A stretch of 8,736 nucleotides of DNA from IMG/VR virus record IMGVR_UViG_2778261227_000012; one strand, given 5' to 3'. This DNA comes from a virus. Lineage: Duplodnaviria; Heunggongvirae; Uroviricota; Caudoviricetes. Below the pieces are notes generated by a model, which made no database searches, was not told where the DNA came from, and saw nothing but the letters and a program-made list of their open reading frames with translations. Positions within the stretch are counted from its first letter, which is position 1, and the number at the start of each line of letters is the position of its first letter. This document shows, piece after piece, positions 1 through 8,736 of the stretch. The translations under genes and the position numbers were made by a program.

Positions 1-29
1 GTACTTTCACCGCCTGATTTCATTACTGC

Positions 30-51
30 AAATGCCCCTGCGGGGGCATTT
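30..51 (+). terminator. Candidate stem-loop (9-bp perfect inverted repeat AAATGCCCC/GGGGCATTT, 4-nt loop) followed by a weak T-rich tract; possible terminator of an upstream gene outside the window
   Basis: Inverted repeat read directly at 30-38 and 43-51; the T-tract is short (TTTAT), so the terminator call is weak. Confidence 0.3.
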
Positions 52-145
52 ATGGAAACGTAATTAACTCAATAATCACCGGATGGTGAGAGCTTCCTTT
101 TAGCAGAATTCAGCGCGGTGCAGCGCATATAAAGTGGAGAACGAA

Positions 146-682
146 ATGTCATTTATTAAAACTTTTTCCGGGAAGCATTTTTATTATGACAAGATAAATA
201 AAGACGACATCGTGATTAACGATATCGCAGTTTCCCTTTCAAATATCTGTCGCTTTGCAGGACATCTTTCACACTTCTACAGCGTCGCCCAGCATGCGGT
301 GCTTTGCAGCCAGCTGGTACCGCAGGAATTTGCTTTTGAAGCGTTAATGCATGATGCAACAGAAGCATATTGCCAGGACATCCCCGCTCCACTGAAACGC
401 CTTCTTCCTGACTATAAACGGATGGAAGAAAAAATAGATGCCGTAATCCGTGAGAAATACGGGTTACCCCAGGTTATGAGCACGCCTGTGAAATATGCCG
501 ATCTCATCATGCTGGCAACCGAACGCCGCGATCTCGGGCTTGATGATGGCTCTTTCTGGCCTGTACTGGAAGGCATCCCGGCAACAGAGATGTTCAACGT
601 GATTCCACTGGCACCGGGCCATGCCTACGGGATGTTTATGGAACGTTTTAACGAGTTATCGGAGTTACGCAAATGCGCATGA
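146..682 (+). CDS. HD-domain metal-dependent phosphohydrolase (YfdR-like 5'-deoxynucleotidase family), prophage early-region gene
   Basis: ORF track 134..682; I place the start at ATG 146 (GGAGA 6 nt upstream) rather than GTG 134. Product contains an H...HD motif (AGHLSH...LMHDATEAY) typical of the HD phosphohydrolase superfamily. Named by motif and recollection, not by search. Confidence 0.6.
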   Translation: MSFIKTFSGKHFYYDKINKDDIVINDIAVSLSNICRFAGHLSHFYSVAQHAVLCSQLVPQEFAFEALMHDATEAYCQDIPAPLKRLLPDYKRMEEKIDAVIREKYGLPQVMSTPVKYADLIMLATERRDLGLDDGSFWPVLEGIPATEMFNVIPLAPGHAYGMFMERFNELSELRKCA

Positions 683-1035
683 ATGTTTTCGAAATGGAAG
701 GGTTTCTTCGTGGGAGATGTGTACCGCGAGATCTGAAAGTGAATGAAACAGATGCTGAATACCTGGTACGTAAATTCGATGCGCTTGAAGCTAAATGTGC
801 AGCACTGGAAAACAAAGTAATACCAGTGTCAGCTGAACTGCCGCCAGCAAATGAAAGTGTTCTGTTATTTGATGCTAATGGAGAAGGCTGGCTGATTGGC
901 TGGCGTTCTCTCTGGTACACATGGGGGCAAAAAGAAACCGGAGAATGGCAGTGGACATTTCAGGTCGGGGACCTTGAAAACGTCAATATCACTCACTGGG
1001 CAGTAATGCCGAAAGCACCAGAGACTAAGAAATGA
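673..1035 (+). CDS. Hypothetical prophage protein (YfdS-like, 120 aa), Trp-rich C-terminus
   Basis: ORF with GGAG 8 nt upstream of ATG 673; overlaps the stop of the preceding gene by 10 nt (translational coupling); no recognisable catalytic motif. Confidence 0.45.
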   Translation: MRMNVFEMEGFLRGRCVPRDLKVNETDAEYLVRKFDALEAKCAALENKVIPVSAELPPANESVLLFDANGEGWLIGWRSLWYTWGQKETGEWQWTFQVGDLENVNITHWAVMPKAPETKK

Positions 1036-1247
1036 GCGTGATAAAAACTCATACAGGAATTGTTATCACCCGAGACGGTGAAAAGCGGATGAAATTACAT
1101 TCCACTGAAACGTCCTGGGTTGCCGGACGTTGTGAATCCTACGACAAAAAGACTGGTTACCGTTGGGGTGCACCTAACATGCGTCGCCGTCTGCTACTGG
1201 ACAGCATCAGGCCAATAAAACAGGTAGCAACCAGGGAACAAAATTAA
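1032..1247 (+). CDS. Small hypothetical prophage protein (71 aa)
   Basis: ATGA start/stop overlap with the upstream ORF (1032-1035) suggests coupling in the same operon; basic small protein, function unknown. Confidence 0.35.
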   Translation: MSVIKTHTGIVITRDGEKRMKLHSTETSWVAGRCESYDKKTGYRWGAPNMRRRLLLDSIRPIKQVATREQN

Positions 1248-1294
1248 TTATCAGGACTGGAATTTGATATTACTGCCCGTGTGCAGCGGGCTAA

Positions 1295-1513
1295 GTGGAG
1301 AAACATATGCTGAACCTCGATTGTGTTCCAATCTCAACTTATTGCAAAGAAACTGGCGAAACTCCTGAAGCAATAAACAAACGTGTACAGCGCGGTGTTT
1401 GGCGTGAAGGTGTTCAGGTTTTAAAGGTTGAAGGCGTTAAGGAGAGGTGGATTGATCTTAGTGAGGTTGCAAAATGGGCCAGACAAAACTGCTCAAACTA
1501 CCGCGCGGCGTAA
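1295..1513 (+). CDS. Excisionase-like / small DNA-binding recombination directionality factor candidate
   Basis: 72-aa ORF immediately upstream of and overlapping the integrase start (ATG 1474) by 40 nt, the typical xis-int arrangement; GGAG 8 nt upstream of ATG 1295; basic, Trp-containing pattern (RVQRGVWREG...ERWIDLSEVAKW) resembles Xis/AlpA-type winged-helix proteins. Assignment by context and pattern only. Confidence 0.45.
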   Translation: MEKHMLNLDCVPISTYCKETGETPEAINKRVQRGVWREGVQVLKVEGVKERWIDLSEVAKWARQNCSNYRAA

Positions 1514-2640
1514 CAATCAGGAAACACCGCTAGGGCGAAACGATCAATATAACTTTCACCTACAAAGGAGTTAAATGTCGTGAGCCTCTTTCCAATCTGG
1601 AAGTAACACCAAAGAACATTAAATACGCCGAGCGTACACTCGGCGAAATCCATAATAAGATCGAAAGGGGAACATTCATTTATGCAGAATATTTTCCCCG
1701 TTCTGCTCGTTTGAAAATTTTTGGTAATGCTGCTGCAGGCAAAACGGTAAAGATGTACCTGGACGAATATCTTGAAATCTGCGAAACAAGAAAACTTTCA
1801 CCCTCTACGATTGGTGGCTATAAAAAATGCCGTAGTGCGTTAGCCTCACTTCACATTTGCCCTGCAAGTGAATTAACACCAGCAATCCTGAAAGCGTGGA
1901 TTCAAAGCCAGAAAACGACCTTAAAAACAATTCGCAACCAGTTATCTTTCCTGCGGTCAGCACTTGATGAAGCCGTAACCGATGGGGTACTTCAAATTAA
2001 CCCCGTATCGTTGGTAACTGCTTCGCGCTACCAAAGTGATAAGTCAGAAGCAGAAAGCAGCTATGTGGTTGATCCGCTATCACCAGCAGAAGTTGATGCA
2101 TTACTAGCAGCAGCCGGAAACAAACAATGGGAAAATCTGTTCCGGTTCGCCATACATACAGGCCTGCGTAGTTCTGAATTATGTGCCCTACGATGGCATG
2201 ATATCGACTTTGTTGGAAAAACAGCCCATGTTCAGAGCGCAAGTGTTGTCGGAGTTATCAAAGGAACAAAGACAAAAGCCGGTACCCGTAAAGTTGAACT
2301 GACTGAAGAAGCAATGTTGGCGTTGATAAACCAGAAGCCATTTACATTCATGAAGGATGCTACTGTCTTTGAAGATCCAAAGACCAATAAACCCTGGGCA
2401 AGTGCTGATGCAATTAGGAAAAAAGCATGGGTGCCAACATTGCGAAAAGCAGGTATTCGTTACAGAAACCCATATCAAACCAGGCATACATTCGCCACCA
2501 GACATATCAGCCGGGGAGCAAACCTGTTTTGGCTTGCAGCTCAAATGGGGCATAAAGGGCCTGAGATGCTTTTCAGGCACTATGGCTCATATCTGAAGGA
2601 ATATGATGGACAAACAAGCTTGAAGAAGATAACAATATAA
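1474..2640 (+). pseudogene. Tyrosine recombinase (phage integrase with N-terminal arm-DNA-binding domain) interrupted by an in-frame amber codon TAG at 1531-1533 (codon 20)
   Basis: Frame 1 from ATG 1474 reads MGQTKLLKLPRGVTIRKHR-TAG-GETINITFTYKGVKCREPLSNLEVTPKNIKYAERTLGEIHNKIERGTFIYAEYFPRSAR..., the conserved N-terminal pattern of this integrase family (KLPxGVxIR...I.I.F.Y.G.RCRE.L...N.K.AE.....I..G.F.Y...FP.S), continuous across the stop. Downstream catalytic region looks intact (LRSSELCALRWHDIDF; RHTFATRH; MGHK; RHYGSYL with Tyr). The ORF-track start at 1711 is a TTG with no upstream ATG/GTG in frame. Confidence 0.6.
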
Positions 2641-2657
2641 TCCAAGCATGAAACTAT

Positions 2658-2676
2658 TGGCCACAATTTGTGGCCA
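2658..2676. promoter_or_regulatory. Perfect 9-bp inverted repeat TGGCCACAA-T-TTGTGGCCA followed by TTTT; candidate operator or weak terminator between the integrase and the ATPase gene
   Basis: Read directly; lies 18 nt after the integrase stop and 23 nt before ATG 2699; the 9-mer TGGCCACAA recurs at 4457-4465. Confidence 0.4.
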
Positions 2677-2698
2677 TTTTACGGAGCAAGATAGAAAC

Positions 2699-4432
2699 AT
2701 GGCAAATCAAATTACCAAACTAAAAAATATAAATGTTGTGAAGTTTCGCGGACTGAAAAATATAAACATCGAGTTTGGTTCTCGCCTAACTGTTATTTGT
2801 GGTAAAAATGGCACATCTAAATCCACAATTCTTGGCATTATCGCCCAAATATTTAGCTTTACAAAGGACTTTACCAAAAACCCTGAGACTGATTTAACAC
2901 AATATAAAACATTAACAAATGGCAGCTTCAAGTCAGCTTTCAGCGAACATTTTAGGCTTTCAGAACAATTTGATGTTCCTGGTTCAATGGACGTCAAAAT
3001 TAGTGTCTATGATGGTGCATCGAACAAACATCTTGAAAAACTAACATTAGGTTTATACAGCTACAGTGACAGAGATAAATCAAGGCCTGTAGTCAGGGGA
3101 AATGATTCAATACCGGAAAAAAACCAAAGTAGAAACGTTACTCATCCTGTTATTTTTTTAAGCTTAGCACGACTTCTTCCTATTACATTAAGGACTGATT
3201 ACTCAACACGGGATGTTCAGTACATCAATGAAAATTCTGATGAAATCAGAATGATGAGTAACCAACTCTTACTAAAAAACAATGGAAGCTCAGTAACAGC
3301 AACAAAAGGTACTATCGATTCAATGGTTGTCCATGGTGACAATTATGATCACCAATCAGTATCTGTTGGTGAAGATAATGTTGGACAATTAATCCAAGCA
3401 ATTTTTTCATTTAAAAGATTGAAGGAAACTTATTCTGATTATCATGGCGGAATATTGTTAATTGATGAAGCCGATGCAGGTCTTTTCCCTGCTGCACAGT
3501 TAGAGCTAATTAATATTCTAACTAAAGCAGCAAAACAATACGATCTGCAAATAATCATGACCTCGCACTCTCCATTAATAATAGAGGATATCTATAATCG
3601 TTCAAAACAAGATAGTGATAGCTTTAAAACAATATATCTTACAGACACATATGGAGATATTAAAACAAAGAATAATCTTTCATGGACAGATATCCACGCT
3701 GATTTACATGTTGAAACTGTAAAAATTAATGATGACATTTGTCTTCCAAAGGCAAATGTATATTTTGAAGACAAAGAAGGTTTCGACTTTTTCAAACAAT
3801 TGATAACAGATCGAAAAATAAATAAAATATTAAATCCATTAGGGAATATAAATATTAGCTGCTCTGCCATGCTTGACTTAATGGCAAGAAAAATACCAGA
3901 ATTTACAGCTAAAAGCTTGATCGTCTTAGACGGTGATGTTGTTCACGACAATAGTGCTAATGCAAAAAAAGCCAAAAAAGAAAAAAACTTATGTTTGCTT
4001 CCAAGCACCTTACCTCCAGACCAAATGATTTTTGAGTTTTTATATAATTTACCACCTGATGATGCATATTGGGAAAATAAAAATAAATTTACAAAAGCTG
4101 TTTTTATGAAAACAGCTAAAGACATAATTGCAACGCTAAAGATTGGTAACGCTCCGATTGATTTAAAAATCCTTATAGATAATTATAAAAAAGTTAACAA
4201 AAACCATGGCGGGATAGTTAGAAAACTGTTTAAAGATTTTGCACATACGACTCAATTTCAGGCCCAAGTAAAAGGGCGAGTTAAAGATAACCCATATCGA
4301 TATTGGGTCGAGAAAAATCCTGTGCAATCGGATAGCTTCAAGAATGAACTAATAAAGAGTCTTAAAGTTATTATGACAAGTGGACATGGTGTCGATTCTG
4401 CTACCATCTCATCATATCTGTCAGATAACTAA
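2699..4432 (+). CDS. OLD-family (overcoming lysogenization defect-like) nuclease: N-terminal ABC/AAA_21-type ATPase fused to C-terminal TOPRIM-like domain; candidate anti-phage defence protein
   Basis: Walker A LTVICGKNGTSKSTIL; Walker B GGILLIDEADAGLF; H-loop-like IIMTSHSP; C-terminal TOPRIM-like acidic motifs VYFEDKEGFD and SLIVLDGDVV (DxD). Start chosen at ATG 2699 (GGAG 13 nt upstream; N-terminus then matches the usual IxKLxIxNFRGxK lead-in), but ATG 2648 (ORF-track start) cannot be excluded. Gene is visibly AT-rich relative to flanks. Confidence 0.65.
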   Translation: MANQITKLKNINVVKFRGLKNINIEFGSRLTVICGKNGTSKSTILGIIAQIFSFTKDFTKNPETDLTQYKTLTNGSFKSAFSEHFRLSEQFDVPGSMDVKISVYDGASNKHLEKLTLGLYSYSDRDKSRPVVRGNDSIPEKNQSRNVTHPVIFLSLARLLPITLRTDYSTRDVQYINENSDEIRMMSNQLLLKNNGSSVTATKGTIDSMVVHGDNYDHQSVSVGEDNVGQLIQAIFSFKRLKETYSDYHGGILLIDEADAGLFPAAQLELINILTKAAKQYDLQIIMTSHSPLIIEDIYNRSKQDSDSFKTIYLTDTYGDIKTKNNLSWTDIHADLHVETVKINDDICLPKANVYFEDKEGFDFFKQLITDRKINKILNPLGNINISCSAMLDLMARKIPEFTAKSLIVLDGDVVHDNSANAKKAKKEKNLCLLPSTLPPDQMIFEFLYNLPPDDAYWENKNKFTKAVFMKTAKDIIATLKIGNAPIDLKILIDNYKKVNKNHGGIVRKLFKDFAHTTQFQAQVKGRVKDNPYRYWVEKNPVQSDSFKNELIKSLKVIMTSGHGVDSATISSYLSDN

Positions 4433-4440
4433 TTGATTAA

Positions 4441-4479
4441 AAAGGGCTTTATGTGATGGCCACAAAGCCCTTTTTTTGA
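4441..4479 (+). terminator. Rho-independent terminator: 10-bp stem AAAGGGCTTT/AAAGCCCTTT, 13-nt loop, T6 tail
   Basis: Read directly; lies 9 nt after the ATPase stop; the loop contains TGGCCACAA. Confidence 0.6.
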
Positions 4480-4511
4480 TATACTTTAGATCTGACATTT
4501 AGAGGTATCAT

Positions 4512-5411
4512 ATGCGTTTTAACACCCCACTTCGCTATCCTGGCGGTAAAGGCAAGCTTGCAAATTTCATGCTTCGGCTTATTGAAGAAAATAATCTTTC
4601 GCCTATACATTATGCCGAACCATATGCTGGGGGTGCTGGTTTAGCATTGAAACTGTTACATCTAAATGCAGCTGAAAAAATCATCCTTAATGATATTAAT
4701 ATTTCTGTTTATGCTTTTTGGCACAGTGTATTAAATCATGCAGATCAATTATGTTCTTTAATTGAAAGAACTGAAGTTACAATGGATGAATGGTTTAGGC
4801 AGAAAGATATAATTAATAATCCTAAAGACCATGATCTTTTAACAATTGGTTTCTCAACCTTTTTTCTCAATAGAACAAATCGTTCTGGAATATTAAAAGG
4901 TGGAGTAATTGGCGGTAAAAATCAAGAAGGGAAATGGAAGCTTGACGCTCGCTATAATAAGAGTGATTTGATTTCTCGAATCCATAAAATATCAGAAAAT
5001 CGTCACAGAATAGATTTATATAACATGGATGCAATTGATTTCATTAAAAAAATAGTTATTCAATTGCCACAAAACTCATTAACATATTTGGATCCACCTT
5101 ATTACATAAAAGGTAAAGGTTTATATATCAACCATTATAATCATGATGATCATGTTAGGGTTGCAAAAGTCGTACAGAATAATATTAAAACACCTTGGAT
5201 TGTTTCTTACGATAACACTCCTGAGATCCAAGCTATGTATAAGACATCATCATTAGTATATGGAATAAACTACAGTGCTCAAGATCGGTACAAAGGATCT
5301 GAGGTAATGTTCTTCAGTGAACGATTGAAAATCTTTAAAACAGATGATCCAACTAAGGTAAAAGCGCCTGTATTTAAAAGAGGATGTGTTGACGACCACA
5401 TCCAGACATAA
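4512..5411 (+). CDS. Dam-family (D12 class, alpha-type) DNA N6-adenine methyltransferase
   Basis: Motifs in the order of Dam-family enzymes: RYPGGKGKL (Dam WAGGK-like), EPYAGGAG (AdoMet-binding FxGxG), FFLNRTNRSG (Dam LNRxGxNG-like), LTYLDPPYY (catalytic DPPY); AGAGG RBS 7 nt upstream of ATG; AT-rich. Confidence 0.8.
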   Translation: MRFNTPLRYPGGKGKLANFMLRLIEENNLSPIHYAEPYAGGAGLALKLLHLNAAEKIILNDINISVYAFWHSVLNHADQLCSLIERTEVTMDEWFRQKDIINNPKDHDLLTIGFSTFFLNRTNRSGILKGGVIGGKNQEGKWKLDARYNKSDLISRIHKISENRHRIDLYNMDAIDFIKKIVIQLPQNSLTYLDPPYYIKGKGLYINHYNHDDHVRVAKVVQNNIKTPWIVSYDNTPEIQAMYKTSSLVYGINYSAQDRYKGSEVMFFSERLKIFKTDDPTKVKAPVFKRGCVDDHIQT

Positions 5412-5484
5412 AAGGAGCCGCAAAAGATCCGCAGAATAAAATGGTTAGTATTAATCGTTTTATTTCAGCTAATTATAAAAATAC

Positions 5485-5516
5485 GGACTCGGGTTCAACT
5501 CCCGCCAGCTCCACCA
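5485..5516 (+). other. ssrA: 3'-terminal fragment of tmRNA (ssrA): T-arm plus acceptor 3' strand and CCA; attachment-site (att) remnant marking a mobile-element boundary
   Basis: GGACTCGGGTTCAACTCCCGCCAGCTCCACCA: T-loop TTCAACT, 3' acceptor strand CAGCTCC with the U that forms the G3:U70 alanine-identity wobble, discriminator A, CCA. Upstream sequence is AT-rich and not tmRNA-like, so this is a partial copy, not a complete gene. One T-stem position appears unpaired. Confidence 0.7.
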
Positions 5517-5563
5517 AAATTCTCCATCGGTGATTACCAGAGTCATCCGATGAAGTCCTAAGA

Positions 5564-5595
5564 GCCCGCACGGCGCAAGCCCTGCGGGCTTTTTT
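5564..5595 (+). terminator. GC-rich hairpin (GCCCGCA...TGCGGGC) followed by T6; intrinsic terminator downstream of the tmRNA 3' end
   Basis: Read directly; position matches where a native ssrA terminator would sit. Confidence 0.55.
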
Positions 5596-5649
5596 GTGCC
5601 CTCAATTTGTCCCGCGAAGTCCGAAGAAAACTAATTAAATCCGATCCTT

Positions 5650-5703
5650 TTAGGCACCTTGTTAGGCACCTCATAAAGCTTTATTGTTTTTTGAGGTGCC
5701 TAA
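5650..5703. repeat. Three copies of a 10-bp motif (TTAGGCACCT direct x2 at 5650-5659 and 5662-5671; inverted AGGTGCCTAA at 5694-5703) just upstream of the P4-type integrase start; candidate integrase/regulator binding sites
   Basis: Read directly; 19-28 nt upstream of ATG 5722. Confidence 0.35.
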
Positions 5704-5721
5704 AACTATGGAAACCCGGCA

Positions 5722-6777
5722 ATGGCAAGACAAACCAAACCTCTATCCGTTAAAGAAATAGAATCAGCCAAACCCAAGGAGGCGGACTACGTTCTCTATG
5801 ATGGCGATGGCCTTGAGCTACTCATTAAATCCAGCGGGAGTAAAATCTGGCAGTTTCGCTACATTCGCCCTGTCACCAAGAAACGAGCAAAGAAGAGCAT
5901 AGGCTCCTACCCGTCAGTTACCCTTGCCGATGCCAGAAACTACCGTGCAGAGTCCCGCTCACTACTGGCTAAACAGATCGATCCGCAGGAACATCAGCAA
6001 GAACAATTGCGCAGTTCGCTGGAAGCCAAAACCAACACTTTCCAACTCGTAGCTGAACGTTGGTGGAATGTGAAGAAAGCCAGTGTGACAGAGGACTATG
6101 CGGAAGATATCTGGCGCTCTCTTGAAAGAGACGTCTTTCCTGCGATTGGCGACGTTAGCGTTACAGATATTAAAGCTCATACACTGGTTCAGGCCGTACA
6201 ACCGGTTCAGGCCAGAGGAGCACTGGAAACTGTTCGTCGCCTGTGCCAACGTATTAATGAGGTCATGATCTATGCCCAGAACACAGGGCTGATTGATGCT
6301 GTTCCCAGCGTTAATATCGGTAAAGCCTTCGAGAAGCCTCAGAAAAAGAACATGCCCAGCATTCGACCGGATCAGCTACCTCAGTTAATGCAGACGATGC
6401 GAACAGCCAGCATTAGCCTTTCCACACGCTGCCTGTTCATGTGGCAACTTCTTACTATTACCCGCCCTGCCGAAGCGGCTGAAGCTCTCTGGGAAGAGGT
6501 AGACATAGAAGCGCGAGAGTGGAAGATTCCTGCAGCACGCATGAAAATGAACCGCGACCATACTGTTCCATTGTCAGATGAAGCAATTGCGATACTAGAG
6601 ATGATGAAGCCGTTAAGTGGAAATCGAGAATTTATCTTTCCCAGCCGCATCAAGCCAAACCAGCCGATGAACAGTCAGACCGTAAACGCATCGCTAAAAC
6701 GCGCAGGTTTTGGTGGGGTGCTCGTTTCACACGGCCTGCGATCTATCGCCAGTACAGCCCTTAATGAGCAGGGATGA
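5722..6777 (+). pseudogene. P4/CP4-57 (IntA)-type tyrosine integrase, C-terminally truncated (ends ...SHGLRSIASTALNEQG, before the catalytic tyrosine)
   Basis: N-terminus MARQTKPLSVKEIESAKPKEADYVLYDGDGLELLIKSSGSKIWQFRY is the hallmark of P4-family integrases that follow tRNA/tmRNA genes; the H-G-L-R box is present, but the ORF stops before the conserved downstream segment with the second His and active-site Tyr. No other frame continues the homology, so this is truncation or replacement, not a simple frameshift. Confidence 0.6.
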
Positions 6778-6852
6778 TGCGCCGCGCGATAAACGTACCT
6801 ATTTCCGTGAGATAAATTACATCGCCGCGGCATTTCAATATCAGAAAAAGAA

Positions 6853-7425
6853 TTACAAATCAGCTTGAGTTTGAAGTTCCTCTACAGGGTGATAACGATA
6901 AATCGTCGATATACCGATATCGTAAATAATTGCCAACTGTTTCCTGCTATAGCCATTTTTGATCAGCCTTGCTATTTGTTCATGTTGCTCTTTTGTCAGT
7001 TTCGGACGACGTCCACCAATACGCCCCTGTGCACGTGCTGCTTCAAGTCCGGCCAGTGTTCGTTCAACTATTAATTCACGCTCCATTTCCGCTAAAGCCC
7101 CCATGACGTGAAAAAAGAAACGTCCCATGGGTGTTGACGTATCAATGCTGTCTGTAAGACTACGGAAGTTAACCCCTTTTTCCCGCAGTTCCTCAATAAG
7201 AGTGATGAGGTGTTTCATGCTTCTGCCCAGCCTGTCCAGCTTCCAGACAACGAGCGTATCTCCTTCTGATAACGTTCTGAGCAGCTTTTTCAATCCCGGT
7301 CGGGCTGACTTTGTTCCGCTGATTTTATCCTCAAAAATCAGTTCACATCCTGCGCAGTTCAGTGCGTTTCGTTGTAAATCTGTATTCTGGTCATTTGTTG
7401 ACACACGAATGTAGCCAATTTGCAT
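6853..7425 (-). CDS. Serine recombinase, DNA invertase of the Hin/Gin/Pin/Cin family
   Basis: N-terminus MQIGYIRVSTNDQNTDLQRNAL with catalytic Ser in YIRVSTNDQ; conserved LVVWKLDRLGRS, GRFFFHVMGALAEMERELIVERT, C-terminal HTH (ISTIYRY). True start is the internal ATG at 7425-7423 (AAGAGGA RBS upstream on the minus strand); the 65-codon N-terminal extension in the ORF track is not family-like. Confidence 0.85.
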   Translation of the reverse strand: MQIGYIRVSTNDQNTDLQRNALNCAGCELIFEDKISGTKSARPGLKKLLRTLSEGDTLVVWKLDRLGRSMKHLITLIEELREKGVNFRSLTDSIDTSTPMGRFFFHVMGALAEMERELIVERTLAGLEAARAQGRIGGRRPKLTKEQHEQIARLIKNGYSRKQLAIIYDIGISTIYRYHPVEELQTQADL

Positions 7426-7477
7426 GAAAAATATCCTCTTTGTTTTGTTAAAAATACATAGCTGGTATAGGTGGGAG

Positions 7478-7503
7478 TTAAGACGAAAACGTTGGTTTGG
7501 GGG
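7478..7503. promoter_or_regulatory. Candidate invertase crossover site (AAACGTTGGTTT core, resembling the AAACC-NN-GGTTT core of hix/gix sites), overlapping the start of cassette 1 and lying about 55 bp upstream of the invertase start
   Basis: Sequence AGACGAAAACGTTGGTTTGGGGGAAGG; the same core recurs at the start of cassettes 2 and 3 (about 7962-7987 and 8562-8587). Half-site symmetry is imperfect; exact boundaries are uncertain. Confidence 0.3.
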
Positions 7504-7964
7504 AAGGCTCGGCGCTGCCCGTTGGTGTGCCTGTTCCGTGGCCCTCAGCCACACCACCAACGGGCTGGCTGAAATGTAACGGTGCAGCATTTTCTTCTGA
7601 AATGTATCCCAAACTGGCAAAAGCTTACCCCACCAATAAATTACCGGATTTACGGGGTGAATTTATTCGTGGCTGGGATGATGGGCGGGGAATTGATAAT
7701 AGACGCAACCTACTGTCTGCACAGTCTGACACTATTCAGAATATAGTTGGCACTTTTGGACGAACTCAGCTTTTTAAAGATGCTTTAAATTCAGGGCCAT
7801 TTAGTCAAACTGACTCTATATTATCAGTAGGCTTGCAACCAACTGAGAGTATTGAAGGATATGGCGCCTCTGTATGGACATTCGACGCCTCTCGCTCAGT
7901 TCGCACAGCATCTGAAACACGTCCTCGTAACATTGCGTTTAATTACATCGTAAGGGCGGCATAG
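7482..7964 (+). CDS. Tail-fibre C-terminal cassette 1 (phage tail collar domain + variable receptor-binding core + conserved ...ETRPRNIAFNYIVRAA end); promoterless, no ATG start
   Basis: Open in frame from 7482; conserved motifs PWPSATPPTGWLKCNGAAFSSEMYP...LPDLRGEFIRGWDDGRG (tail collar) and NIAFNYIVRAA (P2 H / T-even fibre-type C-terminus); no ATG or RBS, begins 56 nt from the divergent invertase start. Confidence 0.6.
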   Translation, partial: DENVGLGEGSALPVGVPVPWPSATPPTGWLKCNGAAFSSEMYPKLAKAYPTNKLPDLRGEFIRGWDDGRGIDNRRNLLSAQSDTIQNIVGTFGRTQLFKDALNSGPFSQTDSILSVGLQPTESIEGYGASVWTFDASRSVRTASETRPRNIAFNYIVRAA

Positions 7965-8565
7965 AAACGTTGGTTTGGGGGAAGGCTCTGCACTGCCCGT
8001 TGGTGTGCCTGTTCCGTGGCCCTCAGCCACACCGCCAACAGGGTGGCTGAAATGTAACGGCGCAGCATTTTCTTCTGAAATGTACCCCAATCTGGCACAG
8101 GCTTACCCCACGAATAAATTACCGGATTTACGCGGTGAATTTATCCGTGGCTGGGATGACGGACGTGGCGTGGATGCGTGGCGAACATTACTGAGTGCTC
8201 AGGATTTTGCGTTTGAAGATCATGCTCTGGGGCTACCTACCAATCAGGGATATGCAGGTATTGAGAAAGGTAGCACTGAAAATGATGTTTATGCCGCTTT
8301 CTCTGATGGCATGCACTATACAGGGAATGTAACCAGTAGCGGTCAATGGGATGATTATTCTCAGTCAAAAATTTATATCCGTAGTGATGGTAAGCCTGTC
8401 GGAAATAATATTGAGTTAGCTAACTCAAGTGAGGCTTTGCGTTCTTCTTTGCGTACTTATAGAGCCAGTACAGGATGGTATAACCCAGGACTAAACAAAC
8501 CTAAAACAGCTACAGAAACACGTCCGCGCAACGTTGCTTTTAATTACATCGTAAGAGCCGCATGA
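7954..8565 (+). CDS. Tail-fibre C-terminal cassette 2 (same conserved collar N-block and C-terminal block, different and longer variable core); promoterless
   Basis: Open in frame from 7954, overlapping the cassette 1 stop (7962-7964) by 11 nt in another frame; conserved first ~65 codons and last ~16 codons, divergent middle. Confidence 0.6.
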   Translation, partial: GRHRNVGLGEGSALPVGVPVPWPSATPPTGWLKCNGAAFSSEMYPNLAQAYPTNKLPDLRGEFIRGWDDGRGVDAWRTLLSAQDFAFEDHALGLPTNQGYAGIEKGSTENDVYAAFSDGMHYTGNVTSSGQWDDYSQSKIYIRSDGKPVGNNIELANSSEALRSSLRTYRASTGWYNPGLNKPKTATETRPRNVAFNYIVRAA

Positions 8566-8736
8566 AAACGTTGGTTTGGGGGAAGGCTCTGCACTGCCCG
8601 TTGGTGTGCCTGTTCCGTGGCCCTCAGCCACACCGTCAACAGGGTGGCTGAAATGTAACGGCGCAGCATTTTCTTCTGAAATGTACCCCAAACTGGCACA
8701 GGCTTACCCCACCAATAAATTACCGGATTTACGGGG
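8555..8736 (+). CDS. Tail-fibre C-terminal cassette 3, partial (runs off the window end); same conserved collar N-block
   Basis: Open in frame from 8555, overlapping the cassette 2 stop (8563-8565); sequence to 8736 repeats the conserved 5' block and mixes variants seen in copies 1 and 2. Confidence 0.55.

Follow-up and report, generated by a model that had tools for sequence, protein, structure and literature searches.

A likely recent nonsense mutation at a Dcm site in the integrase gene of an ssrA-integrated lambdoid prophage of Escherichia coli

Introduction

Has the integrase of a lambdoid prophage at the 3′ end of ssrA been lost through a genuine mutation, or does an internal stop codon give a false impression of a gene that is sound or still expressed? 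The question is raised by the window, by which we mean the whole stretch of 8736 bp analysed here, and which is the complete contig NLUL01000064.1 of the E. coli draft genome assembly GCA_002232775.1. It holds a gene for a tyrosine integrase of the phiNP type in which an amber codon stands at codon 20. A sequence-only reading of this DNA had put forward several explanations, namely a very recent inactivation by domestication of the prophage, which would lock its cargo in place, a sequencing error, amber suppression and re-initiation downstream. The possible origin of the change at a Dcm CCAGG hotspot, the att site and the identity of the cargo were absent from that reading.

We consider it likely that the integrase gene (int) of this prophage was hit by one genuine and recent nonsense mutation, from CAG (Gln20) to TAG, which left a null gene and stranded the prophage together with its cargo. 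Below, we set out the state of the gene, the ancestry of its codon 20, the attachment site and the cargo, and then weigh the other ways in which the stop might be understood.

The integrase gene and its interrupted frame

The features on which the argument draws are collected in Table 1. Translation from the ATG at 1474 meets one internal stop, the TAG at codon 20, and the frame then runs uninterrupted to the terminal TAA at 2638-2640. The stop is thus single and in frame and falls inside the arm-binding domain, as had been proposed from the letters of the sequence. The family pattern also continues in the same frame past the stop, since the Pfam match to the arm domain spans codon 20 when the stop is masked as X; the sequence of this domain is there, but it is not translatable within a protein. 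With the stop masked in the same way, Pfam further places a SAM-like core-binding region at residues 94-178. The catalytic domain is intact as well, with R232, K266/K268, H338, R343, H360 and the tyrosine Y370 all retained, as judged by alignment to the Tn1549 integrase (6en0/6emy) and by motif positions. The excisionase-like reading frame that had been seen to overlap the int ATG is an excisionase gene, xis; the overlap amounts to 40 nt and the TAA of xis precedes the amber codon by 18 nt. Its product shows 0 amino acid differences from those of three relatives (L005, L006 and L009).

The gene therefore has the R-K-H-R-H-Y catalytic domain, the arm domain, the adjacent excisionase gene and the cognate ssrA att core that characterise its family. 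It lacks an uninterrupted reading frame, and because of the TAG at codon 20 it is filed here as a pseudogene of the family and not as a working member.

Table 1. Positions of the features discussed in the text (window coordinates)
Feature	Position	Strand	Evidence or remark
xis, excisionase gene, 68 aa, intact	1307..1513	+	phrog_2917, E=7.7e-44
Integrase gene (tyrosine integrase, phiNP type, ssrA-targeting), now pseudogene	1474..2640	+	388 codons, one nonsense codon
Coding region of arm-type DNA-binding domain, residues 10-77	1501..1704	+	Pfam PF12167 Arm-DNA-bind_2, E=8.2e-23
CTAGG, mutated Dcm site; all intact relatives read CCAGG	1530..1534	.	Second C, methylated by Dcm, at 1531
Amber codon TAG, codon 20, from CAG (Gln) by C-to-T at 1531	1531..1533	+	Alignments with relatives
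TTG, codon 80, first in-frame start-type codon past the stop	1711..1713	+	No Shine-Dalgarno; anti-SD duplex +1.2 kcal/mol
ATG, codon 94, first in-frame ATG past the stop	1753..1755	+	Weak Shine-Dalgarno, -3.0 vs background -1.75 +/- 2.45 kcal/mol
Coding region of catalytic domain, residues 202-370	2077..2583	+	Pfam PF00589 Phage_integrase, E=1.2e-16
AAA_15/AAA_21 ATPase, 577 aa, prophage cargo, intact	2699..4432	+	Exact protein in 1249 blocks of assembly collection
D12-class N6-adenine DNA methyltransferase, 299 aa, prophage cargo, intact	4512..5411	+	PF02086; PADLOC PDLC04018, E=5.1e-124
int-proximal att core, 27 nt, equal to the 3′ end of ssrA (CGGGTTCAACTCCCGCCAGCTCCACCA)	5490..5516	+	Partial tmRNA match, E=6.6e-7

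The ancestral codon and the age of the stop

Relatives of the integrase gene are common. The xis-int region is present in 412 of 5426 complete E. coli genomes at 90-99% identity (BLAST); all 40 of the matches listed bear the annotation of an intact 'site-specific integrase', and an intact gene of 1167 nt is present in each of the three that were inspected closely. The comparison with orthologues that had been suggested as a check gave a uniform answer within the species, as codon 20 is CAG (Gln) in each of the 13 intact related E. coli loci examined. Among intact homologues more widely, residue 20 is Q, L or N.

Compared with the commonest allele, the int gene of the window differs at 11 positions. 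Ten of these are synonymous third-position differences that also occur in the H1 strain allele, a case of ordinary allelic mosaicism, and the C-to-T change at 1531 is the sole private substitution in the gene. Once Gln is restored at codon 20, the protein is 100% identical in amino acid sequence to the integrase of strain KCJ3K291 (annotated as WP_001603285.1), alleles of which occur in about 400 complete E. coli genomes. The KCJ3K291 locus also resembles the window in its neighbours, a yfdR-like gene, xis, the ATPase and the methylase, and its int gene differs in having C in place of T at 1531 and at 10 synonymous positions.

As the gene shows no decay besides the stop, the nonsense mutation appears to be recent. 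Nor has decay spread to the surroundings, since the products of xis, the ATPase gene and the methylase gene each show 0 amino acid differences from those of relatives. The proposal of a recent inactivation is therefore supported by the sole private change and by the complete identity of the repaired protein, and the cargo does lie inside the prophage (see below). The element of domestication in that proposal, in the sense that loss of the integrase was selected, is not borne out, as one neutral mutation at a hotspot explains the data.

A Dcm site at codon 20

Deamination of 5-methylcytosine yields thymine. The dcm gene is common in E. coli and is missing from some lineages, such as B strains. 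In the ancestral context of codon 20, CGC-CAG-GGC (CGCCAGGGC), a CCAGG is present, and it is the second C of this site that has changed. The change thus combines an ancestral CCWGG, mutated at the second C, with a G:C to A:T transition. The repaired int gene holds four Dcm sites. Of all one-step routes to a nonsense codon in the gene, 2 of 161 fall at Dcm-methylated positions, or 2 of 27 if C>T and G>A changes alone are counted; these two routes are CAG20 to TAG, the one observed, and TGG308 to TAG.

The amber hotspots of lacI are G:C to A:T changes at the second C of CCAGG that turn CAG into TAG (Coulondre, Miller, Farabaugh and Gilbert 1978, reviewed in PMC12606429). The lacI hotspots are recurrent events measured in a K-12 laboratory strain, whereas here there is one natural allele whose origin is deduced from its position. 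This position lends good circumstantial support to an origin by deamination, and the mutation would most likely have arisen when a 5-methylcytosine at the Dcm site was deaminated and missed by very-short-patch repair.

The same stop in a plasmid-borne copy

The amber allele is rare. A 56-mer ending at the TAG matched 405 records from complete E. coli genomes, of which one matched end to end at 100%; those next among the matches listed have one mismatch. With a 61-mer centred on the TAG, 0 of 283 matches reached 100%, a figure to be read with the knowledge that a TAG allele with a second difference close by, such as that of GPEC1054 with T at 1536, shares its identity band with CAG alleles. The exact 56-mer match comes from plasmid p1054c of E. 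coli GPEC1054 (NZ_JBUBIS010000004.1). A scan of metagenomes for the TAG allele returned one low-coverage contig (L016; ERZ791603 NODE_7655) with the same sequence as the p1054c copy, and a search for the exact pattern in viral contigs and in contigs of one genome per species returned none.

The p1054c copy has the same xis-int module and the same TAG at codon 20. Unlike the window copy, it is plasmid-borne, adjoins artAB-like toxin genes and is disrupted by insertion sequences, with an IS3 inside xis and an IS256 truncating int; PGAP flags its internal stop. It has accumulated 16 private substitutions in 638 bp, of which 8 are nonsynonymous and include C35G in the conserved RCRE motif, whereas among intact alleles 5 polymorphic sites are nonsynonymous and 40 synonymous (Fisher p=0.0027). 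The window copy is free of such decay. Between the two TAG-bearing haplotypes, that of the window and that of the plasmid and metagenome copy, there is no informative polymorphism across 1298-1535, and from 1536 onwards the p1054c haplotype departs from that of the window. An independent mutation and a short gene-conversion tract are both possible sources of the common TAG; a Dcm hotspot would also account for its recurrence in the plasmid copy.

The attachment site, the cargo and the phiNP phage

After the att core of the window comes the ssrA terminator. E. coli 042 has the 27-mer of this core twice, once inside ssrA and once just past the methylase gene, and because the two copies flank the prophage there, 5490-5516 can be assigned as the int-proximal att core and the ATPase and methylase genes as cargo inside the prophage. 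As these two genes sit between int and the att core, they would indeed be locked in by the loss of the integrase. The homologous prophage of E. coli 042 is already a remnant of ~28 kb although its int is intact. A match of 5507-5595 to the Rfam family 'IsrM' was dismissed as an sRNA, since its 32 bits fall far short of the gathering score, 376, and the segment is simply what follows ssrA.

Along its full length, the methylase corresponds to PADLOC PD-Lambda-5_B; PD-lambda-5 is a compact prophage defence system resembling RM+Abi (PMC9519451). A scan of 1200-5720 for promoter and terminator consensus sequences gave 13 promoter-like sites, compared with 15.1 +/- 3.4 in shuffled sequence, and was uninformative on the polarity of the cargo.

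For phiNP, the attP is the 25-bp 3′ terminal region of ssrA, 5'-TGGTGGAGCTGGCGGGAGTTGAACC-3' (PMC6456863), and its reverse complement is found at 5492-5516 of the window. This temperate phage is released spontaneously and forms lysogens in E. coli K-12 (PMC6456863). Its integrase (Citrobacter rodentium phage phiNP, OR565852.1) is an orthologue and the closest phage protein, and has 93.3% amino acid identity to that of the window across 388 residues, and the two loci share the xis-int overlap and the order xis, int and AAA ATPase. In contrast to the window copy, which stops at codon 20, the phiNP integrase is uninterrupted and has Asn at this position, and no methylase is annotated past the ATPase in the stretch of phiNP examined. 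The phiNP-type family is thus a working integrase elsewhere.

Expected consequences for integrase production

Ribosomes would be expected to load at the native int start, because its Shine-Dalgarno pairing is good (anti-SD duplex -7.1 kcal/mol), and to terminate after 19 residues, so that neither the arm-binding, nor the core-binding, nor the catalytic domain would be made. As none of these domains is made, the cell would be left without the Int needed for integration and for Xis-assisted excision. The prophage would then be stranded at ssrA with an intact xis and with its ATPase and methylase, a PD-lambda-5-like cargo. Basal read-through of UAG is normally well below 1%, and near-cognate read-through by tRNA-Gln in E. 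coli inserts Gln. Any residual activity would probably come from rare events of the latter kind, in which insertion of Gln would yield the wild-type protein in trace amounts.

Gene callers start a product of 295 aa at the ATG at 1753, and this 295-aa 'integrase' is an annotation artefact of the stop. For the 309-aa product that would start at the TTG at 1711, no record was found on look-up. One member of a cluster of 309-aa proteins (P0014) was considered as another nonsense allele and rejected, as it is a partial sequence at a contig edge.

Alternative explanations of the stop

Two of the alternatives concern the origin of the T at 1531. It may be asked whether the isolate really has CAG, the T being an artefact of reads or polishing, as the source is a fragmented short-read draft and the change a single base. 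However, the Logan assembly of read set SRR3957182, which corresponds to window positions 616-7510, concurs with the NCBI submission at 6895 of 6895 shared bases, TAG included, an agreement between assemblies that probably go back to a single isolate or read set and so might share a systematic read error or reflect a minority subpopulation. Short-read assemblies, however, seldom contain substitution errors in their consensus, a C-to-T transition is biologically expected at such a hotspot, and the identical allele is present in unrelated data sets (p1054c and the metagenome contig); we regard an error as improbable. Its presence there could mean that the TAG is an older allele, since it stands on the decayed p1054c haplotype and in one metagenome contig and could have come by descent or by gene conversion with the plasmid copy instead of by fresh deamination at this Dcm site. 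The lack of informative polymorphism across 1298-1535 is compatible with a short conversion tract. Yet a pseudogene of old and common ancestry should show decay in both copies, and a long-shared ancestry is unlikely because the window copy has no private change besides the TAG, against 16 in the plasmid copy (8 of them nonsynonymous). The flanking haplotypes differ from 1536 onwards, and recurrence is itself a prediction of a hotspot. On balance we hold an older allele to be unlikely.

The other two alternatives accept the stop and ask whether a useful integrase is nevertheless made. Full-length Int might be produced through a suppressor tRNA of host or phage, or through efficient natural read-through. 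Since intact homologues differ at position 20, the enzyme should accept most residues inserted there and a suppressed product would probably work, and near-cognate read-through by tRNA-Gln would restore the wild-type residue. Against this, the TAG is not conserved, with CAG in all 13 intact relatives, and the sole exact match of the 56-mer among 405 is a pseudogene remnant. No tRNA genes were found in the window, and of ten related loci that were scanned, four contain a tRNA gene, in each case a tRNA-Met several kb beyond the methylase. Together with the low basal rate of read-through, this makes expression by amber suppression, which the earlier reading had entertained, very unlikely. Programmed read-through or recoding was ruled out, as the stop is not conserved (CAG in 13 of 13 intact relatives, L or N in other family members). 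Re-initiation at the TTG or the ATG would give an arm-less core integrase that might retain an altered function. The TTG at 1711 is the first in-frame restart codon, as had been recognised, and lies past the arm domain; the downstream frame is fully intact, with all catalytic residues kept, gene callers predict the product from ATG 1753, and lambda Int, when reduced to isolated C-terminal fragments, is still active in cleavage and Holliday-junction resolution. An intact downstream frame, however, is expected in any case after a recent mutation. The nearest in-frame start is 178 nt past the stop, and Shine-Dalgarno pairing is nil at the TTG and near background at the ATG (Table 1), far from the value at the native start. 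Both products would be devoid of the entire arm domain, residues 10-77, and lambda-type integrases need this domain for att recombination. Re-initiation to a functional enzyme thus found no support and is extremely unlikely.

A further idea builds on the genuine mutation and gives it a role. Codon 20 might act as a built-in Dcm 'fuse', with CCAGG turning repeatedly into an amber codon in independent lineages, once in the chromosomal prophage of the window and once in the plasmid copy, and so preferentially grounding ssrA prophages that carry the PD-lambda-5-like pair, in a leaky and reversible manner. If so, read-through by Gln would keep up a trickle of wild-type Int, and one back-mutation would restore the gene. 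We think this unlikely, and favour a single recent nonsense mutation at the Dcm site as set out above.

Comparison with other inactivated integrases, and implications for annotation

In lambda int amber mutants (for instance int am29) and in 'grounded' cryptic prophages (for instance intQ of Qin in K-12), Int is lost by point mutation and the prophage cannot excise, while its other genes, the cargo among them, are still expressed. These are laboratory mutants or long-decayed remnants, whereas the window copy is free of decay apart from its one stop. The gene is an ordinary recent pseudogene in an integrase family that is already known; its nonsense mutation is of the textbook hotspot kind and involves no new mechanism. 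The case clearly illustrates, in a natural setting, the action of the Dcm-site amber hotspot on a mobile-element gene, and appears to represent the first step of prophage grounding, caught ahead of further decay.

The value of the observation lies mainly in annotation, and no new question arises from it. An entry as pseudogene, with the internal stop noted, is appropriate for the gene in place of a 295-aa 'integrase' starting at ATG 1753. Judging from its sequence, the ssrA prophage of this isolate would best be treated as unable to excise, despite its intact xis and PD-lambda-5-like pair.

Neighbouring elements at the ssrA locus

Just past the att core lies intA, a CP4-57-type (P4-like) integrase gene, at 5722-6777. 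The gene keeps 351 of some 398-413 codons and is cut short near 6771-6775 by the terminus of another element, which carries a Pin/Gin-type invertase gene (6853-7425, minus strand) and tail-fibre cassettes. With a TAG in int and with intA cut by another element, both integrases at the ssrA locus would be disabled, by different routes. In other genomes, the same terminus adjoins a disrupted otsA, fepE, a lom-family gene and others, and in strain M-17 it is part of a myovirus-type tail and baseplate module. In these respects the element behaves as a transposable, Mu-like prophage would.

The amber codon and residue 20 of the integrase

The phiNP-type integrase gene of the window (int) carries its amber TAG at codon 20 (1531-1533), a position that varies within the integrase family, as comparison with the homologous proteins P0003 and P0004 and with phiNP integrase revealed. 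The close relatives examined have Gln at this position, phiNP integrase has Asn, and a 390-aa variant of the integrase present on 146 contigs has Leu; an R19S variant also occurs at the adjacent residue. The same TAG at codon 20 is found in a decayed copy of the xis-int module on the 197 kb plasmid p1054c, in which xis is split by IS3 and int is truncated by IS256. The neighbours of this plasmid module are artA-like pertussis-toxin genes and AB5 binding-subunit genes, together with tRNA-Thr, tRNA-Gly and many IS elements.

The homologous ssrA prophage of E. coli 042 is only ~28 kb in size and lacks most morphogenesis genes, and its invertase is frameshifted. Its integrase, ATPase and methylase genes are all still intact; defective copies, too, thus usually keep Int.

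Features of the window and of related loci
Feature	Location	Remarks
ATPase and methylase pair	window 2699-5411	between int and att core
ssrA (tmRNA) 3' fragment	window 5414-5600	27-nt identity to ssrA end
intA, CP4-57/P4-type integrase gene	window 5722-6777	truncated, 351 codons left
Pin/Gin-family serine invertase and tail-fibre cassettes	window 6853-8736	invertase on minus strand
Homologous ssrA prophage of E. coli 042	L020 20478-48548	
Decayed xis-int module copy	L017 (NZ_JBUBIS010000004.1, plasmid p1054c of E. coli GPEC1054) 9000-15200; also metagenome contig L016	

The att site and the cargo genes

The ssrA 3' fragment constitutes the prophage's int-proximal att site. Its core of 27 nt (5490-5516) matches the end of ssrA without mismatch, the native ssrA terminator follows at 5577-5591, and in E. 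coli 042 the same core is present at each of the two ends of the prophage. The published attP of phiNP is contained within this core (PMC6456863).

Both cargo genes are intact in the window, and in the related loci the pair is linked to this integrase every time. The first encodes an AAA_15/AAA_21 ATPase of 577 aa, for which the top PADLOC matches are partial only, to the ATPase domains of PtuA, AriA and GajA; PD-Lambda-5_A is absent from its best 25 PADLOC matches. The second encodes a D12-class adenine methylase, which is covered over its full length by PADLOC PD-Lambda-5_B (E=5.1e-124).

The junction with a second element

The end of another element cuts intA at ~6771-6775. In E. coli genomes other than this one, the same end adjoins, among others, otsA, fepE and a lom-family gene, and in strain M-17 it is part of a myovirus tail/baseplate module; the element is therefore probably a transposable Mu-like prophage. 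None of the complete E. coli genomes searched shares the window's junction.

Several alternative tail-fibre C-terminal cassettes adjoin the invertase (190 aa as called from 7425), and three directly oriented 231-nt repeats start at 7427, 7905 and 8506 (identity 74-100%), an arrangement that resembles an invertible host-range region with multiple cassettes. The contig stops within the third repeat, probably the reason for the assembly break at this point.

What the first reader, a model, noticed from the sequence alone, without database searches (positions are those of the whole stretch)
2648..5411. AT-rich cargo module: OLD-family ATPase-TOPRIM nuclease paired with a Dam-family adenine methyltransferase, sited between an integrase and the att site
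Seen in sequence: a 577-594 aa protein with Walker A (GKNGTSKST), Walker B (LLIDEAD), H-loop (TSHSP) and C-terminal TOPRIM-like E and DxD motifs (YFEDKEG, LDGDVV), followed after a terminator by a 299-aa protein with Dam motifs (EPYAGGAG, DPPY). Established: ABC-ATPase + TOPRIM is the architecture of P2 Old, Gabija GajA and PARIS AriA/AriB, all anti-phage nucleases, and the integrase-to-att interval is a classic defence-cargo hotspot. Inference: pairing with a Dam-type methyltransferase rather than a helicase or a separate AriB is not an arrangement I recognise, so this may be an undescribed modification-coupled nuclease system, or a stand-alone class 1 OLD next to an orphan methyltransferase. 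The ~170-aa Lys-rich C-terminal tail after the TOPRIM has no motif I can assign.
Basis: partly seen in the sequence, partly recalled or inferred. Interest (0 to 1): 0.78.

Follow-up and report, generated by a model that had tools for sequence, protein, structure and literature searches.

The report
OLD-like nuclease paired with PD-λ-5 methyltransferase
An E. coli prophage carries, between its integrase and its attachment site, a widely conserved but undescribed two-gene cassette, an ATP-driven TOPRIM nuclease followed by a DNA adenine methyltransferase already known from the PD-λ-5 anti-phage system, which is most likely a new methylation-coupled phage-defence module.

Summary
Window 2699-4432 (alternative start 2648) encodes a 577-aa ABC-type ATPase with an invariant Glu and DxD in a Toprim-shaped C-terminal domain. 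Window 4512-5411 encodes a 299-aa D12-class adenine methyltransferase. Both sit in a 30-36% GC island between a prophage integrase and attR, which is the 3' end of ssrA.

- **Methyltransferase:** it belongs to the PD-Lambda-5_B family (E 5e-124), but the published partner, PD-Lambda-5_A (ParB/HEPN), is absent here.
- **Pairing is not chance:** 57 of 59 assessable species-level genomes and 65 of 75 assessable viral contigs keep the methyltransferase next to the ATPase, usually about 29 nt downstream. This holds across four phyla, different insertion sites, and down to 28-31% ATPase identity.
- **Other forms:** three-gene versions (ATPase-TOPRIM, PD-Lambda-5_A, methyltransferase) exist, and a roughly 40%-identity clade lacks the methyltransferase.

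No PADLOC model, PHROG annotation or paper describes the pair. Best reading: a restriction-modification-like OLD variant. The main rival is a guard or abortive-infection system. Function is untested.

The parts
1474..2640 (+). Prophage tyrosine integrase (context; left border of the cargo slot). An xis-like ORF lies just upstream at 1295-1513.
   Evidence: Phage_integrase 7e-17. Start taken from the annotation of the 100%-identical NWU_3 locus. phiNP has the same xis-int-ATPase order.
2699..4432 (+). ABC-type ATPase fused to a Toprim-like nuclease domain and a helical tail (577 aa; alternative upstream ATG at 2648 gives 594 aa).
   Evidence: AAA_15/AAA_21/AAA_23. AF2 pLDDT 88. Foldseek top hits GajA and Thermus OLD, E 3e-11 to 1e-10 over about 600-690 columns. 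phrog_3940 'unknown function', E 1.7e-200. Homologues outside Enterobacteriaceae start at MAN....
2801..2824 (+). Walker A / P-loop, GKNGTSKS (residues 35-42).
   Evidence: Invariant in 66 homologues.
3455..3475 (+). Walker B, LLIDEAD (residues 253-259).
   Evidence: D256 and E257 invariant. This region aligns to PtuA and to P2 Old.
3560..3574 (+). H-loop, TSHSP (residues 288-292).
   Evidence: T288, H290, S291 and P292 invariant.
3746..4003 (+). Toprim-like core (about residues 350-435): beta1 ending in YFED (E357 at 3767-3769), beta3 ending in DGD (D411-D413 at 3929-3937).
4004..4429 (+). All-helical C-terminal tail (about residues 436-577), specific to this family.
   Evidence: pLDDT above 90 and helical. 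Invariant L434, P435, P440, Q442, W458, F469, R508, F511, K512, P532. The second-tier relatives of 500-530 aa mostly match only profile positions 1-155.
4439..4477 (+). Intrinsic-terminator-like hairpin plus T-run between the two genes. It overlaps a promoter-like site at 4457-4485 (TGGCCA-17-TATACT with a TG extension).
   Evidence: Fold -17.2 kcal/mol, z -3.84, 0 of 200 shuffles as good. Promoter scan (consensus match only).
4512..5411 (+). D12-class N6-adenine DNA methyltransferase of the PD-Lambda-5_B family. Motif I is EPYAGGAG (4617-4640); motif IV is DPPY (5091-5102).
   Evidence: PD-Lambda-5_B 5.1e-124 and MTase_II 3.7e-107. MethyltransfD12 2.2e-19. 51% identical to the methyltransferase of a P2-hotspot PD-λ-5 locus. 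DPPY found in 54 of 57 partner methyltransferases; of the other three, two are frameshifted and one gave only a partial match in a decayed locus.
5484..5516 (+). attR core: displaced 3' end of ssrA/tmRNA (T-arm, acceptor strand, CCA). This is the right border of the prophage.
   Evidence: Rfam tmRNA 3' fragment, E 1.4e-8, cut at the 5' side. Homology with other ssrA-site lysogens ends at 5521 or 5598.
5577..5591 (+). Terminator-like hairpin of the native ssrA downstream region (context).
   Evidence: Terminator scan.

Best explanation
The two genes form one functional unit, a prophage-borne defence cassette. An OLD-like enzyme (ABC ATPase, Toprim nuclease, family-specific helical tail) is coupled to a PD-Lambda-5_B-type N6-adenine methyltransferase. 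The mechanism I commit to is restriction-modification-like. The methyltransferase, which has its own promoter-like site, marks resident DNA with m6A at a conserved motif. The ATP-dependent Toprim nuclease nicks or degrades incoming DNA that lacks the mark. Lysogens therefore exclude superinfecting phages, and loss of the cassette is penalised.

- **Shown here:** domain content, invariant catalytic residues, tight and ancient gene linkage, carriage on prophages, an ICE and an isolated temperate phage, and membership of the methyltransferase in a validated defence system.
- **Inferred:** that the nuclease cuts DNA, that methylation blocks it, and that the cassette protects against phage.
For: - **Linkage:** the methyltransferase lies within 6 kb in 57 of 61 species-representative loci, and 2 of the 4 exceptions are contig ends. 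In 53 it is directly downstream on the same strand, with a median gap of 29 nt. The same holds in 65 of 75 assessable viral contigs.
- **Independence of insertion site:** the pair occurs in the int-att slot here and in phiNP, next to cI in P. aeruginosa, between holin and Q in Yersinia, in an ICE and at icd in E. coli, and after lysis genes in Clostridium.
- **Depth:** the pairing survives to 28-31% ATPase identity.
- **Intact catalysis on both sides:** Walker A/B, H-loop, E357 and DxD are invariant. DPPY is found in 54 of 57 methyltransferases.
- **Co-decay:** in the two loci where the methyltransferase is clearly frameshifted, L063 and L070, the ATPase is frameshifted too. In L076 the ATPase is badly decayed and the methyltransferase match is only partial.
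- **Methyltransferase family:** E 5e-124 to PD-Lambda-5_B. That system is a validated broad anti-phage system which its authors could only clone in an mrr deletion, so the enzyme methylates the host genome (PMC9519451).
- **Relatives of the nuclease are validated defences:** whole-model hits to GajA and Ts OLD. HEC-04/IbfA, an ATPase-TOPRIM, needs its Walker A residue and its E/DxD residues and is toxic when induced (bioRxiv 10.1101/2024.01.29.577857).
- **Independent expression of the methyltransferase:** the terminator plus promoter-like site between the genes allows it.
Against: - A clade at about 40% identity has no adjacent D12 methyltransferase: 10 viral contigs and 2 Pasteurellaceae chromosomes. 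HEC-04/IbfA and class 1 OLD also act alone, so the nuclease lineage is not intrinsically lethal without a partner methyltransferase.
- The methyltransferase stays about 50% identical across phyla and across two unrelated partner types. That is unusual for restriction-modification, where specificity diversifies.
- No characterised OLD nuclease is known to read methylation (own knowledge; PMC12392090).
- PD-λ-5 protects best against T-even phages, whose modified DNA resists ordinary restriction. Its authors call it 'RM+Abi'.
- One locus, L062, has a frameshifted methyltransferase with an intact ATPase.
Confidence: 0.45

Rival explanations
1. Guard or abortive-infection system. The methyltransferase is the monitored partner or bait. 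The OLD-type ABC ATPase senses phage interference with it, for example DNA mimics such as Ocr, SAM lyases or other anti-restriction proteins. It then unleashes the Toprim nuclease on host or phage nucleic acid, possibly tRNA as in PARIS, and kills the infected cell. In the three-gene forms, PD-Lambda-5_A plus the methyltransferase would be the front-line restriction and the ATPase-TOPRIM the back-up.
For: - OLD-type ABC ATPases are documented sensors of anti-restriction proteins. PARIS AriA senses Ocr and PrrC senses Stp (summarised and in PMC12839542).
- Three-gene loci with ATPase-TOPRIM, PD-Lambda-5_A and the methyltransferase exist in Enterovibrio, Edaphovirga, Kushneria, mycobacteria, Vibrio phage ValB1MD-2 and a metagenome contig. 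This fits the 'RM+Abi' description of PD-λ-5.
- Relatives without a methyltransferase still sit in superinfection-exclusion positions right after cI.
- The methyltransferase sequence is unusually conserved, as expected of a bait.
Against: - In the two-gene form there is no separate restriction enzyme to guard, so a prophage would carry a methyltransferase only as bait.
- The methyltransferase catalytic motifs are kept in nearly all loci. A pure bait would not need them.
- No complex or trigger is known.
Confidence: 0.3
2. Two independent functions travel as one cassette. One is a stand-alone OLD-like defence nuclease of class 1 type. The other is an orphan phage methyltransferase that protects the phage's own DNA from host restriction or regulates prophage genes. 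There is no biochemical coupling.
For: - Solo ATPase-TOPRIM relatives exist, as do solo-acting HEC-04/IbfA proteins.
- A terminator and a separate promoter-like site lie between the genes.
- The methyltransferase also works with a different partner in PD-λ-5.
Against: - Adjacency, order and a 24-111 nt spacing are kept in 53 of 57 species loci across Proteobacteria, Bacteroidota, Actinomycetota and Bacillota and in unrelated insertion sites.
- The pairing persists when the ATPase has diverged to about 30% identity.
- Both genes decay together.
- The methyltransferase family examined here was always seen with either this ATPase or PD-Lambda-5_A.
Confidence: 0.12
3. The cassette is not a defence system. 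It would instead be a DNA repair, replication or epigenetic-regulation module of the prophage.
For: - ABC ATPase plus Toprim also occurs in housekeeping contexts. An archaeal OLD-family ATPase is reported in cell-cycle control (title and abstract seen).
- The Pasteurellaceae solo gene lies between fabA and a permease.
Against: - The cassette has a patchy distribution on mobile elements, low GC and moron or hotspot positions.
- The methyltransferase belongs to a validated defence system.
- The closest structural and HMM relatives are all defence nucleases.
Confidence: 0.05

Closest known systems
PD-λ-5 (Vassallo et al. 2022, E. coli ECOR7; PADLOC PD-Lambda-5_A + PD-Lambda-5_B)
   Same: The methyltransferase is the same family (E 5.1e-124) and is 51% identical to the methyltransferase of a P2-hotspot PD-λ-5 locus. 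Both are two-gene cassettes in prophage hotspots with low GC, and the methyltransferase is the second gene.
   Different: The partner gene is unrelated. Here it is an ABC ATPase-TOPRIM of 577 aa, instead of the roughly 500-aa ParB/HEPN protein PD-Lambda-5_A. No PD-Lambda-5_A model appears among the top PADLOC hits of the ATPase. Some genomes carry all three genes.
OLD family nucleases, classes 1-4 (P2 Old, Ts OLD, GajA/Gabija, retron-linked, PARIS AriA/AriB)
   Same: N-terminal ABC ATPase and C-terminal Toprim with a Glu and DxD. The whole-protein model matches GajA and Ts OLD best. It is phage-borne lysogenic-conversion cargo, like P2 old.
   Different: Sequence similarity is limited to the ATPase motifs. 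There is no Toprim_Old or DUF4435 hit. The C-terminal fold match is weak. The conserved partner is a methyltransferase, not 'none', a UvrD-like helicase, a reverse transcriptase or a split AriB, which are the class definitions in PMC12392090.
HEC-04 / IbfA (single-gene ABC ATPase-TOPRIM defence; Payne et al. 2024 preprint; IncI1 plasmid ibfA)
   Same: The same fused architecture. The HEC-04 HMM is the only defence model that hits the C-terminal domain of family members (8 of 22, best 3.9e-6). The E-to-DxD spacing is similar: 54 residues here against 56 in HEC-04.
   Different: HEC-04 acts alone and is about 500-520 aa. The window protein's own C-terminus does not hit the model, and the whole-protein hit is only 2e-16. 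tblastn against plasmids did not retrieve IbfA. The extra helical tail and the obligate methyltransferase neighbour are specific to this family.
Type II restriction-modification systems, and RM-linked ABC ATPase guards (PrrC-EcoprrI, RloA/B)
   Same: A nuclease gene is tightly linked to a cognate-looking adenine methyltransferase. The methyltransferase also matches a Type II methyltransferase profile (MTase_II 3.7e-107).
   Different: No known Type II endonuclease fold is present. The nuclease is ATP-dependent and OLD-like. Methylation sensitivity is undemonstrated. Unlike PrrC, there is no separate restriction enzyme in the two-gene form.

Membership tests
OLD family nuclease (broad sense) | N-terminal ABC-type ATPase with Walker A, Walker B and H-loop | tested here: met
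   AAA_15 3.8e-15, AAA_21 and SMC_N. The motifs are invariant in 66 homologues. PtuA, OLD and AriA chains are hit in the PDB.
OLD family nuclease (broad sense) | C-terminal Toprim domain with a catalytic Glu after beta1 and DxD after beta3 | tested here: inconclusive
OLD family nuclease (broad sense) | Whole-protein structural similarity to solved OLD or GajA | tested here: met
   Foldseek top hits are 8u7i, 8sm3 (GajA) and 6p74 (Ts OLD), E 3e-11 to 1e-10 and probability 1.0. TM-scores are about 0.3 because domain orientation differs.
OLD class 1 (single isolated gene) | No conserved neighbouring gene | tested here: not met
   A methyltransferase neighbour is present in 57 of 59 assessable species loci and 65 of 75 assessable viral contigs.
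OLD class 2 / 3 / 4 (Gabija, retron, PARIS) | Adjacent UvrD-like helicase, or a reverse transcriptase with ncRNA, or a separate AriB Toprim protein | tested here: not met
   The window genes flanking the ATPase are an integrase and a methyltransferase. None of the listed neighbourhoods shows these partners.
PD-λ-5 defence system | PD-Lambda-5_B methyltransferase | tested here: met
   PDLC04018 at E 5.1e-124 over residues 1-282.
PD-λ-5 defence system | PD-Lambda-5_A (ParB/HEPN, about 500 aa) encoded next to the methyltransferase | tested here: not met
   There is no such ORF in the window. The ATPase's best PADLOC hits are PtuA, AriA and GajA, not PD-Lambda-5_A. True A proteins score 3.7e-207.
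HEC-04 / IbfA | Full-length match to the HEC-04 model; single-gene system | tested here: not met
   The whole-protein hit is E 2e-16, driven by the N-terminus. The window C-terminus has no hit, and 8 of 22 relatives hit weakly. The family has a conserved partner gene.
Dam (GATC) methyltransferase equivalog | Score above the TIGR00571 cut-off | tested here: not met
   54.1 bits against a cut-off of 114.85. The protein is D12-class but not orthodox Dam, and its recognition site is unknown.
Type II restriction-modification | Methyltransferase with intact SAM-binding and DPPY motifs | tested here: met
   EPYAGGAG and DPPY are present. MTase_II profile 3.7e-107. DPPY is found in 54 of 57 partners.
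Type II restriction-modification | Endonuclease whose cleavage is blocked by the cognate methylation | not testable with these tools
   This needs an in vivo toxicity and rescue test and in vitro cleavage of methylated against unmethylated DNA.
Anti-phage defence system (any) | Reduces phage plating when expressed | not testable with these tools
   Indirect support only: relatives of each half are validated (PD-λ-5, HEC-04/IbfA).

The most novel reading that the evidence does not exclude
This is a fifth class of OLD-family nuclease, the first whose self/non-self decision is made by DNA methylation. It would be an ATP-dependent Toprim restriction enzyme gated by m6A. Its methyltransferase would be a portable 'hub' that serves two unrelated effectors, ParB/HEPN in PD-λ-5 and ATPase-TOPRIM here, singly or together. 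On this reading PD-λ-5 as published is one reduced form of a larger modular family spread across at least four bacterial phyla and many temperate phages.
Probability: 0.35. Interest if true: 0.75.

Novelty: new variant of a known kind. Interest (0 to 1): 0.62.

Why it matters
OLD nucleases are widespread, but how they tell target from self is still unclear for most classes. A lineage hard-wired to a methyltransferase offers a directly testable answer: methylation either gates the nuclease or acts as a guarded bait.

The finding also reframes PD-λ-5, a validated but mechanistically opaque system. It becomes part of a three-module family (methyltransferase, ParB/HEPN, ATPase-TOPRIM) in which the effectors are exchangeable.

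Current annotation tools would call this locus at most an orphan methyltransferase plus an 'AAA family ATPase'. Its PHROG family is 'unknown function'. Defence inventories of E. coli, P. aeruginosa, Yersinia, Klebsiella and many environmental bacteria therefore probably undercount it. About 85 of 5,426 complete E. coli genomes carry this allele.

Tried and rejected
- **Profile HMMs on the C-terminal 260 aa:** Pfam and NCBIfam gave no hits, even at E 10 and across 22 family members. The Toprim call could not be made that way.
- **hhalign against P2 Old:** the family alignment aligned only at the Walker B region, and the C-terminal alignment gave nothing. A single-sequence template is too weak, and I had no OLD Toprim alignment to use instead.
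- **Foldseek on the isolated C-terminal model:** no significant match. Ts OLD ranks 9th at E 0.9.
- **tblastn of the ATPase against plasmids:** this did not retrieve IbfA, so the HEC-04 link is by HMM only.
- **PADLOC on second-tier relatives of 500-530 aa:** only 1 of 10 hits HEC-04 at 1e-20, so they are not simply HEC-04.
- **Literature:** searches for an ATPase-TOPRIM plus adenine methyltransferase system found no description. Krishnan et al. 2020, on ABC ATPases in conflict systems, might mention such pairs but could not be read.
- **Lookup of the Lysinibacillus homologue P0116:** not on record.
- **Readings considered and rejected:**
  - orthodox Dam, because the protein fails the equivalog cut-off;
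  - Gabija, PARIS or a retron, because the partner genes are absent;
  - PD-λ-5 proper, because PD-Lambda-5_A is absent;
  - chance adjacency, because of the conservation statistics.


Full report
**1. What is in the window**

ORF listing and the annotation of a 100%-identical E. coli O155 locus give the following gene order:

| Window coordinates | Feature |
|---|---|
| 134-682 | yfdR-like gene |
| 1295-1513 | xis-like ORF |
| 1474-2640 | tyrosine integrase |
| 2699-4432 | 'AAA family ATPase', 577 aa (an upstream ATG at 2648 would give 594 aa) |
| 4512-5411 | 'DNA adenine methylase', 299 aa |
| 5722 onward | a second, CP4-57-type integrase |

GC falls to 0.30-0.36 across 2600-5400, against 0.45-0.51 on either side. 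The surrounding genes in the matching genome are those of a lambdoid, e14-like prophage: ymfK/T/L, rusA, Q and holin.

The sequence at 5484-5516 is the T-arm, acceptor strand and CCA of tmRNA (Rfam 3' fragment, E 1.4e-8). Other lysogens lose homology at 5521 or 5598.

**2. The first protein**

Pfam finds only the ATPase half (AAA_15 3.8e-15, AAA_21, AAA_23, SMC_N). PDB sequence hits are PtuA, retron ATPases, Ts OLD and AriA, all through the P-loop or Walker B regions.

A database search returned 1,109 relatives. Full-length ones of about 560-580 aa occur in Enterobacterales, Pseudomonas, Halomonas and Lysinibacillus, and in Citrobacter phage phiNP. In an alignment of 66 of them the following are invariant: Walker A, Walker B D256/E257, H290, E357/D358 and D411/D413.

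An AlphaFold model built on that alignment has mean pLDDT 88. Its best PDB matches are GajA (8u7i, 8sm3) and Thermus scotoductus OLD (6p74). E-values are 3e-11 to 1e-10 over about 600-690 columns, so both domains are spanned.

The C-terminal 260 residues modelled alone (pLDDT 89) show the strand and helix order expected of Toprim. The invariant Glu follows the first strand and the DxD follows the third. The Toprim topology itself is from my own knowledge of Aravind et al. 1998.

Fold evidence for the isolated domain is weak:
- Foldseek finds nothing significant.
- Pfam and NCBIfam find nothing, even across 22 family members.
- hhalign against P2 Old aligns only at Walker B.

The one sequence-level bridge is the PADLOC model HEC-04. 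It hits the C-terminal domain of 8 of 22 relatives, best E 3.9e-6. HEC-04, also known as IbfA, is an experimentally validated single-gene ABC ATPase-TOPRIM defence. Its Walker A residue and its E319/D375/D377 residues are required.

A profile of the C-terminal domain searched against 1.84 billion representatives found 443 clusters. Of these, 54 are core-family clusters at E up to 1e-30. A second tier of 500-530-aa proteins mostly matches only the Toprim core, profile positions 1-155.

I conclude that the protein is an OLD-like ATPase-TOPRIM enzyme with a divergent nuclease domain. The helical tail of about 140 residues is specific to its own family. PHROGs files the family as phrog_3940, 'unknown function'.

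**3. The second protein**

It is a D12-class N6-adenine methyltransferase (2.2e-19) with motif I EPYAGGAG and motif IV DPPY. It fails the Dam equivalog cut-off.

In PADLOC it is PD-Lambda-5_B at E 5.1e-124. PD-λ-5 was found by functional selection in E. coli ECOR7. [quoted passage not shown] It protects against nearly all phages tested, and it had to be cloned in a host lacking mrr (PMC9519451).

The window methyltransferase is 51% identical to the methyltransferase of a P2-hotspot locus whose two genes match PD-λ-5 in size and family. The published partner, PD-Lambda-5_A, is absent from the window. The ATPase does not resemble it.

**4. Is the pairing meaningful?**

*Individual neighbourhoods.* The ATPase is followed by the methyltransferase in all of these:
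- P. aeruginosa prophages, next to the cI-type repressor;
- Yersinia prophages, between holin and Q;
- an E. coli ICE;
- an e14-like prophage at icd;
- phiNP, as xis-int-ATPase-methyltransferase, where the methyltransferase ORF is present but unannotated.

In Halomonas the order is reversed.

*Systematic survey.* A scan of one genome per species returned 61 loci from Proteobacteria, Bacteroidota, Actinomycetota, Bacillota and Geobacter.
- 57 have a PD-Lambda-5_B-family methyltransferase within 6 kb.
- Of the 4 without, 2 are contig ends.
- In 53 the methyltransferase is immediately downstream on the same strand. The gap is 24-111 nt, median 29.

In 80 IMG/VR viral contigs:
- 65 have the methyltransferase, 62 of them directly downstream;
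- 5 end at the ATPase gene;
- 10 lack it, all from a clade at about 40% identity.

*Depth.* The pair persists at 28-31% ATPase identity in Clostridium butyricum and a lactobacillus, where the methyltransferase is still about 50% identical.

*Decay.* DPPY is found in 54 of 57 partner methyltransferases.
- In L063 and L070 the methyltransferase is frameshifted and the ATPase is too.
- In L076 the ATPase is badly decayed and the methyltransferase match is only partial.
- In L062 the methyltransferase is frameshifted but the ATPase looks intact.

This rules out chance adjacency and argues strongly against 'stand-alone OLD next to an orphan methyltransferase'.

**5. A modular family**

The same methyltransferase family appears in three configurations.

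| Configuration | Where seen |
|---|---|
| PD-Lambda-5_A + methyltransferase (PD-λ-5 proper) | E. coli O121 lambdoid prophage; P2 hotspot |
| ATPase-TOPRIM + methyltransferase | This window |
| All three genes | Enterovibrio; Edaphovirga; Kushneria and two mycobacteria; Vibrio phage ValB1MD-2, where PD-Lambda-5_A is split in two; a metagenome contig |

Conversely, a clade of the ATPase at about 40% identity has no dedicated methyltransferase. One version sits between fabA and a permease in Pasteurellaceae. Another lies directly after a cI-like repressor in viral contigs.

**6. How it most likely works**

The following are shown:
- two intact enzymes;
- ancient obligate linkage;
- carriage on mobile elements in lysogenic-conversion positions;
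- validated defence activity for relatives of each half.

My best-supported mechanism, at about 0.45, is restriction-modification-like. The methyltransferase marks resident DNA, and the ATP-driven Toprim nuclease attacks unmarked DNA. This mechanism is inferred, not shown.

This accounts for the strict co-occurrence, the retention of methyltransferase catalysis, the co-decay, the reported toxicity of induced HEC-04, and the terminator plus promoter-like site that would let the methyltransferase be expressed on its own.

The main rival, at about 0.30, is a guard or abortive-infection design like PrrC-EcoprrI or PARIS. There the ABC ATPase monitors the methyltransferase and fires when a phage interferes with it. 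It is favoured by four things:
- the solo clade;
- the unusual sequence conservation of the methyltransferase;
- the three-gene loci;
- the 'RM+Abi' behaviour of PD-λ-5, including its strong protection against T-even phages.

Independent functions (about 0.12) and a non-defence role (about 0.05) are poorly supported.

**7. Comparison with what is known, and novelty**

- OLD classes are defined by the partner gene: none, UvrD-like helicase, retron, or split AriB (PMC12392090). This family fits none of them.
- It is not PD-λ-5 as defined, because PD-Lambda-5_A is absent.
- It is not HEC-04, because the HMM match is weak and the gene has a conserved partner.
- No PADLOC v2 model covers the ATPase strongly.
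- I found no paper describing the pair.
- Broader statements exist that OLD-type ABC ATPases associate with RM-like and BREX loci (PMC12839542). A 2020 survey that I could not read may touch on it.

I therefore rate it a new variant of a known kind rather than categorically new. Interest is moderate to high, 0.62. It is common, unannotated, easily testable, and could explain target discrimination in one OLD lineage while clarifying PD-λ-5.

**8. Limits**

- No phenotype, methylation motif, substrate or protein-protein contact was tested.
- The Toprim assignment rests on motifs, predicted topology and low-Z matches.
- The locus scans use peptide patterns. They sample only relatives that keep those patterns, so the co-occurrence figures apply to that sampled set.

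Noticed in passing
window 5484-5516 (and 5577-5591): The prophage is integrated into ssrA. The displaced 3' end of tmRNA (T-arm, acceptor strand, CCA) and its native terminator lie right after the cargo. A CP4-57-type intA follows at 5722, so two integrative elements sit in tandem at ssrA.
   Followed up: yes
window 6775/6776 junction; 5722-6777: The window is collinear with E. coli NWU_3 only for 34-6775 (99%). The CP4-57-type integrase is cut at 351 aa, against 413 aa in NWU_3. It runs into a pin-type invertase and tail-fibre region from a different element. No complete E. coli genome holds this junction, so it is a strain-specific rearrangement or an assembly chimera.
   Followed up: partly
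window 6853-8736: A Pin/Gin-type serine invertase lies on the minus strand (Resolvase 3.6e-51). Next to it are two tail-fibre C-terminal cassettes (7497-7964, 7975-8565) that share the same 40-aa start. Three direct copies of a 231-nt repeat occur at 7427, 7905 and 8506. This looks like a multi-cassette host-range switching region similar to those on P1/p15B-like phage-plasmids. No inverted repeats were found within the window.
   Followed up: partly
L079 5814-6695 (Citrobacter phage phiNP, OR565852): The deposited phage record annotates the ATPase but not the 293-aa methyltransferase ORF immediately downstream. The pair is present in an isolated temperate phage but half of it is missing from the annotation.
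   Followed up: yes
L080 (Vibrio phage ValB1MD-2, NC_055862) 3486-7504: A P2-like vibriophage carries, after its repressor, a 517-aa ATPase-TOPRIM relative. This gene is convergent with a methyltransferase and a PD-Lambda-5_A that is split into two ORFs, gp42 (N-terminal half) and gp41 (C-terminal half).
   Followed up: partly
L065 5818-7671; L068 5815-7662; L146 4815-6659: A clade of the ATPase-TOPRIM at about 40% identity has no adjacent D12 methyltransferase. In Aggregatibacter it lies between fabA and a permease. In viral contigs it follows a cI-like repressor by 4 nt, with an unrelated N6_N4 methyltransferase 2.6 kb downstream.
   Followed up: partly
L012 (E. coli L65) 2976-5615: A related e14-like prophage at icd carries a divergent allele of the same pair (ATPase 569 aa, methyltransferase 286 aa; about 68% nucleotide identity over part of the methyltransferase). 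It occupies the same int-att slot but in the opposite orientation relative to int, and the integrase is interrupted by IS1.
   Followed up: no
L062 (Diaphorobacter aerolatus, complete genome) about 7700-8600: The methyltransferase is frameshifted near codon 35 while the ATPase-TOPRIM reading frame is intact. If this is real rather than a sequencing error, it is a natural case of the nuclease without its methyltransferase.
   Followed up: no
window 4457-4485: A promoter-like site (TGGCCA-17-TATACT with an extended -10 TG) overlaps the descending arm of the intergenic terminator. This suggests the methyltransferase may be transcribed independently of the nuclease.
   Followed up: partly

What the first reader, a model, noticed from the sequence alone, without database searches (positions are those of the whole stretch)
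5485..5600. tmRNA (ssrA) 3'-end copy marks an att boundary: two different elements stacked at the same insertion site
The 32-nt tmRNA-type 3' end (with the G:U-pair U and CCA) plus a terminator sits between the int/cargo module on the left and a P4/CP4-57-type integrase on the right. Established: P4-type elements integrate into the 3' end of ssrA and carry their integrase immediately downstream. Inference: the left prophage and the right island are tandem insertions at ssrA, with this fragment acting as attR of one and attL of the other; the unpaired T-stem position suggests it is the displaced partial copy, not the functional gene end.
Basis: partly seen in the sequence, partly recalled or inferred. 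Interest (0 to 1): 0.5.

Follow-up and report, generated by a model that had tools for sequence, protein, structure and literature searches.

The report
Displaced ssrA end between stacked elements
A 34-base copy of the end of the tmRNA gene marks where a lambda-like prophage ends and a CP4-57-like island begins, a well-known stacking of mobile elements at this E. coli hotspot, so the finding is correct but ordinary.

Summary
Window 5484-5517 matches the 3' end of E. coli ssrA at 33 of 34 bases, and 5490-5517 is an exact 28-base block. There is no tmRNA body upstream. The trailer and terminator that follow (hairpin and T-run at 5560-5595) are the ones that follow ssrA in K-12.

The fragment is the right end of a phiNP/LLS-type lambdoid prophage and also the left end of a CP4-57-like island.
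- In two complete genomes with the same junction, the intact ssrA lies 47-56 kb upstream in the same orientation, with the prophage in between.
- One metagenomic contig carries ssrA joined directly to the same island, without the prophage.
- The same prophage end abuts three different P4-type islands in other strains.
- Free phage LLS has an integrase 87% identical to this prophage family's. Its attP carries the ssrA core plus the trailer and terminator now found after the intact gene.
- The T at 5489 lies at the edge of the prophage-derived left arm. It is not decay of a host copy.

Both flanking integrases are dead in this strain. The left one has an amber stop at codon 20. The right one is cut at codon 351 by a Mu-like prophage. 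Tandem arrays at ssrA are already described (Williams 2003; Islander), so interest is low.

The parts
134..682 (+). yfdR-like 5'-deoxynucleotidase, an early-left gene of the lambdoid prophage
   Evidence: Weak Pfam YfbR-like hit, just below the curated cutoff. Annotated yfdR in near-identical genomes.
1307..1513 (+). Putative excisionase, overlapping the start of the integrase gene
   Evidence: Same position as the annotated xis of phage phiNP and the 'putative excisionase' of phage LLS. No Pfam hit, so this is inferred from position.
1474..2640 (+). Lambdoid-prophage tyrosine integrase, inactivated by an amber codon (TAG at 1531-1533, codon 20)
   Evidence: Translation shows the stop. Four relatives have CAG at that codon. 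The intact homologue has Arm-DNA-bind_2 and Phage_integrase domains and is 87% identical to the phage LLS integrase. A contig from SRR3957182 (L012) is 100% identical to window 616-7510, a span that includes this codon.
2699..4432 (+). AAA_15/AAA_21 ATPase, low-GC cargo between the integrase and the att site
   Evidence: Pfam and PADLOC hits. GC content 30-35%.
4512..5411 (+). D12-class DNA adenine methylase, cargo
   Evidence: Pfam MethyltransfD12. Full-length match to PADLOC PD-Lambda-5_B, E = 5e-124.
5412..5489 (+). Prophage-derived left arm of the junction, ending with the T at 5489 that differs from ssrA
   Evidence: The 45 bases shown upstream of the core are identical in four genomes carrying this prophage module next to different islands. 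85 complete genomes match at least 80% of window 5290-5520.
5490..5517 (+). 28-base block identical to the ssrA 3' end (T-stem/T-loop, acceptor strand, CCA and one A); the crossover region of the lambdoid integrase
   Evidence: Exact in the intact ssrA, the window and phage LLS attP; the arms differ on either side.
5502..5517 (+). Segment shared with the CP4-57-type att core (last 15 bases of ssrA and one A)
   Evidence: By homology to K-12, where the CP4-57 feature starts 15 bases inside ssrA and psaA is the far-end copy.
5518..5597 (+). Island-borne ssrA trailer with a hairpin (5525-5552) and an intrinsic terminator (5560-5595)
   Evidence: Identical to the sequence following ssrA in K-12. 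Folding and terminator scan. The Rfam IsrM hit covers only the terminator.
5648..5705 (.). Two direct copies of TTAGGCACCT (5650-5659, 5662-5671) and one inverted copy (5694-5703) just upstream of the integrase start; putative Int-binding sites
   Evidence: Repeat search. K-12 and DETEC-C31 show the same geometry with different motif sequences; the 042 arm shows only a weaker version of the pattern. Function is inferred.
5722..6774 (+). P4/CP4-57-type integrase truncated after codon 351 of 413, so the catalytic-tyrosine region is lost
   Evidence: Pfam domains, with the catalytic-domain match stopping at profile position 144 of 172. 85% identical to K-12 IntA. Identity to the intact gene ends at 6775/6776.
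6775..8736 (.). End of a Mu-like transposable prophage inserted in the integrase gene. Terminal TG at 6775; serine invertase at 6853-7425 (-); tail-fibre C-terminal cassettes at 7497-7964, 7975-8565 and 8576-8736 (+)
   Evidence: The same end lies next to the same invertase gene in 10 genomes with different flanking genes. In strain M-17 it interrupts otsA and is followed by Mu-like morphogenesis genes. Pfam Resolvase and Collar domains. Three 231-base direct repeats.

Best explanation
The fragment is the displaced original 3' end of ssrA, and it is a junction between two independently integrated elements.

Order of events (inferred). A CP4-57-like island first occupied ssrA. It used the last ~15 bases of the gene and supplied its own trailer and terminator. 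A lambdoid phage of the phiNP/LLS type then recombined with the occupied ssrA.

The phage's attP. It carries an ssrA look-alike (T-loop to CCA) followed by its own trailer and terminator.

The crossover. It took place within the 28-base identity block CGGGTTCAACTCCCGCCAGCTCCACCAA.

The result. The gene was rebuilt from the host body plus the phage-borne 3' flank. The old 3' end, still attached to the island, was pushed about 50 kb downstream.

Structure of window 5484-5517. The prophage left arm lies to the left, the shared core is in the middle, and the island arm lies to the right. This makes it the right att site of the prophage and the left att site of the island.

Polarity. The two elements have opposite polarity relative to ssrA, which is why two integrase genes flank one fragment.

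State in this strain. Both integrases are inactivated: an amber codon in one and a Mu-like prophage insertion in the other. The array is most likely immobile unless integrase is supplied in trans.
For: Identity of the fragment with ssrA, and absence of a gene body.

Intact ssrA upstream in the same orientation, with the prophage between, in two complete genomes that share the junction.

The four att configurations were recovered.
- attB-like: contig ERR6160529_220 has smpB and a complete ssrA 3' portion joined to the same island arm. It matches the window at 1284 of 1285 bases from the core onward, with no prophage.
- attP: free phage LLS carries a left arm, the core and the trailer TCATGATTGG... 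with a terminator. Its integrase is 87% identical to this prophage family's integrase.
- attL: the intact ssrA followed by that same trailer.
- attR: the window.

The prophage-sized record of phage phiNP starts and ends with the core, and its right end stops exactly at window 5516.

Module independence: the same prophage end lies next to three different island arms, and the stacking order differs in ECO21.

The K-12 annotation of CP4-57 and psaA defines the island's core.

Frequency: 85 of 5426 complete genomes match at least 80% of the methylase-end-plus-fragment stretch, window 5290-5520. Seven match at least 80% of window 5380-5720, which runs from the methylase end through the fragment and this island's arm.

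Integrase defects.
Against: The window is a whole contig of a draft assembly. The intact ssrA and the far ends of both elements could therefore not be seen in the source genome itself.

No far-end repeat of the island was found within 20 kb downstream in WP5-W18-ESBL-11. There the ypjA end is truncated next to IS3 copies. In NWU_3 the region beyond the island is rearranged.

The order of arrival of the two elements is inferred, not shown.

No recombination was tested experimentally.

The amber codon could in principle be a sequencing error. However, a contig from SRR3957182 is 100% identical to window 616-7510, a span that includes the codon.
Confidence: 0.92

Rival explanations
1. The structure is the same but the order was reversed. 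The lambdoid phage integrated first into an unoccupied ssrA. The CP4-57-like island later integrated into the displaced fragment rather than into the intact gene.
For: The displaced fragment keeps the full 15-base island core, so it would be a usable target. ECO21 shows that the stacking order can vary. The end product would be identical.
Against: About 2,200 complete genomes match part of window 5380-5720. Many listed hits cover only the ssrA core and island arm without the prophage end, and K-12 and ERR6160529_220 show the arm joined directly to intact ssrA.

Only 85 complete genomes match at least 80% of window 5290-5520, the prophage end plus fragment.

A prophage module 98-99% identical sits next to three different islands. 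This fits a recent phage entering sites that were already occupied.
Confidence: 0.2
2. The region is one composite element: a lambdoid prophage that carries a second, P4-type integrase as cargo. The ssrA-like stretch would then be an internal relic, not a boundary.
For: The two integrase genes are only about 3 kb apart and lie in the same orientation.
Against: The free phage genome LLS has its attP exactly where the fragment sits, with no P4-type integrase beyond it. The phiNP record ends at 5516. The island occurs without the prophage. The prophage occurs with other islands.
Confidence: 0.03
3. The stretch is the true 3' end of a functional tmRNA gene, or else a chance or assembly artefact.
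For: Sub-threshold Rfam tmRNA hit. The contig is short and comes from a draft assembly.
Against: ARAGORN finds nothing. A methylase gene ends 72 bases upstream of the fragment. The T-stem base at 5489 is mismatched. There were no matches in 200 shuffles. The identical junction occurs in seven closed genomes and in a contig from another sequencing run.
Confidence: 0.01

Closest known systems
attL of cryptic prophage CP4-57 in E. coli K-12 (the ssrA-intA junction, with psaA at the far end)
   Same: The core, trailer and terminator (window 5490 to about 5625) are identical or nearly identical to K-12. The integrase is 85% identical to IntA over 351 residues. The layout of two direct repeats and one inverted repeat before the integrase start is the same.
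   Different: The tmRNA body upstream is replaced by the end of a lambdoid prophage. The repeat motif is TTAGGCACCT rather than TAGGCCCA. The integrase lacks its last 62 residues because of a Mu-like prophage insertion.
attP and attR of ssrA-integrating lambdoid phages: Escherichia phage LLS (PQ299149, where a 'tmRNA pseudogene' is annotated) and Citrobacter phage phiNP (OR565852)
   Same: Gene order is yfdR-like, xis, int, cargo, then att. The LLS integrase is 87% identical to the intact integrase of this prophage family. The integrase-to-att module is 84.5% identical in DNA to phiNP. The ssrA core is the same, and the trailer and terminator are phage-borne.
   Different: The cargo between int and att differs: ATPase plus methylase here and an ATPase in phiNP, but an unrelated gene in LLS. 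The T-stem mismatch sits at a different base in each phage. The integrase here carries an amber codon.
[quoted passage not shown]
   Same: The regenerated gene and a displaced 3' fragment in the same orientation delimit each element. Each array member has its own fragment and integrase. The tmRNA gene is the most enriched target. These principles are stated in PMC4383910. Tandem ssrA islands are also described in Dehalococcoides, PMC3146451.
   Different: Nothing differs in kind. Here one fragment serves two elements because they have opposite polarity, and both integrases are broken. The Williams 2003 paper could not be read in the library and is cited from a reference list and from my own knowledge.

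Membership tests
Displaced tDNA fragment marking the end of an integrative element (Islander criteria) | The fragment matches the 3' end of the target gene far beyond chance | tested here: met
   33 of 34 bases match and 28 are exact. No matches in 200 shuffles.
Displaced tDNA fragment marking the end of an integrative element (Islander criteria) | An intact target gene lies in the same replicon, in the same orientation, at element distance | tested here: inconclusive
   Met in two closed genomes with the same junction, at 47 kb and 56 kb. Not testable in the source genome, because the window is a whole draft contig.
Displaced tDNA fragment marking the end of an integrative element (Islander criteria) | An integrase gene lies inside the interval | tested here: met
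   Tyrosine integrase at 1474-2640, though with an amber codon at codon 20.
Displaced tDNA fragment marking the end of an integrative element (Islander criteria) | The element carries a replacement for the displaced gene end (an attP with a gene look-alike) | tested here: met
   Free phage LLS attP carries the core plus a trailer and terminator. The same trailer follows the intact ssrA in lysogens.
P4/CP4-57-type integrase island at ssrA | Integrase with a P4-type arm-binding domain (Arm-DNA-bind_3), a central domain and a catalytic domain | tested here: met
   All three Pfam domains are present. 85% identical to K-12 IntA.
P4/CP4-57-type integrase island at ssrA | A complete catalytic domain including the C-terminal tyrosine, that is, an active integrase | tested here: not met
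   The protein ends at residue 351 of 413. The Pfam match stops at profile position 144 of 172. Identity to the intact gene ends at 6775/6776.
P4/CP4-57-type integrase island at ssrA | The integrase gene lies immediately downstream of the ssrA 3' end, with a second short ssrA repeat at the island's far end | tested here: inconclusive
   The first half is met in the window. The far-end repeat is seen only in K-12, as psaA. It was not found within 20 kb downstream in WP5-W18-ESBL-11, and it lies outside the window.
Mu-like transposable prophage (the insertion in the integrase gene) | The same element end lies at many unrelated chromosomal positions | tested here: met
   Ten genomes carry the end with differing flanking genes, among them otsA, wzz(fepE) and a lom-family gene.
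Mu-like transposable prophage (the insertion in the integrase gene) | Mu-type gene content and a terminal TG | tested here: met
   In M-17 the end is followed by the invertase, tail-fibre cassettes, a contractile tail, and genes for a virion morphogenesis protein, a head morphogenesis protein and a DUF935 protein. The element starts with TG at 6775. The transposase genes and the target duplication lie outside the window and were not examined.
tmRNA gene (Rfam RF00023) | A full-length match at or above the gathering score, or an ARAGORN call | tested here: not met
   24.7 bits against a gathering score of 47. ARAGORN finds none.

The most novel reading that the evidence does not exclude
The displaced tRNA-like end, its trailer and its terminator might be transcribed by read-through from the prophage methylase gene. 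This would give a stable, CCA-bearing mini-tmRNA fragment with a function of its own, for example titrating SmpB or alanyl-tRNA synthetase. The independent loss of both integrases might then reflect selection to keep the array in place. Nothing here tests expression. No promoter-like site was found in 5300-5800. In K-12 psaA and in the KSC64 fragment the U of the G:U pair is deleted, which argues against conservation of such a function.
Probability: 0.03. Interest if true: 0.5.

Novelty: already known. Interest (0 to 1): 0.15.

Why it matters
The main use is annotation. The fragment gives base-precise boundaries for three mobile elements in a short draft contig: a phiNP/LLS-type lambdoid prophage, a CP4-57-like island and a Mu-like prophage. 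It also shows that this strain's array at ssrA is probably locked, because both site-specific integrases are broken.

It illustrates that each element entering ssrA brings its own replacement 3' end, trailer and terminator. As a result, tmRNA 3' processing signals differ between strains according to which element arrived last.

None of this changes current understanding of integration at tmRNA genes.

Tried and rejected
1. Rfam hits other than tmRNA. The IsrM hit (32 bits against a gathering score of 376) aligns only over the terminator hairpin. The Tymovirus tRNA-like hit has E = 0.28. Both were dismissed.

2. The island's far-end repeat. A short-word BLAST of window 5470-5720 against 20 kb downstream in WP5-W18-ESBL-11 found no second ssrA copy. 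There the ypjA end is truncated next to IS3 copies. In NWU_3 the DNA beyond the island is from an unrelated chromosomal region (yghU, gss), so it was no help.

3. My first reading of the sequence after the intact ssrA. I took TCATGATTGG... to be simply phage DNA. I then saw that it is 91% identical to the flank beyond psaA in K-12, and considered that the prophage might lie downstream of ssrA rather than in it. This was resolved by the phage LLS attP, which carries the same trailer and terminator, and by ECO21, where the trailer stays attached to the prophage's restriction-endonuclease gene behind a different displaced fragment.

4. Williams 2003 (PMC142792) is not held in the library.

5. No complete E. 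coli genome in the collection covers more than 78% of the window. The source turned out to be a draft contig.

6. The PD-Lambda-5 A component is not among the 25 best PADLOC hits of the ATPase. The cargo pair therefore cannot be called PD-Lambda-5 on this evidence.

Full report
WHAT IS THERE

Window 5485-5516 reads GGACTCGGGTTCAACTCCCGCCAGCTCCACCA. I compared it with the annotated ssrA of K-12 and of two other complete E. coli genomes.
- The match extends over 5484-5517 at 33 of 34 bases. The single difference is T for G at 5489.
- Bases 5490-5517 form an exact 28-base block.
- A search for the 27-base core with up to three mismatches found one site in the window and none in 200 shuffles.

The stretch is not a gene.
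- ARAGORN finds no tmRNA or tRNA in the window.
- The Rfam tmRNA hit is below threshold, at 24.7 bits against 47, and is convincing only over the 3' end.
- A methylase gene ends at 5411, 72 bases upstream of the fragment.

A hairpin at 5525-5552 and an intrinsic terminator at 5560-5595 follow the fragment.

SURROUNDINGS

The window is E. coli DNA. It is an entire 8,736-base contig (NLUL01000064.1) of draft assembly GCA_002232775.1.

Left of the fragment lies the early-left end of a lambdoid prophage:
- a yfdR-like gene;
- a putative excisionase;
- a tyrosine integrase with an Arm-DNA-bind_2 domain (1474-2640);
- a low-GC cargo pair, an AAA_15/21 ATPase and a D12 methylase.

Right of the fragment lie the trailer and terminator, then a set of TTAGGCACCT repeats, then a P4-type integrase. 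That integrase is 85% identical to K-12 IntA.

WHERE THE REAL GENE IS

Complete genomes WP5-W18-ESBL-11 and KSC64 carry the same junction. In both, smpB and an intact ssrA lie 47 kb and 56 kb upstream, in the same orientation as the fragment. A complete-looking lambdoid prophage fills the interval.

THE FOUR ATT CONFIGURATIONS

- attB-like. Contig ERR6160529_220 has smpB, ssrA (the last 340 bases before the core are identical to K-12) and then the same island arm and integrase. From the core onward 1284 of 1285 bases are identical to the window. There is no prophage. K-12 has the same layout with CP4-57.
- attP. Escherichia phage LLS is a free phage isolated on K-12. Its integrase is 87% identical to the intact integrase of this prophage family, and it has the same gene order. 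Immediately after its cargo gene it carries ...GAATTACGGGCG, then the core CGGGTTCAACTCCCGCCAGCTCCACCAA, then TCATGATTGGAC... and a terminator. The depositors annotate a 'tmRNA pseudogene' there.
- attL. In lysogens the intact ssrA is followed by that same TCATGATTGG... trailer.
- attR. This is the window: prophage left arm, core, then the island arm AATTCTCC....

The sequences to the left of 5490 and to the right of 5517 switch partners between these four sites. The crossover must therefore lie within 5490-5517.

The record of Citrobacter phage phiNP is 84.5% identical in DNA across the integrase-to-att module. It begins and ends with the core, and it stops exactly at window 5516.

THE TWO ELEMENTS ARE INDEPENDENT

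- The same prophage end, with 45 identical bases upstream of the core, abuts three different P4-type island arms. These are the window type, E. coli 042 and DETEC-C31. They diverge within a few bases after CCACCAAA.
- In ECO21 a different island lies between ssrA and the prophage. The phage-type trailer stays attached to the prophage's restriction-endonuclease gene, behind a different displaced fragment.
- 85 of 5426 complete genomes match at least 80% of window 5290-5520, the methylase end plus the fragment.
- Seven match at least 80% of window 5380-5720, which adds this island's arm.
- About 2,200 genomes match part of window 5380-5720. Many listed hits cover only the ssrA core and island arm.

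This pattern favours a recent phage entering sites that were already occupied. The order of events remains an inference.

THE ISLAND'S OWN CORE

K-12 annotates CP4-57 as starting 15 bases inside ssrA. It annotates a 14-base pseudo-copy, psaA, at the far end of the island. By homology the island core corresponds to window 5502-5517.

The far end of the island is not in the window. I could not find it in the two relatives I examined, which have an IS3-associated truncation and a rearrangement respectively.

- The T at 5489 lies at the edge of the prophage-derived left arm, just outside the exact block. Phages phiNP (GCTGG) and LLS (GGGCG) each have a different mismatch in the same strand of the T-stem. 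It is not decay of a host copy.
- The terminator at 5560-5595 belongs to the island arm. In K-12 it follows ssrA directly, so it probably serves there as the ssrA terminator.
- The three island arms differ in sequence, yet all keep a near-identical terminator hairpin.

STATE OF THE ARRAY IN THIS STRAIN

The left integrase has TAG at codon 20 (1531-1533), where four relatives have CAG. Any restart product would lack the arm-binding domain.

The right integrase is identical to the intact gene up to 6775 and then diverges.
- The inserted DNA starts with TG.
- It lies next to the same serine invertase gene in ten genomes with unrelated flanking genes.
- In strain M-17 it interrupts otsA and is followed by Mu-like morphogenesis genes.

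It is therefore the end of a Mu-like transposable prophage. The integrase loses its last 62 residues, including the region that holds the catalytic tyrosine.

A contig from SRR3957182 is 100% identical to window 616-7510. That span includes both the amber codon and the Mu-like junction. Whether that run comes from a different isolate was not checked.

COMPARISON WITH WHAT IS KNOWN

Regeneration of the target gene, a displaced 3' fragment in the same orientation, and tandem arrays in which each member has its own fragment and integrase are the stated operating principles of the Islander database. That paper also notes that the tmRNA gene is the most enriched target (PMC4383910).

Tandem ssrA islands are described in detail for Dehalococcoides (PMC3146451).

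[quoted passage not shown] I could not read it here, so I cite it from reference lists and from my own knowledge.

VERDICT

The finding is a correct recognition of a known arrangement. The useful additions are:
- the base-precise crossover window;
- the demonstration that the trailer and terminator travel with each element;
- the two broken integrases;
- the Mu-like insertion.

Noticed in passing
window 1531-1533: The lambdoid integrase has an in-frame TAG at codon 20 where four close relatives have CAG. A contig from SRR3957182 is 100% identical to window 616-7510, which includes this codon.
   Followed up: yes
window 6775-8736: The P4-type integrase gene is interrupted after codon 351 by the end of a Mu-like transposable prophage. 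The same end occurs in ten complete genomes at unrelated positions, for example inside otsA in strain M-17.
   Followed up: yes
window 7427-8736: Three direct copies of a 231-base segment (7427, 7905, 8506) form the constant 5' parts of successive tail-fibre C-terminal cassettes. All three lie on the same strand, next to a serine invertase gene at 6853-7425. This looks like a multi-cassette host-range switching region of the Gin/Cin/Min type. No crossover sites were mapped.
   Followed up: partly
window 2699-5411: A low-GC (30-35%) cargo pair lies between the integrase and the att site. The methylase matches PADLOC PD-Lambda-5_B at full length (E = 5e-124). The AAA_15/21 ATPase matches PtuA, GajA and AriA-type models only through its ATPase domain, and PD-Lambda-5_A is not among its 25 best hits. 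This is probably a prophage-borne defence module. PD-lambda-5 is described as a compact prophage RM+Abi system in PMC9519451.
   Followed up: partly
window 5648-5705; L006 1089-1143; L005 11627-11682; L004 11641-11679: P4-type island arms carry two direct repeats 12 bases apart and one inverted copy just upstream of the integrase start. This is clear in the window (TTAGGCACCT), K-12 (TAGGCCCA) and DETEC-C31 (GGTACACG), where the motif differs with the integrase. The 042 arm shows only a weaker version of the pattern. This is consistent with integrase-specific arm-type or operator sites.
   Followed up: partly
window 5560-5595; L004 11551-11585; L005 11550-11585: Three island arms that otherwise differ in sequence all keep a near-identical terminator hairpin (AGCCCGCAC.GC.CAAGC.CTGCGGGCTTTTTT) about 45 bases after the CCA. 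The lambdoid phages supply a different terminator. Each element therefore brings its own ssrA trailer and terminator.
   Followed up: partly
L003 11492-11516 (KSC64); L006 22973-22986 (K-12 psaA): In the displaced copies of KSC64 and K-12 the T that encodes the U of the acceptor-stem G:U pair is deleted (CCAGC-CCACCA). It is intact in the window.
   Followed up: no
L018 23587-36982 (KSC64): In KSC64 the large-terminase gene of the ssrA lambdoid prophage is split by an inserted element. That element carries its own tyrosine recombinase, a primase and capsid-related genes. It resembles the helper-embedded satellites described in PMC10111431.
   Followed up: no
L006 22987-23137 against L002 26759-26912: The K-12 flank beyond psaA is 91% identical to the phage-borne ssrA trailer. 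The phage family therefore seems to have captured an enterobacterial ssrA trailer and terminator along with the gene's 3' end.
   Followed up: partly

What the first reader, a model, noticed from the sequence alone, without database searches (positions are those of the whole stretch)
6700..6860. P4-type integrase truncated before its catalytic tyrosine, with the breakpoint next to the invertase locus
The integrase ORF ends at ...HGLRSIASTALNEQG; family members continue for about 50-60 more residues, including the second His and the active-site Tyr. No alternative frame continues the homology, so this is a deletion or replacement junction near 6775-6850, not a frameshift, and the invertase stop is at 6853. 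Inference: the invertase and tail-fibre block was joined to a decayed CP4-57-like island by an illegitimate or invertase-mediated rearrangement; the truncated integrase cannot excise the island.
Basis: partly seen in the sequence, partly recalled or inferred. Interest (0 to 1): 0.45.

Follow-up and report, generated by a model that had tools for sequence, protein, structure and literature searches.

The report
Mu-like prophage inserted into integrase gene
The island's integrase gene is cut short because a transposable (BcepMu-type, Mu-like) phage jumped into it, and the neighbouring invertase is simply the last gene at that phage's right end. This is an ordinary, well-understood kind of event.

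Summary
ORF 5722-6777 encodes 351 aa of a P4-type integrase whose intact form is 413 aa. It is 100% identical up to base 6774/6775 and lacks the last 62 residues, which hold the second His and the catalytic Tyr. No frame of the window encodes the missing part.

The proposed mechanism does not hold. Base 6775 is the exact terminal nucleotide (5'-TGATGCGCCGCGCGATAAACG...) of the right end of a ~38 kb transposable prophage. The same terminus abuts six unrelated host sequences in other E. coli genomes, five of them annotated truncated genes (otsA, fepE, rlmI and others). It carries 6-bp target duplications in all three prophages where both ends were read. In those siblings the prophage has Mor, GemA, Gam, a MuB-like ATPase, an rve transposase about 69% identical to that of BcepMu, and a P2-like tail.

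The first 20 bases match the BcepMu right end at 15 positions, with the same subterminal GNGATAAA repeats. The invertase and tail-fibre cassettes are this phage's own right-end module.

So the junction is a DDE transposition insertion, not a deletion or an invertase-mediated join. The missing 3' part of int is predicted to lie about 38 kb away, but I could not reach that junction. Already known kind; low interest.

The parts
5484..5516 (+). Copy of the last 33 nt of ssrA (tmRNA gene 3' end). It is the att core between an upstream ssrA-integrated island and the CP4-57-like island.
   Evidence: Window 5484-6775 aligns with L005 9763-11054 at 99.9%. ARAGORN places the tmRNA gene at L005 9433-9795. 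No complete tmRNA gene is found in the window.
5722..6774 (+). Codons 1-351 of a P4-type (IntA/CP4-57-like) tyrosine integrase. It retains the arm-binding, central and most of the catalytic domain, including HxxR, and lacks the last 62 aa.
   Evidence: It is 100% identical to the intact 413-aa WP_000113815.1 up to this point.
6769..6774 (.). Predicted right-hand copy of the 6-bp target-site duplication (CAGGGA).
   Evidence: Inferred from 6-bp duplications in three sibling prophages: GCTGGA in otsA of strain M-17, ACAGGA in fepE of JNEC-KY180, AAAAGC in rlmI of A31. The second copy is outside the window and was not seen.
6775..6852 (.). Right terminus of a BcepMu-like transposable prophage. 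It has a 5'-TG end and subterminal repeats GCGATAAA (6786-6793) and GAGATAAA (6809-6816). Bases 6775-6777 (TGA) supply the stop codon of the truncated integrase.
   Evidence: The terminus is identical next to six unrelated host flanks in other E. coli genomes. It matches the BcepMu right end at 15 of the first 20 nt, with the repeats at the same positions. It pairs as an imperfect inverted repeat with the left end of the M-17 prophage. P1-like phage-plasmid homology to the invertase module only starts at about 6849, so 6775-6848 is specific to the transposable prophage.
6853..7425 (-). Serine DNA invertase (Gin/Cin/Pin/Min type), 190 aa, transcribed toward the prophage end. It is the last gene of the prophage.
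   Evidence: Pfam Resolvase (E = 1.7e-51) + HTH_7; gene call. It occupies the same position in sibling prophages.
7427..8736 (+). Array of alternative tail-fibre C-terminal cassettes (ORFs 7497-7964, 7975-8565, and about 8575 to the contig end). Each starts with a conserved 170-230 nt segment that probably contains the invertase crossover site. The contig ends in the third copy.
   Evidence: Direct repeat family D1 at 7427-7657, 7905-8135 and 8506-8736. Phage Tail Collar domain in the cassettes. Sibling prophages show differently ordered and oriented cassettes.

Best explanation
A BcepMu-like (Mu-like, DDE-transposase) temperate phage transposed into codon 351/352 of the P4-type integrase gene of an ssrA-linked CP4-57-like island. 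The window shows the island side (int codons 1-351) fused at base 6774|6775 to the phage's right terminus. That terminus is followed inward by the phage's own invertase and its invertible tail-fibre cassettes. The phage end supplies an immediate TGA stop, so the integrase product lacks the second His and the Tyr nucleophile and should be catalytically dead. The remaining 187 nt of int (62 codons plus stop) is predicted to lie intact beyond the phage's left end, about 38 kb further on, after a second copy of CAGGGA. Shown: the truncation, the exact junction, the identity of the right-hand sequence as a transposable-phage terminus, and the random-site, 6-bp-duplication behaviour of this phage family in other genomes. 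Inferred: that the full prophage and the int 3' remnant are present in this genome, and that the island can no longer excise by its own integrase.
For: (1) Identity to the intact int stops at 6774/6775. (2) From 6775 on, the sequence is 96-98% identical to the right end of prophages in complete E. coli genomes, and those matches begin at window 6772-6775. (3) In six such genomes the same terminus TGATGCGCCGCGCGATAAACG... abuts six unrelated host sequences. Five of these are annotated as truncated genes: otsA, wzz(fepE), a 4Fe-4S protein gene, a hypothetical gene next to hycI, and a methyltransferase gene whose other half is annotated rlmI. The sixth abuts an Ail/Lom family gene that is not annotated as truncated. 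(4) In M-17 the two halves of otsA flank a 38.3-kb prophage encoding Mor, gp16/GemA, Gam, an ExeA/MuB-like ATPase, an rve transposase, Mu-like head genes and a P2-like tail. The gene order is collinear with BcepMu. The transposase is 68.5% identical to that of BcepMu, 69.4% to phiE255 and 98% to Escherichia phage PhiKM. (5) 6-bp target duplications are present in all three prophages checked. (6) The left end occurs at full length in at least 118 complete genomes, next to many different host genes. (7) The window's terminus itself resembles the BcepMu right terminus (15/20, with the same G[C/A]GATAAA repeats at 12-19 and 36-43) and begins with the 5'-TG that PMC2628397 describes as characteristic of BcepMu-type elements. 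(8) The junction recurs in a separate assembly of SRR3957182.
Against: The other junction (phage left end + CAGGGA + TTTCCACCTGATG...) was not found. The window is an entire 8,736-bp draft contig (NLUL01000064.1 of GCA_002232775.1) that stops 1.96 kb into the prophage. Exact-pattern scans of viral, genome-representative and JGI metagenome collections gave no hits, and protein look-ups for the predicted remnant or junction ORFs did not find this genome. No complete E. coli genome carries this particular insertion. The completeness of the prophage and the fate of the int 3' end in this strain are therefore inferred. The transposase and MuB-like genes were seen only in sibling prophages, not in the window.
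Confidence: 0.88

Rival explanations
1. An invertase and tail-fibre block was joined to a decayed island by a deletion or replacement, through illegitimate or invertase-mediated recombination, and the int 3' end was lost.
For: The int 3' end is not in the window in any frame. An invertase lies 78 bp from the junction. A 15-nt near-repeat spanning the junction (6768-6782) matches 7672-7686 at 13/15.
Against: The junction coincides to the nucleotide with the terminus of a transposable prophage that is found at many unrelated loci with 6-bp target duplications. An illegitimate or invertase-mediated event would not land on that nucleotide except by chance. The repeated cassette-boundary sequence (the probable crossover site) occurs at about 7480, 7960 and 8566, not at 6775. 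The 13/15 match lies inside cassette coding sequence, and its right half is part of the invariant phage terminus, so it is a chance match.
Confidence: 0.03
2. Transposition into int happened as in the best explanation. A later rearrangement then separated the right end seen here from the int 3' remnant or removed it. Candidates are recombination between two copies of the prophage, an internal deletion, or replicative-transposition-associated deletion or inversion.
For: Some E. coli genomes carry more than one copy of these prophage ends, with left and right ends more than 1 Mb apart (2014C-3075). The rest of the prophage in this genome was not observed. Searches for the predicted left junction were empty.
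Against: The empty searches are uninformative, because none of the searchable DNA collections is known to hold the other contigs of this draft assembly. All three sibling prophages examined end-to-end are simple insertions.
Confidence: 0.07
3. The junction is an assembly chimera that joins two unrelated contigs.
For: The source is a short-read draft contig that ends in a repeat.
Against: The same join appears in the NCBI assembly and in the Logan assembly of SRR3957182, with 100% identity over 6,895 nt. A misjoin would not fall on the terminal nucleotide of a transposable element. No repeat is shared by the two sides at the junction.
Confidence: 0.02

Closest known systems
Burkholderia phages BcepMu and phiE255 (genus Bcepmuvirus) and their enterobacterial relatives, e.g. 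Escherichia phage PhiKM and Klebsiella phage KP12
   Same: 5'-TG terminus with subterminal G[C/A]GATAAA/T repeats. In sibling E. coli prophages, gene order is collinear: Mor, GemA, MuB-like ATPase and Tn552-type rve transposase facing the left end, then lysis, Mu-like head, P2-like tail and tail fibre, with an accessory gene at the right end. Transposase identity is 68-69% to BcepMu/phiE255 and 94-98% to KP12/PhiKM. Insertion sites are random.
   Different: BcepMu carries an acyltransferase at its right end. The E. coli element carries a serine invertase and a multi-cassette invertible tail-fibre region instead. Only the right-most 1.96 kb is present in the window. The right-end 706 nt found no megablast match in PhiKM or KP12.
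Bacteriophage Mu (G segment and gin at the right end; random transposition)
   Same: A transposable temperate phage that disrupts genes on insertion. An invertase gene and an invertible tail-fibre segment lie next to the right end. The ends are TG...CA. (Established knowledge of Mu.)
   Different: Mu makes 5-bp duplications, while this family shows 6 bp. The transposase is of the Tn552/IS1604 rve type rather than MuA-like (annotation; Pfam rve only). The early region is inverted relative to Mu. There is no mom gene, and the invertase stop codon is 78 bp from the end.
IntA (SlpA) of prophage CP4-57 and other P4-type integrases at ssrA
   Same: Same three-domain architecture and the same position next to the ssrA 3' end. 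About 82-85% nucleotide identity to genes annotated intA in the 3' region.
   Different: It is a distinct allele or paralogue (WP_000113815.1 family), and here it is truncated at codon 351.
Multiple-inversion systems of P1/p15B-type phage-plasmids (Cin/Min) and Pin of e14
   Same: The invertase and cassette module is 85-90% identical at DNA level to recombinase plus 'phage tail protein' arrays on ~95-kb E. coli phage-plasmids and on phages vB_EcoM-673R5/813R1.
   Different: That homology starts only at about window 6849. The 74 nt between there and the junction belong to the transposable-phage terminus.

Membership tests
P4-type (IntA/CP4-57-like) tyrosine integrase | Arm-DNA-binding N-terminal domain + central SAM-like domain + tyrosine-recombinase catalytic domain | tested here: met
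   PF13356 (E = 3e-21), PF22022 (E = 3e-24), PF00589 (E = 7e-28). PDB sequence hits to CP4-like and CPS-53 integrase N-terminal and central domains were obtained for the intact homologue.
P4-type (IntA/CP4-57-like) tyrosine integrase | Complete catalytic set R-K-HxxR-H/W-Y, including the nucleophilic Tyr | tested here: not met
   The window copy stops at G351, after HGLR (337-340). The PF00589 match ends at profile position 144/172, against 170/172 in the intact 413-aa protein. H363 and Y373 of the intact protein are missing. It is a family member by descent but a pseudogene by function.
P4-type (IntA/CP4-57-like) tyrosine integrase | Gene adjacent to the att site at a tRNA or tmRNA gene 3' end | tested here: met
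   A 33-nt ssrA 3' copy lies at 5484-5516, 205 nt upstream of the ATG. In other genomes the same int directly follows ssrA.
BcepMu-like transposable phage (right end) | 5'-TG...CA-3' termini with imperfect terminal inverted repeats and repeated transposase-binding motifs | tested here: met
   The window terminus is TGATGCGCCGCGCGATAAACG..., with GNGATAAA at positions 12-19 and 35-42. It matches the BcepMu right end at 15/20, and it pairs with the sibling left end through TGAT, G[AC]GATAAA and GTGAGATAAAT. PMC2628397 describes TG...CA as characteristic.
BcepMu-like transposable phage (right end) | Insertion at essentially random sites with a short target-site duplication | tested here: inconclusive
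   Met in siblings: seven different flanks counting the window and 6-bp duplications in three of three. For the window's own insertion only one junction is visible, and the second copy of CAGGGA could not be retrieved.
BcepMu-like transposable phage (right end) | Encodes an rve (Tn552-type) transposase, a MuB-like ATPase, Mor and GemA | not testable with these tools
   These genes lie about 26-37 kb beyond the contig end. They are present in sibling prophages that share the same right end at 96-98% identity.
Serine DNA invertase (Gin/Hin/Cin/Pin/Min) | N-terminal resolvase catalytic domain + C-terminal HTH_7, about 190 aa, next to invertible tail-fibre segments | tested here: met
   PF00239 (E = 1.7e-51), PF02796 (E = 1.3e-13). 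It is adjacent to repeated cassettes, and cassette order and orientation differ between sibling prophages.

The most novel reading that the evidence does not exclude
Codon 351/352 of this integrase family may be a recurrent break or insertion point rather than a random hit. Besides the phage junction, contigs from four other Logan samples and three S. flexneri assemblies (which carry a diverged allele) end within 1-2 nt of the same position. Exact truncations at nine neighbouring lengths are absent from a 15-billion-protein collection. If real, the site could be a hotspot for DDE transposases or the target of an unrecognised site-specific element.
Probability: 0.1. Interest if true: 0.35.

Novelty: already known. 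Interest (0 to 1): 0.12.

Why it matters
The main value is in correct annotation. The truncated integrase and the 'invertase locus' are not two halves of an odd rearrangement. They are the boundary between a host island and a transposable prophage. Recognising the 5'-TGATGCGCC... terminus lets annotators delimit these BcepMu-like prophages in E. coli, and it explains the genes flagged 'incomplete; partial in the middle of a contig' beside them. Biologically, the insertion probably locks the ssrA island in place by killing its integrase. That is a small example of one mobile element immobilising another. The same integrase is also commonly inactivated by an IS3-family insertion nine codons upstream, so loss of this integrase is recurrent.

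Tried and rejected
(1) Looking for the other junction in the source genome.
- A homology search with the 62-aa int tail returned only short fragments.
- The predicted 50-aa remnant MDKNEV...LVG exists in the collection, but its only contig is a metagenome read-through with a GAG>TAG error, not a phage junction.
- P0128 is a frameshifted int in another assembly.
- P0036 is a different allele next to a retron-like gene.
- Exact look-ups of predicted junction-spanning ORFs were negative.
- Exact DNA patterns for both junctions found nothing in viral contigs. The left junction found nothing in genome representatives or JGI metagenomes.

It was replaced by exact cluster look-ups.

(3) Explaining the recurrent contig ends at codon 351.
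- The 401-nt stretch spanning the site, which includes the int 3' end, occurs only once per complete genome, so the int 3' end is not an intragenomic repeat.
- A mosaic allele (LR14) diverges about 6 nt upstream of the site, which does not fit the contig ends.
- No complete E. coli genome listed shows a break at that position.
- This is left unexplained.

(4) Invertase-mediated joining: no crossover-site repeat at the junction.

(5) A frameshift or sequencing error restoring the reading frame: no C-terminal homology in any frame of the window.

Full report
**Observation**

The window is the complete 8,736-bp draft contig NLUL01000064.1 of assembly GCA_002232775.1. ORF 5722-6777 (+) encodes 351 aa ending ...HGLRSIASTALNEQG*. 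It has the P4-type integrase architecture Arm-DNA-bind_3, Phage_int_M and Phage_integrase. The catalytic-domain match stops at profile position 144 of 172.

The closest intact gene is WP_000113815.1 in E. coli WP5-W18-ESBL-11 (locus L001). It is 413 aa and covers profile positions 3-170. Window 5400-6775 is 100% identical to that genome, and the sequences diverge completely after 6774/6775.

The lost 62 residues (FPPDVIEAALAHVDKNEVRRAYNRSDY...) include the positions that correspond to the second His and the nucleophilic Tyr in tyrosine recombinases. That assignment rests on established knowledge of the motif spacing. The HxxR box is retained. tblastn of the 62-aa tail finds nothing in any frame of the window.

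**What lies to the right of the breakpoint**

Searching window 6700-8736 against complete E. coli genomes gave many chromosomal matches that begin at window 6772-6775 with 96-98% identity. Six were opened. In five, the sequence is flanked by a host gene annotated as truncated: otsA, wzz(fepE), a 4Fe-4S protein gene, a hypothetical gene next to hycI, and a methyltransferase gene later identified as rlmI. In the sixth it abuts an Ail/Lom family gene that is not annotated as truncated. Lining up the seven junctions, counting the window, shows an invariant terminus TGATGCGCCGCGCGATAAACGTACC... preceded by seven unrelated sequences. Base T6775 is therefore the end of a mobile element.

In strain M-17 the two halves of otsA lie 38.3 kb apart. 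The DNA between them encodes Mor, gp16/GemA, Gam, an ExeA-type (MuB-like) AAA ATPase, an rve-domain transposase, a repressor region, lysis genes, Mu-like head genes (DUF935 portal, Mu F and G homologues), a P2-like contractile tail, tail-fibre cassettes and the invertase. This order is collinear with Burkholderia phage BcepMu. The transposase is 68.5% identical to that of BcepMu, 69.4% to phiE255, and 94-98% to Klebsiella phage KP12 and Escherichia phage PhiKM.

The left end of this prophage is found at full length in at least 118 complete E. coli genomes, next to many different host genes. Both ends were read in three prophages, and each is flanked by a 6-bp direct duplication of target DNA:
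- GCTGGA in otsA of M-17
- ACAGGA in fepE of JNEC-KY180
- AAAAGC in rlmI of A31

**Evidence inside the window itself**

Read from the outside in, the 78 nt between the junction and the invertase stop codon begin with 5'-TG. They carry GCGATAAA at positions 12-19 and GAGATAAA at 35-42. The left end of the M-17 prophage aligns with them without gaps through TGAT, G[AC]GATAAA and GTGAGATAAAT. The deposited BcepMu right end (TGAAGCGCGGCGCGATATTT...GCGCGATAAAT) matches the window terminus at 15 of the first 20 positions, with the repeats at the same offsets. The KS10 paper states that 5'-TG...CA-3' termini are characteristic of BcepMu-type elements with an rve transposase (PMC2628397).

Homology to the invertase and cassette modules of P1-like phage-plasmids starts only at about 6849. 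So 6775-6848 is specific to the transposable prophage.

**Mechanism**

The best-supported reading is that a BcepMu-like transposable phage inserted by DDE transposition into codon 351/352 of the island integrase. The invertase (6853-7425, minus strand) and the tail-fibre cassettes (7427-8736) are the phage's own right-end module, analogous to gin and the G segment of Mu. The first three bases of the phage end (TGA) terminate the integrase reading frame.

By analogy with the three sibling insertions, the target hexamer CAGGGA (6769-6774) should be repeated at the far end of the prophage, followed by TTTCCACCTGATG... and the remaining 62 codons of int. Without its Tyr nucleophile, the 351-aa product should be unable to excise the island (inference). 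Among the collections searched, this particular insertion was found only in this assembly and in the Logan assembly of SRR3957182. The Logan contig is identical over 6,895 nt and may come from the same isolate. It looks like a recent, lineage-private event.

**What was not shown**

The contig ends 1.96 kb into the prophage, in the third copy of the cassette repeat. I could not reach the other contigs of this assembly. Pattern scans and protein look-ups for the predicted left junction were empty or led to unrelated sequences. A later rearrangement that removed or displaced the int 3' end therefore cannot be excluded (about 7%). No invertase crossover repeat is present at the junction. I give that model about 3%. 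An assembly chimera is unlikely for the same reason, and because two assemblies agree.

**Comparison with known systems and verdict**

This works like, and by the terminal sequence belongs with, the BcepMu group of Mu-like phages. Enterobacterial relatives are already deposited (PhiKM, KP12), and 'phiE255-like' Bcepmuvirus prophages with an invertase have been noted in E. coli ST131 (bioRxiv 10.1101/2022.05.07.487787). Gene disruption by transposable phages is textbook biology. The finding is real but ordinary. It corrects an annotation and an inferred mechanism rather than revealing something new.

**Side observations**

- The window holds a tandem arrangement at ssrA. An upstream island ends with its own integrase, an AAA ATPase and a methyltransferase, then a 33-nt ssrA 3' copy (5484-5516), then the CP4-57-like int.
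- The upstream integrase also carries a premature stop (CAG>TAG at 1531) relative to the 388-aa WP_059334296.1. Neither integrase in the window is intact.
- The methyltransferase matches PADLOC model PD-Lambda-5_B over its full length (E = 5e-124).
- A far more common truncated allele of the same int (347 aa, WP_272716052.1) results from an IS3-family insertion nine codons upstream.
- Contigs from four other samples and three S. flexneri assemblies end within 1-2 nt of the same codon 351, while nine neighbouring truncation lengths are absent from the protein collection. I could not explain this.

Noticed in passing
window 1474-2640 (stop codon at 1531-1533): The upstream island's integrase (388 aa, WP_059334296.1, in L001) carries a premature stop at codon 20 here (CAG>TAG at base 1531). 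The longest remaining ORF (1711-2640) lacks the N-terminal arm-binding domain, so neither integrase in the window is intact.
   Followed up: partly
window 2648-5411: An AAA_15/AAA_21 ATPase (594 aa) and a D12-class methyltransferase (299 aa) sit between the upstream integrase and the ssrA repeat. The methyltransferase matches PADLOC PD-Lambda-5_B over its full length (E = 5e-124). The ATPase's best PADLOC hits are generic PtuA/AriA/GajA-type ATPase models, and PD-Lambda-5_A was not among the top 25 shown. This is probably a PD-Lambda-5-type defence pair.
   Followed up: partly
window 7427-8736: There are three direct copies of a conserved 170-230 nt segment (7427-7657, 7905-8135, 8506-8736). 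Each opens a different tail-fibre C-terminal cassette with a Collar domain, and no tail-fibre assembly gene lies between them. The contig and the Logan contig both break in these repeats. Cassette number, order and orientation differ among sibling prophages, which fits a multi-site inversion system like Min of p15B.
   Followed up: partly
codon 351/352 of int (window 6772-6777); loci L005, L008, L009, L010, L019: Contigs from four other Logan samples end at ...GGGAT or ...GGGATT, and three S. flexneri assemblies with a diverged allele end at ...GGCTT. These are the same position as the phage junction, but they are not the phage junction. Exact truncations of 343, 346, 348, 349, 350, 352, 353, 355 and 358 aa are absent from the collection. 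The stretch spanning the site, including the int 3' end, occurs only once per complete E. coli genome. Unexplained.
   Followed up: partly
loci L020-L023 (same int family, codon ~343): A common truncated allele of the same integrase (347 aa...HGLRSIDLTQQ*, WP_272716052.1; listed in 230 blocks of the collection) is produced by an IS3-family element inserted nine codons upstream of the phage insertion site. Inactivation of this integrase by mobile elements is recurrent.
   Followed up: partly
locus L024 (E. coli LR14) versus L001, around the site: The int allele of LR14 is nearly identical to the window's allele up to about 6 nt before the junction. It then switches to a diverged sequence with many synonymous changes (GAACAAGGC... 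instead of GAGCAGGGA...). This indicates a recombination (mosaic) boundary within int alleles close to the insertion site.
   Followed up: no
locus L012 (Logan SRR35637477_102): A 50-aa C-terminal remnant of a related integrase allele (from about codon 357; the called product starts at the GTG of codon 364) sits at a contig start. Unrelated sequence lies upstream of it, and a gene with a Retron_Ec48_antiviral Pfam hit lies about 2 kb downstream.
   Followed up: no
E. coli 2014C-3075 (NZ_CP027447.1) and JB2 (NZ_CP182203.1): The best-matching left and right ends of the BcepMu-like prophage lie more than 1 Mb apart in these genomes, with several copies of end or cassette sequences. This suggests multiple prophage copies or rearrangements between them.
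   Followed up: no

What the first reader, a model, noticed from the sequence alone, without database searches (positions are those of the whole stretch)
6853..8736. Serine invertase divergent from a tandem direct-orientation array of promoterless tail-fibre C-terminal cassettes
Seen in sequence: a Hin/Gin/Pin-type invertase on the minus strand, then about 55 bp later the first of at least three plus-strand cassettes, each a collar domain plus variable core plus NIAFNYIVRAA end, each starting right after the previous stop, none with an ATG, RBS or intervening tail-fibre chaperone gene. Established: Mu G, P1 C, e14 P and p15B Min segments switch tail-fibre C-termini by inversion within the fibre gene. 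Unusual here: all three visible sites are direct repeats, which serine invertases do not normally recombine, and no inverted site or constant fibre 5' part is present. Inference: a multi-cassette archive whose expressed fibre gene and inverted site lie beyond the right edge, or a decayed or duplicating remnant.
Basis: partly seen in the sequence, partly recalled or inferred. Interest (0 to 1): 0.7.

Follow-up and report, generated by a model that had tools for sequence, protein, structure and literature searches.

The report
Multi-cassette phage tail-fibre inversion switch
This is one end of a Mu-like prophage carrying a well-known kind of DNA-flipping switch, which lets the phage swap the receptor-binding tip of its tail fibre among several stored versions; it is real and intact but ordinary.

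Summary
An intact 190-aa Gin/Cin-family serine invertase (7425-6853, minus strand) is followed 61 bp later by three plus-strand tail-fibre tip cassettes. Each cassette begins at an identical 21-bp crossover-site core. There is no inverted copy in the window.

The "anomaly" disappears for two reasons.
- The window is an entire 8,736-bp draft contig that ends inside the repeated block, so the right edge is an assembly break.
- In 10 genomes with the identical invertase, and in a P1-like plasmid, the same cassettes lie between the invertase and a converging fibre gene. Every array has one tail-to-tail turnaround, and all sites on the invertase side are necessarily direct repeats of one another.

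Window cassette 1 is 0-2 mismatches from copies that are archived in some strains and fused to the fibre gene in others. This is the shuffling expected of a p15B Min-type multiple-inversion system.

The module sits at the right end of a Mu-like transposable prophage, which ends at window 6775 and has inserted into an intA-type integrase gene.

Verdict: new member of a known kind, of low interest. One open point is why each array has only a single chaperone gene, which usually points against the fibre operon.

The parts
5722..6774 (+). 5' 351 codons of an intA/P4-type tyrosine integrase gene, interrupted by the prophage insertion. This is the target of the insertion, not part of the switch.
   Evidence: Pfam Arm-DNA-bind_3, Phage_int_M and Phage_integrase domains. 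The uninterrupted gene is 413 aa in E. coli NWU_3 and is 100% identical up to window 6774-6775.
6775..6852 (-). Right terminus of a Mu-like transposable prophage. Read on the minus strand it ends ...CGTTTATCGCGCGGCGCATCA. Its terminal TGA supplies the stop codon of the truncated integrase.
   Evidence: It is identical in 11 loci up to the terminal CA, after which every locus has different host DNA. It resembles the Mu right end ...CGTTTTTCGTGCGCCGCTTCA. The complete 38-kb prophage has Mor, Gam, a DDE transposase and a MuB-like ATPase, and a 5-6 bp target duplication.
6853..7425 (-). Serine DNA invertase gene (190 aa plus stop) of the Gin/Cin/Pin/Hin/Min group.
   Evidence: Resolvase and HTH_7 domains. 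It is 72% identical to Gin, 74% to P1 Cin and 96% to the invertase of a P1-like plasmid. The best PDB hits are Gin structures 4M6F and 3UJ3. The identical protein is on record in 1817 blocks of the assembly collection.
7336..7407 (-). Predicted recombinational (Fis) enhancer, gene nucleotides 19-90.
   Evidence: It is homologous to the enhancer annotated in the P1 record at cin nucleotides 19-90. Identity there is 81%, against 62-72% in flanking gene segments. Fis-consensus-like 15-mers lie at the same gene positions (78 and 101) as in Mu gin. This is an inference only, and it is confounded by conservation of the catalytic motif.
7426..7479 (.). Spacer between the invertase start codon and the first crossover site. 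The invertase promoter presumably lies here.
   Evidence: The 61-nt ATG-to-site distance is the same in all ten L003-L012 loci (site at 9919-9939, ATG at 10001). The simple promoter scan found no consensus promoter here.
7480..7505 (+). Crossover site 1 (26 bp, central TT at 7492-7493), proximal to the invertase.
   Evidence: It shares the core AAAC(C/G)-TT-GGTTT with P1 cixL and cixR, whose annotated crossover lies between the two central T's.
7488..7964 (+). Cassette 1 (type C0, 158 codons): a silent tail-fibre tip module made of a collar, a variable core and a closing strand.
   Evidence: Collar domain. It has 0-2 mismatches in 478 nt to copies in 7 other loci. Three of those copies are fused to the fibre gene, in L007, L009 and L012.
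7958..7983 (+). Crossover site 2 (central TT at 7970-7971). Its left half overlaps the last codons and stop codon of cassette 1.
7966..8565 (+). Cassette 2 (type C1, 199 codons): a silent tail-fibre tip module.
   Evidence: Collar domain. It aligns end to end with the T4 gp37 receptor-binding tip 2XGF, E=2.6e-15, including the C-terminal NIAFNYIVR. It has 8-9 mismatches in 601 nt to copies in L007, L010 and L012.
8559..8584 (+). Crossover site 3 (central TT at 8571-8572).
8567..8736 (+). Cassette 3, cut off by the contig end. It is probably type C17, the cassette that carries the chaperone gene.
   Evidence: Collar domain. The nearest matches are C17 copies at 1-2 mismatches in 171 nt, against 3 for C8 copies (a weak discrimination). 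The contig ends at 8736.

Best explanation
The region is the invertase-proximal half of a Min-type (p15B-like) multiple-inversion switch for the tail-fibre tip. It sits at the right end of a Mu-like transposable prophage of E. coli. The fibre gene has a short constant 5' part of 161 codons and lies beyond the contig end on the opposite strand, converging on the array. Its 3' end is whichever cassette currently follows its crossover site.

The serine invertase recombines the fibre-side sites with the oppositely oriented invertase-side sites, exchanging DNA at the central TT of a 26-bp site. It is presumably helped by a Fis-bound enhancer in the 5' part of its own gene. Each inversion spans a single tail-to-tail turnaround, moves cassettes from one side to the other, and places a new cassette in frame behind the constant part. 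With 6 sites this gives 2 x 4! x 5 = 240 arrangements.

Sites on the same side are direct repeats by construction. This class of invertase does not recombine direct repeats, so the archive is not deleted. Each cassette encodes a complete T4-gp37-like tip, and the conserved NIAFNYIVRAA end is the closing strand of the collar fold.

Shown: the anatomy, the homologies, the shuffling between strains and the exchange point. Inferred: activity in this particular strain, Fis dependence, the host-range effect, and what lies beyond the contig end.
For: Anatomy.

Context: the window is a whole contig. The identical invertase in 10 genomes sits after a tape measure, baseplate genes and a short Collar fibre gene, then cassettes, one chaperone gene and inverted cassettes, then the invertase. 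A P1-like plasmid has 5 direct cassettes plus a chaperone gene facing a convergent 2.6-kb fibre gene.

Shuffling: the same cassette types appear in different order, orientation and fused or archived state among strains. L010 and L012 differ by two inversions. Window cassette 1 is 0-2 mismatches from both archived and fused copies.

Exchange point: every fibre-linked site reads AAACC|TT and every archived site reads AAACG|TT. The same core, with an annotated crossover between the two T's, is found in P1 cix.

Orientation rule: all 10 multi-site loci read '+...+-...-' with no interleaving.

Invertase family.

Mu-like element.

Cassette fold.

Literature: the Min shufflon of p15B is a serine-invertase, multi-inversion tail-fibre system (PMC6109161). 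A Mu prophage locus and a three-repeat P2-like 'shufflon' flip within clonal E. coli cultures (PMC4272514).
Against: Nothing to the right of 8736 can be read for this genome. The fibre gene, the inverted sites and the chaperone gene are inferred from relatives, not seen. Differences between strains show past inversion but not present activity in this strain. The enhancer assignment is confounded by protein-level conservation of the same codons. The p15B sequence itself (X62121) was not available, so identity to Min proper is untested. The order of cassettes in a short-read contig that runs through 170-nt repeats could be one of several coexisting isomers, or a chimera of them.
Confidence: 0.85

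Rival explanations
1. This is an inert, decaying remnant. The invertase and the cassette array were cut off from their fibre gene, for example by the rearrangement that placed them next to a truncated integrase, and they no longer switch anything.
For: The window shows a truncated integrase directly to the left and neither a fibre gene nor an inverted site. Genuinely decayed arrays do exist, for example the frameshifted cassettes in the P2-like prophage L001.
Against: The truncated integrase is the target of the insertion, not debris from the phage. The phage terminus at 6775 is intact and identical to that in 10 other insertions. The invertase is 100% identical to a protein on record in 1817 blocks. 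Both complete cassettes are open to their conserved ends and nearly identical to fused copies elsewhere. The missing part is explained by the contig end.
Confidence: 0.07
2. The array is a tandem duplication or amplification of a single cassette by homologous recombination between the conserved blocks, not a designed archive.
For: The units are head to tail and share conserved blocks of about 170 nt at the 5' end and about 50 nt at the 3' end, which could support unequal crossing-over.
Against: The variable cores of cassettes 1 and 2 are unrelated and differ in length, at 158 versus 199 codons. Each type recurs on its own in other genomes, in different positions and orientations. About 20 distinct types were seen in 12 loci.
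Confidence: 0.02
3. The cassettes are separate small genes, as automatic annotation calls them ('phage tail protein' with TTG or GTG starts). On this reading, each is translated on its own and supplies alternative tip proteins without any gene fusion.
For: PGAP and other gene callers annotate them as individual CDSs.
Against: There is no ATG or convincing ribosome-binding site at the conserved start. The reading frame is open from the first base after the previous stop codon. The same cassette is found fused in frame behind a 161-codon constant part, with the junction exactly at the crossover core. The C/G marker tracks fused versus archived status without exception.
Confidence: 0.03
4. The cassette order in the window is an assembly chimera or consensus of several coexisting isomers, so the 'three in a row' layout does not exist as such on any one molecule.
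For: It is a short-read draft contig that reads through two repeats of about 170 nt and stops in the third. Among 89 related loci, 29 have contigs that break within 1.5 kb of the invertase.
Against: The repeat copies differ by several SNPs, which can guide an assembler. Runs of 4 direct cassettes next to the invertase are seen in complete, long-read-grade chromosomes, L008, L011 and L012.
Confidence: 0.1

Closest known systems
Min multiple-inversion system ('Min shufflon') of the P1-related plasmid p15B of E. coli 15T- (Sandmeier, Iida, Arber and colleagues, 1990-1992; described in PMC6109161)
   Same: Both use a serine invertase of the Gin/Cin group. Both have more than two crossover sites. 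Both have an array of promoterless 3' tail-fibre segments that can each be fused to one constant 5' part. The arrangement count for 6 sites computed from the topology seen here (240) equals the figure I recall for p15B (from memory). The window invertase is 96% identical to that of a P1-like plasmid with a 7-site array.
   Different: The host element is a Mu-like transposable prophage rather than a P1-like plasmid prophage. The constant fibre part is 161 codons, against about 700 in the P1-like plasmid. Direct comparison with the p15B sequence (X62121) was not possible with these tools.
G segment and Gin of phage Mu
   Same: Both sit at the right end of a transposable Mu-type genome. In both, the invertase is divergent from the silent cassette, with its 5' end next to the crossover site. 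The constant fibre part is short in both (about 169 codons in Mu). The invertases are 72% identical, and the terminal repeats are related.
   Different: Mu has two sites, two cassettes, and a dedicated chaperone for each (U and U'), followed by com and mom. Here there are up to 6 sites, about 20 cassette types in the population and one chaperone gene. There is no mom; the prophage ends 78 nt after the invertase stop. The central dinucleotide is TT, as in cix, not TC as in gix.
C segment and Cin of phage P1
   Same: The crossover core AAACC-TT-GGTTT and the central TT are the same. Identity to the annotated cin enhancer is 81%, and the proteins are 74% identical.
   Different: In P1 the 3' end of cin abuts cixL, and there are two sites and two cassette-chaperone pairs.
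R64-type shufflons (Rci) and the bifidobacterial phage Rin system
   Same: The logic is the same: several 3' cassettes are shuffled behind one constant 5' part by inversions between multiple sites.
   Different: Those systems use tyrosine recombinases. This one uses a serine invertase.
T4 gp37 receptor-binding tip (PDB 2XGF)
   Same: Cassette 2 aligns with it from the collar start to the C-terminal NIAFNYIVR. This explains the conserved ends and variable middle.
   Different: The variable middle is shorter and not alignable. The His-x-His repeats of the T4 needle are absent from cassette 1 and mostly absent from cassette 2.

Membership tests
Gin/Cin/Pin/Hin/Min serine DNA invertases | Small serine recombinase with an N-terminal resolvase catalytic domain containing the active-site serine and a C-terminal HTH | tested here: met
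   PF00239 at E=1.7e-51 and PF02796 at E=1.3e-13. The YIRVSTNDQ motif aligns with Gin. The top PDB hits are Gin, at E about 1e-91.
Gin/Cin/Pin/Hin/Min serine DNA invertases | 26-bp imperfectly palindromic crossover sites with a 2-bp asymmetric core | tested here: met
   The sites read AAAC(G/C)-TT-GGTTTGGGGGAA and align with cixL, cixR and gix. P1's record places the crossover between the central T's. The C/G marker places the exchange point 3' of the base before TT.
Gin/Cin/Pin/Hin/Min serine DNA invertases | Fis-dependent recombinational enhancer in cis, usually inside the 5' part of the invertase gene | tested here: inconclusive
   Identity to the annotated P1 enhancer is 81%, against 62-72% in flanking gene segments. 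Fis-like 15-mers lie at conserved positions.
Gin/Cin/Pin/Hin/Min serine DNA invertases | Catalyses inversion between inverted sites | not testable with these tools
   Only comparative evidence is available: the same cassettes are permuted and flipped among strains with the identical invertase. No reads or experiments exist for this strain.
Min-type multiple-inversion tail-fibre system (p15B) | More than two crossover sites bounding overlapping invertible segments | tested here: met
   There are 3 sites in the window, and 4-6 in nine of ten loci with the identical invertase (the tenth, L003, has two). There are 7 in the P1-like plasmid.
Min-type multiple-inversion tail-fibre system (p15B) | Cassettes are 3' gene segments that become fused to one constant 5' fibre part | tested here: inconclusive
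   This is met in relatives: C0 is fused to a 161-codon constant part in L007, L009 and L012. The fibre gene is not visible for this genome because the contig ends.
Min-type multiple-inversion tail-fibre system (p15B) | Invertase orthologous to Min of p15B | not tested
   The p15B sequence X62121 is not in the searchable collections. The invertase is 96% identical to that of a P1-like plasmid.
Mu-like transposable phages | Conserved termini ending 5'-TG...CA-3', related to the Mu ends | tested here: met
   The conserved sequence ends sharply at ...GCGCATCA in 11 loci. 17 of the last 21 nt match the Mu right end.
Mu-like transposable phages | Near-random insertion with a short target duplication | tested here: met
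   All 11 loci have different flanks. A TCCAG(C) duplication flanks the prophage in otsA of strain M-17. The duplication cannot be tested in the window because only one end is present.
Mu-like transposable phages | DDE transposase plus a MuB-like ATPase, Mor or C-type late activators, and Gam | tested here: met
   The annotated features of the complete relative L020 include Mor, the gp16 family, Gam, an ExeA-family ATPase and an integrase-catalytic-domain protein of 590 aa. These come from the record's annotation and were not re-scanned here. They are not visible for this genome.
R64-type shufflon | Rci-type tyrosine recombinase acting on sfx sites | tested here: not met
   The adjacent recombinase is a serine resolvase/invertase. 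The two tyrosine recombinases in the window belong to the islands on the left.
T4 gp37-like collar-needle-head fibre tips | Collar domain at the start and a closing C-terminal strand (...NIAFNYIVR), with an excursion between them | tested here: met
   PF07484 is present in all three cassettes. Cassette 2 residues 8-197 align to 2XGF residues 27-240.

The most novel reading that the evidence does not exclude
Min-type arrays may have spread from P1-like plasmids into Mu-like and P2-like prophages as a shared, exchangeable pool of at least 20 gp37-like tip cassettes. Most of these cassettes would work without a dedicated chaperone. The single chaperone gene belongs to one cassette only, and in most isomers it points against the fibre operon. 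If so, these would be naturally chaperone-independent, plug-in receptor-binding modules, with a built-in site for swapping them.
Probability: 0.35. Interest if true: 0.35.

Novelty: new member of a known kind. Interest (0 to 1): 0.15.

Why it matters
It matters little as a discovery. Multi-cassette tail-fibre inversion by serine invertases has been known since p15B Min, and this exact invertase is on record in 1817 blocks of the assembly collection.

It has some practical uses.
- It explains why draft assemblies break here, and why annotation pipelines list strings of small 'phage tail protein' genes that are really silent 3' cassettes.
- The orientation rule shows that 'all direct repeats next to the invertase' is the signature of such a system rather than a defect.
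- The cassette catalogue is a ready-made library of interchangeable receptor-binding tips for host-range engineering.

Tried and rejected
- **Exact-match search for the junction.** I searched for the integrase/prophage junction in the one-genome-per-species collection and found nothing. The source contig was then found through the truncated integrase protein, but it is only the window itself, so the sequence could not be extended.
- **tRNA/tmRNA scan.** I scanned the window to place the integrase's attachment site and found none.
- **Original Min papers.** I tried to read Sandmeier et al. by DOI and PMC id, and Johnson's 2015 review; none is held. Statements about p15B therefore rest on secondary descriptions and, where marked, on memory.
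- **Consensus promoter scan.** It gave no promoter for the invertase or the cassettes. The scan is too crude to count as evidence of absence.
- **Fis-site scan with the degenerate consensus.** It gives many hits and cannot decide the question.
- **Search for the prophage's left end by similarity to the right end.** This gave a spurious hit inside mor. The real left junction was then read directly.
- **Generic site pattern across species.** In 14 loci my pattern found only one site. These are limits of the pattern, not exceptions to the orientation rule.
- **Not run.** I did not run structure prediction, the large protein-database searches or the viral and metagenome scans, because the PDB sequence match and the genome contexts already answered the question.
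Full report
**1. What is in the window**

The ORF on the minus strand that begins MQIGYIRVSTNDQ runs from 7425 to 6853. It has a full resolvase catalytic domain and a resolvase HTH. It is 72% identical to Mu Gin over its whole length, 74% to P1 Cin, and 96% to the invertase of a P1-like plasmid. Its best solved relatives are the two Gin structures.

The 21-mer AAACGTTGGTTTGGGGGAAGG starts 61 nt from the ATG. It recurs at 7965 and 8566, always on the plus strand. Shuffles give zero expected matches, and no inverted copy appears even with three mismatches allowed. From each copy a conserved block of about 170-190 nt follows.

In frame from the base after each preceding stop codon, the three units encode a Phage Tail Collar domain. 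The two complete ones then have unrelated variable cores and a common ...ETRPRN(I/V)AFNYIVRAA end.

**2. Why the sequence stops**

The truncated integrase protein to the left led to the source record. The window is the whole of contig NLUL01000064.1 (8,736 bp) of assembly GCA_002232775.1. A sister assembly's contig stops 85 nt beyond the invertase start.

Among 89 invertase loci fetched from other genomes, 29 have the contig ending within 1.5 kb upstream of the invertase start. Of these, 21 end only 64-131 nt upstream, that is, at the first site. Short-read assemblies routinely break at these repeated, flippable regions. The absence of an inverted site and a fibre gene is therefore uninformative.

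**3. What lies beyond, judged from relatives**

The identical 190-aa invertase is on record in 1817 blocks of the assembly collection. The ten longest contexts (L003-L012) all show the same gene order:
- tape measure, gpU, X, D, V, W, J, I;
- a short Collar-domain fibre gene of 307-341 aa;
- further Collar cassettes;
- one tail-fibre assembly (Caudo_TAP) gene;
- oppositely oriented cassettes;
- the invertase.

A P1-like plasmid (L002) has the invertase, five direct cassettes and a chaperone gene. Facing them it has another cassette and a 2.6-kb fibre gene. A P2-like prophage (L001) has the same layout with frameshifted cassettes.

Mapping sites and clustering cassettes gives about 20 cassette types in 12 loci. 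Window cassette 1 (type C0) is 0-2 mismatches in 478 nt from copies in seven other loci. It is fused to the fibre gene in L007, L009 and L012, and archived in either orientation elsewhere. Cassette 2 (C1) recurs in L007, L010 and L012 at 8-9 mismatches in 601 nt. The arrangements of L010 and L012 differ by exactly two inversions. This is what a working multiple-inversion system leaves behind.

**4. Exchange point**

In every locus the site joined to the constant fibre part reads AAACC-TT-GGTTT. Every archived site reads AAACG-TT-GGTTT, whichever cassette follows. The left half-site therefore stays put while the right half and its cassette move, so the exchange occurs at or just after that base.

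P1's record annotates the cixL and cixR crossovers between the two T's of the same AAACC-TT-GGTTT core. The fused protein accordingly reads ...KNLGLGEGS, whereas the archived frames read NVGLGEGS.

**5. Why the visible sites are all direct**

Each array contains exactly one tail-to-tail junction without a site. It has cassette C8 on one side and the chaperone gene plus C17 (or C10) on the other. All sites on the fibre side of this turnaround point one way, and all sites on the invertase side point the other way.

An inversion between any plus/minus pair spans the turnaround and preserves this pattern. All ten multi-site loci obey it, with no interleaving. Direct orientation of everything next to the invertase is therefore obligatory, not anomalous.

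For six sites the number of arrangements is 2 x 4! x 5 = 240.

Established knowledge of Hin and Gin (from memory of the field) explains why direct sites are not recombined. The Fis/enhancer invertasome requires a particular topology, and the asymmetric core must match for religation. The archive is thus protected from deletion. A 2025 paper makes the same general point for bacterial inversion systems (PMC11850598).

**6. The element that carries it**

Beyond the invertase stop, eleven loci share 78 nt ending ...CGTTTATCGCGCGGCGCATCA and then diverge completely into different host genes. The last 21 nt match the Mu right end at 17 positions.

A complete copy in E. coli M-17 is about 38 kb and splits otsA. 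It carries Mor, gp16, Gam, a MuB-like ATPase and a DDE transposase, followed by Mu-order head and tail genes. It is flanked by a TCCAG(C) duplication. It is a Mu-like transposable prophage.

In the window it has inserted at 6774/6775 into an intA-type integrase gene. That gene is 413 aa when intact and 351 aa here, with the stop codon supplied by the phage terminus. This explains the odd neighbour on the left and removes the hint of decay.

**7. What a cassette is**

Cassette 2 aligns with the crystallised receptor-binding tip of T4 gp37 (2XGF). The alignment runs from the collar start to the C-terminal NIAFNYIVR, with E=2.6e-15. The conserved N-terminal 75 residues and the conserved last 16 residues are thus the two halves of the collar fold. 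The variable middle is the distal, receptor-contacting excursion.

The 3' conservation is therefore structural. In addition, the last codons form the left half of the next crossover site.

**8. Enhancer and expression**

The P1 record annotates the Cin enhancer at cin nucleotides 19-90. The window gene is 81% identical there, against 62-72% in flanking gene segments. It also has Fis-consensus-like 15-mers at the same positions as Mu gin. These codons also encode the catalytic motif, so the point remains an inference.

A crude promoter scan finds nothing between the cassettes. This is consistent with silent cassettes but is weak evidence.

**9. Comparison with the literature**

- The p15B Min shufflon is described as a serine-recombinase system. 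It generates multiple inversions that give variable tail fibres, and it is related to the simpler Gin and Cin systems (PMC6109161; titles of the primary papers).
- In E. coli E2348/69, a Mu prophage locus and a P2-like three-repeat 'shufflon' with three alternative C-termini were shown by sequencing and PCR to coexist as isomers in clonal cultures (PMC4272514).
- Systematic screens list tail-fibre genes and invertases among the main targets of programmed inversions (PMC9881135).
- I found no paper that describes the six-site form in Mu-like prophages specifically.
- In a one-genome-per-species sample of Enterobacterales, most relatives have the classical two-site form. The multi-site form appears mainly in E. 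coli.

**10. Verdict**

The feature is real and intact, and it is almost certainly half of a functioning Min-type switch. This is a new member of a known kind, of low interest.

One unexplained detail remains. Each array has a single chaperone gene, whose start overlaps the stop codon of cassette C17 (TAATG). In 7 of 9 multi-site Mu-like loci it points against the fibre operon. This suggests that most cassettes do not need it, or that it is transcribed from the invertase side.

Noticed in passing
window 2648-5411: An AAA ATPase of 594 aa (PtuA/GajA/AriA-like hits) is followed by a D12-class adenine methyltransferase. The methyltransferase matches PADLOC PD-Lambda-5_B over its full length (E=5e-124). 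This is probably a PD-lambda-5-type anti-phage defence pair carried on an island.
   Followed up: partly
window 1-5460: Most E. coli genomes share homology with the window only from about 5460 onward, where the integrase region begins. Eight genomes share the methylase and ATPase part as well. The left part includes a second tyrosine recombinase at 1711-2640 and an HD-domain protein at 134-682, and it looks like a second island in tandem. No tmRNA or tRNA was found in the window, although a sister contig has smpB just upstream of the same integrase (L013).
   Followed up: partly
window 6774/6775: The Mu-like prophage has inserted inside the integrase gene of the neighbouring island and removed its last 62 codons. 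This should immobilise that island. The same truncated integrase was found in only 6 contigs.
   Followed up: partly
L023-L101 (invertase loci from other species): In 29 of 89 loci the contig ends within 1.5 kb upstream of the invertase start. In 21 of them it ends just 64-131 nt upstream. This is a systematic assembly break at invertible tail-fibre regions in draft genomes.
   Followed up: yes
L004-L012, e.g. L004:8316-9446: There is only one tail-fibre assembly gene per array. It is always attached to cassette C17 (or C10) with an overlapping stop and start (TAATG), and it is always tail-to-tail with cassette C8. In 7 of 9 multi-site Mu-like loci it is antisense to the fibre operon.
   Followed up: partly
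L001:12606-16662 (E. coli VTB97432v, P2-like prophage): This locus has the same invertase family and cassette types, but several cassettes are frameshifted or truncated. The fibre and baseplate block is inverted relative to the sheath and tube block. It is a genuinely decaying or rearranged example.
   Followed up: no
L001, L002, L004-L012: The same cassette types occur in three unrelated phage backbones. C4 is found in a P2-like prophage and in Mu-like prophages, and C8, C10 and C12 in a P1-like plasmid and in Mu-like prophages. This indicates horizontal exchange of tips, or of whole arrays.
   Followed up: partly
L003:8054-9939: One genome with the 100% identical invertase has only the classical two-site arrangement. 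It has two chaperone genes and a non-Collar (Gp53-like_C) alternative tip. The same enzyme therefore serves both simple and multi-cassette layouts.
   Followed up: no

What the first reader, a model, noticed from the sequence alone, without database searches (positions are those of the whole stretch)
7482..8736. Cassettes are mosaics: conserved 5' and 3' blocks flank variable receptor-binding cores, and copy 3 mixes variants of copies 1 and 2
By eye the first ~190 nt of copies 1 and 2 differ at roughly a dozen positions, mostly synonymous, then diverge completely in sequence and length (about 70 versus 110 codons of core) before reconverging on ...ETRPRN(I/V)AFNYIVRAA. Copy 3 carries copy-2-like variants at some positions (CTCTGCACTG, GCACAGGC) and copy-1-like variants at others (CAAACTGG, CCACCAAT), suggesting gene conversion or recombination between cassettes. 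The ~200-nt homology would also allow RecA-dependent cassette exchange independent of the invertase.
Basis: seen in the sequence. Interest (0 to 1): 0.5.

Follow-up and report, generated by a model that had tools for sequence, protein, structure and literature searches.

The report
Swappable phage tail-fibre tip cassettes
These are promoterless spare tips for a phage tail fibre, swapped onto the fibre gene by a Min-type DNA invertase; this is a long-known kind of host-range switch, and the shared ends of the cassettes encode one structural domain that also recombines among cassettes.

Summary
Three directly repeated units start at 26-bp invertase crossover sites (7480-7505, 7958-7983, 8559-8584). 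Copies 1 and 2 differ at 15 of the first 198 nt (13 synonymous, dN/dS 0.04). Their cores (63 and 104 codons) show no detectable similarity, and 15 of the last 17 residues are identical.

Copy 3 matches copy 2 at 9 sites, copy 1 at 3, and has 1 private change. On three sequences that does not demonstrate recombination (p = 0.11). Copy 3 is the start of another cassette type, D (or E), known complete in sister loci. With that full sequence a breakpoint near nt 135-146 is significant (p = 0.0002 for D, 0.013 for E). Across 21 cassettes from four loci, recombination is clear (PHI p <= 0.0005), and the first ~140 nt are unlinked from core type.

The system is a Min (p15B)-type multiple-inversion module at the right end of a Mu-like prophage inserted in an integrase gene. 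The conserved blocks match the two ends of the T4 gp37/gp12-type collar; the core corresponds to the out-and-back receptor-binding tip.

This is a new member of a known kind, of modest interest.

The parts
6775..6852 (.). Right end of a Mu-like transposable prophage (TGATGCGCCGCGCGATAAACG...). It abuts the truncated host integrase gene, and its first TGA supplies that gene's stop codon.
   Evidence: The same sequence joins three unrelated host sequences in the window, L010 and L009. 17 of the first 21 nt match the right end of phage SfMu.
6853..7425 (-). Min-type serine DNA invertase, 190 aa (MQIGYIRVSTNDQ...).
   Evidence: Pfam Resolvase 1.7e-51 plus HTH_7. 183/190 aa identical to the invertase of pMCR_SCKP-LL83. 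That plasmid's inversion region is reported as 99% identical to p15B min (PMC5786510). 72.7% identical to the SfMu Gin and to a P1-like Cin.
7480..7505 (+). Crossover site 1 (AAGACGAAAACG TT GGTTTGGGGGAA), next to the invertase gene.
   Evidence: Flanks are exchanged exactly at the central TT in the sister loci. The 12-2-12 layout matches the SfMu gix sites.
7488..7721 (+). Copy 1 (cassette B), conserved 5' block: N-terminal part of the collar domain.
   Evidence: Pfam Collar 5.1e-15. Aligns to T4 gp37 tip residues 27-89 and to gp12.
7722..7910 (+). Copy 1 (cassette B), variable core of 63 codons: putative receptor-binding tip.
   Evidence: No similarity to the copy 2 core. The whole cassette aligns to a solved short tail fibre, 9cuy_c residues 154-303, E 3.5e-25.
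7911..7964 (+). Copy 1, conserved 3' block (TASETRPRNIAFNYIVRAA plus stop): the C-terminal strand that by homology returns to the collar.
   Evidence: Matches the gp37 C-terminus ...NIAFNYIVRLA. The gp37-type tip chain doubles back to the collar (PMC12609058).
7958..7983 (+). Crossover site 2. It overlaps the stop codon of copy 1.
7966..8199 (+). Copy 2 (cassette C), conserved 5' block.
   Evidence: Pfam Collar 1.4e-14; alignment.
8200..8511 (+). Copy 2 (cassette C), variable core of 104 codons.
   Evidence: The best match among sequenced phages is only about 52% identical over the whole cassette.
8512..8565 (+). Copy 2, conserved 3' block (TATETRPRNVAFNYIVRAA plus stop).
8559..8584 (+). Crossover site 3.
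8567..8736 (+). Copy 3: the first 168 nt of another cassette, type D (or possibly E), cut off by the contig end.
   Evidence: 168/168 nt identical to cassette D of L009. One mismatch to D of L010 and to E of both loci. The window is the whole contig NLUL01000064.1.

Best explanation
The region is the invertase-proximal part of a Min (p15B)-type multiple-inversion tail-fibre switch. It lies at the right end of a Mu-like transposable prophage.

Each unit is a silent, promoterless C-terminal cassette that begins at a 26-bp crossover site. The serine invertase recombines the site of a cassette with the oppositely oriented site in the expressed fibre gene, which lies beyond the contig end. This inverts the DNA between the two sites and fuses the constant shaft in frame to a new tip.

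The conserved 5' block (about 70-78 codons) and the conserved 3' block (17 codons) are the two parts of one collar domain of the T4 gp37/gp12 type. The variable core is the out-and-back excursion that carries the receptor-binding surface. This explains why both ends are kept by strong purifying selection while the middle can be anything.

On top of this, the collar-coding 5' block has exchanged segments among cassettes by homologous recombination, both within an array and between arrays on different phages. Its first ~140 nt therefore behave as a shared pool unlinked from the core, and individual cassettes such as the one copy 3 belongs to are chimeras.

Shown here:
- the sites, the reading frames, and the homology to Min-type invertases and to the gp37/gp12 collar;
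- natural inversion isomers;
- statistical signs of recombination.

Inferred:
- activity in this particular strain;
- the fold of the core;
- receptor binding;
- the enzymology (RecA) of the homologous exchange.
For: Invertase: Pfam Resolvase plus HTH_7, and 183/190 aa identical to the invertase of a p15B-min-like region.

Sites and isomers:
- Three in-register 12+TT+12 sites.
- Sister loci L009 and L010 carry the same five cassettes as signed permutations of segments that are 99.9-100% identical when cut at the central TT. The window's B and C segments are 100% identical to theirs.
- The invertase-side flank is joined to cassette A, B or D, and the fibre-side flank to B or E, in different genomes.
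- No promoter or terminator excess inside the cassettes.

Collar: Pfam hit above threshold. Both ends of the cassettes align to T4 gp37 tip 2XGF, including NIAFNYIVR at the extreme C-terminus. The whole of cassette B aligns to 9cuy_c. In gp37-type tips the chain doubles back to the collar (PMC12609058).

Selection: dN/dS 0.04 in the 5' block.

Recombination:
- Breakpoint in D relative to B and C, p = 0.00018 (0.013 if copy 3 is E).
- 706 of 1081 informative site pairs are incompatible, PHI p <= 0.0005.
- For 18 of 21 cassettes, the nearest 5' block belongs only to a different core type.
- The E cores of L013 and L012 differ by 1.4% but their 5' blocks by 8.6%.
- Over nt 18-140, same-type distance equals different-type distance, and within-locus blocks are closer (p = 0.02). 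Linkage to the core appears only after nt 140.
Against: - The window holds only three sites, all in one orientation. The expressed gene and any inverted partner site lie off the contig, so activity in this strain is not shown.
- Within the window the mosaic signal is not significant (p = 0.11). Among the five Mu-type cassettes alone PHI is not significant (p about 0.3-0.6).
- Some incompatible sites lie only 7 nt apart and two of them are non-synonymous, so recurrent mutation or selection contributes.
- The monomer AlphaFold model was too poor (pLDDT 49) to confirm that the two blocks pack together.
- Cassettes B and C lack the HxH motifs typical of gp37-type needles, so their cores may fold differently.
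Confidence: 0.78

Rival explanations
1. There has been no recombination. The three 5' blocks differ only by independent point mutations on a star-shaped genealogy, and purifying selection on the collar keeps them alike. On this view copy 3 'mixing' variants is an illusion of comparing three sequences.
For: With three sequences every variable site is a singleton: 9 on copy 1, 3 on copy 2 and 1 on copy 3. Their order along the block is compatible with chance (p = 0.11). dN/dS of 0.04 shows that selection alone can hold the protein constant. PHI on the five Mu-type cassettes is not significant.
Against: With the complete cassette the breakpoint is significant (p = 0.00018 for D, 0.013 for E). The 21-cassette set gives PHI p <= 0.0005 and 65% incompatible site pairs. 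5' blocks do not follow core types, and near-identical cores carry 5' blocks that differ by 6-9%.
Confidence: 0.08
2. The mixed copy 3 is an assembly artefact. A short-read assembler threaded a chimeric path through a repeat of about 230 nt at the contig end.
For: The window is a complete short contig that stops inside the repeated block. An independent assembly of the same junction stops at the first crossover site (L005).
Against: The 168 nt of copy 3 are identical, including the private C-to-T change, to cassette D on a 749-kb contig of another genome. The B and C segments are 100% identical in three assemblies.
Confidence: 0.03
3. The mosaicism arises mainly between elements, not within an array. 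Co-resident Mu-like, P2-like and P1-like prophages carry homologous modules and swap collar segments or whole cassettes by general or phage-encoded recombination. Intra-locus gene conversion would then be minor.
For: The same invertase-plus-cassette module occurs in all three phage types at 87-98% identity. Patches such as the PLETPP variant are shared between cassettes of different loci. Several nearest 5' block neighbours lie in other loci.
Against: All five Mu-type cassettes have their nearest 5' block inside their own locus. In L013, neighbouring B and F blocks differ by only 4 nt. Different-type blocks are closer within loci than between them (p = 0.02). The two routes are not exclusive.
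Confidence: 0.3

Closest known systems
Min multiple DNA inversion system of plasmid p15B (Sandmeier, Iida, Arber and colleagues, 1990-1992)
   Same: A serine invertase about 96% identical to that of a p15B-min-like region. Several 26-bp crossover sites. An array of promoterless tail-fibre 3' cassettes of about 145-200 codons, only one of which is followed by a tail-fibre assembly gene. The constant 5' part is fused to alternative 3' parts. From memory, the 1992 paper already described these regions as mosaics of partly related repeated elements.
   Different: Here the module sits at the end of a Mu-like chromosomal prophage and feeds a short fibre gene of 319-322 aa, rather than the P1-type gene (874 aa in L002). 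Sister loci have five cassettes. Cassette types A and C were not seen in the P1-like arrays examined. The original p15B papers could not be read here.
G segment and Gin of phage Mu / SfMu
   Same: Position next to the phage right end. Invertase gene divergent from the adjacent silent cassette. The crossover site lies inside the fibre gene at the constant/variable junction. Same 12-2-12 site layout. Invertase 72.7% identical.
   Different: Mu has two alternative S/U sets, each with its own assembly gene, flanked by one pair of inverted sites. Here there are five or more short cassettes and one assembly gene. The central dinucleotide is TT rather than TC/GA. There is no com/mom after the invertase.
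C segment and Cin of phage P1, and the Pin system of e14
   Same: Din-family invertase and a tail-fibre C-terminus switch.
   Different: Those are single invertible segments with two alternatives.
Receptor-binding tips of T4 gp37 (PDB 2XGF) and gp12 (1OCY), and the short tail fibre 9cuy
   Same: The N-terminal collar sequence and the extreme C-terminal ...NIAFNYIVR motif are shared. The variable part lies between them. In the solved tips the chain goes out and returns to the collar.
   Different: The cores of copies 1 and 2 are much shorter than the gp37 needle and lack HxH motifs (copy 2 has a single His in DHALG). Other cassettes in the arrays (D, E, G, H, J) do have HxH.
R64-type shufflon (Rci)
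   Same: Multiple inversions assemble alternative C-termini on a constant N-terminal part.
   Different: Rci is a tyrosine recombinase with asymmetric sfx sites, and it acts on a pilus adhesin. Here the enzyme is a serine invertase.

Membership tests
Din-family (Gin/Cin/Pin/Hin/Min) DNA invertase system | Small serine recombinase (about 190 aa) with an N-terminal resolvase catalytic domain and a C-terminal HTH | tested here: met
   Pfam Resolvase 1.7e-51 and HTH_7 1.3e-13; N-terminus MQIGYIRVSTNDQ
Din-family (Gin/Cin/Pin/Hin/Min) DNA invertase system | 26-bp crossover sites made of two 12-bp half-sites around a 2-bp core that is identical in recombining partners | tested here: met
   Three sites in the window and 5-9 in each intact related locus, all with central TT. 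Flank exchange maps to the TT. Layout matches the SfMu gix sites.
Din-family (Gin/Cin/Pin/Hin/Min) DNA invertase system | Fis-dependent recombinational enhancer inside the invertase gene | not tested
   No reliable sequence test is available with these tools
Min-type multiple inversion (p15B) | Close relationship of the invertase to Min | tested here: met
   183/190 aa identical to the invertase of pMCR_SCKP-LL83. Its region is reported as 99% identical to p15B min over 92% coverage (PMC5786510). The link to p15B itself is indirect.
Min-type multiple inversion (p15B) | More than two sites in both orientations, giving overlapping invertible segments and several alternative gene fusions | tested here: inconclusive
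   The window has three sites, all in the + orientation, and the contig ends before any inverted partner. The feature is met in the sister loci L009 and L010, which carry the same cassettes as different isomers.
T4 gp37/gp12-type receptor-binding tip (Pfam Collar, PF07484) | Collar domain sequence | tested here: met
   55.6 and 54.2 bits against a cut-off of 24. PDB sequence matches to 2XGF, 1OCY, 5IV5 and 9CUY.
T4 gp37/gp12-type receptor-binding tip (Pfam Collar, PF07484) | The chain returns so that the extreme C-terminus joins the collar | tested here: inconclusive
   The C-terminal motif aligns to the last residues of gp37, and the topology is described in PMC12609058. The AlphaFold monomer model was unusable (pLDDT 49).
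T4 gp37/gp12-type receptor-binding tip (Pfam Collar, PF07484) | HxH metal-binding motifs in the needle | tested here: not met
   Absent from the cores of copies 1 and 2 (copy 2 has DHALG). Present in cassettes D, E, G, H and J of related arrays.
Mu G-segment | One invertible segment with two S/U gene sets | tested here: not met
   Five cassettes and a single Caudo_TAP gene in L009 and L010, in contrast to SfMu
R64-type shufflon | Tyrosine recombinase Rci | tested here: not met
   The recombinase is of the serine type

The most novel reading that the evidence does not exclude
The collar-coding block may be a second, homology-based exchange point that works alongside the invertase. Crossovers or conversion tracts anywhere in its first ~140 nt would re-link collars and tips, delete or duplicate cassettes, and carry tips between Mu-like, P2-like and P1-like phages. 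The array would then diversify on two tiers. A more speculative version is that breaks made by the invertase at the crossover site seed these conversion tracts.
Probability: 0.4. Interest if true: 0.4.

Novelty: new member of a known kind. Interest (0 to 1): 0.27.

Why it matters
It shows how one short module gives three unrelated phage types (Mu-like, P2-like, P1-like) a menu of receptor-binding tips. It also gives a structural reason for the conserved ends: they are the two parts of the collar domain.

For practice, the cassette boundaries mark where tips can be swapped when engineering phage or tailocin host range.

It also explains why short-read assemblies break at this locus. It does not change current understanding of inversion switches.

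Tried and rejected
- AlphaFold2 monomer model of cassette B with a 38-sequence alignment: mean pLDDT 49, pTM 0.38. It was too poor for a fold search, so none was run. The tip is an intertwined trimer, which a monomer run cannot model.
- PHI test on the five Mu-type cassettes alone: not significant. There are only 10 informative sites.
- Maximum chi-square test on the window's three copies alone: p = 0.11.
- The original Min papers (PMC206102, PMC53420, PMC329034) are not held. Statements about p15B rest on later papers that cite them and on my memory.
- Predicting receptors by comparison with sequenced phages: the best matches (HK97 Stf, P2-like, pro483, HK106) reach only 50-67% identity, carried mostly by the collar. 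No specificity can be assigned.
- Promoter and terminator scan: nothing above chance in 6700-8736.
- ARAGORN found no tRNA or tmRNA gene. Rfam gave only a sub-threshold tmRNA fragment.
- Considered and rejected: that the long minus-strand ORF 6853-7620 is a longer invertase. The conserved start is the ATG at 7425, and the extension is antisense to the cassette 5' block.
- Considered and rejected: that the shorter distance from the invertase to cassette B in the window requires a deletion. Two site-specific inversions from the L010 arrangement give the same order.

Full report
**What is in the sequence.**
The window is a complete 8736-bp contig, NLUL01000064.1 of assembly GCA_002232775.1. From 7480 onward it holds three directly repeated units. 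Each starts at a 26-bp site of the form 12 + TT + 12. The first reads AAGACGAAAACG TT GGTTTGGGGGAA at 7480-7505. The others are at 7958-7983 and 8559-8584, all in the same orientation.

Reading in frame from the sites:
- Copy 1 runs 7488-7964 (158 codons).
- Copy 2 runs 7966-8565 (199 codons).
- Copy 3 runs from 8567 to the contig end (56 codons).

Immediately to the left, on the other strand, is a 190-aa serine invertase gene (6853-7425; Pfam Resolvase 1.7e-51 plus HTH_7).

**Checking the observation.**
Copies 1 and 2 differ at 13 positions in the first 190 nt and at 15 in the first 198 nt. Thirteen of the 15 are synonymous and two are not (K to N, K to Q). This gives dS 0.32, dN 0.014 and dN/dS 0.04.

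After LLSAQ the sequences part. The cores are 63 and 104 codons, and BLASTP finds no alignment between them even at E = 100. They rejoin for the last 17 residues, TA(S/T)ETRPRN(I/V)AFNYIVRAA, with 15/17 identical. There, 8 of 51 nucleotides differ and synonymous sites are near saturation, so this block is conserved as protein rather than as DNA.

At the sites where copies 1 and 2 differ, it equals copy 2 at nine and copy 1 at three. It also has one private change.

**Is the mixing in copy 3 more than chance?**
Three sequences give a star tree. Each variable site is a private change on one branch: nine on copy 1, three on copy 2 and one on copy 3. Recombination can only be inferred from how these sites are arranged along the sequence. 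Inside the window that arrangement is not significant (maximum chi-square, 100,000 permutations, p = 0.11).

The sister loci settle what copy 3 is. L009 and L010 were found through the exact protein of copy 2. They carry five cassette types, which I call A to E.
- Copy 1 is type B and copy 2 is type C.
- The 168 nt of copy 3 are identical to the start of cassette D in L009, including the private base.
- They differ by one base from D of L010 and from E of both loci.
- D follows C in L010.

Using the whole 5' block of D, the pattern along the block is 2222222122 and then 111111111. This is a breakpoint near nt 135-146, with p = 0.00018. If copy 3 were E instead, p = 0.013. In the five-cassette context, the 'copy-2-like' first part is simply the family consensus from which copy 1 departs. 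The second part falls into two haplotypes, {A, C} and {B, D, E}.

**Family-level evidence for recombination.**
I extracted 21 intact or near-intact cassettes from four independent arrays: the Mu-like L010, the P1-like plasmid L002, and the P2-like prophages L012 and L013.
- In the 187 nt after the site, 706 of 1081 pairs of informative sites are incompatible. Incompatibility is lower between neighbouring sites than in permuted data (PHI p <= 0.0005 for windows of 30 and 50 nt, and 0.025 for 100 nt).
- The 5' blocks do not follow the cores. The mean distance between cassettes of the same core type in different loci is 19.7 differences. Different types in the same locus average 20.2, and other pairs 21.6. 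For 18 of 21 cassettes the nearest 5' block belongs only to a different core type.
- Cores that are almost identical carry diverged 5' blocks. The E cores of L013 and L012 differ by 1.4%, their 5' blocks by 8.6%. For F of L002 and L013 the figures are 1.3% and 6.4%.
- Broken down along the block, nt 18-140 show no linkage to core type, and blocks within a locus are slightly more alike (p = 0.02). Linkage to the core appears in nt 140-205 (8.7% against about 12%) and is strong after nt 205.

**What the system is.**
The invertase is 183/190 aa identical to the one in plasmid pMCR_SCKP-LL83. That plasmid's inversion region is reported as 99% identical, over 92% coverage, to the min region of p15B (PMC5786510). 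The invertase is 72.7% identical to the Gin of SfMu and to a P1-like Cin. The plasmid region has nine sites of the same sequence and the same kind of short cassettes.

L009 and L010 are inversion isomers of one array. When cut at the central TT, their segments are 99.9-100% identical but occur as different signed permutations. The B and C segments of the window are 100% identical to theirs. The invertase-side flank is joined to cassette A, B or D, and the fibre-gene flank to B or E, in different genomes. The base just left of the TT stays with the left flank.

The order in the window (invertase, B, C, then D or E) can be reached from L010 by two inversions; this is my own derivation. The cassettes show no excess of promoter or terminator signals, which fits silent spares. 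This is a Min-type multiple inversion switch. The module occurs in P1-like plasmids (201 plasmid records match), in P2-like prophages and in Mu-like prophages.

**Why both ends are conserved.**
Both cassettes hit Pfam Collar well above threshold. Against solved structures:
- Cassette B aligns over its whole length to a short tail fibre (9cuy_c residues 154-303, E 3.5e-25).
- Both cassettes match the T4 gp37 tip (2XGF) at both ends. The N-terminal block aligns to residues 27-89, and ...NIAFNYIVR aligns to the extreme C-terminus.
- Both also match gp12.

In gp37-type tips the chain leaves the collar, runs to the head domain, doubles back and ends in the collar (PMC12609058). In gp12, residues 342-397 form the collar (PMC3004832). 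By homology, the 5' block and the 3' block are two parts of one domain, and the core is the excursion that carries the binding surface. This accounts for the very low dN/dS with substantial dS.

I could not confirm the packing in three dimensions. A monomer AlphaFold model had pLDDT 49. The cores of copies 1 and 2 lack the HxH motifs of gp37-type needles, whereas cassettes D, E, G, H and J have them. No sequenced phage has a close match to either core, so no receptor can be predicted.

**Homologous exchange as a mechanism.**
Exact matches between units reach 41 nt (copies 1 and 2) and 70 and 55 nt (copies 2 and 3). As I recall, this is above the roughly 25-bp minimum for RecA-dependent recombination in E. 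coli.
- Between direct repeats, as in the window, a crossover would delete the intervening core and leave a chimeric block.
- Between a silent cassette and the oppositely oriented expressed one, a crossover would invert the DNA, much as the invertase does, but with the junction inside the collar-coding block.

Either event would leave the chimeras observed. Nothing here shows which enzyme did it, or whether the exchanges happened within arrays or between co-resident phages.

**Surroundings.**
The invertase lies 76 nt from a Mu-type end. From 6775 (TGATGCGCCGCGCGATAAACG...) the window, L010 and L009 are identical, but upstream they continue into three unrelated host sequences. Seventeen of the first 21 nt match the right end of SfMu. 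In the window the insertion cuts a P4-type integrase gene at codon 351. That gene is 100% identical up to this point in several E. coli chromosomes.

**Verdict.**
The object is a new member of a long-known kind, with a clear structural and evolutionary reading. Interest is modest.

Noticed in passing
window 6775-6852 (with 5722-6777): A Mu-type transposable prophage end (TG...) is inserted in a P4-type integrase gene. The prophage's own TGA ends the 351-aa truncated integrase. The same end meets three different host sequences in the window, L010 and L009, and resembles the SfMu right end (17/21 nt).
   Followed up: yes
L009 11557-12174, L010 11105-11722, L002 9983-10594, L012 7115-7732, L013 7015-7626, L015 8075-8686: Each array has only one tail-fibre assembly (Caudo_TAP) gene. 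It follows cassette D in the Mu-like loci and cassette G in the P1- and P2-like loci. The other cassettes have none, and in most isomers the assembly gene points against the fibre operon. How those tips fold is open.
   Followed up: partly
cassettes in L002, L009, L010, L012, L013, L015 (just after the 5' block): HxH motifs (DHIHY, KHRHI, SHYHN, DHAHG, AHRHE) occur in cassettes D, E, G, H and J. They are absent from B, A, F and I. Copy 2 (C) has DHALG with a single His. The cores may therefore belong to at least two structural classes.
   Followed up: no
L009 9514, L010 12214, L002 11620, L012 8705, L013 8532, L015 12069: The site fused to the expressed fibre gene reads ...ACC TT GGTTT (a better dyad). 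All silent cassette sites read ...ACG TT GGTTT. The variable base stays with the left flank through inversions.
   Followed up: partly
window 8736 and L005 end (6895): Both short-read contigs stop inside the repeated site/5' block, as expected where repeats or mixed inversion isomers break an assembly. The rest of the array and the fibre gene of this strain are therefore on other contigs.
   Followed up: partly
window 1-5600: There is a separate island upstream: small phage-like ORFs, a tyrosine integrase (1711-2640), an AAA ATPase of 594 aa (2648-4432) and a D12-class adenine methylase (4512-5411). A sub-threshold tmRNA 3' fragment follows at 5414-5516, which suggests elements stacked at ssrA.
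   Followed up: partly
window 6853-7620 minus strand; 7896-8090 and 8491-8691 minus strand: Open antisense frames run through each conserved 5' block. Beside the invertase, the antisense frame is continuous with the invertase ORF (a 255-aa ORF from a TTG). I judge this an accident of composition, because the conserved invertase start is the ATG at 7425.
   Followed up: partly
L001 9607-12630: In a P2-like prophage with 98% identity to the window's invertase and copy 1, most cassettes are frameshifted or truncated. This is a decaying array.
   Followed up: no

What the first reader, a model, noticed from the sequence alone, without database searches (positions are those of the whole stretch)
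7478..7503. Candidate crossover site with AAACGTTGGTTT core at each cassette start, overlapping the invertase upstream region
Hin/Gin-family sites are 26 bp with 12-bp imperfect inverted half-sites around a 2-bp core, typically ...AAACC-NN-GGTTT.... Each cassette begins with (A)GAAAACGTTGGTTTGGGGGAAGG, which has the AAAC..GGTTT arms. The first copy lies within the short interval before the divergent invertase start, where an invertase promoter and a recombination site would both be expected to sit, as at gin and gixR in Mu. Symmetry is weak, so boundaries are uncertain.
Basis: partly seen in the sequence, partly recalled or inferred. Interest (0 to 1): 0.5.

Follow-up and report, generated by a model that had tools for sequence, protein, structure and literature searches.

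The report
Tail-fibre invertase crossover sites (pix/mix type)
The flagged sequence is very probably a genuine recombination site where a phage-encoded DNA invertase swaps alternative tail-fibre tips, but it is an ordinary new example of a switch known since the 1980s in Mu, P1, e14 and p15B.

Summary
AAACGTTGGTTT occurs exactly three times, once at each cassette start. The first copy lies 54 bp upstream of a divergent 190-aa serine invertase, which is 82% identical to PinE.

The correct 26-bp register is 7480-7505 (AAGACGAAAACG TT GGTTTGGGGGAA, central TT at 7492-7493). Further copies lie at 7958-7983 and 8559-8584.

The site matches e14 pixR at 19 of 26 positions. It matches a crossover site published for E. 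coli EC958 prophage Phi2 at 22 of 26.

Seven clonal mouse E. coli genomes carry the same prophage insertion, the identical outer site and a 99%-identical invertase, yet show four cassette orders. Inverting one isomer in silico at the TT reproduces two other isomers with 0 mismatches over 10.8 kb. The junctions map to a 22-bp interval containing the core.

The element is the right end of a Mu-like transposable prophage inserted into an integrase gene. It carries a Min-type multi-cassette segment.

All three sites in the window are direct repeats. The inverted partner lies off this 8.7-kb contig, so activity in this strain is inferred. No invertase promoter overlapping the site was found.

This is a new member of a known kind, of low interest.

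The parts
7480..7505 (+). Crossover site 1: AAGACGAAAACG TT GGTTTGGGGGAA. This is the invertase-proximal, fixed outer boundary of the invertible region. Its position matches pixR and gixR.
   Evidence: It is the top weight-matrix hit at 24.0 bits. It matches pixR at 19 of 26, the EC958 Phi2 3' site at 22 of 26, and the outer site of a P1/p15B-like plasmid at 25 of 26. The identical site with its identical 18-nt upstream flank borders different cassettes in 10 other genomes.
7492..7493 (+). Central dinucleotide TT, the inferred point of the staggered cut and strand exchange.
   Evidence: TT is the central pair in the aligned e14 and P1 sites. It is TT in the 65 tail-fibre-region sites surveyed. 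In-silico inversion at this position reproduces natural isomers exactly. The junction interval is 7491|7492 to 7513|7514. Cleavage itself is inferred from knowledge of the family.
7958..7983 (+). Crossover site 2: GGCATAGAAACG TT GGTTTGGGGGAA. Its left half overlaps the stop codon of cassette 1.
   Evidence: It scores 15.4 bits. The cassette that follows the 155-aa cassette differs between genomes: the 196-aa cassette here and in L008, the 167-aa cassette in L007, L011 and L012.
8559..8584 (+). Crossover site 3: CGCATGAAAACG TT GGTTTGGGGGAA. Its left half overlaps the stop codon of cassette 2.
   Evidence: It scores 22.4 bits. The same left half travels with the 196-aa cassette in L008, L011 and L013.
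6853..7425 (-). Serine DNA invertase gene, 190 aa, with catalytic Ser9 in YIRVSTNDQ.
   Evidence: Pfam Resolvase (E 1.7e-51) plus HTH_7. Identity is 82% to PinE, 72% to Gin, 74% to Cin and 96% to the invertase of a P1/p15B-like plasmid. The best PDB matches are the Gin structures 4m6f and 3uj3. The exact protein is listed in 1817 blocks of the assembly collection.
7336..7407 (-). Stretch homologous to the recombinational (Fis) enhancer, inside the 5' end of the invertase gene. Fis-consensus-like 15-mers lie at 7389-7403 and 7341-7355, 48 bp apart.
   Evidence: The P1 record annotates the Cin enhancer at cin nt 19-90. The same nucleotides of the window's gene are 81% identical to cin. The two 15-mers fall at nt 23-37 and 71-85 in the window, pinE, gin and cin alike. 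Function is inferred, not tested.
7426..7479 (-). 54-bp spacer between site 1 and the invertase ATG, with Shine-Dalgarno AAGAGG at 7435-7440.
   Evidence: The spacer length is identical in e14 and Mu, and the alignment has no gaps. No consensus promoter was found.
7497..7964 (+). Silent tail-fibre C-terminal cassette 1 (155 aa). It has no promoter of its own. An in-frame TAA lies at 7479-7481 just upstream.
   Evidence: PF07484 Collar. The same cassette is fused to the constant tail-fibre part in L008, L010 and L013.
7975..8565 (+). Silent cassette 2 (196 aa).
   Evidence: PF07484 Collar. It is present in L008, L011 and L013 in either orientation.
8576..8736 (+). Silent cassette 3, only the conserved 5' part, cut by the contig end. 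It corresponds to the 158-aa cassette of L008.
   Evidence: Window 7486-8736 aligns to L008 7236-8486 at 98.6%. The window is the whole contig NLUL01000064.1.
6775..6852 (-). Right end of the Mu-like transposable prophage that carries the inversion system. It ends in ...CGTTTATCGCGCGGCGCATCA.
   Evidence: Eleven elements end at the same CA next to unrelated host DNA. Within the compared end sequence, 17 of 21 terminal bases match Mu's right end. A complete copy encodes a DDE transposase, an ExeA-family protein annotated next to it, Gam, Mor and a Mu-type tail module.

Best explanation
**What it is.** Positions 7480-7505, with copies at 7958-7983 and 8559-8584, are 26-bp crossover sites of a Din-family (Pin/Min-type) serine DNA invertase encoded next door at 6853-7425 (-). 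The system sits at the right end of a Mu-like transposable prophage. It is a multi-cassette version of the Mu G segment.

**Layout.** A tail-fibre gene carries one site (TTGTCAAAAACC TT GGTTTGGGGGAA) at the border between its constant N-terminal part and its variable tip. That gene is not on this contig. Each promoterless alternative tip begins with the same right half-site.

**Mechanism (inferred from the family).**
1. Invertase dimers bind two sites that lie in inverted orientation.
2. With Fis bound to the enhancer inside the invertase gene, they form an invertasome on supercoiled DNA.
3. Both sites are cut with a 2-nt stagger at the central TT.
4. One half of the complex rotates 180 degrees and the ends are religated.
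5. This inverts the DNA in between and places a different tip in frame behind the constant part (...K N L G L G E G...).

**Role of site 1.** Site 1 is the fixed outer boundary next to the invertase. Its left half never moves. Its right half leaves with the cassette.

**Shown versus inferred.** Shown here: site homology, invertase family membership, natural isomers, and junctions mapped to about 22 bp. Inferred: binding, cleavage at TT, Fis dependence, and activity in this particular strain.
For: 1. **Site homology.** The sites are the three best weight-matrix hits in the window, at 24.0, 22.4 and 15.4 bits against a shuffle maximum of 11.1. Site 1 aligns without gaps to pixR and gixR, with the same 54-bp distance to the invertase ATG.
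2. **Enzyme.** The invertase has Resolvase and HTH_7 domains. It is 82% identical to PinE, and its best PDB matches are Gin structures.
3. **Extent of the site.** In L004 the cassette behind the outer site is unrelated (gp53-like). Only GGTTTGGGAGAA is kept there, which marks the end of the right half-site.
4. **Same cassette in all three contexts.** The window's 155-aa cassette occurs behind the constant, invertase-proximal and stop-codon left halves in 7 genomes. Its sequence is unchanged from TT onward.
5. **Clonal isomers.** Seven clonal genomes have 0 mismatches in 8.1 kb of flanks, the same insertion, the identical outer site and a 188/190-identical invertase. They show 4 cassette orders.
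6. **In-silico inversion.** A single inversion at TT between a + site and the outer site converts L029 into L025, and likewise L029 into L027, with 0 mismatches over 10,763 bp. Offsets that still give 0 mismatches intersect at -1 to +21. Crossovers placed deeper in the roughly 170-bp conserved region give 6-32 mismatches.
7. **Published precedent.** An inversion observed in PacBio reads of EC958 has GAGAGATAAACGTT GGTTTGGGGGAA as one of its crossover sites (PMC4134206). The same 26-mer is present in L014.
8. **Enhancer.** An enhancer-like stretch with two Fis-like 15-mers 48 bp apart lies inside the span that P1 annotates as the Cin enhancer.
Against: - All three sites in the window are in direct orientation. 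The inverted partner and the expressed tail-fibre gene are off the contig, because the window is the whole 8736-bp contig. Inversion in this strain is therefore not shown.
- The left half-sites are poor: 5 of 12 positions symmetric, against 8-9 for pixL, pixR and cixL.
- Sequence comparison cannot place the exchange more finely than about 22 bp.
- It also cannot exclude that a different invertase acts in trans.
- Among non-clonal genomes some cassette 5' regions look mosaic (cluster 17). Homologous exchange in the conserved region therefore also happens over evolutionary time.
- No promoter for the invertase was detected.
Confidence: 0.88

Rival explanations
1. The motif is only the first bases of a duplicated cassette 5' region. 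Cassette shuffling would then come from RecA-dependent homologous recombination anywhere in the roughly 170-230-bp inverted repeats, not from site-specific exchange at a 26-bp site.
For: The sites lie at the edge of a 231-bp repeat with 74-94% identity. Some non-clonal genomes have mosaic cassette 5' regions (cluster 17).
Against: - In the clonal set, every inferred inversion left all cassette-specific SNPs of the conserved region with their cassette. The junctions all fall between -1 and +21 of the core.
- In L004 the outer site keeps only the 12-bp right half in front of an unrelated cassette.
- A dedicated invertase and an enhancer-like stretch are adjacent.
- The site matches sites of systems with no long repeats, such as Mu and EC958 Phi4.
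Confidence: 0.04
2. The sites are real in kind but inert in this genome. The prophage copy would be truncated or lack an inverted partner, so the window holds a frozen relic.
For: Only direct repeats are visible and the contig ends at 8736. Defective copies exist elsewhere: L001 and L010 have frameshifted or partial cassettes.
Against: - The invertase ORF is intact and identical to a protein found in 1817 collection blocks.
- The site, spacer and enhancer-like stretch are intact.
- The visible array (155-196-158) is collinear at 98.6% with the complete system of L008.
- A contig break inside the repeated cassette 5' region is what short-read assembly of an intact multi-copy array would give.
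Confidence: 0.1
3. The site lies in the first reader's register (7478-7503), with CG as the central dinucleotide.
For: Internal symmetry does not discriminate between registers.
Against: - Symmetry in that register is 3 of 12, against 5 of 12 at 7480-7505.
- The weight-matrix optimum is at 7480.
- The gap-free alignment to pixR and gixR puts TT opposite their central TT and TC.
- The lower bound of the junction interval is immediately 5' of TT.
Confidence: 0.02
4. The first copy serves mainly as an operator or promoter element of the invertase gene rather than as a recombination site.
For: It lies 54 bp upstream of the ATG. In Mu a TTTCCT-16-GATAAT match overlaps gixR.
Against: No consensus promoter is found in the window's interval. 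The same sequence recurs at internal cassette borders where there is no gene to regulate. The outer site is a recombination partner in clonal isomers. A regulatory side role is not excluded.
Confidence: 0.03

Closest known systems
e14 Pin/pix system of E. coli K-12 (pixR next to pinE)
   Same: - pixR TTTTCATAAACG TT GGTTTGGGAGAA matches site 1 at 19 of 26, including the unusual AAACG next to the core.
- The divergent layout and the 54-bp distance to the invertase ATG are the same.
- The invertase is 82% identical.
- In both systems the expressed-gene site has AAACC and the outer site AAACG.
   Different: e14 has two sites and one invertible segment with two tail-fibre-tip/assembly gene pairs. 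The present family has 4-7 sites and one shared assembly gene. e14 is a lambdoid remnant at icd, not a transposable phage.
Min/mix multiple-inversion system of plasmid p15B and P1-like phage-plasmids
   Same: The architecture is the same: several collar-domain cassettes, each starting with a site, and one assembly gene. In plasmid pWP5-S18-ESBL-08_2 (L002) there are 6 sites, the outer site matches at 25 of 26, and the invertase is 96% identical. That p15B has a cluster of overlapping invertible segments is taken from citations in PMC5903667 and PMC6906374.
   Different: The carrier here is a Mu-like transposable prophage rather than a P1-type plasmid prophage. The p15B sequence and the original papers were not available to me. 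Identity to the published mix sites is therefore inferred through a p15B-like plasmid.
Mu Gin/gix G-segment
   Same: The position in the genome is the same: last module before the right end, with S-type tail fibre, then the segment, then the invertase. The 54-bp site-to-ATG distance is the same. The invertase is 72% identical. The enhancer-like 15-mers fall at the same gene positions.
   Different: Mu has two sites with central TC/GA, two complete S/U gene sets, and com/mom after gin. Here the core is TT, there are many chaperone-less cassettes, and only 78 bp separate the invertase stop from the phage end. Site identity is only 16 of 26.
E. coli EC958 (ST131) prophage Phi2 crossover sites
   Same: The Phi2 3' site GAGAGATAAACGTT GGTTTGGGGGAA shares the core, the right half and AAACG with site 1 (22 of 26). 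The inversion was seen directly as alternative PacBio contigs (PMC4134206). The invertase of the matching locus L014 is 84% identical.
   Different: The paper describes Phi2 as a two-site, 2067-bp segment. Its outer left half differs (GAGAGAT against AAGACGA).
Salmonella Hin/hix and P1 Cin/cix
   Same: The 12-2-12 site plan with ...AAACC NN GGTTT... is shared, as is a Fis enhancer inside or next to the recombinase gene. cixL CAATCCTAAACC TT GGTTTAAGAGAA matches at 17 of 26. The invertase is 74% identical to Cin.
   Different: Hin flips a promoter, not a gene tip. In P1 the cin gene reads towards cixL instead of away from it. The hix sequences were recalled from memory and not tested here.

Membership tests
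Din/Hin-family invertase crossover site (hix/gix/cix/pix/mix) | A 26-bp site made of two 12-bp imperfect inverted half-sites (...AAAC[C/G] and [C/G]GTTT...) around a 2-bp core. | tested here: met
   Site 1 is AAGACGAAAACG TT GGTTTGGGGGAA. The weight matrix of 10 known sites gives 24.0 bits against a shuffle maximum of 11.1. The Sandmeier consensus quoted in PMC4134206 allows C/G at both inner positions. Symmetry is weak at 5 of 12, because the left half is degenerate. The published Phi2 3' site is 4 of 12 and still recombines.
Din/Hin-family invertase crossover site (hix/gix/cix/pix/mix) | A cognate serine invertase of the Hin/Gin/Cin/Pin group is encoded next to the site. | tested here: met
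   The 190-aa protein has Resolvase and HTH_7 domains and Ser9. Identity to PinE, Cin and Gin is 82%, 74% and 72%. Gin structures are the top PDB hits.
Din/Hin-family invertase crossover site (hix/gix/cix/pix/mix) | Partner sites in inverted orientation flank the invertible DNA. | tested here: inconclusive
   Not met within the window: all three copies are on the + strand and the contig ends at 8736. Met in every complete relative: the tail-fibre-region sites of the related loci (L001, L002, L004-L013), and L025-L031.
Din/Hin-family invertase crossover site (hix/gix/cix/pix/mix) | Recombining sites have an identical central dinucleotide. | tested here: met
   The core is TT in all three window sites and in the other 62 tail-fibre-region sites surveyed.
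Din/Hin-family invertase crossover site (hix/gix/cix/pix/mix) | Strand exchange takes place at the site. | tested here: met
   This holds to 22-bp resolution and by sequence comparison only. In-silico inversion at TT reproduces natural clonal isomers with 0 mismatches. The permitted offsets intersect at -1 to +21. Across genomes the interval is 19 bp, 7492-7510. Cleavage chemistry cannot be tested with these tools.
Din/Hin-family invertase crossover site (hix/gix/cix/pix/mix) | A Fis-bound recombinational enhancer lies in cis. | tested here: inconclusive
   At sequence level there is a homologue of the enhancer annotated in P1 (cin nt 19-90). Two Fis-consensus-like 15-mers lie 48 bp apart at conserved positions. 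The degenerate consensus, recalled from memory, is expected about once per 128 nt by chance. Fis binding and dependence are not testable here.
Min-type multiple-inversion (shufflon-like) tail-fibre system | More than two sites, giving overlapping invertible segments and more than two alternative tips. | tested here: met
   Three sites are visible in the window. Close relatives have 2 to 6 sites, and most have 4 or more. Four isomers occur in one clonal lineage.
Mu-like transposable phage (carrier element) | Mu-type ends, a DDE transposase with a MuB-like partner, and insertion at many unrelated chromosomal positions. | tested here: met
   Within the compared end sequence, 17 of 21 terminal bases match Mu's right end. 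Eleven copies end at the same CA next to unrelated host DNA. A complete copy encodes a DDE transposase, an ExeA-family protein annotated next to it, Gam and Mor. A 5-bp target duplication could not be checked, because the left end is not on the contig.

The most novel reading that the evidence does not exclude
The Min-type cassette array may have a built-in hierarchy.
- In every genome examined, only the expressed-gene site has AAACC next to the core. All silent and outer left halves have AAACG. The same holds in e14 for pixL against pixR.
- The array carries a single tail-fibre assembly gene, which ends up antisense to the tail-fibre gene in some isomers (for example L029).

If the C/G asymmetry biases which site pairs synapse, and if only some isomers yield assembled fibres, the system would be a programmed, non-random host-range switch rather than a free shuffler. 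It would be spread by a transposable phage that shares this module with P1-like plasmids and P2-like prophages.
Probability: 0.1. Interest if true: 0.45.

Novelty: new member of a known kind. Interest (0 to 1): 0.2.

Why it matters
**Annotation.** These loci are labelled only 'recombinase family protein' and 'phage tail protein' in public genomes. Yet the exact invertase is found in 1817 blocks of the assembly collection. Marking the 26-bp sites would explain contig breaks and apparent misassemblies in E. coli prophage tail regions. It would also keep silent cassettes from being read as separate genes.

**Biology.** The biology is not new. It is host-range switching by invertase-driven exchange of tail-fibre tips, as in Mu, P1, e14 and p15B.

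**Small additions from this work.**
- The multi-cassette form rides on a Mu-like transposable prophage.
- Public clonal genomes already contain four isomers, which map the exchange to the site.

Tried and rejected
1. **Cassette remnant at 6776-6850.** I first read this stretch as a remnant of a cassette 3' end, because of a 17-nt similarity (repeat D11). That was wrong. It is the Mu-like right end.
2. **Internal symmetry as a register test.** This was uninformative: 5 of 12 at two offsets.
3. **Invertase promoter over the site.** I looked for one with the built-in scan and with a relaxed scan of the window, e14 and Mu. Nothing turned up in the window or in e14. Only Mu has a match.
4. **Finding the rest of the locus.** The window is the entire contig. 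No complete E. coli genome carries the same integrase::prophage junction.
5. **p15B sources.** The p15B record X62121 and the 1990 PNAS paper on Min are not held. A p15B-like plasmid served as proxy.
6. **Listing genomes with the L013 insertion.** A 'spread' listing was useless. The 'best' listing gave the clonal mouse strains instead.
7. **Weight matrix from Mu gix and P1 cixL alone.** This is too weak to separate the sites from chance: 11.8 bits against a shuffle maximum of 20.2. The result depends on including the e14 and EC958 sites.

Full report
**1. What is in the sequence**

AAACGTTGGTTT occurs exactly at 7487, 7965 and 8566, all on the + strand. Each copy opens a tail-collar-domain ORF: 7497-7964 (155 aa), 7975-8565 (196 aa), and a third cut by the end of the window. 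These ORFs are members of a 231-bp direct repeat family.

A 190-aa serine recombinase gene runs divergently from the first copy at 6853-7425 (-). It has Resolvase and HTH_7 domains.

In frame, the first cassette is closed by TAA at 7479-7481. The later cassettes begin right after the previous cassette's stop codon. They are therefore promoterless, start-less gene tips.

**2. Register of the site**

I extracted reference sites from public records:

| Site | Sequence |
|---|---|
| e14 pixR | TTTTCATAAACG TT GGTTTGGGAGAA |
| e14 pixL | CTCTCGAAAACC TT GGTTTGGGAGAA |
| Mu gix | TTATCCAAAACC TC GGTTTACAGGAA |
| P1 cixL | CAATCCTAAACC TT GGTTTAAGAGAA |

- The P1 record annotates the crossover point inside cixL.
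- The region from site to invertase gene aligns without a gap between the window, e14, Mu and two other relatives. All have 54 bp between the site and the start codon.
- That alignment fixes the window's site as 7480-7505, AAGACGAAAACG TT GGTTTGGGGGAA, with core TT at 7492-7493.
- A weight matrix from ten known sites (Mu, P1, e14, and six from EC958 Table 3, PMC4134206) ranks the three window sites first, at 24.0, 22.4 and 15.4 bits. The next hit scores -2.7, and the best of 200 dinucleotide shuffles scores 11.1.
- Without the two references that share AAACG, sites 1 and 3 still score 11.9 and 14.7, against a shuffle maximum of 12.6. With Mu and P1 alone the test has no power.
- Symmetry is weak: 5 of 12 in all three copies, against 8-9 for pixL, pixR and cixL. 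It does not identify the register by itself.

**3. The enzyme and the enhancer**

- The invertase is 82% identical to PinE, 74% to Cin, 72% to Gin, and 96% to the invertase of a P1/p15B-like plasmid.
- Its best solved relatives are the Gin structures 4m6f and 3uj3.
- P1 annotates the Cin enhancer at cin nt 19-90. The same nucleotides of the window's gene (7336-7407) are 81% identical to cin.
- Two 15-mers fitting the degenerate Fis consensus (recalled from memory) lie at nt 23-37 and 71-85, 48 bp apart. They occupy the same positions in the window, pinE, gin and cin.
- This is a sequence-level homologue only. Fis binding is inferred.

**4. The carrier element**

- Window 1-6775 is a CPS-53/KpLE1-like island ending in a P4-type integrase gene. 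In E. coli KSC64 that gene is 1242 bp long.
- At 6775 the homology switches to prophage DNA.
- Ten loci that encode the identical invertase all end at the same ...GGCGCATCA, followed by unrelated host genes. Within the compared end sequence, 17 of 21 terminal bases match Mu's right end.
- A complete copy in strain CFS3292 has a DDE transposase, an ExeA-family protein annotated next to it, Gam, Mor and a Mu-order tail module. It ends with tail fibre, cassettes and invertase.
- The window therefore shows the right end of a Mu-like transposable prophage inserted into the integrase gene, which is truncated at 351 aa.
- The window is the whole 8736-bp contig NLUL01000064.1. The expressed tail-fibre gene and any inverted partner site are not visible.

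**5. The complete system in relatives**

- In the Mu-like prophage relatives (L004-L013), the tail-fibre gene carries TTGTCAAAAACC TT GGTTTGGGGGAA between its constant part and its tip. This site has 8 of 12 symmetric positions.
- Further cassettes follow on one strand and converge with others on the opposite strand. There is a single tail-fibre assembly gene. The outer site, identical to the window's site 1, lies next to the invertase.
- L002, a P1/p15B-like plasmid, has six sites in the same plan.
- In L004 the cassette behind the outer site is unrelated (gp53-like), and only GGTTTGGGAGAA is retained. This delimits the right half-site.
- The window's array (155-196-158) is collinear at 98.6% with L008. 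There the same array is attached to the constant part, so the window looks like the whole-segment inversion isomer of L008.

**6. Junction mapping across genomes**

- The window's 155-aa cassette is found behind all three kinds of left half: constant, outer and stop-codon. This holds in seven genomes, with unchanged sequence from TT onward.
- The last context-specific base is the C or G directly 5' of TT. The first cassette-specific base is 18 nt after the core.
- That gives a 19-bp interval, 7492-7510.

**7. Junction mapping in clonal genomes**

- Seven mouse E. coli genomes carry the prophage at the same insertion point: FEA3, DEF2, DEF10, 3-72, and three isolates of strain 8178.
- They have 0 mismatches over 8.1 kb of flanks, the identical outer site, and a 188/190-identical invertase.
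- They show four cassette orders.
- Inverting L029 in silico between one + site and the outer site at TT yields L025. Doing the same with another + site yields L027. Each product has 0 mismatches over 10,763 bp.
- Offsets that still give 0 mismatches are -8 to +21 and -6 to +24.
- L027 to L026 needs two nested inversions, with ranges -1 to +39 (constant site with outer site) and -6 to +21.
- The intersection is -1 to +21, which corresponds to 7491|7492 through 7513|7514 in the window.
- Crossovers placed deeper in the conserved cassette region give 6-32 mismatches.

**8. Published precedent**

- The EC958 genome paper reports alternative PacBio contigs for three prophage tail regions and lists 26-bp crossover sites. 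The list includes Phi2 3', GAGAGATAAACGTT GGTTTGGGGGAA (PMC4134206).
- That site matches site 1 at 22 of 26. It is present in L014, whose invertase is 84% identical.
- Multi-site prophage tail inversions have also been shown in EPEC (PMC4272514).
- The Min system of p15B is cited as a cluster of overlapping invertible segments.

**9. What is not supported or not known**

- No sigma-70-like promoter is detectable between the site and the invertase gene. Mu has a TTTCCT-16-GATAAT match over gixR.
- The three window sites are direct repeats. By family knowledge these enzymes do not efficiently delete between direct sites, so nothing can invert within the window alone.
- Activity in this strain, cleavage at TT and Fis dependence are inferences.
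- Mosaic cassette 5' regions among non-clonal genomes suggest that homologous exchange also shapes these arrays over longer time.

**10. Verdict**

- The finding is correct in substance. It is a pix/mix-type crossover site next to its invertase, with boundaries shifted by 2 bp.
- It is a new member of a well-known kind, on a Mu-like carrier.
- Interest is low.

Noticed in passing
window 5722-6852: A P4-type integrase gene, 413 aa when intact in E. coli KSC64, is cut at 6775 by the right end of a Mu-like transposable prophage. This leaves a 351-aa product without its C-terminal end. The same truncated product and junction occur in another sequencing run (L020). Several other contigs stop exactly at the junction (L018, L021-L023).
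   Followed up: partly
window 2648-5411: An AAA-ATPase gene (2648-4432; PtuA, GajA and AriA-like hits) is followed by a D12 adenine methyltransferase gene (4512-5411). The methyltransferase matches PADLOC PD-Lambda-5_B at E 5e-124. This is probably a PD-Lambda-5-type defence pair in the CPS-53-like island.
   Followed up: partly
window 7491, 7969, 8570; L004-L013, L015: In every Mu-like prophage locus examined (L004-L013, L025-L028), the site inside the expressed tail-fibre gene has C next to the core (AAACC TT). All silent and outer left halves have G (AAACG TT). The same split exists between pixL and pixR of e14. Whether this biases partner choice is unknown.
   Followed up: no
L025-L031 (about 3400-4600); L005-L013: The arrays have only one tail-fibre assembly gene. 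It stays attached to one cassette and flips with it. In some isomers (for example L029, L008) it is antisense to the tail-fibre gene and cannot be co-transcribed with it.
   Followed up: no
L001 9001-12200; L002 8000-12100: Nearly the same invertase-plus-cassette module sits in three different phage backbones. It is 98% identical to the window in L001, a P2-like prophage. It is 88% identical in P1/p15B-like plasmids. The third backbone is the Mu-like prophage. The module therefore moves between phage types.
   Followed up: partly
window 8585-8736: The contig ends 152 bp into the conserved 5' region of the third cassette. This is the kind of break that short-read assemblers make in repeated or heterogeneous DNA. 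L020 likewise ends 5 bp after the outer site.
   Followed up: no
L005, L006, L011 (cassette cluster 17): Cassettes with the same variable body carry different SNP patterns in their conserved 5' regions in different, non-clonal genomes. This suggests gene conversion or homologous exchange between cassettes in addition to site-specific inversion.
   Followed up: no
window 4439-4475 and 5662-5703: Two near-perfect hairpins were reported by the repeat finder (I15: 15-nt arms, 93% complementary. I9: 16-nt arms, 94% complementary). One lies after the ATPase gene and one just upstream of the integrase gene. They may be terminators or an attachment-site feature.
   Followed up: no
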